Of a stretch of 27,445 bases of DNA, positions 1 to 27,445 are shown piece by piece; position 1 is the stretch's first letter; each line of letters begins with the position of its first letter. The notes below the pieces were generated by a model. That model saw only the letters and a program-made list of their open reading frames with translations. It made no database searches and had not been told where the DNA came from. This DNA is from Thermoplasmata archaeon (GTDB lineage Archaea > Thermoplasmatota > E2 > DHVEG-1 > B18-G2). The translations under genes were made by a program, and so were the position numbers. The stretch lies in the NCBI GenBank assembly GCA_021163455.1, contig JAGGWT010000027.1, forward strand, positions 1 through 27,445. Reading direction: 5' to 3'.

Positions 1-80
1 GAGTTAAAATGTATGAAATCTATACATAAATTTTTAGATTTATAGATAGATAAAAATTTCTTAAAGACATAAAATAAAAG

Positions 81-106
81 GTTCCACATGAAATAAAGGG
101 GTGGGG
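81..106 (+). other. Origin recognition box (ORB)-like element, putative Orc1/Cdc6 site at the edge of a replication origin
   Basis: GTTCCACATGAAATAAAGGGGTGGGG fits the archaeal ORB pattern GTTCCA-n3-GAAA-n3-AGGGG plus a G-string. Bases 1-80 are 84% AT (13 G+C in 80, counted). Only one copy is visible and there is no cdc6/orc1 in the window. Confidence 0.7.
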
Positions 107-411
107 CTGTTAACGTTGATAATATTGATTAAAGTTATACAAAACAGCAACAAGAGACAACTGAATAACTCACTCACAAAAACAAATATCTTGAACAGCC
201 ACATCAATATTAACCCTATCAAATGAACAATCAGAAAGAATATAACACTGCAACACCAATCAATCTTCAATCCCTTTCGAGTTCTACATCAAAAAACATC
301 AACAGACCCACTTGCCGGCGCCGTTTATTTAAAGATAGTAAAATTTGTTATGAGATTGATGAAAACAGTAACTATTAAACATTTTTAAGTTAGAGACATG
401 TTATATCGGTG

Positions 412-987
412 ATGATAAAAAGACAGATCAGAATACTGGGCATAGACGATGGTCCTTTTTACTTTGGACAGGATAAAACGATAGTAATTGGTGTGGTGAT
501 GAGAGCAAACGGGTATATAGAAGGGATATTGAAGAGAGAAATAGATGTCGATGGCAAGAATTCCACAGATGTGATAATAGATATGGTCAGCAAAACGAGA
601 CACAGAAACCAGATCAGAGTTATAATGATAGATGGGATAGCCCTCGGTGGTTTTAATGTGGTTGATATAGACAGGATTTATATGGAAGAAAATATACCGG
701 TGATGACGGTGACAAGAGAAAAACCCGATTTTGAAACGATAAGGTCCACACTGAGAATGAAATTCACGGATTGGGAGGAAAGGTGGAACAAAATCAAAGA
801 TAATGAAATATTCGAAGTTGAGACGAAACACAAACCAATCTATGTATCATTCAGGGGCATATCCCTGGAGGAGGCGAAAGAGATAATAAAGATATCAACC
901 ATACGAGGTGTAATACCGGAGCCGCTGAGAGTGGCTCATATGATAGCATCAGGCGTGGTAAGAGGTGAATCTTATGGTAAAGCCTGA
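412..987 (+). CDS. DUF99/UPF0215 family protein (endonuclease V-like fold)
   Basis: Motifs ILGIDDGPF, IDGIALGGFNVVD and PEPLRVAH. ATG at 412 preferred over GTG at 409; a TTTTTAAG TATA-like element lies about 25 nt upstream. Confidence 0.85.
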   Translation: MIKRQIRILGIDDGPFYFGQDKTIVIGVVMRANGYIEGILKREIDVDGKNSTDVIIDMVSKTRHRNQIRVIMIDGIALGGFNVVDIDRIYMEENIPVMTVTREKPDFETIRSTLRMKFTDWEERWNKIKDNEIFEVETKHKPIYVSFRGISLEEAKEIIKISTIRGVIPEPLRVAHMIASGVVRGESYGKA

Positions 988-1153
988 AGTGAATAGGGAT
1001 AGTTGTCTGGGCTGTTCGGGTTGTTTTACCATCTGTCCTGCCAATGCCATAGAGTTTGATGGTAAAGCCACGATAATCAAGGAAAGATGCATATCCTGCC
1101 ATACCTGTGTTAACTACTGCCCGGTTGGAGCCATAGTTGTGGAGGGAGAATGA
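974..1153 (+). CDS. 2x[4Fe-4S] ferredoxin
   Basis: Two CxxCxxCxxxCP motifs (CLGCSGCFTICP, CISCHTCVNYCP). RBS GAGGTGA at 962-968 supports ATG 974. The stop overlaps the next gene (ATGA). Confidence 0.92.
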   Translation: MVKPEVNRDSCLGCSGCFTICPANAIEFDGKATIIKERCISCHTCVNYCPVGAIVVEGE

Positions 1154-2334
1154 TGGAGACGTATGAATATGATTGTGTAATTGTCGGAGGAGGACCTGCC
1201 GGTCTCGTAACAGCCAGATACATATCTGAGGCAGGATTTTCCGTTGCTGTTCTCGAGAGAGATAGAGAGATAGGCGTTCCCGTACTCTGTGGAGAAGGTG
1301 TCAGCAGAAACATTGACAATCTCGGAGTAACCGAGAGAAGGGACTGGGTAGAAAACGAGATCGTTGGAGCAAGGATATTCTCACCAAACGGAACCATGGT
1401 TAAAATGTCTGCCGAAAGAGCAGGCGGAGAGACGGGATACGTGATAGACAGGGAGAGATTTGACAAGGAACTGGCAAGAATCGCAGCTAAAAAAGGAGCA
1501 GACATCTTTGTCATGTGCGATGCAAAAAAAGCAAATGTCGAGGGCGGAGAAATCAGAGAAATAGAAGCGAAACTCGACGGTAAGGATGTGAAATTCACAG
1601 GAAAAATCTTTGTCGGAGCCGATGGAGTAGAGTCAAAGGTAGGAAGATGGGTTGATATAGATACAAGACTCAAACCAAAAGATATCGTTTCCTGTTACGA
1701 GTACACACTCTCCGATGTGGAATGCGATAAGGATTACACAGATTTCTTCGTTGGCAGAAGCCTGGCGCCCGGCGGCTATATATGGATATTTCCGAAAAGT
1801 GATGATACCGCGAATGTTGGAATAGGTGTTCTTGCAAGTTACAGCAAATCTGCTCTCGCAAAGCAACTGCTTGACAAATTTATAGAAAAGAAGGATTTCC
1901 TCAGAAAGGGAAAGCCGGTCAGGAAACTGGCAGGAGCTGTACCTGTAGCCTTGCCCATACAGAGTTACAGAGGAAATGTTGTTCTTGTGGGTGATGCAGC
2001 AAGGCATACTGACCCTCTAACTGGTGGCGGAATAATCCATGCCGTGATAGGTGGGAGGGTAGCTGGAGAGACGATAGCGAGAGCACTGAGAGAAGAAAAA
2101 CTCTCCTTGCTCGAGGAATATGAGAAGGGGTGGAGGGAGAAGATAGGTAAAAAACTCGAAAGAAATTACAAGATGAAAGAACTGGCATCAACATTTGATG
2201 ACAAAACATTCGATAAACTTGCCGACTCTGTGAAAGATATAAACTTTGAGGAGTTAAGCACACGCGGTCTCATAAAGGCACTAGTAACAAAACACCCCTC
2301 TCTGCTGTTCAAATTGAAATCCCTCATCGGTTAG
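1150..2334 (+). CDS. Digeranylgeranylglycerophospholipid reductase (geranylgeranyl reductase family)
   Basis: GGGPAG FAD motif, CGEG, PGGYIWIFPK (PxxYxWxFP), VGDAA and PLTGGGI; adjacent ferredoxin. Confidence 0.92.
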   Translation: MMETYEYDCVIVGGGPAGLVTARYISEAGFSVAVLERDREIGVPVLCGEGVSRNIDNLGVTERRDWVENEIVGARIFSPNGTMVKMSAERAGGETGYVIDRERFDKELARIAAKKGADIFVMCDAKKANVEGGEIREIEAKLDGKDVKFTGKIFVGADGVESKVGRWVDIDTRLKPKDIVSCYEYTLSDVECDKDYTDFFVGRSLAPGGYIWIFPKSDDTANVGIGVLASYSKSALAKQLLDKFIEKKDFLRKGKPVRKLAGAVPVALPIQSYRGNVVLVGDAARHTDPLTGGGIIHAVIGGRVAGETIARALREEKLSLLEEYEKGWREKIGKKLERNYKMKELASTFDDKTFDKLADSVKDINFEELSTRGLIKALVTKHPSLLFKLKSLIG

Positions 2335-2339
2335 GTAAA

Positions 2340-3149
2340 ATGAAATGGGGAATTGTGGTAAAACCAAACGATGGCAAGGCGAGGAAACTTGCAGAGGAGA
2401 TAATATCTTTTCTCAAAGATGAAGAAATCTATCTGGAGAAAAAGATCGCTGAAGAACTCGGTAAAGAAGGATACTCAATCGGGGAGCTGAACAACATCGT
2501 GGATATCGTTATAACTGTCGGTGGTGATGGCACAATTCTCTACGCTCTGCAAGAAATAGAAAAGCCCATATTTGCGGTAAACTGCAGCGCCATGGGCTTT
2601 CTGACAGAGGTAAATGCAAAGTTTGCGAAGAGTGGGATAGAGAGAATCCTGAAGGGTGACTACAATATAGAGGAAAGGGCACGACTGAAAGTATTTCTTG
2701 AGGGAAGGAGGGTCGAGGATGCATCCAATGAACTCACGATTCAGACGGCAAACGTGGCAAAAATAATAGAGTTCTCTATACTGATCAACGAGGAGCTGAT
2801 CGATAGATTAAGAGCGGATGGCATAATCATCGCTACACCAACCGGTGCAACTGGCTATGCTCTGAGCGTGGGTGGACCAATTGTTGACCCGGGGGTAGAT
2901 GTGGCGGTAATCGCTCCGATAGCGCCATTCAAACTAGCATCGAGACCATGGATCGTTCCTATAGATAAGAACATATGCGTGGAATTATCTGAGAAGAGTA
3001 AAGACGCGAAGCTGGTTATAGATGGGAGAAACTCATACGATGTTCATGCTGGTGAAAGGGTGTGTGCAACTCTATCAGAGAAAAAATCAAGATTTATCAG
3101 ATTTGGAGAATCCTTTTATCAGACGGTCAGGTTGAAATTGGTAAGATGA
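2340..3149 (+). CDS. nadK: NAD(+) kinase
   Basis: GGDGT, NE, and DG..ATPTGATGYALSVGGP motifs. Confidence 0.93.
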   Translation: MKWGIVVKPNDGKARKLAEEIISFLKDEEIYLEKKIAEELGKEGYSIGELNNIVDIVITVGGDGTILYALQEIEKPIFAVNCSAMGFLTEVNAKFAKSGIERILKGDYNIEERARLKVFLEGRRVEDASNELTIQTANVAKIIEFSILINEELIDRLRADGIIIATPTGATGYALSVGGPIVDPGVDVAVIAPIAPFKLASRPWIVPIDKNICVELSEKSKDAKLVIDGRNSYDVHAGERVCATLSEKKSRFIRFGESFYQTVRLKLVR

Positions 3150-3517
3150 GGAAATGGAAGATAGACAGAGATTGTCTCCAAACAATTCTTGAAAGCTCCA
3201 GAGCAATGCATCCAAGGGAATTCGCCGCCTTCCTGCGGGCGGAGGGAGATGTTATAAAAGAGATTCTGCTCATGCCAGGAATGATACATGGTGACAGGCA
3301 TGCAATCTTTAACATCGCCATGCTTCCCATAGATTATTCCATTGTTGGAACGGTTCACAGCCACCCATCCTACTCCAACAGACCATCGGGTGAGGACCTG
3401 CACATGTTTTCCAAATATGGAAAGGTGCACATCATCGTAGCCATGCCATATGATGAAAAATCGTGGAGGGCTTATGACTGGAATGGCAGGGAGATAGAGG
3501 TGGAGGTAATTGAATAG
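3146..3517 (+). CDS. JAMM/MPN+ (Mov34) metalloprotease
   Basis: HPREF...HSHPSYSNRPSGED gives the E...HxH...S-x2-D zinc site. ATG 3146 overlaps the nadK stop (ATGA), so the ORF-track start at 3062 is too early. Confidence 0.88.
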   Translation: MRKWKIDRDCLQTILESSRAMHPREFAAFLRAEGDVIKEILLMPGMIHGDRHAIFNIAMLPIDYSIVGTVHSHPSYSNRPSGEDLHMFSKYGKVHIIVAMPYDEKSWRAYDWNGREIEVEVIE

Positions 3518-3547
3518 TTTTTAAATACAGTAACCTTAACGAAAACG

Positions 3548-4621
3548 ATGGACATCTCTGCACTCGATACATTTCTTGCAGCTCCCCTCGCTCCACTGGC
3601 TGGAGTGATTCTCTTCTGGTCCATTCAGTTATTGATGGCAGAGGGATTAAAAACACTTCTGAGAGAAATATGGGATAATCACAGGGCTTTTTGCAGATTC
3701 TCAAATTTTGTCGCTCTGCTGTTTCAGGCAGTGTCTCACATGCTGGGATACACGTTAACCGGTATAGGTGTGGGAGAGTTCTCACTCAGCATCAGAAATG
3801 CAAAGGTTCTGCCGAAAAAGGAGAAGAGAGGATTTCCATCCATGCTGGCAAATATCTTCCTGCTTTTTGGTCCCTTCTTCATACCTCCACTGATTCTGTT
3901 TCTGATACTTCTACCCTTTACACCTGGGATGGAGATAATGAAATGTTACACCTTTTCAACCGCTCTGGTATCTTTTGGTTCGTTGCTTCAGCAATATGGG
4001 ATGAATTTTCTAACAATAATCGTCAATCTGGATCTTTTCAATCCTTTTCATCTGATGTTTCTCATTGCTGTAATTCTCATTGGTCTTGGTATCAGACCAA
4101 GTTTCATAGAAGATGAGGAGAGAAAATACAGGATGATAGATGACCTTGCAAAAATAAGAGACTTTTTCATATCCCACCCAAAATCCATCCTCATCTTTTT
4201 TGTTTCCATTTACATCCTTTTCTACATACTCTATTTTCTGAAACTACCCTACTATGTGCTCATATTTTCCTTCTTCGGATGGCTATCTCTGATATCAATA
4301 GTTTCTCTCCTCATTGCATCCCTCTTCGTCTTCCTCATCATGGTCAGTGACAGATTACCTTCTTTCAAAAAATATCTTCCCCTCATTGTGTTCGTTCTAT
4401 CCTATATATCTCTGAGAGTCACATTCACATTCATCAGGACAGATATGGATCTGGCAATAACCAATATCGTAAGCTCGTCACTCACATTTGTTTCATCCAC
4501 CATAGCTCTTAAAATGGAGCTGGACAGACAAAAACTCAGAGAAGGTTTGCAGAGTTTGAAAAAAGTCAAGGAGAAGAAAATCGATGCGGAAGATGGGGAG
4601 GAAAATAAGAAAAATCCTTAG
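3548..4621 (+). CDS. Multi-pass membrane protein with an M50B-like metalloprotease N-terminal region and a degenerate HExxH
   Basis: Many hydrophobic helices. VALLFQAVSHMLGYTLTG...FGPFF resembles the ..HELSH..A.LLTG...APL pattern of M50B-like proteins. Family call is by eye only. Confidence 0.55.
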   Translation: MDISALDTFLAAPLAPLAGVILFWSIQLLMAEGLKTLLREIWDNHRAFCRFSNFVALLFQAVSHMLGYTLTGIGVGEFSLSIRNAKVLPKKEKRGFPSMLANIFLLFGPFFIPPLILFLILLPFTPGMEIMKCYTFSTALVSFGSLLQQYGMNFLTIIVNLDLFNPFHLMFLIAVILIGLGIRPSFIEDEERKYRMIDDLAKIRDFFISHPKSILIFFVSIYILFYILYFLKLPYYVLIFSFFGWLSLISIVSLLIASLFVFLIMVSDRLPSFKKYLPLIVFVLSYISLRVTFTFIRTDMDLAITNIVSSSLTFVSSTIALKMELDRQKLREGLQSLKKVKEKKIDAEDGEENKKNP

Positions 4622-4697
4622 AACCCGTTATAAAAAACCGAAAACCAATAAACTTAAAACATCAAAAAGGTATGGCTTAAGTAGAGAGGAGGGGAAG

Positions 4698-5570
4698 ATG
4701 AAAATAGAGGAAGAACTCCTGAAAGGAGAGAGGATAGAAAAGATTCTCACACCACATCCATTATCCTTTATGGGTTTGCAAGCCCTCTGGATTTTTATAG
4801 CGGTATTTGGTATAATCCTGTGGTGGACGGCAAATTACTCACAGTACACCAGTTTCTTAGAATCCTGGTTCACCGTACTGCTCCTGTGGTGGATTGGAAT
4901 CATAATAGCGGGAGTTGTTGCATCTCTCGTAGCTATAAGATGGAGATTCTTTTTCCTCTACGTGATAATCGCATCTCTGGGAACCTTTCTTGCATGGAGA
5001 CTTAACTACCTCGTGGATGGAAAAGGAGCCAGCTTTTTCATACTGGTCTATTCTTTGCTTGTATCCATAATCATGTTTATAGGTGTGTACGTGTTCGTAA
5101 AATCACACAGATATGTTCTCACCGACTGCAGAATCATATTCAGAGGTGGTGTGCTGAAAAAGAGAGAAAGAACATTGAGATACGATAAAATAACAGATGT
5201 TGATGGTACGCAGGGAATCCTGGGTCAGATTTTTGACTTTGGAACAATCATTCCCATAACTCAATCTGGCTTTGGACTCGGTTCTGACCAGACCTTTGCG
5301 GCAGGCGGGGTCAAAGGAGGAGGAAAAAGATTTGGCATATTTGGACTGGCAGGCGGCGCGAAGGAAGTTAAGACACCGAGAGCAAGAACGTATTATGAGC
5401 TGCATGGAGTTTATCCGTACAAAGAGGTAAGAAAACTTCTTGAGGAATTGATACAAGGTCACGTCATAACACCTTATCAGAGAGAGCAGGTCGAGCTCCA
5501 GAGGGAACAGCTCGAACTTCAAAAGGAAATGAAAGAACTCTTGGAAAGACAGAAGGAACTGAAGGATTAG
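4698..5570 (+). CDS. Membrane protein with bacterial PH (bPH_2/DUF304) domain and a C-terminal coiled coil
   Basis: About 4 TM helices, then YVLTDCRIIFRGGVLKKRERTLRYDKITDVDGTQGILGQIFDFGTI. RBS GGAGG at 4688-4692 supports ATG 4698 rather than 4584. Confidence 0.75.
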   Translation: MKIEEELLKGERIEKILTPHPLSFMGLQALWIFIAVFGIILWWTANYSQYTSFLESWFTVLLLWWIGIIIAGVVASLVAIRWRFFFLYVIIASLGTFLAWRLNYLVDGKGASFFILVYSLLVSIIMFIGVYVFVKSHRYVLTDCRIIFRGGVLKKRERTLRYDKITDVDGTQGILGQIFDFGTIIPITQSGFGLGSDQTFAAGGVKGGGKRFGIFGLAGGAKEVKTPRARTYYELHGVYPYKEVRKLLEELIQGHVITPYQREQVELQREQLELQKEMKELLERQKELKD

Positions 5571-5602
5571 ATTTAAAACAGAGAATTATATAGGGATTGC
5601 GA

Positions 5603-6151
5603 ATGATACCGAAGGCAGTATTCTTCACGAAGGGAATGGGGGTGCACAGGGACAAATTACAGTCATTTGAGTTAGCATTGAGAGATGCAGGCATAGGTAT
5701 GTGTAACATCGTTACGGTATCGAGTATTCTTCCACCAAACTGCAAGATAATATCAAGAAAGAAAGGTATAGAGAAACTGAGACCAGGAGAGATTATATAT
5801 TGTGTGATGTCGAGAAATCAGACCAATGAACCTTACAGAAAGATATCGGCATCAATAGGTGTTGCAATACCTAAGGATAGAAACGCATATGGATATATCT
5901 CCGAGTACCACAGTTTTGGGGAGAGATGTAAAACCGCTGGAGATTACGCAGAGGATCTCGCAGCCACCATGCTGGCAACAACTCTGGGAATAGATTTTGA
6001 CCCTGATAAGGCATGGGATGAGAGAAAACAACTGTTCAGGATGAGCGGAAAGATAGTCAAAACGAGAAGTATAACACAGACAGCTATTGGAGACAAGGAT
6101 GGTAGATGGACAACCGTTATAGCAGCAGCTGTATTTCTTGAGGAAGTTTGA
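5603..6151 (+). CDS. pdaD: Pyruvoyl-dependent arginine decarboxylase
   Basis: SFELALRDAGI, NIVTVSSILPP (Ser-Ser self-cleavage site), YGYISEYH and WTTVIAAAVF. Confidence 0.93.
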   Translation: MIPKAVFFTKGMGVHRDKLQSFELALRDAGIGMCNIVTVSSILPPNCKIISRKKGIEKLRPGEIIYCVMSRNQTNEPYRKISASIGVAIPKDRNAYGYISEYHSFGERCKTAGDYAEDLAATMLATTLGIDFDPDKAWDERKQLFRMSGKIVKTRSITQTAIGDKDGRWTTVIAAAVFLEEV

Positions 6152-6219
6152 TATTTGGACAGTTTTTAAAGGAAAATTTTTTAAATTTAAGATACTTCAT
6201 TTTCCGGGGATGGTGAGAG

Positions 6220-7551
6220 ATGAGAGCAGCAAGAAACCTCATCATCACACTGCTTGTGTCCAGTCTGCTCTGTGGCTGTACACAGACTGAACAGTTTAAA
6301 CTTTACGGAGAAAGTGAGGAGGAAAACACTAATATATCAACGTGGGTTGGATGCGGATGGAGTATCAAACCGGGTGAAAAGGACGCGGTGAGTGAAGCAA
6401 TATCGATCATGGAAGAAGGATTAAAAGGAAAGAAACCGGAGTACATAATCGCTTTCATGACGGTTGATTACAACGTGACAGAAATCGTGGAAGAGATTCT
6501 GAAGCATTATCCTGGTGTACAGTTATACGGCGGAACCTCGTGTGCTGCGGTTTTAACAAAGGATGGTTACCACACAAGCACGAATGGAGCGCTGGCTGTG
6601 ATGGGAATTTACTCTGAGAACATAACTTTTGGCGTGGGCGGCGCGGAGATAGGAGACAGAAAATCGGCCAGAGAGGCAGGGAGAGCGGCGATAACAGAGG
6701 CAATATCAAACGCCGGACTGGATGGGAAGCCAGATATCGTGTTAATAACAGCATCTCCGGGACACGAGGAGGAGATACTGTCAGGAATAGAGGAGGTCAT
6801 CGGTGAAGATGTGCCTGTATTCGGAGGAAGTGCAGCGGATAATACAATAGAGGGTAAATGGAAACAGATCACGAACGACAGGGTGTACTCCAACGGAGTC
6901 AGTGTGACTGCAATATTCACCAGTATGAAAATCGGCTATGCATTCGAATCCGGCTATCTCATTATGGAGAAAGAGGGAGTCATAACAAAATCCTCCGGTA
7001 GAAGAATTTATGAGATAGATGGTAAACCTGCAGCAGACGTCTATAATGAATGGACATCCGGAAAGGTCTTTGGAAAATATGCTAATCAGACATCTGGAAA
7101 GGTTACAATCCTGGCAAACGCAACCTTCTATCCTCTTGCCAAGAAGGTGGTAGGTGTTGATAATAAAACCCATTACATCTCCATACATCCAGAATCTGTG
7201 AATCTATCCGACAGATCCATTTCCGTCTTTGTAAATGTGAGTGATGGAGAGAGGGTACAGCTTATGCACGGAACATGGGAGATATTGCTCAACAGGGGAC
7301 AGACCACTCCGGCAAAAGCGCTGGAGAAAGGGAATATCGAAAAAGGCGAAACCGCCTTCGGAATCTACATCTTCTGTGCAGGTACACTGCTTGCTATCCC
7401 AGAAAATGAGAGAGACAAACTTCCTTTACTCGTGGGGCAAACCATCGGTGCACCCTTCATAGGCACATTTACATTTGGTGAGCAGGGTTTCATCGAGGGT
7501 GTTGGTAATGTCCACGAAAATCTTGCCAACTCAATTGTGGTGGTAGGGTAG
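6220..7551 (+). CDS. Lipoprotein with FIST_N + FIST_C domains
   Basis: Signal MRAARN-hydrophobic-LLCGC (Cys20). FIST motifs LYGGTS, PVFGGSAAD, YIFCAG, GTFTFGEQG and HENLANSIVVVG. Confidence 0.85.
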   Translation: MRAARNLIITLLVSSLLCGCTQTEQFKLYGESEEENTNISTWVGCGWSIKPGEKDAVSEAISIMEEGLKGKKPEYIIAFMTVDYNVTEIVEEILKHYPGVQLYGGTSCAAVLTKDGYHTSTNGALAVMGIYSENITFGVGGAEIGDRKSAREAGRAAITEAISNAGLDGKPDIVLITASPGHEEEILSGIEEVIGEDVPVFGGSAADNTIEGKWKQITNDRVYSNGVSVTAIFTSMKIGYAFESGYLIMEKEGVITKSSGRRIYEIDGKPAADVYNEWTSGKVFGKYANQTSGKVTILANATFYPLAKKVVGVDNKTHYISIHPESVNLSDRSISVFVNVSDGERVQLMHGTWEILLNRGQTTPAKALEKGNIEKGETAFGIYIFCAGTLLAIPENERDKLPLLVGQTIGAPFIGTFTFGEQGFIEGVGNVHENLANSIVVVG

Positions 7552-7560
7552 TGTGGTAGA

Positions 7561-8973
7561 ATGAGAATATTCCATAAGATATTCATCTGCATGTTCACCA
7601 TATCTGTTTTAACCGGGGCCATCGCCCTCAGTATTCTCATCATAGAACAGTCAAAATCGCTCGAAGAAAACATACATCAGAATTATCTTTCTCTGGCCGG
7701 AGTGATGTCAAAAAGTATCGAGGCAGGCTATCTGGCTGGAAGATGGCCTTTTGAGACACTCTCGGAGGCTCAGAAGCATGGAGAAATAGCATTCTGGCTC
7801 GTGGCAAAATCCGATGGAGAAATCATTCTTGCCAGCAACTCGTCCATGTGGGGGAAGAAACTACCGGAAGAATACTTTTCCAACGTGACAGCATCACGAA
7901 ACATACAGTTTGAGGGGGAGACCATAAGATTGATAGTACATCCACTGAAAATCACAGAGGGAGGTAAGAACTGGGTATTCTGTATGGGCTATTCCCTCAA
8001 ACCAGTCATTGATGCAAGAAACCTCCTGCTGGAGAGAGCGTTCACATCTCTTGGAGTGGTTGCAATTATGGCTACCATAGCCTCTTTCCTGCTGAGCAGA
8101 AACATAAGTGAACCTATAGCAAAAATATCGAGGGCCACCGTTTCTGTAGCTGAAGGCAATCTTGATCAGCACATAAGCATAAAAACAAATGGTGAAATCA
8201 TGCAACTGGCTGACAACTTCAACAAAATGGTTAAAGATCTCAGGAACCAGAGGAACGAACTCGAGAAATTACTGAAACAGAAAGACGAATTTATCCATCA
8301 GCTGGGACATGACCTCAAAACACCTCTAACTCCAATGTCCAATCTTCTGCCACTGATCATCGAAAGAGAAAAAGATCCCAAGCAGAAAGAACTTCTGGAT
8401 GTGGTCCTGAGAAATGTAAATTACATGAAAAAACTCGTGATGGACACACTCAAACTTGCCAAACTGAACGCACCAAGTACCACCCTTGACCTCAAAAAGG
8501 TGAATCTTTCATCGGTTGTCAGAAACGTTCTCGATAATAACAAATTCCTGCTCAAGGAAAACAGGATAAAGGTTGAGAACAGAGTGAAGGATGATATTTT
8601 TGTCAGGGCAGACGAACTCAGGCTGGAGGAAGTTCTCAGCAATCTGGTATCCAACGCGGTAAAATGTATGCCGGATGGAGGAACACTGACGATAAGCGCA
8701 AATAGAGAAGATGGCAACGTCGTGGTACATGTCAAGGATACGGGGGTGGGACTCAGCGAGGAGGAGAAAGAAAGGATTTTCGACGAGTTTTACAAGGTCG
8801 ATAAATCGAGACATGATCTTGCATCATCAGGACTTGGATTGACCATCTGTAAGAGAATAATAGAAAGACATGGTGGAAGAATCTGGGCAGAAAGTGATGG
8901 AAAGTACAGGGGTGCGACAATAAATTTCACCCTGCCTCTTTACACAGATGATATTAGTATGCAGCCGTCCTAA
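7561..8973 (+). CDS. Membrane sensor histidine kinase (TM - extracellular domain - TM - HAMP - HisKA - HATPase_c)
   Basis: Two TM helices, HAMP (EPIAKI...GEIMQLADNFNKM), H-box GHDLKTPLTP (His250), N-box NLVSNAVK, DTGVG, FDEFY and GLGLTIC. Confidence 0.92.
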   Translation: MRIFHKIFICMFTISVLTGAIALSILIIEQSKSLEENIHQNYLSLAGVMSKSIEAGYLAGRWPFETLSEAQKHGEIAFWLVAKSDGEIILASNSSMWGKKLPEEYFSNVTASRNIQFEGETIRLIVHPLKITEGGKNWVFCMGYSLKPVIDARNLLLERAFTSLGVVAIMATIASFLLSRNISEPIAKISRATVSVAEGNLDQHISIKTNGEIMQLADNFNKMVKDLRNQRNELEKLLKQKDEFIHQLGHDLKTPLTPMSNLLPLIIEREKDPKQKELLDVVLRNVNYMKKLVMDTLKLAKLNAPSTTLDLKKVNLSSVVRNVLDNNKFLLKENRIKVENRVKDDIFVRADELRLEEVLSNLVSNAVKCMPDGGTLTISANREDGNVVVHVKDTGVGLSEEEKERIFDEFYKVDKSRHDLASSGLGLTICKRIIERHGGRIWAESDGKYRGATINFTLPLYTDDISMQPS

Positions 8974-8975
8974 CC

Positions 8976-10892
8976 TTAAATTTTAACGACACCCTCTATC
9001 TTTTCCGCCTTTTCGGAGGCTGCTGGAAGTGTGAAGTAGAATGTTGAACCCTTCCCTAGACCACCACTTTCCGCCCATATTCTTCCGCCGTGCTTTTCTA
9101 CAAGTTTTTTGCATATGGATAACCCAACCCCAACAGAGGAGAGGTCATGACCGGACTTATCAGCTTTGTAAAATTCATCAAATATATGTTCTATCTGCTC
9201 TTTTGTCATCCCTCTCCCATTGTCTCTGACAAATATCCTGACCATCCCATCCTCTCTTTCAGCTCCGATATGAATCATTCCACCATCTGAACTGTACTTG
9301 ATGGCGTTGGATATCAGATTATCAAAAATTTCTCTGAGTCTGATTCTGTCTGCTCTGACAACGATATTTCTGTCTATGGATATTCTCACATTTATGTTCC
9401 TCTTTGCCATCTCCATTTTGTAATTCTCGACAATCTCCTCGACATGCTCCCTGAGGTTGAGGTTCTCCATGGACAGTCTGGCCTTATCGGTTTTGAGTAA
9501 TTGCAGTGTATCGGCTATCAGCTTTTTCATGTAATTCGCATTCTTTATACATATATCCAGAAGTTCCACGGCTTTGGAATCACTGACACGTTCTCTGACA
9601 AGTGGCAGAAGGGTGCACAGCGGCGTCAGCGGCGTCTTTATATCGTGACTTATCTGTATCAGAAGCTCCTCCTTTGCTTTCAGCAATTTTTCAACCTGGG
9701 ATGTTCTCTCCCTGACCTTTTCTTCCAATTTTCTGTTCAGTTCTTCCAGTTCCTTGTTCTTTCTCCTGATCTCTTCCCTTGCCTTCTTCAGCTTCTCTAT
9801 GTTTTCTCTCAAATCTTCCATTATGTTAAGGTATGCACGCTTTGCTCTTTCCAGTTCCTTCACTTTCTCCGATAACTGCTGCTCCATCTCTTTCCTGTCC
9901 GTTACATCTCTGTAAGAACTGATGAACATCACTATTCTCCCATTCTCCCTCACTGTGGATAGGGACTGAGAAACCCATTTGATCCTTCCATCTTTTGTTA
10001 TGACACGAAACTCTATCGGTTTATCAGCAAAACCTTTCTCCATGACACTCCTATAGTATGATGAAACTAAACCCACATCTTCGGGGTGTATTATATTCGT
10101 CTGCCAGAGCGTTTTCCCTATAAATTCCTCTGGTCCGTAACCAAAAAGGTTTTTGCAGGAGGGACTAACATATGTTATTATTCCATCAGAATTACTCACC
10201 ACGATAACATCACTGGTATGCTCTACTATTATACGGTATCTCTCTTCACTCAGTTTGAGTTTCCTCTCTGTCTCTTCAAGCCTCTTCATCAGGCTAAAGT
10301 AGGATTCTATCCCTTCTTTTGGAGAGGCCCTCCTGAATATCATGGAGAGAAAGACGTAGGCCATGGTGAATGAAAAGACAGCCAGTTCAGGAATATCATG
10401 AGCTATGCCGATGCTGGCTGTTGTGAAGCATACGAGGGACATTCCAAACAGGAAAGCAGCCTCATTCTTTTTTCTCAGAAAAGAGTAGAAAGATATAATG
10501 ATCGTTTCGATGGCCAGAACCTTCCGTGCGATAGAGAGAACAGGTCTAACAGAGAGGGGAAGAAATGAAACAAGAAACAGAACAACCGTTACTCCAAGAA
10601 ACGCCTTGAAGGCTTTATCAAAATCTTCTATTTTGTATAGTGTTTCGATAACCGCGATAAGAATAGCTATCTGGAGTGGGACAGATGCCACGAGATACAA
10701 ATTGTAAAGGATTGTGTTTGGATGCGGGTATAGATCCAGCAGCATAGAAATGTAGTCGATGGAGGCAAGAATGAAAACAATAGAGAACATTAACTTCCTT
10801 TTGTCTCTATCTTCCAGGTAAAGTTTGATAAACCATGCAACCGTAACGTATATGGCAATAATTGGAATCAGCCAGAGAGGGCTTGGGAACAC
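8976..10892 (-). CDS. Sensor histidine kinase (about 7 TM - PAS - coiled coil - HisKA - HATPase_c)
   Basis: GTG start with AGGAGGTG RBS. PAS (IVEHTSDVI...YRDVTDRK), H-box SHDIKTPLTP (His416), NLISNAIKY, DNGRG and GVGLSIC. Confidence 0.92.
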   Translation of the reverse strand: MFPSPLWLIPIIAIYVTVAWFIKLYLEDRDKRKLMFSIVFILASIDYISMLLDLYPHPNTILYNLYLVASVPLQIAILIAVIETLYKIEDFDKAFKAFLGVTVVLFLVSFLPLSVRPVLSIARKVLAIETIIISFYSFLRKKNEAAFLFGMSLVCFTTASIGIAHDIPELAVFSFTMAYVFLSMIFRRASPKEGIESYFSLMKRLEETERKLKLSEERYRIIVEHTSDVIVVSNSDGIITYVSPSCKNLFGYGPEEFIGKTLWQTNIIHPEDVGLVSSYYRSVMEKGFADKPIEFRVITKDGRIKWVSQSLSTVRENGRIVMFISSYRDVTDRKEMEQQLSEKVKELERAKRAYLNIMEDLRENIEKLKKAREEIRRKNKELEELNRKLEEKVRERTSQVEKLLKAKEELLIQISHDIKTPLTPLCTLLPLVRERVSDSKAVELLDICIKNANYMKKLIADTLQLLKTDKARLSMENLNLREHVEEIVENYKMEMAKRNINVRISIDRNIVVRADRIRLREIFDNLISNAIKYSSDGGMIHIGAEREDGMVRIFVRDNGRGMTKEQIEHIFDEFYKADKSGHDLSSVGVGLSICKKLVEKHGGRIWAESGGLGKGSTFYFTLPAASEKAEKIEGVVKI

Positions 10893-10915
10893 CTGTCTCT
10901 ACACCTCCTGTAGGA

Positions 10916-12655
10916 TCAACCCTCCTCGACCACCTCATATTTCGGCTTTTCTCCGCACTTCCTGCGGAGTTCATCAATCTCTTTCTTGAGTTCTACCATT
11001 CGTAGCTCTCTATCAATGGTCAGATTATAAAATCTTTCAAGTTCCTCTATTTTCTCCTTCAGTTCCTTTTCCATTCTTTTTCTCTCACTTACATCTCTAA
11101 TAATGGCTACAGCATGCCATCTGTCTTTCATCCTGAATGCACCAACCGATAACTCCACTGGAAATTCTTCACCATTTTTTCTCAATGCAGTCACCTCTGT
11201 GGTTTTCCCGATAACTTGTCCCTTGCCACTTCTTCTAAATAGATCAAATCCTCTCCTGTAATCATCATGGTATCTTTTTGGTGCGCAGAGAAGATGGATA
11301 TCTTTACCTATTATCTCCTCAGCTTTATAACCAAATATCTTTTCAGCCTGCTTGTTCCAGAATATCACTCTACTCTCATCATCCATCATAACTATTGCAT
11401 CCTTTGCATGCTCAGCAATGGACTTGAAAATCTCTATATTTTCTCTCAGTTTACATTCCAATCTCTTGCGTTCCGAGATGTCATAGTATAACTCTACACA
11501 CCCTCCCGCATAAAGTCCCGTGCTAACTGGTTGACATTTGTACTCGAGCCATCTTTCTTCCCTGTTTTTCCCGGGCAAGACATGACATTCAAAGCTATCC
11601 ATCTTAAGATCGGTATCCATTGATAAAAGAACCCTCCTTTCGAACTCATCCGGATTTTCGAAAACGAATTTGATCTTTTCTCTGACAATTTCCTCCTTTT
11701 TCTTTCCAATGACCTCCTCCTTTTTAATACCGAAATAATTCTCAAGAGTATCGTTCATCCATACTACACGAGAGTCCTTATCAAGCAGGAAGAACCCAAC
11801 CTCCACAGCATTCATCACATCATCAGCTATAGATCTAAACTTTTCTTCAGATTCTCTCAATTTCCTTTCAGCCTCTATACGTTCTGTCACATCATGGTCA
11901 GCTCCTCTGTAACCAAGAAATTCTCCATCATCCGATAATATTGGCACACCATTTGTTTCTACTATTATGACTCTACCATCCTTGTGCATGAGTTTATTTA
12001 AAAAATTACGAAAGGGTTCTTTCTTTGAGAAAATCTCAAAAGCTTTCTTTCTCAAAATCTCCCTTTCTTCCGGAATGAAAAAATCATAGAAAAACTTGCC
12101 AATAACCTCCTCAGGCTTATAGCCAAGGATTTTCTCTACCACAGGGTTGGAATAGATATATCTCCCTTCTCTGTCAATCTCCCAGACCCACTCGCCGACG
12201 TGCGCCGCGATATCCTCGAACCTCTTTTTCTCTTCCCTTAATTTTTCTTCGAGTATTTTTCTATCCGTGATATCTCTGAAATGCTCAATAACTGCAACCA
12301 CATTATCCTTTCTGTCGGTAACCGGACACAGAAATACCTCAAACCACTCCTTTCTCCTCTCTTCCAGTTGTAATATAAGATGTTTGGATGATTTCGTTTC
12401 TATTATTTCTCTGAGGGGACATTCCGGGCATGCAGAACTTCTGCCACGAAGAACCTCATAACATTTCTTTCCCTTTACATCCTTTCCGTACCGGTTTTCT
12501 ATCCACTTGTTTGCCATTAATATATTGTTATCGAGATCCAAAATTGCCAGTCCTTCATGGCATCCTTCCATAATTGTGCGAACTATTTCTTTGTGGAGAG
12601 AGTCCTCTCCCAATTTGTCCCCATCTTCTACAAACGCATATTCTCTATCCCACAT
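10916..12655 (-). CDS. Cytoplasmic four-PAS/PAC protein with a C-terminal coiled coil and no kinase domain
   Basis: Four PAS/PAC units ending RDIT, HDVT, YDIS and RDVS; tail LERFYNLTIDRELRMVELKKEI. ATG 12655 with GGAGG RBS preferred over 12676. Confidence 0.88.
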   Translation of the reverse strand: MWDREYAFVEDGDKLGEDSLHKEIVRTIMEGCHEGLAILDLDNNILMANKWIENRYGKDVKGKKCYEVLRGRSSACPECPLREIIETKSSKHLILQLEERRKEWFEVFLCPVTDRKDNVVAVIEHFRDITDRKILEEKLREEKKRFEDIAAHVGEWVWEIDREGRYIYSNPVVEKILGYKPEEVIGKFFYDFFIPEEREILRKKAFEIFSKKEPFRNFLNKLMHKDGRVIIVETNGVPILSDDGEFLGYRGADHDVTERIEAERKLRESEEKFRSIADDVMNAVEVGFFLLDKDSRVVWMNDTLENYFGIKKEEVIGKKKEEIVREKIKFVFENPDEFERRVLLSMDTDLKMDSFECHVLPGKNREERWLEYKCQPVSTGLYAGGCVELYYDISERKRLECKLRENIEIFKSIAEHAKDAIVMMDDESRVIFWNKQAEKIFGYKAEEIIGKDIHLLCAPKRYHDDYRRGFDLFRRSGKGQVIGKTTEVTALRKNGEEFPVELSVGAFRMKDRWHAVAIIRDVSERKRMEKELKEKIEELERFYNLTIDRELRMVELKKEIDELRRKCGEKPKYEVVEEG

Positions 12656-12794
12656 CCCCTCCACAGTAAAACACATAACTTATTGTATATAAAAGTTTAA
12701 CTGCAATTTTCTGAAATCATCCAGCTGGAAAGCATAACAACGCTTATATACAGTTAAACCAATCTCGTTTCGTCAGAGGGAGAGGAGGATAGAA

Positions 12795-13655
12795 ATGGTT
12801 GATAAGAGTGTAATGGGCATACCCAAGGATATAATCGATATAAACGCATTTAGAGAAAGCATCCAGCAGGTTACTTCACAGCTGGAGCAGATAAGAAGTT
12901 CGTTTTATCAGGGTGTCGAGGAGATAGAGAGGATAAAGAAGATACTGAACTCAGAACATATAGGCAGGTTTTCGGACATAATAACAGAATATGAAACTCA
13001 GCTGACAAGGATGGAAAAGGAGAGAAACGAGGCAATAGAGAATGCAAGGAAATACAGCCAGGAGCTTGAAAAAGAGAAGGAGCGATTGATCAAACTCTGG
13101 GATGCTTACAAACTTCAGGAAGATGAACTCAATGAAAGAGATAAAAGGATAGCCGAACTCGAAAGAAAGGTGAAAGAATACGAGAACAGATTGAGAGAGA
13201 CTGAGAAAGACCTGAGCAGCAGAATAGAAACACTCACCAGAAAACTGGAGGAGAAAGAGAACTTGCTGAAGGAGTATGATGACTTCAGAAGAAAGTATGC
13301 TCTCTACGAGGAGAAAAACAGAAAACTCCAGGAAGAAATCGACAATTTAAGAAACACACTCAACGAGAAAGAGAAGGAAATAACCCAACTCAAACAGATG
13401 GTCGATGAATTGAGCAAATACAGAGAATTCGAGGATTACAAGACAAAATATGAGAAACTGAACATAGAATTCAACAAAGAAAGGGAAAGACTCGTAAAAC
13501 TCTATAAATTATATGAGGACCTTGAGAGAGAAAACAACAAACTCAGGGAGGAGCTGAACGGCTGGCGCCAGTGGTACGAATCCAATGCTGAACTTCTGGA
13601 TAGACTGTTCAAATCCACAGAAGATATAAAGAAGAAACTTTCTTCAACCAAGTAA
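12795..13655 (+). CDS. Coiled-coil protein of unknown function
   Basis: 286 aa, E/K/L/R-rich heptads, strong RBS GAGGAGG, no ATPase motifs. Confidence 0.8.
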   Translation: MVDKSVMGIPKDIIDINAFRESIQQVTSQLEQIRSSFYQGVEEIERIKKILNSEHIGRFSDIITEYETQLTRMEKERNEAIENARKYSQELEKEKERLIKLWDAYKLQEDELNERDKRIAELERKVKEYENRLRETEKDLSSRIETLTRKLEEKENLLKEYDDFRRKYALYEEKNRKLQEEIDNLRNTLNEKEKEITQLKQMVDELSKYREFEDYKTKYEKLNIEFNKERERLVKLYKLYEDLERENNKLREELNGWRQWYESNAELLDRLFKSTEDIKKKLSSTK

Positions 13656-13656
13656 C

Positions 13657-15765
13657 TCACTCTATAACAACTCTGCTTACCCCTTCCTCATCTTCATATA
13701 CTGTGATAGCGTTTGTTACCATCTGTTTAATCTCATCTATATGTGTTATTATAAAAATCTGCTTGAATCTGTTGGATAGGGCATTCAGTGCATTCAGTAT
13801 GTTCCTGCGCCTGTTTATATCTTGGGAGCCAAAAATTTCATCGAGAATGATAAAGTTGAACTCTCCGCCCGCTCTATCTGCAAGCATCTGGGATATTGCA
13901 AGTCTTATGCAGAGGTTTGCAAGATCCTCTTCTCCTCCCGAAAATCTGCCTATCTCATAGGGTGTACCACCATCATATATCAGTATGTCATAGTTTTCGT
14001 TCAGTTCGAGTTCACTGTACTTTCCATCTGTAAGACCTTCCAGCAAACTGGATGCATACGCAGATAGAGTCGGTCTGATTCTCGATATCATGTCTATCCT
14101 GAACTCTCCCATCAGTTTTTCAAGAGTATTCAGCATGGAGAGTTTATCTTCCTCTTCCGATATTCTTCTTTTTATCTCTCTTATCTCTTCAACTCTCGCT
14201 CTCAATTCCTCTATTTTTTGTTTCAAAAGATTGAGTTCACCAAATATCTCTTTTATTTCTTCCTTTACTCCATCAACCTCTATCTGTTTTTTCCTTACTC
14301 TTTCGACGGCAAGTTTGTATCTCTCGTAATATTCCTTGACTTCTTTTTCCAGATTCCTGTAAACAGTTTCATCAAATTTTATCTCACCAAGCAGAGCAAT
14401 TTCCTTTTCTTTGATTTCAATCTCCTTTTCTTCCTTCTCTATCTCTCTGATCATGGAGTGGATCATGCCTTCTATCCTTCTCAGGGCCATTTTCTTTTTC
14501 AGGATGTACTCTCTTCTTCTGGACAGAGCCTCTTCCAGTTTTCTTTCCCTGCTCAGATCCTGTTCCAGATTCCTCAACCTCACTTCAATCTCAGATAGCA
14601 TATCAACCTTTTCCTTTATCTCCCTGTCAAACTTTTCTATCAGCCTCGAGTAATGCTCTCCCAAAACTCTCTCGCAAGTCGGGCATGTTGCTGACGGACC
14701 GAGAGATTCTATCTTTTTCTTGCGATCCTCTATTTTTCTTTTCTCTCTTTCTACAGCGTTCATATTTGTTCTTTCCTTTTCCATCTCGGTGAGAACATCT
14801 GATATCTTCATTCTCAACTTCTCGAGTTTTTTCTCAACATCCACAAATTCTTCTTCTACCTCTCCCATCTTGCTCTTTTCTCTCTCCTTTTCGAGAAGAT
14901 TCTGCCTCCTTTCCTTAAGAGACATCTTCAGCCTGAGAATTTCTCTCTCCAGATTTGCCTTTCTATCGAACAGTTCCTTTTTCTTCCTTTCCTCATCCAG
15001 CTTGCGCTGCAGAGATTCATATTCTTTTTCGATTCTATCTTTTTCCTTCTCCAGCATCTCCAGCTCCTTTGAGAGAACACCAAGATGATTTTTCTTTTCG
15101 GATATCCTCCTTTTTACCCTCTCCATCTCCTCAGAATTTTTCTTTATCTCTCTGAGGAAAACCTCCTCCTTATCCTCACCCGTTCTTTCATCCTTTAGAG
15201 AAATTCTCATATGTTGCAGAATATCTTGCGTCCTCCTTATATCAGCCCTTATGTTCTTTATCGCCTTGTCAATGGCATCTATTCCAAGCATTCTCATTAT
15301 GAGTTGTTTTCTTTCGCTTGCACTCATTGTAGAGAGCGCGTTGAGTTCCTTCTGTTTCGCAAAGACAGATGTAAAGAAAGTCTTTGCATCCATACCAAAG
15401 AGATTTTGGATGAATTTCGTCGTCGCCTCCGCCCCGCTAGCCACTGGACGGTTGTTGATGTAAGCGTAAGCGGATGGAGACAGATTTTTTCCGATCATCT
15501 CCCTGATGACCTTTATGTTATTTTGATTGAATACAAAATCAACTTCCACTCTGCACCTCTCTGTGGGGAGAGCTTTATCTCTTTTGATTTTATCAGATGA
15601 TGTCCTTGCTGCAACATGTCCATACAAAGCCCATGCAAAAGCCTCAAATATGGTCGATTTTCCAACACCATTCAATCCGAATATTCCGACAACTCCCTCT
15701 GGGAATTTTATTTCAACGTTCTTGAATTTCCTGAAATTCTGCATCTTTATCGATTTGAGAATCAT
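13657..15765 (-). CDS. rad50: Rad50/SbcC-type SMC-family ATPase
   Basis: Walker A GLNGVGKST, zinc hook CPTC, signature FSGGE, Walker B IILDE, H-loop ITH; ATGA overlap with mre11. Confidence 0.92.
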   Translation of the reverse strand: MILKSIKMQNFRKFKNVEIKFPEGVVGIFGLNGVGKSTIFEAFAWALYGHVAARTSSDKIKRDKALPTERCRVEVDFVFNQNNIKVIREMIGKNLSPSAYAYINNRPVASGAEATTKFIQNLFGMDAKTFFTSVFAKQKELNALSTMSASERKQLIMRMLGIDAIDKAIKNIRADIRRTQDILQHMRISLKDERTGEDKEEVFLREIKKNSEEMERVKRRISEKKNHLGVLSKELEMLEKEKDRIEKEYESLQRKLDEERKKKELFDRKANLEREILRLKMSLKERRQNLLEKEREKSKMGEVEEEFVDVEKKLEKLRMKISDVLTEMEKERTNMNAVEREKRKIEDRKKKIESLGPSATCPTCERVLGEHYSRLIEKFDREIKEKVDMLSEIEVRLRNLEQDLSRERKLEEALSRRREYILKKKMALRRIEGMIHSMIREIEKEEKEIEIKEKEIALLGEIKFDETVYRNLEKEVKEYYERYKLAVERVRKKQIEVDGVKEEIKEIFGELNLLKQKIEELRARVEEIREIKRRISEEEDKLSMLNTLEKLMGEFRIDMISRIRPTLSAYASSLLEGLTDGKYSELELNENYDILIYDGGTPYEIGRFSGGEEDLANLCIRLAISQMLADRAGGEFNFIILDEIFGSQDINRRRNILNALNALSNRFKQIFIITHIDEIKQMVTNAITVYEDEEGVSRVVIE

Positions 15766-16907
15766 GTATCCTCTCCCTCAGCCTCCTGCAGGTATTTCTT
15801 TCCAAGAGCGAGAAATTCCTTTTTATCTTTTAAATTCCTCTTGTCTATAAATTTTTCAAATTCCGTCAGGATATCGGATATCACAACTTCCGATGAAATC
15901 ACCTGATCAACTGTTTTACCTGCGGAGTGTCTGACTTCAAAGTGCATTGCTTTTGAGAACATGGAAGATATAGAGGACATATCTAGGGATTTGTAAACCG
16001 AGGGGTCAATATTGATAAGAAGCAATCTTACTATGCAGCCAGTAAAATCTCTGCCGGCAATCGAATCTTTTATAGTGTTCAAAATCTCTCTAGGTTTCAA
16101 ATCTTTACAGTCAATGGGACCAATCTCCAGCATTTTTCTTGTGGGTATCTGAACAAACTCTGTTGTTACAGATTTGGAGAGCTCTACAATCACGAAACCC
16201 TTCTCCTCGTTTATCTCATTGAAACTCATCTTCTCTGTAGAGCCAGAGTAAACGATGTTATTTCTTATTCTGGTAAATCCATGGTAATGACCCAGAGCCA
16301 CATAGTCAAAGCCCTTTGTTATCGTGGACAAGGGAATGATATACTCGTTTATCTCTCCCATCTTGAATACCTCTACACTCTGTACTGCTCCGTGGGTCAC
16401 CAGGATGTTGAAATCCGCCGAAGGGTCAGGTAAAGCAGATTCCAGTGACTCCATAAATTCATCCCTATCTCTGCAGTGAGGTACGGTGTGGATGGCGATA
16501 CTCTTGCCCTTAATTTCCAGATTTATTCTCTCAGCTTTGTTGTATATGGGGTATACATTTTCCAGATGTTCAAACAGTTTGAAGATATGCCCTGTACCTT
16601 TGAGCTTGGGTGTCTCGTGATTTCCCGCTATTATTATTGTCGGAATCCCCATCTTTGATAATCTGAGAATCTGCTCCAGAGCAACGCTAATTGCTCGATT
16701 TGTCGGTCTCACGTTATCAAAGAGGTCTCCAGCATGGATTACAATATCTGGCCTGATGTCAACTATACGATTCACGGTTTCAACAAACGCTTTGTAAATA
16801 TCTTTTTCTCTCAAATTAATGCCATCACTATCTATCTTCCTGTAGGCAGAATACCCCAGGTGAGTATCAGCAAAATGCACAATTCTGATCTCACTTTCTT
16901 CTTTCAT
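15762..16907 (-). CDS. mre11: Mre11/SbcD metallophosphoesterase nuclease
   Basis: HFADTHLG, AGDLFD, AGNHE, THG and LGHYH motifs. Confidence 0.92.
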   Translation of the reverse strand: MKEESEIRIVHFADTHLGYSAYRKIDSDGINLREKDIYKAFVETVNRIVDIRPDIVIHAGDLFDNVRPTNRAISVALEQILRLSKMGIPTIIIAGNHETPKLKGTGHIFKLFEHLENVYPIYNKAERINLEIKGKSIAIHTVPHCRDRDEFMESLESALPDPSADFNILVTHGAVQSVEVFKMGEINEYIIPLSTITKGFDYVALGHYHGFTRIRNNIVYSGSTEKMSFNEINEEKGFVIVELSKSVTTEFVQIPTRKMLEIGPIDCKDLKPREILNTIKDSIAGRDFTGCIVRLLLINIDPSVYKSLDMSSISSMFSKAMHFEVRHSAGKTVDQVISSEVVISDILTEFEKFIDKRNLKDKKEFLALGKKYLQEAEGEDT

Positions 16908-18243
16908 ACCTATACCTTACAACATTTGCTGCAAGGATCATTGGATCGAGGGTAGGTGCTATAGGAGGTGCATAGGATGTTTCAAGTTGTACAAAATCAT
17001 CGATTTTCATTCCGTTAACAATGGCGCAGGCAAGAGTGTTGATTCTCATCGCACTTCCTTCTCCAACTGCCTGGGAGGACACTATCCTTCCATCACCATC
17101 AACAGCGATTTTAACAGTCACATCCTTCCCGCCTGGGAAATAGTGAGGCAGATTCTTACCAGTGTATTTGCCGTGAACAATGTTTTCACCAAGCTCTTTG
17201 AGTAGAGGTCCTACCGCCGCTATCTCCACACCAAAGATTCTGGTTGTTCTCGTCTGAATAAATCCGGGAGGAAGACTTGCGTTACCTCCGGCAGCATTTA
17301 TGCCTGCTGTTATCCCCTGTCTGACCCCTATACTACCCAGACCAACAGGGAAGTGTTTTCCCGTAAGCAGATCTATATACTCTGTACAGTCTCCTGCGGC
17401 ATAGACATCCTTCACGCTCGTCATGCATCTATTGTCTACCACTATCCCTCCTTTTTCTCCTATTTTACAGCCGATTTTTCTACCAATGTCCACATTTGGC
17501 TTAATTCCAGTAGCTAGTATAACCATATCTGTTTCTATCCTTCTTTCCTCCCCTTCCTTTTCTATAACAATACCATCCACCTCATTTTCTCCTGTTATTT
17601 TTTTAACCCTGTGACCTGTGAGTATCTCCACTTTATCCTTTATGGCATCGAGTACAATCCTCGATATATCCTCATCCACCATTGAAGGAAGTATTTGGGG
17701 AAAGATTTCTACGACCCTGACCCTCTTCCCTTTTTCATGGAAAGCCTCAGCAAGTTCGAGACCTATCAGACCGGCGCCTATTATCGAGACATCATCAACC
17801 TTATCAAGATACTCTTTGATACCCTTGGCATCATCCAGAGTTCTCAACGAGAAGACACCCTTTTTCAAACCATCTCCATTGCGTACTCCTTCTATCGGAG
17901 GTACAGACGAATTTGCGCCGGTAGCGATAACGAGAGCATCATAACTTTTCTCTATCTGCTCCCCATCTTTCTCTGCGATGATGACTTTTTTCTCTGTATC
18001 GATCTCTGTCACAGTTGTTTCAAGATGTAGCTCTATTCCTGCTTTTTCGAACCACTCTTTGGAAAACTCTATGACATCTTTGACCTTACCGGAGATGAAG
18101 TAAGGAAGTGCGCACTTGGAGTACTGTGGATATTTCTCTCTCTCAAAAATGGTAACACTCGCTTTTCTATCTGTCTTCTTGGCAAACTGCGCCGCCGTCC
18201 CTCCTGCTGCTCCACCACCTATAATAACTATCCTTCTTTCCAT
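16891..18243 (-). CDS. CoA-disulfide reductase / NADH oxidase family flavoprotein
   Basis: IIGGGAAG, single redox Cys in YSKCALPY, IIGAGLIGLE, YAAGDC and SYAPP. ATG 18243, or TTG 18255. Confidence 0.88.
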   Translation of the reverse strand: MERRIVIIGGGAAGGTAAQFAKKTDRKASVTIFEREKYPQYSKCALPYFISGKVKDVIEFSKEWFEKAGIELHLETTVTEIDTEKKVIIAEKDGEQIEKSYDALVIATGANSSVPPIEGVRNGDGLKKGVFSLRTLDDAKGIKEYLDKVDDVSIIGAGLIGLELAEAFHEKGKRVRVVEIFPQILPSMVDEDISRIVLDAIKDKVEILTGHRVKKITGENEVDGIVIEKEGEERRIETDMVILATGIKPNVDIGRKIGCKIGEKGGIVVDNRCMTSVKDVYAAGDCTEYIDLLTGKHFPVGLGSIGVRQGITAGINAAGGNASLPPGFIQTRTTRIFGVEIAAVGPLLKELGENIVHGKYTGKNLPHYFPGGKDVTVKIAVDGDGRIVSSQAVGEGSAMRINTLACAIVNGMKIDDFVQLETSYAPPIAPTLDPMILAANVVRYRYERRK

Positions 18244-18284
18244 CAAAATCGCCAAGAAGTAAAAAATGAAATGGGTATAAAGAT

Positions 18285-19037
18285 TTATTCTTTCTCAGAT
18301 TCCTCTGATTTTTCCTCCTCTGGAACTTCTTCCTTTTCCTCCGCTTTTTCCTCGGTTTCAGACTTCTCTTCTTCTTTCTTTTCTTCCTTTGGAGTCTCTT
18401 TTTCCTCTTTCTTAACTTCCTCCTCTGCGGTCTCCTCGGGAACGGGTCTCTTCAAAAGTTCGGTTTTGTATATCTCGACTCTTCTGAGATGATAGAGCTT
18501 CTTACACGCTTTGGATATCTCCTTGGGAAGCTCATCTTCCATTATGCCTTTGATAAGTTCATCCAGAGTCCTTTCTCTGGCATATGACTCGATAACTTCC
18601 CTCATCATCTCCCTTAATCTGTGCTTTAGAGAGGTCTGTATTCTCTTATCAGTTGTTGCAAGCGGTTTTATCCTTATTACGGCACCGTCTCTGGTTGTGA
18701 CATCAAACACACCGTCTATTTTTGACCTCCTTCTCCTCACCAGCCTTCTGACATAATCGTTCGTCATGGAATGTCCTATAAAGTATGTATGAGCATCGGT
18801 CCCATCAACGTTATCTATCTTGAAGTAGAGCTTTATGTGCGATTTCCTGAAATCACCCGTAAGGTCTTGGAGAGAGACCTCAGCAACTCTGTTTATGAGC
18901 AGTTCCTGACTCGCTGCGGGGGTTTCTGCTATCACAACGTTGTTGAATAGAGATGGCGCTAACACTCTGTACCAGACCTTTGCTTTCCATTTATCCTTGA
19001 TCTTTCTCGCGGCTACCCTTGCCTTTGCTTTTGCCAT
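18285..19037 (-). CDS. rps3ae: 30S ribosomal protein eS1 (S3Ae) with a long acidic tail
   Basis: KIKDKWKAKVWY, LINRVAEVSLQDLTGD, IKLYFKI, DYVRRLVRRRRSKID and RRVEIYK. RBS AGGTGG before ATG 19037. Confidence 0.95.
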   Translation of the reverse strand: MAKAKARVAARKIKDKWKAKVWYRVLAPSLFNNVVIAETPAASQELLINRVAEVSLQDLTGDFRKSHIKLYFKIDNVDGTDAHTYFIGHSMTNDYVRRLVRRRRSKIDGVFDVTTRDGAVIRIKPLATTDKRIQTSLKHRLREMMREVIESYARERTLDELIKGIMEDELPKEISKACKKLYHLRRVEIYKTELLKRPVPEETAEEEVKKEEKETPKEEKKEEEKSETEEKAEEKEEVPEEEKSEESEKE

Positions 19038-19072
19038 GTTGAACCACCTGGAGGTGGTAATATGATATATGA

Positions 19073-19083
19073 TACTTAAATTT
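19073..19083 (-). promoter_or_regulatory. TATA box of rps3ae
   Basis: Minus-strand AAATTTAAGTA; implies a transcription start near 19049-19050. Confidence 0.55.
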
Positions 19084-19098
19084 ATATGGTAGTGAGGT

Positions 19099-19112
19099 AA
19101 AAAGAGAAGAAA
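19099..19112 (-). terminator. Pyrimidine/U-tract terminator of the H/ACA RNA
   Basis: TTTCTTCTCTTTTT begins 3 nt after the final ACA box. Confidence 0.6.
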
Positions 19113-19254
19113 GATTGTCGGATGCCAGGGTATCCTCCTCATCATTTGGGGACACCCAGTCCCCTTCATCTGGGAGGGACCCCTGCTGGCATCCCTGTCG
19201 CCTTGCGCTTGCACCTCTGATCATCGAATCACAGAGGCCTTCGATACAAGGCAT
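19113..19254 (-). ncRNA. Box H/ACA pseudouridylation guide sRNA with two hairpins
   Basis: Hairpin 1: GCCUUG/CAAGGC lower stem, pocket, GCCUCUG/CAGAGGU upper stem, K-loop (UGA-UUCGAU-GAU), then G-ACA at 19198-19196. Hairpin 2: GGAUGCCAG/CUGGCAUCC, pocket, CCUCC/GGAGG, K-turn (AUGA with AUGAUGA), apical GGGGAC/GUCCCC, then G-ACA at 19118-19116. Pocket-to-ACA spacings are 14 and 15 nt. Ends are approximate. Confidence 0.85.
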
Positions 19255-19275
19255 TAATCTATTGATTTTCACGAT

Positions 19276-19290
19276 TGATTAAATTTACGG
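19276..19290 (-). promoter_or_regulatory. BRE-TATA promoter of the H/ACA RNA
   Basis: Minus-strand CCGTAAA-TTTAATCA, about 25-30 nt upstream of hairpin 1. Confidence 0.55.
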
Positions 19291-19310
19291 TGCCATTTTT
19301 GCAACATTTC

Positions 19311-19680
19311 TCATCTATCCACAGCTAACTTCTTAACATCTATATCAAATCTCCACACAGAATATCCTCTCGTTCCGGCGAATAGTAAACCATTGAACTC
19401 CTTCATGTCATAGAAAATGAACATCAACAAAGTCTTCCTGATTTATGATTTTCCAGCTTTTTCCACCATCTTCGCTCCGCCACACGCCGCCGAAGCCGTG
19501 CGAGACAAACATCACACCTTTGCTGGTTGAAAAGATAAAATGCATGTCTCCTCCGTCCATGCCTTCCAGCTGTTCCCATTCTCCATAAACCACAACATAT
19601 GTTCTCTGGACACATCCTGAGAGAAGAGAAAACATCATTATACCTGCAAACAGTGCAGGTAAGACCCATGCACTCTTATC
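19311..19680 (-). pseudogene. Remnant of a lipoprotein with BNR/Asp-box beta-propeller blades (frameshifted, probably internally deleted)
   Basis: Lipobox LLSGC, Asp-box WRSEDGGKSW. A frameshift at the T4 run (19414-19417) joins ...DVHF to YDMKEFNGLLFAGTRGYSVWRFDIDVKKLAVDR* (19412-19311). Confidence 0.7.
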
Positions 19681-19734
19681 ACACCAGAATGGACAACAAC
19701 CTTCTTAAGATTTTCAGAAAAAACTCCAGTACAG

Positions 19735-19742
19735 TTTAAAAA
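19735..19742 (+). promoter_or_regulatory. TATA box of tRNA-Thr
   Basis: TTTAAAAA about 27-34 nt upstream of the mature tRNA 5' end. Confidence 0.5.
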
Positions 19743-19768
19743 CTGTTAAGAAATACCATCTTAGTGAA

Positions 19769-19841
19769 GCCGGCGTAGCTCAGCTGGTAGAGCGGGTGAC
19801 TCGTAATCACCAGGTCGAGGGTTCAAATCCCTCCGCCGGCT
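19769..19841 (+). tRNA. tRNA-Thr(CGU), no intron, CCA not encoded
   Basis: Acceptor GCCGGCG/CGCCGGC, D arm GCTC/GAGC, anticodon arm GGTGA-CTCGTAA-TCACC (CGT at 19802-19804), T arm GAGGG-TTCAAAT-CCCTC, discriminator U. Confidence 0.97.
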
Positions 19842-19844
19842 CTG

Positions 19845-21128
19845 TTAATGATAAGGCTCTTTTGCTGGATGAAGATCGACGTTTATCCATGGAAGCTCTA
19901 TTGCATAGAACGGAGTTACAGGGATGCGCATCTTTCCGGAGATAATCTTTGGACCCGAAGAGTGACCACTCCAGTAATTTCCAATCCATCGGTTGAATGA
20001 GAGAACCGGTGTGCAGAAACTTGCATCCACGCCATTGTCGATAAAGTTATTCTTCTGTATCACATTACCCCTGCATTTTGTTGCAAGGAATGAGCCAAGA
20101 TACAGACCAAAATCGGTGTTAAGGGATATGTTATTTCTGTACACTGTGTTTTTCACTCCTTCCACCGATATTCCGATTTTGCTGTGAACAATGCTATTTT
20201 CTGATATGTTGTTACCCTGCGACCAACCCTTAACAATACATATCCCGCACCATCCTCCACACTCTTCTATGTCATTCTGTGAAATTCTATTGAAGGAGCC
20301 ACCCTGCACACTTATGCCAAAAGAACCTCCCTGTGTGATTGTATTTTCAAAAACGATATTGTAATCAGAGTATGGAGCAAGAAGAATTCCTCCGGTGTTA
20401 TCATGCAGTGTATTTAGTGAGATGTTGTTATGGGATGCAGACCATAGAGAGATGGCAATATCTGATAACGTTATCTGGTTATTCGAGATGGTCACATTCT
20501 GACAACCATCCAGAGATATTCCGCATCCCTCAAACTCCGAGATGTTGCCCGCATATTTAGAAAAGACACCGCTGGTAATATTTGAGATTGTACAATCCGA
20601 GACCATCATATCATGGGACTGAGCAAGCACAATACCAGAAAATCCATCCAGAAAATCACATCCTGAAATAATGCTATTGTATGATGAAAATGCAAACAAA
20701 CCGCAGTCGTTGTTCTCGAAGTTACAGTCATGAATGTTCAGATTCTCCACCTCATATGTAACGATACCTGCATGTGGGTATGAGCCACCTGTTATGGTGA
20801 ATTGCGATATCTCAACATTATTTGCTGTAACATTTATCGCATATCCGAAGGCGGCGGCGATTATTGTGCTATCTCTGCTTTCTCCTATCAGTTTTATCTG
20901 CTTGCTTACCAGGACACTCTCATTATATACTCCGCTGTATACAAAAATAGTATCTCCATCTGCTGCATCATCTACAGCTTGCTGTATGCTGCTGTAATTT
21001 CCTTCACCACTTCCTCCGACATACAGCACTCTACCCTTGCCGTAAAGATATAATCCGTTTGTTGGAACAACAGCAACCACAATCAACATGAGGAAGACAG
21101 AAACAGGCAACATCATCTTTCCTCTCAT
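19845..21128 (-). CDS. Secreted right-handed parallel beta-helix (NosD/CASH) protein
   Basis: Signal peptide, VLYVGGSGEGNYSSIQQAVDDAADGDTIFVYSGVYNE, repeated I-S/T-x-N-x-I beta-helix turns, C-terminal GNYW...PWINVDLHPAKEPY. Confidence 0.85.
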   Translation of the reverse strand: MRGKMMLPVSVFLMLIVVAVVPTNGLYLYGKGRVLYVGGSGEGNYSSIQQAVDDAADGDTIFVYSGVYNESVLVSKQIKLIGESRDSTIIAAAFGYAINVTANNVEISQFTITGGSYPHAGIVTYEVENLNIHDCNFENNDCGLFAFSSYNSIISGCDFLDGFSGIVLAQSHDMMVSDCTISNITSGVFSKYAGNISEFEGCGISLDGCQNVTISNNQITLSDIAISLWSASHNNISLNTLHDNTGGILLAPYSDYNIVFENTITQGGSFGISVQGGSFNRISQNDIEECGGWCGICIVKGWSQGNNISENSIVHSKIGISVEGVKNTVYRNNISLNTDFGLYLGSFLATKCRGNVIQKNNFIDNGVDASFCTPVLSFNRWIGNYWSGHSSGPKIISGKMRIPVTPFYAIELPWINVDLHPAKEPYH

Positions 21129-21203
21129 ATTCTACCTCCATTGATGGCTGCGCCGCCTGCAGCAGCTACCTTTCCGGTGATTAATATTTCAACATTTATT
21201 TAT

Positions 21204-23273
21204 TTACTTTTTTCTTTTTATATTATTTATGAGAATAACCGCAAGAATGATGCACGCGAAAATCCAGGGTACATCCAGACCCGGTGTTTTCTTTTCCTCA
21301 CTGATGGTTACAGAGGTGGAATTCATGCTCACCTTTCCACCGTTATCTACAACAGTCAGAGTGACCATGTATGTACCAGCCCTCTTGTAAGTGTGGGTCA
21401 CAATCTTTCCCTCGGCTGTGCTGCCATCACCAAAATCCCAGATATAGCTTATTATTTCTCCATCCGGGTCATAGCTGGAGGAACCATCAAACGTGATTTC
21501 TTCATTTGCCTTCCCTTTGTATGGTCCACCGGGATCAGAGATGGGCGCCACATTGACCTCTTCTTCCATTACTATGGCATACGTCTTTGCAATGTTGCTG
21601 GTGCCGTTGTTGTCTATGACTGTTAAAGTTACCGTATAATTACCTGCTTTTGTGTATGTATGCGTCGGGTTTTCCGCGAGAATTTCTCCACTTCCGTCAC
21701 CAAAATCCCATCTGTAGAATTTTATCTCTCCATCCGGGTCGTATGATTTTGAACCATCAAACTGTATGGGCATACCAACAAATCCCTGATAAGGTCCACC
21801 CGGGTCTGAGACCGGCTTATCATTTGTCGGAGGTATGGGTACAGTATTGAATACCCATATATCAGATACATTTTCCAGCTTCGAATCGTTGACCACAACA
21901 TACCACGCCATCACCGTATCATACGGGAGATGAAGAGTGCAAGATGCTATCCCACCATTCGGTATATCGTGCCTCTCTGCAAGGAGGTAATTATCGCTTG
22001 CTCTGTAGAAATAGACAGATAGTTTATCACTATCCGGATCAGTAACCTTTACCTGAAGAACAGGGGATAGACCAACATTGGATTCCCCATCCTTGGGTGA
22101 GATAACTTCCGGCTTGTTTGGAGGTTTGAGGAAATTTCCGGTTGGGTATCTATCTGTACCGCCGCCCTGTATGTTGTAAGGATAATCTCCTATGCCATCA
22201 TGATTTCTGTCCACATCGTTATAATCGTCCCAGTAGTTGCCCACCTCTCCATTGTCCCACATATTCTTCCCATTACCCTTTGCATGGTTGCTGTTTTTGA
22301 GAAACCTGTTTTTGTAAATCATGTTGTTTTCACAATCTGTGGAGCTCGCATCTATTGCATACAGCATGGAGTTTGTAAACAGATTATCAAGAATGGTATT
22401 GTTGTTTCCGTGCAGAACCAGAGCGATATCATTACCATCGAATGTGTTATTCCTTACGGTGCAGTCTATTCCGTTGAGATTCAATCCGGTGGGATTCTGG
22501 GAAAAGGTATTCCTGTAAATCGTGCTGTTGTCAACATTGTAAAGATTTATACCAGCAACATTGTTGTGTTTCATGGTATTGTTGGTTATGTTGAAACCGG
22601 TGCAGCTCTGAACGTAAATACCATACTGATTGTAAAGGAGAGTGTTTCCATAAACGATGCCATTCTGCGAGTTAAAGAACTTTATTCCCGCAACGGTACA
22701 GTTTGTTATGTTATTATTCGTGAAGGCATCATTTACGGATGATGTTACATAGATTCCCTTACCTCCTCTTATAACATTCTCACCTATGGTATCCCCATCA
22801 GAGGAATCTAGGTATATGGCCCAGATGTCACCTGTTACATTTATGAAATTTCCCTGAATGATAATATTATCAGATTTAACATAAACTGCGGCAACATAGC
22901 AGCCCTTTGCTGCTTTTATTGTAAAATCTTCGATTGTAACAAAATCCGCTATCACTTCTATTGTGTATCTGTGACTGTCGTTCTTCCATATAGTTGTGTT
23001 TTCTTTACTCAGACCCTGGAGAGTGATCTCCTTATCAATAAGAAGGGTTTCATTATAAATGCCCGGGAAGACGTATATCGAATCTCCATCCTCTGCATTG
23101 TCTATTGCCTGCTGTATGGATGTGTAAGGGTGTTCCACGCTACCGTCTCCATCGCTGTACGGGTAAGATACATCAACATAAATATCTCTTGCATGGCCTG
23201 ACATCGCTATGAAAAGAACAAATAAACCGATTGCAAGACCAGATACCAAATATACCGCTCTTCTCACCACCAT
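21204..23273 (-). CDS. Surface protein: NosD/CASH beta-helix, Ig-like linker, two PKD domains, PGF-CTERM-like anchor
   Basis: GDGSVEHPYTSIQQAID, GNYWDDY, two P.SDPGGPY..FDGS.SYDPDGEI..Y.WDFGDG PKD repeats, and C-terminal TPGLD-hydrophobic-KRKK. Confidence 0.87.
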   Translation of the reverse strand: MVVRRAVYLVSGLAIGLFVLFIAMSGHARDIYVDVSYPYSDGDGSVEHPYTSIQQAIDNAEDGDSIYVFPGIYNETLLIDKEITLQGLSKENTTIWKNDSHRYTIEVIADFVTIEDFTIKAAKGCYVAAVYVKSDNIIIQGNFINVTGDIWAIYLDSSDGDTIGENVIRGGKGIYVTSSVNDAFTNNNITNCTVAGIKFFNSQNGIVYGNTLLYNQYGIYVQSCTGFNITNNTMKHNNVAGINLYNVDNSTIYRNTFSQNPTGLNLNGIDCTVRNNTFDGNDIALVLHGNNNTILDNLFTNSMLYAIDASSTDCENNMIYKNRFLKNSNHAKGNGKNMWDNGEVGNYWDDYNDVDRNHDGIGDYPYNIQGGGTDRYPTGNFLKPPNKPEVISPKDGESNVGLSPVLQVKVTDPDSDKLSVYFYRASDNYLLAERHDIPNGGIASCTLHLPYDTVMAWYVVVNDSKLENVSDIWVFNTVPIPPTNDKPVSDPGGPYQGFVGMPIQFDGSKSYDPDGEIKFYRWDFGDGSGEILAENPTHTYTKAGNYTVTLTVIDNNGTSNIAKTYAIVMEEEVNVAPISDPGGPYKGKANEEITFDGSSSYDPDGEIISYIWDFGDGSTAEGKIVTHTYKRAGTYMVTLTVVDNGGKVSMNSTSVTISEEKKTPGLDVPWIFACIILAVILINNIKRKK

Positions 23274-23329
23274 TCCGAATATCGTATGGGGAAATATATA
23301 TTTATGAGTTTAGTTCTGGTGAAGAGGAC

Positions 23330-23785
23330 ATGAAAAAAGTGTGCGTAGGAGGAACCTTTGACAGGCTGCACAGAGGGCATAAGGTGCTGATAGAGAAAGC
23401 TTTTGAGATCGCTGGGAAAGAGGGGAAGGTTATAATAGGCCTGAGCGCCGGCGCACTCGCTGAAAAGAAAAAGAACTGCCTTGATTTCAACGAGAGAAAG
23501 AAGAATCTGGAGAATTTTCTCAAAGCCAGGGGCTTCAGTAATTATGAAATCTACCCGATCCATGATAAATATGGATTGACCCTAGTCGAGGATTTTGATG
23601 TGATAGTTGTTTCTGAGGAAACATTCGATGTTGCTGTGGAGATAAACAGAATGAGGAAAGAGAGGGGCATGACAGAGATGGAGATAGTGAAAATTCCCAT
23701 GATAAAGGCTGAAGATGGCAGACCGATATCTTCTTCCAGAATAAAGAAAGGAGAGATCGATGAGGAGGGCAGATTGATCAGATGA
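23330..23785 (+). CDS. coaD: Archaeal phosphopantetheine adenylyltransferase (cytidylyltransferase family)
   Basis: VGGTFDRLHRGH (HxGH), IHDKYG, IVVSEET and ISSSRI. ATG 23330 preferred because 23231 overlaps the divergent gene. Confidence 0.85.
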   Translation: MKKVCVGGTFDRLHRGHKVLIEKAFEIAGKEGKVIIGLSAGALAEKKKNCLDFNERKKNLENFLKARGFSNYEIYPIHDKYGLTLVEDFDVIVVSEETFDVAVEINRMRKERGMTEMEIVKIPMIKAEDGRPISSSRIKKGEIDEEGRLIR

Positions 23786-23851
23786 TTTCCATCCTGAGGT
23801 TGATAAACATTATATACAGATTGTGGTTAAGGAGTTTGGAAGGTGAAAAAC

Positions 23852-24151
23852 ATGGTATACGCGATATTTGAAATCAAGAAGGAGGATTCCAGAAAGATAG
23901 ACGAAGTCCTGAAAGATGATCTGGTGAGCAGACAGAGTATAACAACCAGAGATGCATCATCCCTCGACATAGACAAGGATGTGGTTTATGTTAAGATTGA
24001 GGGTAGCGAAGAAGGTATAAAGAGAGCCGAGGAACTCTTCAAGGAATTCTCTGCAAAGAAACTCGACGAGAAAGAGGCGGAAGAAATCAACAAAAAGATG
24101 GAGGCGCAGGACGAGAGCGCAGCACTAGGTCTTGGAAATGTATTTGGCTGA
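23852..24151 (+). CDS. Small conserved-looking hypothetical protein
   Basis: Clean ORF with RBS AGGTGA before ATG 23852 (GTG 23843 is an alternative); ends QDESAALGLGNVFG. Confidence 0.75.
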   Translation: MVYAIFEIKKEDSRKIDEVLKDDLVSRQSITTRDASSLDIDKDVVYVKIEGSEEGIKRAEELFKEFSAKKLDEKEAEEINKKMEAQDESAALGLGNVFG

Positions 24152-24153
24152 AA

Positions 24154-25155
24154 TCAGAGACTCCAGTACTTCTTCAGTATCTTTTTAAGCTCGTCTATCC
24201 TGTCCCTTGCATAAATCAATTCCTCCACTTTTTCTCTGTAATTGAACTCTTCACCATGCATTGCATATATCTCAGAGAGTACAAGTACACCGAGTTTGCT
24301 GAGATTGTATCCCCCCTCCAATGAGCATACAATTTTGGGCTGAACAGATCTGAGCTTTTCTATAATTCTGTAAAAACTCTCTGCCGATAACCTGAGACCT
24401 CCAAGCGCATCCTGATAGTGAGAATCGAAACCGGAGGATACTATGATTAAGTCCGGCTTGAACTGCTCAGCCACAGGTAGAAAAATTTCATCCATAGCAT
24501 CCATGATGGTCTTATCTCCGGCACCCCTTGGTAAAGGCAGATTTATGGTGTACCCTTCTCCCCCATCTCTACCGACCTCATCGATGTCTCCGGTTCCGGG
24601 GTAATGTGGGGATAGATGAAACGATTGATACATCACTCTATCACTCTCATAGAAAATGTCCTGGGTTCCATTTCCGTGATGGACATCATGGTCAAAAATC
24701 AACACCTTCTTGTTTTCCTTTGATATGATGTGGGCTGCCAGGGCAACGTTGTTAATCAGGCAGAATCCCATCGACCTGTTTCTGGTTGCATGGTGTCCCG
24801 GAGGTCTAACCAGAGCAAAACCAGCATCGAATTCTCCAGATAACACCTCGGATGCCAGCATAACGACCCCGCCGGCTGCAAGCCTTGCTATCTCATAGGA
24901 GCCGGGACACACGTATGTATCCATATCCACCCATCCACCGGTTTCGCTTAATCTTTTTACATTCTCTACCATCTCTTTTGAGTGGATCTCCAGAATCTTC
25001 TCTTCATCCGCTGGCTCGGGAGAAACTATCTTTATCTTCTCGAAAATCTCGGACTTTTTCAGGTCACGCATTATGGATATTAACCTCTCGGAGTTTTCTG
25101 GATGGTTGAAGTTATCATGCTCCAGGAATTTATCCGAATAAACCACCGAAATCAT
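24154..25155 (-). CDS. Zn-dependent histone deacetylase/AcuC family hydrolase
   Basis: HPE, RPPGHHA, GFC, DHDVHHGNGTQ, GFDSH..D and LEGGY. Confidence 0.93.
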   Translation of the reverse strand: MISVVYSDKFLEHDNFNHPENSERLISIMRDLKKSEIFEKIKIVSPEPADEEKILEIHSKEMVENVKRLSETGGWVDMDTYVCPGSYEIARLAAGGVVMLASEVLSGEFDAGFALVRPPGHHATRNRSMGFCLINNVALAAHIISKENKKVLIFDHDVHHGNGTQDIFYESDRVMYQSFHLSPHYPGTGDIDEVGRDGGEGYTINLPLPRGAGDKTIMDAMDEIFLPVAEQFKPDLIIVSSGFDSHYQDALGGLRLSAESFYRIIEKLRSVQPKIVCSLEGGYNLSKLGVLVLSEIYAMHGEEFNYREKVEELIYARDRIDELKKILKKYWSL

Positions 25156-25210
25156 GATGGAAAAATTGGTTTGATATATTTAAGTAGTTGTTATCTATTT
25201 TTGCTGGTAG

Positions 25211-27445
25211 ATGGGGGATACTCTGTTAGGAATATCATCCGAGTATCTGTATATTCACGGTAAAAAACCAAAGTTAGTGGAAGATATACATTCCCCCCAC
25301 TTTCTTGTATTCTCCAGAAACGAGACCATAGAAGCGGACAGAAAAAGATTGATAGATGCTTGGAAAAAATCTCAGGATACTCCTCTGAGACACATAAAGG
25401 ATGTTGGTGAGATAGAAAGATTCAGAAGTTTCTGGGATTTTGGTAAGGAGATAAAAGCATTCAGGGTTTTTGTGGACAGATCATTTCTGGTTCCAGAGGT
25501 CAGCGATTACATCTTTTTCAATCTGAATCTCTACACCGCGGAGCACGATATTCCATATCATCAGAGGGTACTCATAGACCTGGCTGTTGAGGATAAAGCA
25601 TGGATTCTCGACACCGAAGGGATAAAGAAAAAACTGAGGGTCCTCGTTTACGACATAGAAACAACAGAGTTTGAAGAGGGAAGAACTGATCTGCCGATAG
25701 ATATCCTTGGATTTTCATCCTTTGACGTATCCATAGAATCCGAGAAGAATCTCGACAGGGAAGAGTTCAATTTTGAAATCAAGGACATACCTTCGAGCTG
25801 GAGAGATTGCGAGGTCATACAGTTTGTATCGAGAAACGAAGATGAGGAAATAGATAATCTCCTGAACTTCTGCAACATGGTGAGACAGCATGATATCATA
25901 TCAGGTCACAACATTGTCGGTTTTGATAACAGACAGATACATGGCAGGGTAGAGAAAATTCTCAGAGAAAGAACAGACAGCCTGTCCAAAGAACAGATAG
26001 AGCTATTCAAAGAATTTCTGAATCAGTATTCAAGAAAAGACAGGTCCTTCCACTTCGGTGTGGGCTCAGAGATAATAAATCTCTACCCATCAACCTTTGA
26101 TACCTATCTGGGAGTGAGGAAATTCTATCCATATCTCGATGATTTTGGATTAAAATCGGTAGCTCCCTTTCTGGGTGTGAAGATAGAGGGCAGAGTTTAT
26201 CTCATGCCCAGCCAGATAAGAATAGATGATAGAACCCTCAAATACAACAAACAGGATGTTCAGGAGCAGGCAGGCGTTACCATAAGTCTTCTGGAGCAGG
26301 CATTACCGCTTGCCTTCACAACATGCATGCCCTTTGACATGCTCCTTGAGAGCGGAGCCGTTAACATGTGGGACCACATGGCAATGATAAGAGCCACAAA
26401 GATAAAGAAAATAATACCACCTCTCGCTAAAGCTTTACCTGTCGCCCAGAGTCTTTTGAAACTCTTTCCCAATGCTAAGAAGAAGGAAGATATATCAAAG
26501 GCGAGCAGAGAGAAGAGAAATCAGATATCAAAAGACCTTATCAGGATTGTAAAGTATGGCATCGAAATGCCTGACTGGGTTGAGTATCCTGAAGTTATAT
26601 TCAACAAATCAGCCAAGGACAGAGAGGACATACTCAACTATCACATACCCGGAGGAATGACGATAAAGCCGGACAAGGATGCAAATTCTCATTTCATACC
26701 GTGGTACTATGTTATCGTCGCAGATGTTGGAGCTATGTATCCTACCATACTTAAGGCGCTGAACTTTGGTGCCGATGTTGTGAGGCTGGCGAGAAAGGAT
26801 GAGATACCGGATTACTGGGTCTGGCTGAAGAAATTACCGAAGAGCTTTCTTGAGAGCAGGAAGATAATGTGGAAGGAAGTGGATTCCTCAGAATCATTTG
26901 CAGACTCAGGATACATGGTTGGCATAAGGATAGACAGCAACCCCGGTGTTGTGAACAGAGCAATGACGGGTATAATGAACGTGATAGCAAAGATAAAAGA
27001 GAATCTGAAGAAAGAGGAGGACCCTGAGAAGAAGAGAAGACTCAAGATGATATATCAGAGCCTCAAAGGCGCAAGAAACGCAGGAACTCATGGCATACTT
27101 TCAGCCCCAACAGTTTCTGGCAGACAGTTCAACATATGGGGCGCCGCCGCGATAACCACGAAGGGACAGGAAATACTTTTTGACACGCTGAAAAGATTGA
27201 AAGAGAAGGGAATAAGGATTGTTTACGGAGATACCGATGGTATATATATCGCCTGCTCCAGATCTATAGATAGTGTCCCGGAACTTGCAAAGGCACTCAA
27301 TGTGGAGGTGAAAAAAGAAGAAGATCACTGGATAACATCACCAGAGATTGCCTACGATGCCATAAGAGAGTGTTCTGATATATGGAAGAAGAGATTAAGA
27401 TATAAGGGCTTTGAACTCGAACCCGAAAAGCATGATGCCATGATA
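25211..27445 (+). CDS. polB: Divergent family B DNA polymerase, 3'-truncated by the window end
   Basis: Translated by hand as open from ATG 25211 to the end (745 codons). Exo I YDIETT (25649), Exo II GHNIVGFD, Exo III YNKQD, motif A DVGAMYPT (26723), motif B KGARNAGTHG (27065), motif C YGDTDG (27224). Confidence 0.92.
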   Translation, partial: MGDTLLGISSEYLYIHGKKPKLVEDIHSPHFLVFSRNETIEADRKRLIDAWKKSQDTPLRHIKDVGEIERFRSFWDFGKEIKAFRVFVDRSFLVPEVSDYIFFNLNLYTAEHDIPYHQRVLIDLAVEDKAWILDTEGIKKKLRVLVYDIETTEFEEGRTDLPIDILGFSSFDVSIESEKNLDREEFNFEIKDIPSSWRDCEVIQFVSRNEDEEIDNLLNFCNMVRQHDIISGHNIVGFDNRQIHGRVEKILRERTDSLSKEQIELFKEFLNQYSRKDRSFHFGVGSEIINLYPSTFDTYLGVRKFYPYLDDFGLKSVAPFLGVKIEGRVYLMPSQIRIDDRTLKYNKQDVQEQAGVTISLLEQALPLAFTTCMPFDMLLESGAVNMWDHMAMIRATKIKKIIPPLAKALPVAQSLLKLFPNAKKKEDISKASREKRNQISKDLIRIVKYGIEMPDWVEYPEVIFNKSAKDREDILNYHIPGGMTIKPDKDANSHFIPWYYVIVADVGAMYPTILKALNFGADVVRLARKDEIPDYWVWLKKLPKSFLESRKIMWKEVDSSESFADSGYMVGIRIDSNPGVVNRAMTGIMNVIAKIKENLKKEEDPEKKRRLKMIYQSLKGARNAGTHGILSAPTVSGRQFNIWGAAAITTKGQEILFDTLKRLKEKGIRIVYGDTDGIYIACSRSIDSVPELAKALNVEVKKEEDHWITSPEIAYDAIRECSDIWKKRLRYKGFELEPEKHDAMI

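Follow-up and report, generated by a model that had tools for sequence, protein, structure and literature searches.

We report that the minus strand of the 27,445-nucleotide stretch of DNA analysed here (the window) carries, with high probability and as the best explanation of what is seen at 19253..19113, a gene, transcribed on its own, that encodes an archaeal box H/ACA guide sRNA with two hairpins. The sRNA is real, unannotated and well conserved, it adds to a well-known class of RNA, and its family is absent from Rfam. All structural features of archaeal box H/ACA guides are present in it, and a preliminary description, in which a two-hairpin guide of this kind had been proposed, turned out to be accurate to the base, every element that it named being found on the minus strand. 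Hairpin 1 is predicted, from the sequences, to guide 23S U2496 at the base of helix 89, in the peptidyl-transferase centre. The features of the gene and its surroundings, ordered along the transcript, are the following.

19290-19284 and 19283-19278, minus strand: promoter, composed of the BRE-like CCGTAAA and the TATA-like TTTAAT, 25-37 nt 5' of the RNA start
19113..19253, minus strand: whole two-hairpin box H/ACA guide sRNA, 141 nt (covariance-model match of 155 bits, E = 3e-44)
19200..19252, minus strand: hairpin 1 with lower stem, pocket, upper stem and K-loop (fold and covariation)
19239..19245, minus strand: hairpin 1 5' guide strand AUCGAAG, pairs with 23S CUUCGAU (E. coli 2498-2504)
19220..19231, minus strand: hairpin 1 K-loop with U.U, G.A and A.G over a 6-nt loop, predicted L7Ae site
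19207..19212, minus strand: hairpin 1 3' guide strand GCAAGC, pairs with 23S GCUUGC (E. coli 2490-2495)
19196..19198, minus strand: internal ACA box, 14 nt 3' of the hairpin 1 upper stem
19120..19194, minus strand: hairpin 2 with lower stem, pocket, upper stem, K-turn and apical stem-loop (fold and covariation)
19178..19185, minus strand: hairpin 2 5' guide strand CAGGGGUC (class consensus GGGUC)
19142..19171, minus strand: hairpin 2 K-turn, with AGA on the 5' strand, the apical stem-loop, and the AAU bulge and GA on the 3' strand
19129..19133, minus strand: hairpin 2 3' guide strand AUACC(C) (class consensus N-Y-A-A-C-C)
19116..19118, minus strand: terminal ACA box, 15 nt 3' of the hairpin 2 upper stem, followed by AUC and then the U-tract
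19099..19112, minus strand: pyrimidine/U-rich tract UUUCUUCUCUUUUU, 14 nt, putative terminator
19038..19214, minus strand: spurious 59-codon N-terminal extension of the rps3ae ORF (18285..19214), overlapping the RNA
18285..19037, minus strand: rps3ae (S3Ae, 250 aa; Pfam PF01015, 236 bits), the downstream neighbour, outside the RNA

The G+C content of the sRNA is 57% compared to approximately 40% in the surrounding region of the window, and the minimum free energy structure of 19253..19113 computed with RNAfold has both hairpins with an ACA after each of them, at -63.8 kcal/mol (z = -3.2); none of 200 shuffled sequences folded as stably. The strand is fixed as minus by the G.U pairs in the stems together with the ACA boxes, the promoter and the U-tract. 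An RNA transcribed from the plus strand would have an equally good fold but lacks the ACA boxes, the K-turn polarity, the promoter and the terminator, and a plus-strand reading would turn the G.U pairs of the stems into A.C. The BRE-TATA element that the preliminary description had assigned to the RNA is found at 19290-19278, and an A-rich BRE followed by a TTAAT/ATATTAA box occurs with the same spacing in 28 homologous loci; it is on the basis of this constant distance that we ascribe to the sRNA a promoter of its own. At the other end of the gene three nucleotides (AUC) separate the terminal ACA box from the U-tract, and the tract (19112-19099) is, judged by its sequence, likely an archaeal terminator.

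Hairpin 1 has a lower stem of 7 bp and an upper stem, also of 7 bp, with a G-C pair at its close. For its two helices 96% (helix 1) and 88% (helix 2) are paired, with compensatory changes in five and six pairs, respectively. Within the pocket the (U/A)CGAAG core of the 5' guide strand is kept class-wide and GCAAG of the 3' guide strand is invariant in the nine-sequence alignment, as are the K-loop letters GA...UGA in nine relatives; the internal box is ACA in all nine relatives, and either ACA or AAA in 48 of 48. The lower stem of hairpin 2 comprises 9 bp, all nine with compensatory changes, and its upper stem (93% paired) is composed of CCUCC/GGAGG (5 bp) and two additional base pairs with one bulged A, such that 7 bp, or 9 pairs by a second count, and the bulged A are placed between the pocket and the G.A pairs. 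In the K-turn the G.A/A.G partners on the 5' strand are at 19170-19169 and the AAU bulge and GA are at 19146-19142, the sequence of the 3' strand being AAUGAUGA; AUGA of the 3' strand and AU of the 5' strand are invariant in the nine-sequence alignment, and so is GGUCCCU in the 5' guide strand. The orientation of the K-turn is that known from archaeal H/ACA RNAs. As to the terminal box, AUA, AAA or AGA is present in many relatives, and its conserved form is thus ANA.

The predicted L7Ae motifs, a K-loop (G-C, U.U, G.A, A.G) in hairpin 1 and a K-turn in hairpin 2, had both been read from the sequence beforehand; they are present as described with their GA letters invariant, and the pocket-to-ACA spacings of 14 and 15 nt were likewise obtained when counted on the sequence. 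According to a rule quoted for H/ACA motifs, about ten stacked layers extend from the pocket to the G.A pairs (PMC4652768), and both hairpins comply: in hairpin 1 the layers are 7 bp, U.U, G.A and A.G, and in hairpin 2 they are 7 bp, the bulged A, G.A and A.G.

BLAST searches in related genomes detected the sequence throughout the family, in each of its seven other members, and also in two genomes that are more distantly related. Nine copies were aligned using MAFFT, independently of any covariance model, and the covariance model for the genome searches was made from this alignment, in which 92.8% of the cells are paired (38-46% with slid partners) and the pocket strands, the G.A letters and ACA are all invariant. 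Covariance-model matches were detected in 104 of the 118 genomes of the order, with one clear copy in each and a weak second match in one genome; the corresponding numbers are 42 out of 43 for the high-quality genomes of the order and 119 out of 151 for a sample of the class. In an alignment of 48 homologues, 92.6% of the cells are paired compared to 37-47% with slid partners. Covariance in related genomes had been suggested as a check of the proposed guide, and it is seen: 27 of the 34 pairs show compensatory changes among the 48 sequences, a count attained by none of 500 shuffles. Since the 48-copy alignment was fitted to the covariance model it leans towards structure, a bias of which the MAFFT alignment is free, and compensatory changes are present there also, in 14 of the 34 pairs.

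Searches of the region against Rfam, at the gathering score and at E up to 10, gave no family matches; the only hits were at chance level, to a trypanosomatid H/ACA family (E 1.6) and a C/D sRNA (E 3). Likewise, the HgcG model (RF00064) matched neither the region (E up to 10) nor the whole genome (E up to 1), and in a full-text literature search no paper was found that ties H/ACA guides to Thermoplasma-type archaea. The statement in the preliminary description that no described guide was known in this lineage is therefore not contradicted by Rfam or by linking papers, but is qualified in that the hairpin 1 target and architecture are those of Pab40/Pf7/Afu-4 motif 1 (see below). The RNA adds a class-wide H/ACA guide family, missing from Rfam, for vent and sediment Thermoplasmatota-like archaea, for which we found no described guide; and a covariance-model-ready alignment is now available for annotation, which also removes the spurious N-terminal extension of rps3ae.

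That extension belongs to the ORF 18285..19214, under which the RNA had been said to be hidden; the ORF exists as described. In the long ORF the match to the Pfam S3Ae domain begins at residue 69, nine residues past the ATG at 19037 (residue 60), and Rps3Ae relatives (approximately 50% identity, contig scan) align from the Met at 19037; together these data identify the first 59 codons as spurious. The rps3ae gene has signals of its own, a TATA-like box and a Shine-Dalgarno sequence. Because rps3ae starts on the same strand only 76 nt downstream of the RNA, and the RNA is crossed by the ORF, it might be considered a regulatory element or 5' leader belonging to rps3ae, or else a true extension of the protein at its N terminus. 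We regard this as extremely improbable, and it is to a large extent refuted, given that 28 of the 30 homologous loci lack a downstream rps3ae, that the S3Ae domain begins past the ATG at 19037, that the RNA is separated from rps3ae by the U-tract and another TATA-like box, and that the substitutions track base pairing and not codons. The co-regulation with rps3ae that had been proposed from the neighbourhood of the two genes is not borne out either, as among the 30 loci with flanks rps3ae is downstream of the RNA solely in the source genome (G000) and its closest relative (G002). What recurs next to the RNA at other loci is 16S rRNA: in seven genomes, representing six genera and two families, the 16S rRNA gene lies 370-580 nt downstream of the RNA in the same orientation, and hence the link to ribosome biogenesis runs through the rRNA operon, not through rps3ae.

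For the source genome and its family no 23S rRNA has been assembled, and both targets were therefore read from the rRNAs of other families. With the exception of a partial 16S rRNA in one genome (G001), no rRNA was detected in the own genome, family or genus, and metagenome scans with genus-specific 16S words returned one 2.6-kb contig with the 5' part of 16S only and without the guide RNA. Numbering was by alignment to E. coli 23S rRNA, calibrated on G2445-U2457, A2503/U2504 and U2552. In four 23S rRNAs of the order, the hairpin 1 target GCUUGC-UA-CUUCGAU provides a perfect 13-bp match (6 + 7 bp) with neither mismatches nor G.U pairs, the unpaired U-N being U2496-A2497 (E. coli numbering), and it is kept in other families of the class with at most one G.U change. 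We estimate the odds of 13 Watson-Crick pairs arising by chance in the approximately 4.4 kb of rRNA as well below 1/1000.

In Pyrococcus abyssi, eight pseudouridines have been mapped to domain V of 23S rRNA (2549, 2554, 2585, 2588, 2603, 2672, 2685 and 2697), of which four, two and two are in helices 89, 90 and 93, respectively (PMC2377435). Psi2588 is guided by Pab40 motif 1, as verified by CMCT and in vitro, and the same site has been proposed for motif 1 of Pf7 and Afu-4 (PMC2377435). An offset of +92 reproduces this distribution over the helices as well as the spacing of the eukaryote-conserved sites, and Psi2588 is on these grounds equated with E. coli 2496, i.e. with the site of hairpin 1. 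The sites used for the spacing are those that we take to be yeast 2826, 2865 and 2880, of which Psi2865 would correspond to the hairpin 1 site at E. coli 2496. Sharing its site with Pab40 motif 1, hairpin 1 is the functional counterpart of an experimentally validated guide. To Thermococcales and Archaeoglobales, in which, as in eukaryotes, pseudouridylation of 23S U2496 is RNA-guided, a further archaeal lineage would in this way be added. In yeast we assume that snR46 (25S Psi2865) and snR10 (25S Psi2923) guide the equivalents of E. coli 2496 and 2554 (offset 369), that is, the hairpin 1 site and a neighbour of the site favoured below for hairpin 2; these eukaryotic H-box/ACA snoRNAs differ, however, in that they use Nhp2 and not L7Ae/K-turn, are encoded by separate genes and show no sequence relationship to the RNA described here.

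With Pab40, Pf7 and Afu-4 of Pyrococcus and Archaeoglobus the RNA has in common that several hairpins, with K-loop/K-turn motifs and ANA boxes, are combined in a single archaeal H/ACA RNA. Unlike these it has two H/ACA hairpins in place of three motifs and no guide for helix 69, a site that was returned by none of our target scans, and most of its relatives bear a third domain that is not of the H/ACA type. Two motifs versus three, and the lack of a model match, place the RNA outside Rfam HgcG (RF00064). [quoted passage not shown] One of them, Haloferax sR-h45, also combines two guide hairpins in one RNA, and shared features include an internal ANA box, which works also as AUA, the requirement for K-turns, and one hairpin aimed at the peptidyl-transferase region, where Psi2605 equals E. 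coli 2586. In sR-h45, though, stem-loop 1 guides 2586 and stem-loop 2 guides 1915/1917, whereas the site of hairpin 1 here is 2496, and a 56-nt linker is found there as opposed to the single base between the internal ACA box and hairpin 2 here. As the targets differ, the RNA is not of the sR-h45 type.

Scans of hairpin 2 against rRNA gave no site with a long uninterrupted match, and when the whole own genome, including tRNAs, was searched for targets only chance-level matches were obtained. Three candidate sites were therefore weighed by comparing the class-wide variation of the guide strands with the cognate 23S sequences. The site that fits the guide variation best is a U in the A-loop (helix 92, U2555 or U2554), and we judge the chance that it is the target of hairpin 2 to be roughly even, based on sequence complementarity. 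The A-loop, GGGGUUGUUCGCCC, is conserved in the class, and the (C/U)AACC(C) core of the 3' guide strand is complementary to G2548-G2553 while GGG(U/C) of the 5' strand pairs with G2557-C2560. Guide position 2, which faces G2553, is C or U in every case; in one family with GGGCC in place of GGGUC the pairing to G2557 is kept as a G-C pair, and in one family with G2561 in the 23S rRNA the facing guide position is U. In total 10-11 bp are formed; U2555-C2556 or U2554-U2555-C2556 stay unpaired, as does a single guide C at the junction.

The guide variant of the own family, AUACCC / GGGGUC, deviates from this pattern, and against the class-consensus rRNA a one-base bulge, or a change in the rRNA, is needed at either of the two best sites; the best pairing that it can form comprises 6 + 4 bp and leaves one guide base at the junction unpaired, which by itself does not reach significance. 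Pairing of the own-family guide to the A-loop would be regained if the variable 2551-2557 pair of the rRNA had changed.

The second of these sites is U2586 in the peptidyl-transferase ring, which the same H/ACA RNA might modify through hairpin 2 instead of, or besides, the A-loop. Here GGGUU-UA-GACC can pair with the guide AACC(C) and GGUC (4-5 + 4 bp), amounting to 8-9 bp in total, with two guide bases next to the upper stem left unpaired. An analogous choice exists for motif 2 of Afu-4 and Pf7, the two disputed sites of which are the two best candidates for hairpin 2: for Afu-4 they are Afu 2601, equal to Pab 2647, and Pab 2678 (PMC2377435). In that study the U2586 equivalent was the site expected by Muller et al. 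for Afu-4/Pf7 motif 2 and was argued for as such, and one archaeal H/ACA motif was noted often to serve two or three sites (PMC2377435). By the +92 offset Pab 2647 corresponds to E. coli 2555 and Pab 2678 to E. coli 2586, and equivalents of U2586 are pseudouridines in H. volcanii (Psi2605) and H. marismortui (Psi2621). In spite of these precedents we consider U2586 an unlikely target, since the limitation of guide position 2 to C or U is left unexplained, since GGGCC guides, present in one family, would form an A.C mismatch with A2589, which is invariant, and since the change from A to C at guide position 4 in the own family would face the universally conserved U2584. The class-wide variation of the hairpin 2 guide thus bears on the old uncertainty between the A-loop and U2586 for the second motif.

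The third candidate is a hairpin in domain III, GGGUUA-G-UC-GGUCCUAAGG (E. coli ~1345), which came out on top for some guides in a flexible scan (5 + 8 bp). It was rejected because variation is seen in the guides but not in the site, a C at guide position 2 producing a mismatch, and because in one family the target U is replaced by C although the pocket is conserved.

A property of hairpin 2 that has to be accounted for is that its two pocket strands can pair in cis, forming three to four G-C pairs, GGG(U)/(A)CCC, by which the pocket is shut in the MFE fold as well as in the RNAalifold structure. This, together with the outcome of the rRNA and own-genome scans, would suit a hairpin 2 that is an orphan or a structural element with a self-closed pocket, acting in assembly or stability of the RNP or on a target other than rRNA, and leave hairpin 1 as the only guide. 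To us this appears quite improbable. Both pocket strands are nearly invariant across the class, hairpin 2 retains its K-turn, its ANA box and the spacing of 15 nt, and G to A changes in the 5' strand are seen with no compensation in the 3' strand, a pattern that argues for pairing in trans and not in cis. Moreover, a pocket whose target arms themselves form a hairpin stem is necessarily self-complementary, and the stem of the A-loop, the target that we favour, is such a stem.

With respect to the protein partners, Nop10 and L7Ae are encoded in the source genome and score over the Pfam cut-off. Cbf5 is represented here by an N-terminal fragment at the end of a contig (C128), and is complete and over the curated cut-off in all five family relatives. 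Gar1 (PF04410) was detected in none of the 118 genomes of the order; PF04410 also misses one of four archaeal control genomes, and Gar1 is hence perhaps too divergent for detection rather than absent. In the mechanism that we propose, L7Ae would bind to both hairpins, at the K-loop of the first and the K-turn of the second, and Cbf5-Nop10 would dock on each lower stem and its ACA box. Each pocket would then pair with rRNA on either side of an unpaired U-N, such that the U is placed in the active site of Cbf5 and converted to pseudouridine. We infer discrete expression of the RNA, protein binding, modification and the hairpin 2 target.

The sequencing runs that contain this stretch are hydrothermal-vent and marine-sediment metagenomes. 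One sediment sample is represented by two metatranscriptome assemblies, in which coverage of a 1.8-kb stretch is limited to the RNA region, a piece of rps3ae and a tRNA-Thr; a DNA run from the same sample covers almost all of the stretch. The metatranscriptome contigs have a depth of approximately 3, are from a related strain and overrun both ends of the RNA without defined ends, and we take the coverage as a hint of transcription, not as proof of a discrete sRNA.

Finally, two observations serve as leads on how far archaeal H/ACA particles can be reduced or elaborated, namely that Gar1 is apparently lacking and that relatives have an additional third domain. In the latter, a pocket, a K-turn and an ACA at the correct spacing are all missing; in the source genus a U-tract follows the two hairpins. 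As a speculative proposal, to which we give little credence, the order might run an H/ACA machinery in which no Gar1 is recognisable, with a composite RNA of about 250 nt in most of its members and a derived copy in the window; the latter would be a trimmed version that has lost the third domain and moved beside rps3ae. By analogy with snR10 or snR30, a role of the third domain in tethering or chaperoning pre-rRNA is conceivable. In the composite RNA the guide hairpins run directly into a conserved three-way-junction domain, and the RNA is often located just upstream of the rRNA operon. The third domain has an invariant CUGCUGC loop, which is complementary to 23S GCAGCAG in helix 91, approximately 20 nt 5' of the A-loop.

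Among homologues of the two-hairpin box H/ACA guide RNA (alignment A2), members of the window's genus end the second hairpin (hairpin 2) with ACA as its 3' terminal box, while many relatives have AUA, AAA or AGA (e.g. L054, L042 and L046). The conserved requirement at this position is ANA, a pattern that the AUA box of H. volcanii also fits.

Directly 3' of hairpin 2, most members of the order and two other genera of the window's family carry a conserved domain of ~100 nt, referred to as the third domain, which was located at 12 further loci and at the following three:

L036, 1644-1740, plus strand: third domain
L046, 1396-1501, minus strand: third domain
L033, 1399-1500, minus strand: third domain

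The guide RNA in the window lacks this domain past 19113. In relatives, neither a U-tract nor a promoter is present at the boundary between hairpin 2 and the third domain, which folds as a three-way junction closed by the stem UGUCGC/GCGACA, has an invariant GA and ACA in the junction, and is followed by A/U-rich sequence. Its hairpin A has an invariant CUGCUGC loop and shows compensatory changes, and hairpin B has the sequence CACCCAAC/GUUGGGUG. No Rfam family matched the third domain, and it has no pocket, no K-turn and no ACA at the correct spacing. The CUGCUGC loop is complementary to GCAGCAG in 23S rRNA helix 91, ~20 nt 5' of the A-loop (helix 92, the favoured target site of hairpin 2), and likewise to GCAGCAG near position 340 of 16S rRNA. 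In seven relatives (genome:contig G011:C14, G045:C52, G081:C19, G095:C1, G034:C12, G098:C89 and G037:C79) the 16S rRNA gene is preceded, at 370-580 nt and in the same orientation, by the guide RNA together with the third domain. In three further relatives the guide RNA and the 16S rRNA gene share contig and strand, 10-14 kb apart.

In the 23S rRNAs available for the class (L011, L012 and L119-L126), GAUGUCGUCUC replaces E. coli GAUGUCGGCUC (U at E. coli 2509), and the A-loop is closed by U2551.G2557, compared with C-G in E. coli. The eight genomes of the window's family yielded one partial 16S rRNA gene and no other assembled rRNA gene:

L021 (G001:C119:10-779); L140: partial 16S rRNA of the window's genus

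This 16S rRNA has a G+C content of 63%, against 55% in a sister family, and an insertion of ~15 nt in its first variable region. The guide RNA itself is 57% G+C in the window, whereas most of the order has values of 33-45%. The runs holding the window came from hydrothermal vents and marine sediments. Taken together, these data point to a thermophilic branch within a mostly mesophilic order.

Gar1 (PF04410) was undetectable in all 118 genomes of the order (G000-G117), including the 43 of high quality. The order does have Cbf5, Nop10 and L7Ae, as well as the guide RNA. Its H/ACA particle either has a very divergent Gar1 or operates without Gar1. In the window's own genome (G000) the Cbf5 gene is a fragment, cut by the contig end after ~40 residues:

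G000:C128:3-125, minus strand: Cbf5 gene, fragment

Upstream of the guide RNA gene, at a distance of 516 nt and on the opposite strand, lies a tRNA gene, which has the deepest coverage within the stretch in both metatranscriptome assemblies:

19769-19842, plus strand: tRNA-Thr (CGU)

Follow-up and report, generated by a model that had tools for sequence, protein, structure and literature searches.

A two-hairpin box H/ACA guide sRNA of canonical form is very probably encoded on the minus strand of the window (the whole 27,445-nt stretch of Thermoplasmata DNA analysed here), at positions 19116-19252. We identify it as an HgcG-type ortholog whose first hairpin would guide pseudouridylation of 23S rRNA at the position equivalent to E. 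coli 2496. The assignment draws on the anatomy of the RNA, on covariation and conservation among its homologs, on complementarity to the 23S rRNA of relatives, and on homology to known guides. Neither the modification site nor the guide family is new to archaea, and the RNA reveals no new mechanism. What is new is an unannotated two-hairpin variant of Pab40/HgcG in an order and a class where it had not been catalogued.

Anatomy of the first hairpin

The complete sRNA (19116..19252, minus strand) is ~137 nt long, as delimited by its sequence, its fold, and full-length homologs. Its G+C content is 58%, compared with 42% for the window. The ViennaRNA (RNAfold) structure of positions 19110-19256 has an energy of -63.8 kcal/mol (z = -3.8) and consists of two hairpins that both contain an internal loop; none of 200 shuffled sequences folded as well.

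Hairpin 1 occupies 19196..19252 on the minus strand and comprises a lower stem, a pseudouridylation pocket, an upper stem, a K-loop, and an ACA box. From its 5' end, the first strand of the lower stem (GCCUUG, starting at 19252) leads into the 5' pocket strand UAUCGAAG (19239..19246), the partner of 23S CUUCGAUG (E. coli 2498-2505). The two strands of the upper stem, GCCUCUG on the 5' side and CAGAGGU on the 3' side, enclose the K-loop UGAUUCGAUGAU (19220..19231), which is recognized by sequence and conservation and is the presumed binding site of L7Ae. The 3' pocket strand GCAAGCG (19206..19212) follows, of which GCAAGC pairs with 23S GCUUGC (E. coli 2490-2495). The hairpin then closes with the 3' strand of the lower stem (CAAGGC), a single G, and the ACA box (19196..19198), 14 nt 3' of the pocket-closing base pair. 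The pocket strands and coordinates that a first-pass annotation had given for this hairpin match the minus strand exactly, from 19252 to 19196.

In productive archaeal H/ACA motifs, the GA stem, counted from the closing pair up to the second G.A, comprises 10 stacked layers, and the ACA box lies 14-15 nt away from the pair that closes the pocket (PMC4652768). In hairpin 1, the K-loop contributes a U.U and tandem sheared G.A/A.G pairs that stack on the 7-bp upper stem, and we counted 10 layers in total (7 bp + U.U + G.A + A.G). The spacing to the ACA box is likewise that of a productive motif, with GCAAGCG (7), CAAGGC (6), and G (1) adding up to 14 nt. For membership in the H/ACA class, we looked for an ACA or ANA box 14-15 nt (up to 16) from the closing pair and for a lower stem of 7-9 bp. 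The lower stem of hairpin 1 has six Watson-Crick pairs, or seven if the U.G of the minimum-energy fold is added, which puts it at the bottom of the canonical range of 7-9 bp or below it. The overall stem-pocket-stem-K-loop layout is that of an H/ACA motif and is backed by both the fold and covariation.

Covariation and conservation

BLAST recovered the full two-hairpin RNA from all seven other genomes of the host's family and from two more distant genomes. Among nine aligned sequences of hairpin 1, double (compensatory) changes were present in 6 of 13 base pairs, and 98% of cells were paired. With 42 aligned homologs, double changes were present in 9 of the 13 pairs and 93% of cells were paired; when partners were slid in the same alignment as a control, only 21-49% of cells were paired. 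The stems vary across the 42 homologs while the guide cores stay nearly fixed. The 3' guide core GCAA is invariant (42/42), and the 5' guide core reads CGAAG in 40 homologs and AGAAG in the other two. The K-loop pattern UGA...UGAU is kept throughout, and the box is ACA in 39 homologs and AAA in three.

We built a covariance model on hairpin 1 (R1), which scores 85.6 bits at the window hairpin. Within the host's order, it matched exactly one copy each in 104 of 118 genomes, including 42 of the 43 that are of high quality. It also matched in two further families of the class (10/11 and 19/19 genomes), and it found nothing in three other families (0/24 genomes), in which the guide has either been lost or diverged past the reach of the model. 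Across the class, the hairpin 1 guide was present in four of the seven families sampled, and in nearly every genome of each.

Predicted target in 23S rRNA

In relatives of the same order, the predicted target GCUUGC-UA-CUUCGAUG occurs once per genome, in LSU rRNA. The target 16-mer, GCTTGCTACTTCGATG, was present in exactly one copy in each of about 13 same-order genomes, the segment being identical in all of them, and its location in LSU rRNA was confirmed at the four loci that were checked. At the target, same-order 23S rRNA reads GGCUUGCUACUUCGAUGUCG, which is the archaeal sequence that the first-pass annotation had given. A 41-nt gap-free alignment to E. coli rrlH identifies the unpaired U as position 2496, a C in E. 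coli itself, and the next residue as A2497, in agreement with where that annotation had placed the modified U. Position 2496 adjoins the peptidyl-transferase ring at the base of helix 89.

The bipartite complementarity around an unpaired U-A that is expected of an H/ACA guide was found with the 23S rRNA of these same-order relatives. In a rule-based scan of the 23S and 16S rRNAs of one relative, the 2496 site ranked first, with 14 contiguous pairs (6 + 8), of which 13 are Watson-Crick and one is G.U. The runner-up sites reached 8 contiguous pairs in 23S and 6 in 16S, and only 4 of 5000 shuffled guides reached at least 14 pairs. All 42 homologs hold 9-15 bp to the 2496 site, and several of the homolog-bearing genomes carry both guide and target. 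The host's genus and one sister genus pair with the order-wide target over the greatest length (6 + 8 bp).

Under the established model of the H/ACA RNP, the PUA domain of Cbf5 would hold the ACA box and lower stem of hairpin 1, L7Ae would bind the K-loop, and Nop10 (and Gar1) would complete the particle. The GCAAGC strand would then pair with 23S GCUUGC (2490-2495) and UAUCGAAG with CUUCGAUG (2498-2505), leaving U2496-A2497 unpaired. Lying ~14-15 nt from the ACA box, the unpaired U would enter the active site of Cbf5 and be isomerised to pseudouridine. For the host lineage, we predict that the target string at the base of helix 89 is GCUUGCUACUUCGAU, carrying over the 23S sequence of another family of the order.

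Many computed H/ACA targets fail as predictions and are not modified in vivo (PMC2377435, PMC11077068), and single archaeal H/ACA hairpins guide 2-8 sites (PMC11077068). Hairpin 1 could accordingly be a real H/ACA motif whose productive target or targets differ from the U at 2496 or extend beyond it, with the pocket serving other sites in rRNA, tRNA, or sRNA. The host MAG comes without a 23S gene, and a few sites in its genome score similarly, but these are rich in G.U and need several such pairs. Compared with the 14 contiguous pairs at 2496, the next-best rRNA site in the relative offers 8. More than 100 genomes share fixed guide cores, and the guide tracks position 2499 between classes. Moreover, the orthologous motif 1 of Pab40 is experimentally specific for the 2496 site. 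We therefore consider a different or additional target unlikely and retain 23S position 2496 as the predicted target of hairpin 1.

Second hairpin and flanking signals

Hairpin 2 (19116..19195, minus strand) follows directly after hairpin 1 and is homologous to motif 2 of HgcG/Pab40. Its lower stem is formed by GGAUGCCAG and CUGGCAUCC, its pocket strands are CAGGGGUC and AUACC, and its upper stem (CCUCC/GGAGG) is accompanied by a K-turn-like AUGAUGA. The RNA ends in the ACA box of this hairpin (19116-19118, minus strand; terminal GACA), which reads AAA or AUA in some relatives. In the host family, the 3' pocket strand AUACC is one nucleotide shorter than ACAACC.

Canonical target scans for hairpin 2, run with three choices of pocket boundary against the 16S and 23S rRNAs of a relative, yielded no convincing site. 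One apparent site was rejected, as it falls inside a group I intron of that relative's 23S gene. Such an intron (Rfam RF00028, 77 bits) interrupts the 23S gene of the same-order relative G021 at L042:3113-3326. Muller et al. argue that motif 2 of Pab40/Afu4/Pf7 really acts on the counterpart of P. abyssi 2678 (PMC2377435), which is E. coli U2586. The corresponding segment, GGGUU-U-A-GACC, is found in relatives, and hairpin 2 pairs with it over just ~4-5 + 4 bp. By homology with motif 2, E. coli U2586 is a weak candidate for the target of hairpin 2.

Upstream of the sRNA, a putative archaeal promoter was read by eye in the BRE/TATA-like element CCGTAAATTTAAT (19278..19290, minus strand), ~26-38 nt before the start of hairpin 1. 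Nearly all of the 42 homologs have an A-rich element followed by TTAAT/ATATTAA at the same upstream distance (~26-38 nt), and this conserved element suggests that the sRNA has a promoter of its own. Just past the ACA box of hairpin 2, a pyrimidine/T-rich tract ending in T5 (19099..19114, minus strand) is likely the terminator, judging from sequence alone. Neither sequence nor fold revealed a third hairpin after hairpin 2; the T-rich tract stands there instead.

Neighboring genes

The T-rich tract is followed by a TATA-like promoter and then by the ATG, at 19037, of rps3Ae, which encodes ribosomal protein S3Ae/eS1 (250 codons; 18285..19037, minus strand; Pfam Ribosomal_S3Ae, E 1.9e-70). With the hairpins directly upstream of rps3Ae on the same strand, they could conceivably be no guide RNA at all, and instead a chance structure, an rps3Ae 5' leader or attenuator, or part of a longer rps3Ae coding region. 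A GTG-started ORF of 309 codons (18285-19214, minus strand) does run through the sRNA. However, the Pfam match covers residues 10-198 counted from the ATG at 19037, and it follows that the longer, GTG-started ORF is spurious; the Pfam domain and this ATG mark the real gene. Linkage of rps3Ae to the sRNA was seen at 2 of 30 loci, kept only in the closest relative, yet the RNA itself is conserved, and on this synteny we rejected a role as leader or attenuator. The explanation is also at odds with the homology to HgcG, with the K-loop and the spacing of the ACA box, and with the compensatory stem changes; it is effectively refuted, and we give it hardly any credence. Annotations that use the long rps3Ae ORF would hide the guide sRNA.

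Several other genes of the window were noted. A tRNA-Thr(CGU) gene (19769-19842, plus strand; 73.6 bits in Rfam) lies on the other strand, ~500 nt away from the sRNA. On the minus strand are two adjacent genes for surface-type proteins of the NosD/right-handed beta-helix kind (19845-23273), the second with C-terminal PKD domains, a histone-deacetylase-family gene (24154-25155), a pyridine-nucleotide disulphide oxidoreductase gene (16891-18255), and a Mre11/Rad50-like pair (13657-16907).

Ribosomal RNA and H/ACA proteins in the host lineage

The host MAG spans 1.10 Mb in 146 contigs. An Rfam search of it returned no LSU or SSU, and BLAST with the rRNAs of a relative returned no 23S. The only rRNA piece that BLAST found is a fragment of 500 nt from the 5' part of 16S, with which contig C49 ends (11809-12308). 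An exact 26-mer from this fragment had no match in the metagenome collection, and the 23S of the lineage was not recovered in this way. The Rfam LSU model also found no 23S in any of 8 genomes (the host and seven relatives of its family). A 23S search in five other families of the class gave no match, probably because the gene was not assembled.

Compared with the 16S of a same-order relative, the fragment shows just 79% identity; its G+C content is 64%, on a contig that otherwise has 43%. The occurrence of G+C-rich structural RNAs (sRNA and 16S) in an AT-rich genome suggests a thermophilic lineage. Taken with the 14-bp guide of the host, the 58% G+C of the sRNA and the 64% G+C of the 16S fragment hint at a thermophilic lineage with a reinforced duplex.

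Among the protein components of the RNP, L7Ae and Nop10 (57 aa, next to aIF2-alpha) are encoded in the host MAG. Nop10 is not known to act outside H/ACA RNPs. Cbf5 was not found in the host MAG, which is 86% complete, and it was found in six of the seven family genomes; in a congener, the protein has a DKCLD-TruB_N-TruB_C-PUA architecture. The Pfam Gar1 model had no match in 8 of 8 family genomes, and the same model also misses a control archaeon.

These searches bear on the question of whether the guide might be conserved but non-productive in this family, either with a 23S that has diverged at the site or with an incomplete RNP that lacks Cbf5 or Gar1. That no 23S was found in any of the 8 family genomes would be compatible with this, as would the negative results for Cbf5 in the host MAG and for Gar1 in the family. 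However, the longest complementarity (6 + 8 bp) occurs in the host's own genus and its sister genus, which would be hard to explain without selection. All 23S sequences recovered from the order (about 13 genomes) have the identical target segment, Nop10 is present, Cbf5 is found in six of seven family genomes, and the host MAG is just 86% complete. We judge a non-productive guide to be very unlikely and favor a functional one, with assembly of the RNP and pseudouridylation of the host 23S both expected.

Orthology to HgcG/Pab40 and the equivalent site in eukaryotes

The position that hairpin 1 would guide can be placed in other archaea by numbering. We take the E. coli positions of RluE, RluC, and RluB to be 2457, 2580, and 2605. 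The pseudouridines that these three enzymes make in E. coli are formed in P. abyssi by Pab35, whose confirmed 23S sites include 2549, 2672, and 2697 (PMC2377435). The resulting offset of 92 makes P. abyssi 2588 equivalent to E. coli 2496, an equivalence that rests on the numbering offset and on a check against HgcG of Thermococci. Pseudouridine at P. abyssi 2588 is formed by motif 1 of Pab40, as Muller et al. 2008 established by a positive CMCT signal and strong in vitro activity; they describe the site as one that eukaryotes share (PMC2377435). Pab40 corresponds to HgcG in Rfam (RF00064; PMC4652768), and the HgcG-type family covers Thermococcales, Archaeoglobus, and Methanococcales.

The RF00064 model had no match in the window at its gathering score (77 bits), nor at E <= 10 in 18950-19400. 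Across that interval, Rfam as a whole returned nothing above chance level even at E <= 10; a trypanosomatid H/ACA family scored 15 bits. In a Thermococci MAG, RF00064 matched over all 276 model positions with 62.9 bits (E 6.5e-17), which is under the 77-bit cut-off. R1 recognized motif 1 of this Thermococci HgcG match with 41.7 bits (E 4e-11), and the two window hairpins align to its motifs 1 and 2. Hairpin 2 and the Thermococci motif 2 have the residues GGGUCCCUCC and GGAGGA.A.CC in common, with the conserved pattern GGGUCCCUCC ... GGAGGA(U/C)A(A)CC. By this comparison, the window sRNA is the order's ortholog of motifs 1 and 2 of HgcG/Pab40/Pf7/Afu4.

The pocket of the Thermococci motif 1, UCGAGG + GCAAG, fits the 23S of its own genome, which reads GCUUGC-UA-CCUCGA. 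In the host's order, the guide UCGAAG matches CUUCGA, and in Thermococci, UCGAGG matches CCUCGA. Read from these sequences, a change at E. coli position 2499 between the classes is matched by a change in the guide, and this provides independent evidence for selection on the pairing.

The same position can be followed into yeast. We take yeast 2921 to be the equivalent of E. coli Um2552, which corresponds to an offset of 369. In the literature, the yeast 2921 site is flagged only as conserved in E. coli. The anchor of yeast 2826 to E. coli 2457, as stated in PMC11077068, yields the offset of 369 as well. Since anchors at this offset bracket the site, yeast 2865 is E. coli 2496. Yeast 25S Psi2865 is guided by snR46, lies in the PTC, and is conserved in human (PMC5699541, PMC8307265). 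The first-pass annotation had equated this yeast pseudouridine with E. coli 2496 and had proposed that a PTC site shared with eukaryotes is guided in archaea. Both points are borne out, the first by the offset at both anchors and the second by Pab40 motif 1, which forms Psi2588 and to which the window sRNA is orthologous. What that annotation missed is that archaeal guiding of the 2496 site had already been established with Pab40.

Wider reading

This analysis adds an order-wide H/ACA sRNA to genomes in which Rfam finds none, and it removes a spurious N-terminal extension from the gene model of rps3Ae. The phyletic range of the Pab40/HgcG guide, and of the pseudouridine predicted in helix 89 (E. 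coli 2496, yeast 2865), now takes in the class represented by the window. This supports the ancient origin that Muller et al. 2008 had already proposed for a few of the pseudouridines close to the PTC. On the broadest reading, Thermococci and much of the window's class have a core of motif 1 plus motif 2 in common, present as a single copy in about 90% of the order. It is an even call whether the HgcG/Pab40-type RNA is far older and wider than Rfam records, making it a candidate for a guide-target pair that dates from an early archaeal ancestor. If this were true, an ancestral guide would have tracked the C/U change at 23S position 2499, and the site of motif 1 is one that is also pseudouridylated in eukaryotes.

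Comparison with known systems

As a structural yardstick for hairpin 1, we used the single-hairpin H/ACA sRNAs of the Pf9 and Afu46 type, for which crystal structures are available (PDB 2HVY, 3HAX, and 3LWO, as cited in PMC4652768). Hairpin 1 shares with them the order of stem, pocket, stem, K-loop, and ACA box, the 10-layer GA stem, and the 14-15 nt between ACA and pocket. In contrast, their guide sequence and their target are different, and the comparison is limited to structure.

The eukaryotic counterpart of the site is served by yeast snR46 and its human equivalent, which by offset (2865 - 369 = 2496) act at the same rRNA position with the same chemistry. The yeast RNA also has in common with the window sRNA the Cbf5/dyskerin-Nop10-Gar1 enzyme core and the logic of a bipartite pocket. 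In contrast, eukaryotic snoRNAs have a hairpin-H box-hairpin-ACA layout, are devoid of a K-turn or K-loop, and use Nhp2 in place of L7Ae. The similarity between snR46 and the window guide is one of site and mechanism.

The nearest known system is Pab40/HgcG, from which the window sRNA differs in several respects. It has two hairpins, whereas HgcG has three consecutive H/ACA motifs, and it is the third motif, guiding P. abyssi U2016 in domain IV, that is missing. Opposite position 2499, its guide has an A where that of HgcG has a G, in keeping with the U2499 of the order, and the Rfam HgcG model is blind to the RNA even at E <= 10. Nevertheless, hairpin 1 and motif 1 of Pab40/Pf7/Pho40/Afu4 address the same target U (P. 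abyssi U2588, E. coli 2496). The two share the 3' guide core GCAAG, and their 5' guides differ only where the targets do. They also have the same K-loop and ACA geometry, and with hairpin 2 aligning to motif 2, the order of the motifs is kept as well.

Follow-up and report, generated by a model that had tools for sequence, protein, structure and literature searches.

A lineage-wide family-B DNA polymerase of Thermoprofundales in which the motif-B tyrosine and the helix-N arginine are replaced

The window analyzed here (the whole stretch of 27,445 nucleotides of contig JAGGWT010000027.1, from the Thermoplasmata archaeon assembly GCA_021163455.1) ends within a gene for a family-B DNA polymerase (PolB) whose motif B lacks the canonical tyrosine. 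Our analysis suggests that this gene encodes the lineage-specific, general-purpose PolB of Thermoprofundales, an active and proofreading enzyme that operates beside PolD and not a specialised accessory polymerase, a reading to which we assign a probability of roughly 0.7. The polymerase group was already catalogued in 2020; the window's copy is an ordinary member of it, and the pocket motif is found lineage-wide. The features discussed below are collected in Table 1.

Table 1. Positions of the polymerase features and of the adjoining gene in the window, with residue conservation in the family.
Feature	Position	Strand	Details
Histone-deacetylase-family gene	24154..25155	-	Pfam Hist_deacetyl, E 1.7e-90
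Family-B DNA polymerase gene	25211..27445	+	residues 1-745 of ~949 aa; translated ORF
N-terminal stretch HSPHFL, FLVPEVS, HDIPYH	25289..25561	+	putative; aligns with the uracil-pocket region of Thermococcales PolB
Exo I VYDIETT (D148, E150)	25646..25666	+	D 158/159, E 158/159
Exo II GHNIVGFDNR (N234, D239)	25904..25933	+	N 161/162, D 161/161
Exo III YNKQD (Y345, D349)	26243..26257	+	Y 160/160, D 160/160
Motif A DVGAMYPT (D505-T512)	26723..26746	+	D505, Y510, P511 each 159/159; Met509 153/160
Finger helix N	26948..27013	+	residues 580-601 in the AlphaFold2 model
I592, at the canonical triphosphate-binding Arg site (RB69 R482, Pfu R460)	26984-26986	+	Ile 141/160
K596, conserved helix-N Lys	26996-26998	+	155/160
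End of finger helix P plus motif B	27053..27094	+	Y615, K619, R622, N623, then G625-T626-H627-G628 replacing x-Tyr-Gly
Motif B KGARNAGTHG (K619-G628)	27065..27094	+	residues checked by script
Motif C YGDTDG (Y672-G677)	27224..27241	+	D674 159/161, D676 154/160

Translation of the polymerase gene gives an ORF of 745 amino acids that remains open, without a stop codon, to the end of the window. The last third of the gene lies on a second contig of the same bin (C18), which overlaps the final 367 nt of the window with 90% nucleotide and 97% amino acid identity, and a 949 amino acid protein with 99% identity to the window's PolB (P0002) sets the full length at about 949 residues. Both family-B Pfam domains were detected above the cut-off of 23 bits (PF03104, DNA_pol_B_exo1, 34.6 bits; PF00136, DNA_pol_B, 32.7 bits), and the best score against the NCBIfam equivalogs for B3, B1 and bacterial Pol II was 39.5 bits, below the cut-off of 570. 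The putative uracil-pocket-like stretch at the N-terminus was located through a family profile alignment to Pfu PolB (3a2f).

Conservation was counted in an alignment of 163 family proteins with identities down to about 29%, the denominators varying by column. The residues D148, E150, D239, D349, D505, D674 and D676 are all present in the window's PolB and are conserved in at least 96% of the family. The first-pass annotation had described motif A with its steric-gate Tyr kept, a normal motif C and intact acidic residues in Exo I to III, and each of these descriptions was borne out by translation and by the family counts, which reach at least 158/159 for the exonuclease acids. In motif A, D505 is the catalytic residue, Y510 the steric gate, and Met509 stands at the position of RB69 L415. 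With catalytic and proofreading residues kept throughout the family, the enzyme is very probably active, as had been proposed, and very probably endowed with 3'-5' proofreading.

Motif B departs from this conservative pattern. The canonical form K-x3-N-S/A-x-Y-G, present in nearly all of the approximately 55 other PolBs recovered in the same search, is absent from the window's PolB, in which the Lys and Asn are kept, the Tyr is gone and one residue is added. Within the family the new arrangement is almost constant (K619 159/160, R622 159/160, N623 160/160, H627 162/163, G628 161/162), Thr626 being kept less strictly (146/163). Conservation of H627 at this level is far above chance, and the change in motif B is a clade signature and not a peculiarity of the window's gene. 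The residue numbers given for K619, N623 and H627 proved exact, and the proposal of a rewired nucleotide-binding pocket stands; NSxYG in the orthologues, which according to the first-pass annotation would have refuted it, was not seen. Some orthologues carry inteins in motifs B and C.

How H627 relates to the canonical Tyr depends on the alignment. The first-pass annotation had read the motif as one extra residue with His in place of Tyr; the loss of the Tyr holds under every alignment tried, but the exact pairing is alignment-dependent. We favor the arrangement in which one residue is inserted and H627 would occupy the Tyr position, other alignments being possible. Pairwise comparisons with 5mdn, P0278 and P0194 place the His opposite Tyr or Phe, and both the phmmer alignment to 5mdn and the BLAST alignment to P0278, a sister protein, contain one inserted residue. 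Alternatively, the His may not be the Tyr equivalent at all: the motif-B helix would then be regular or two residues shorter, the back wall would be formed by Thr626 or left empty, and His627 would serve a different purpose, for instance a structural one. The family profile alignment to Pfu PolB is of this kind, setting GTHG against GYYG and deleting Phe-Tyr; G625 and G628 would in that case correspond to the conserved glycine pair of YGxxG, and a regular helix puts T626 at i+7 from the Lys. However, divergent family members read RNALTHG or RNAMTHG, which argues against the GTHG/GYYG pairing, as Leu or Met at position 625 agrees with an N-A-x sequence that has one residue inserted after it. 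In the AlphaFold2 model, moreover, a helix covering residues 605-624 breaks at G625-T626 and is followed by a short helix (627-631), so that the break falls exactly where an insertion would be expected to produce one. Given these points and the stricter conservation of His than of Thr, we consider it unlikely that H627 is anything other than the counterpart of the Tyr.

A further departure concerns finger helix N, which was assigned by alignment to Pfu and by a fixed-offset comparison with the roughly 55 other PolBs. Of the Arg and Lys pair of this helix (RB69 R482 and K486), only the Lys is kept, the Arg being replaced by Ile592. RB69 R482 and K486, to which a role has been assigned along with K560, bind the triphosphate and were called completely conserved in class B, and the R1057A substitution in Pol zeta, equivalent to loss of the helix-N Arg, cripples the enzyme (PMC2275142). 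In the family, the canonical helix-N Arg is gone and an invariant Arg, R622, stands immediately before the motif-B Asn. This exchange appears, on the sequence evidence, to be a detail new to the present analysis. Neither the motif-B Thr-His nor the missing helix-N Arg is discussed in the text of PMC7544198, where the word tyrosine does not occur and histidine is mentioned only for motif C of B2.

The nearest matches outside the family are PolBs of about 760 amino acids (P0194, P0195/P0278; E about 1e-9 to 1e-10), one member of which is labelled Bathyarchaeota. These proteins share with the family the K-G-x-R-N-A sequence, a Tyr at -4 from the motif-B Lys, the loss of the helix-N Arg, DTDG and HKNY, but they have canonical spacing with the Tyr or Phe kept (KGLRNAIYG, KGLRNAAFG), are about 190 residues shorter and are found in ORFan-rich, virus-like contigs. 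This distribution is consistent with a remodelling of the fingers in two steps, both of which would have been fixed before the clade diversified. In the first, the helix-N Arg that binds the gamma-phosphate would have been exchanged for Ile, and R622 and Y615 would have arisen on helix P, changes common to the virus-like sister proteins that keep the Tyr or Phe. In the second, confined to this family, the Tyr at the back wall of the pocket for the nascent base pair would have given way to Thr-His, with one added residue and a local break of the helix. As a result, R622 may take over the phosphate contact and H627 may fill the Tyr position, with a fidelity that would be adequate for a housekeeping role.

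The window's PolB was modelled with AlphaFold2 at high confidence (pLDDT 89.6, pTM 0.82). In Foldseek searches the best matches of this model were archaeal B3 and B1 PolBs (E 1e-29 for KOD; target TM 0.74-0.76), and in the VIA structural comparison, whose top Z scores were 24.1, 20.8 and 20.4, B3 ranked first (24.1, for 4flt), followed by B1 (20.8), Pol II (19.6) and, in fifth place, Pol epsilon (18.6). The closest fold is thus that of the Thermococcales B3 enzymes (Pfu, KOD, Tgo and P. abyssi; 4k8z, 4flt and 3a2f), matched over 708 residues with a target TM of about 0.75. The B3 enzymes share with the window's PolB the domain order, the uracil-pocket-like N-terminal motifs, Exo I-III, a DTDG motif C and a C-terminal PIP-type box. 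They differ in having only 16-18% identity to a protein that is some 175 residues longer, in motif A (DFxSLYPS, the consensus given in the first-pass annotation, vs DVGAMYPT) and in the fingers, where the window's PolB has Ile for the helix-N Arg, an additional Arg preceding the Asn of motif B, and Thr-His for the Tyr. The catalytic half of Pol epsilon (4m8o) matched the fold over 752 residues. Its motif A, DVASMYP, has the Val and Met seen in the window's motif A, and it carries a canonical motif B and ELDTDG. PDB profile matches favored B3 and Pol alpha, and Pol epsilon was not among the 60 best of them. The idea that the enzyme is structurally akin to Pol epsilon in particular was discarded, as the Z score of Pol epsilon lies under those of B3, B1 and Pol II, a ranking that speaks neither for nor against the published placement of the group described below.

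Of 105 genomes sampled from the window's class (GTDB E2), 103 carry the family, as do both sampled genomes of one other family of the phylum; it was found in none of roughly 290 other genomes sampled from the phylum. A species-level genome collection yielded 195 stretches with confirmed relatives; the best 80 of these are nearly all labelled as Thermoplasmatota or Thermoplasmata MAGs, a few having broader labels. [quoted passage not shown] The archaeal PolB group B8, defined by Kazlauskas, Krupovic, Guglielmini, Forterre and Venclovas, occurs in all DHVEG-1 MAGs and is absent from T. acidophilum (Kazlauskas et al., NAR 2020, PMC7544198). Judged from this distribution, the window's PolB most probably belongs to B8, whose described occurrence in DHVEG-1 it matches and from which it has no known difference. 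It should be noted that the published tree places B8 within the EpsilonN-like clade (PMC7544198), yet B3 and B1 come out ahead in our searches by structure and by profile. Our first guess had been group B4, a group of the Delta-like clade that PMC7544198 assigns to Thermoplasmatota and that would be expected across the phylum, cultivated Thermoplasma included, with Delta-like motifs. This was rejected, as the family is confined essentially to one class and the other classes have different PolBs of 813-863 amino acids with a canonical motif B (K..MNSFYG) and Y[SG]DTDS, which would themselves represent B4; the window's family was not found in the four other classes or families sampled. According to the first-pass annotation, membership in an already characterised group of normal fidelity would have spoken against a specialised enzyme; the group is indeed catalogued, and its fidelity would, on our reading, suffice for housekeeping.

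The polymerase complement was examined in six genomes of the window's family, that of the window (86% complete) and five relatives (87-98%). The count of polymerase genes, a check proposed in the first-pass annotation, gave in each a single PolB, the family described here; PolD (DP1 and DP2) and PCNA are present beside it, and no Y-family polymerase was found in the six. As the window's genome is only 86% complete, a second polymerase of its own could be unassembled. Full-length copies of the PolB end in QKGLDAWM, a PIP-like box on a disordered tail, through which the enzyme would probably be tethered to PCNA and may take part, together with PolD, in replication and in repair synthesis. Some relatives in Thermoprofundales additionally carry, as a separate gene, a PolB2-like polymerase of about 745 amino acids with the motif DYASLYPH, in which regex searches for Exo I, motif B and DTD found nothing. 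PolB2 (Dpo2-type) has the family-B fold and has lost Exo I, Exo III and the first Asp of motif C, all of which the window's PolB retains, so that the separation from inactivated PolB2 made in the first-pass annotation is supported.

These data also bear on the proposal of the same annotation that the enzyme is specialised (repair, translesion or altered substrate). On this reading the remodelled pocket would adapt it to translesion synthesis, to repair patches or to unusual substrates such as rNTPs or modified bases, and all bulk replication would fall to PolD. The missing Tyr and the missing helix-N Arg make the pocket unlike that of high-fidelity PolBs, and substitutions of the equivalent residues raise errors (RB69 Y567A) or cripple the enzyme (Pol zeta R1057A). 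PolD is present, and in most Euryarchaeota it is the principal replicase (PMC7544198); as no Y-family polymerase was found, lesion bypass would need another enzyme. On the other hand, the proofreading residues are strictly kept, and the pocket is constant across identities of 29-100%, as would suit a core function. In genomes that do have an accessory PolB, this is the separate PolB2-like gene, PolB2 being the known archaeal TLS extender (PMC8764526). A PIP-like box and inteins in active-site motifs, as found in this family, are also seen in replicative archaeal PolBs. Near-universal presence in the class, status as sole PolB, the lack of a detected Y-family polymerase, retained proofreading and the PIP-like box together point to a general PolB working with PolD, and we regard the specialised role as improbable.

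It could also be argued that the gene belongs to a resident virus or mobile element and is not a host replication gene, given the virus-like contigs that harbor the nearest outgroup, P0278, and the viral origin proposed for B4 and B6, two archaeal groups of narrow distribution (PMC7544198). Against this stand its occurrence in nearly every genome of the class and its chromosomal surroundings. The histone-deacetylase-family gene is divergent from the PolB gene, separated by a 55-bp spacer, and a homologue was found in 47 of 80 related loci, its place in the loci listed being immediately upstream and on the other strand; this makes it a conserved neighbor, not a shown functional partner. Housekeeping genes are located nearby (ribosomal protein S3Ae and Rad50/Mre11-like genes), and GC content is nearly even across the window (about 0.40-0.45). 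That the gene belongs to a resident virus or mobile element is therefore very improbable. A 555 amino acid ORF located past the PolB stop on C18 was considered as a conserved partner and rejected, as it is limited to the four closest loci.

For the general-purpose PolB of Thermoprofundales that we favor, the altered pocket raises the question of fidelity. The RB69 Y567A enzyme is a mutator with a raised error rate (PMC5009745), in agreement with the effect named in the first-pass annotation, and an altered back wall could thus mean altered fidelity. Only tentatively do we suggest that the two-step remodelling provides an alternative triphosphate grip and nascent-base-pair check, with a fidelity or substrate range measurably different from that of other PolBs (e.g., on damaged or modified bases, or rNTPs), a proposal that is doubtful at present. 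If true, nature would have found a second way to build a pocket that is held to be invariant in family B. Both the Tyr of motif B and the Arg of helix N have been treated as invariant among family-B polymerases, and model-enzyme mutants in them lose fidelity or activity; a globally abundant class of sediment archaea relies on a PolB without both residues, often its sole PolB, and has done so since the class arose. The family therefore offers a natural test case for the rebuilding of a nucleotide pocket and might serve as a scaffold when polymerases are engineered.

Translation of the PolB ORF at the window end recovered every motif listed in the first-pass annotation, with exact residue numbers (Table). 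Both the Pfam PolB polymerase and exonuclease models scored above their cut-offs on this ORF; the archaeal and bacterial PolB equivalogs of NCBIfam fell far under theirs, and the top PDB sequence match reached an E value of only 2e-8. The final 367 nt of the window match the end of C18, another contig of the same bin (G000), with 90% nucleotide and 97% protein identity, and C18 encodes the rest of the PolB residues. Since C18 carries the remainder and a 949-aa protein of the public collection, P0002, is 99% identical to the window PolB, the truncation is not biological. The bin combines two or more strains, and assembly stopped at the overlap; given the 90% identity of the overlap and the near-identical full-length P0002, the break appears to reflect strain heterogeneity within the metagenome bin.

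Coordinates and motifs of the window PolB, its neighbors and compared loci
Feature	Location	Strand	Details
PolB ORF	25211..27445	+	745 residues by translation, open at window end
Uracil-pocket-like N-terminal domain	25289-25561	+	
Exo I	VYDIETT	+	translation, motif check
Exo II	GHNIVGFDNR	+	translation, motif check
Exo III	YNKQD	+	translation, motif check
Motif A	DVGAMYPT, D505-T512	+	translation, motif check
Motif B	KGARNAGTHG, K619-G628	+	translation, motif check
Motif C	YGDTDG, Y672-G677	+	translation, motif check
Overlapping contig ends inside PolB gene	window 27079-27445 and G000:C18:5112-5478		367 nt, 90% identity
PIP-type box QKGLDAWM	P0002 residues 942-949; PolB ORF end on G000:C18	- (C18)	
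Histone-deacetylase-family gene	24154-25155	-	divergent from PolB gene, 55-bp AT-rich spacer
Beta-helix / NosD-type genes (two)	19845-23273	-	
Mre11-like metallophosphoesterase gene	15762-16907	-	381 aa, overlaps Rad50-like gene
Rad50-like gene (SMC_N / SbcC Walker B)	13657-15765	-	702 aa, ~8 kb from PolB gene
P0278 PolB (KGLRNAIYG)	L102:4907-7195 and L103:3095-5383		762 aa
Second PolB, ~745 aa	G195:C25, G235:C25, G292:C119 (loci L096-L098)		some Thermoprofundales genomes

The unusual motif B is a signature of the whole PolB family, that is, the window's polymerase and its orthologues. Among 23 members that are 29-86% identical to P0002, the full-length reference, K619, R622, N623, H627, G628, D505, Y510, P511, D674, T675, D676, and G677 are invariant. 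In an alignment of 163 family proteins, 162 have His627; position 626 holds Thr in 146 proteins and Ser in 13, and position 625 holds Gly in 154, with Leu or Met in the branch that diverges most. For the Exo acidic residues, retention is at least 158 of 159. The first-pass annotation had raised the possibility that orthologues carry NSxYG, and the 163 proteins lack it; the canonical nine-residue K...N[SA]x[YF]G is present in nearly all of the ~55 other PolBs from the same exhaustive search. The conservation of the motif-B residues shows that the altered nucleotide pocket is under strong purifying selection, and the remodeling is clade-wide and somewhat larger than first noticed.

The first-pass annotation read motif B as having one extra residue and His in place of the Tyr. 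Pairwise alignments with Pyrobaculum PolB and the sister proteins agree, placing His627 opposite Tyr/Phe with one residue inserted; the family profile against Pfu PolB differs, pairing GTHG with GYYG and deleting Phe-Tyr. The RNALTHG and RNAMTHG variants of the family are consistent with N-A-x plus one additional residue, but not with Gly625 being the invariant Gly. In an AlphaFold2 model (pLDDT 89.6, pTM 0.82), A624 is the last residue of the finger helix; a break follows at G625-T626, and the helix returns over 627-631. On the strength of the pairwise alignments, the RNA[LM]THG members and this predicted helix break, we favor replacement of the canonical motif-B Tyr by Thr-His.

A second change, absent from the first-pass annotation, affects the fingers. 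The alignment is firm here, since both finger helices keep their usual distance from the conserved Asp-Pro turn. The canonical helix-N Arg (Pfu R460, RB69 R482) is Ile592 in the window PolB and Ile in 141/160 family proteins, and the following helix-N Lys is retained (K596). In RB69 the triphosphate is bound by R482, K486, and K560, and Pol zeta is crippled by R1057A, the equivalent of an RB69 R482 change (PMC2275142). Helix P of the family has an invariant R622 directly before the motif-B Asn and an invariant Y615 four residues before the motif-B Lys; these correlate with the helix-N Arg loss and may compensate for it, and we infer that R622 could contact phosphate. Elsewhere in the compared set, an Arg before the Asn together with loss of the helix-N Arg was found only in the nearest outgroup PolBs, P0194 and P0195/P0278, which, unlike the family, retain canonical spacing and Tyr/Phe (KGLRNAAFG, KGLRNAIYG). 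This suggests that the fingers were remodeled in two steps: the Arg would have relocated from helix N to helix P in a change common to the family and these outgroups, and the Thr-His change would have followed in the family alone. The P0278 contigs (21-34 kb) are ORFan-rich, with nearly all neighbors lacking a Pfam match, and resemble viral or mobile-element DNA; a 1088-aa beta-helix protein is among the neighbors.

With one genome scanned per species, PolB relatives were confirmed in 195 stretches. The best 80 of these are nearly all labeled Thermoplasmatota/Thermoplasmata MAGs (a few have broader labels) and include SG8-52-3, SM1-50, M11B2D, and 3300003432D, all Thermoprofundales (MBG-D) genomes (PMC6461988). 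In 400 genomes spread evenly over the phylum, the family occurs in 103/105 genomes of the window's class, in 2/2 of one other family and in none of the ~290 remaining. Thermoprofundales, MBG-D, DHVEG-1, and GTDB c__E2 are names for one lineage (PMC9585477), and group B8 was reported in all DHVEG-1 MAGs and as conspicuously absent from Thermoplasma acidophilum, with B4 assigned to Thermoplasmatota including T. acidophilum (Kazlauskas et al., 2020, PMC7544198). Four genomes of other classes or families carry PolBs of 813-863 aa with DF[KR]SMYP[ST], K..MN[ST]FYG, and Y[SG]DTDS, by their motifs a separate group, which we take to be B4. Because the distribution matches B8 and other classes carry different PolBs, the window gene most probably belongs to B8. 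In structure and profile searches the leading matches were archaeal B3 and B1, with Pol epsilon in fifth place; this ranking speaks neither for nor against the deep placement published for B8.

The first-pass annotation also proposed an active but specialized polymerase. Activity is supported by the family-wide conservation of the Exo acidic and motif A and C residues; specialization found no support. The window PolB is the only PolB in G000 (86% complete), where PolD DP1, DP2, and PCNA are present and a search for a Y-family polymerase found none. In each of five other genomes of the window's family (87-98% complete), a single PolB ORF of 949-973 aa is present, and again no Y-family polymerase was found. 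Across the class, the family of 920-1000-aa proteins is near-universal, and a second PolB of ~745 aa is patchy. The latter has motif A DYASLYPH, and regex searches of it for Exo I, motif B, and DTD gave no match; this gene is PolB2-like and was not found in the six genomes of the window's own family. Full-length copies end in a predicted PCNA-binding PIP-type box, with variants such as QRDLSSWF and QNTLADFM in most family members listed; the tail (938-949) is disordered in the AlphaFold2 model. In many orthologues (P0122, P0143, P0138, P0165, P0166, P0186; genomes G084, G217, G286, and others), inteins with Intein_splicing and LAGLIDADG domains interrupt the gene in frame and bring the ORFs to 1160-1857 aa. 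One site is within motif B (NAG|T(S)HG) and others are in or around motif C; the window copy has none.

The neighborhood is chromosomal, given the nearby deacetylase, ribosomal protein S3Ae, and Rad50/Mre11-like genes. A deacetylase homologue occurs in 47/80 related loci, upstream and on the opposite strand among the matches listed. The two large beta-helix/NosD-type genes probably encode surface proteins, the 689-aa product also having PKD domains. In alignment, the N-terminal domain of the window PolB corresponds to the region of the uracil read-ahead pocket in Pfu PolB; family motifs there are PYF, VP, and DIPY, and the window PolB has His30 where most relatives carry Tyr.

Taken together, sole occurrence beside PolD and PCNA, class-wide presence, the PIP-type box, inteins, and chromosomal context fit a general PolB of the lineage, which would act in replication and repair beside PolD, and not an accessory translesion enzyme. 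Fidelity may nonetheless be altered, since RB69 Y567A is a mutator (PMC5009745). As an ordinary member of a PolB group catalogued in 2020 (PMC7544198), the gene is of modest interest for genome scans; the family would be of higher interest for enzymology if the remodeled pocket proves functionally different.
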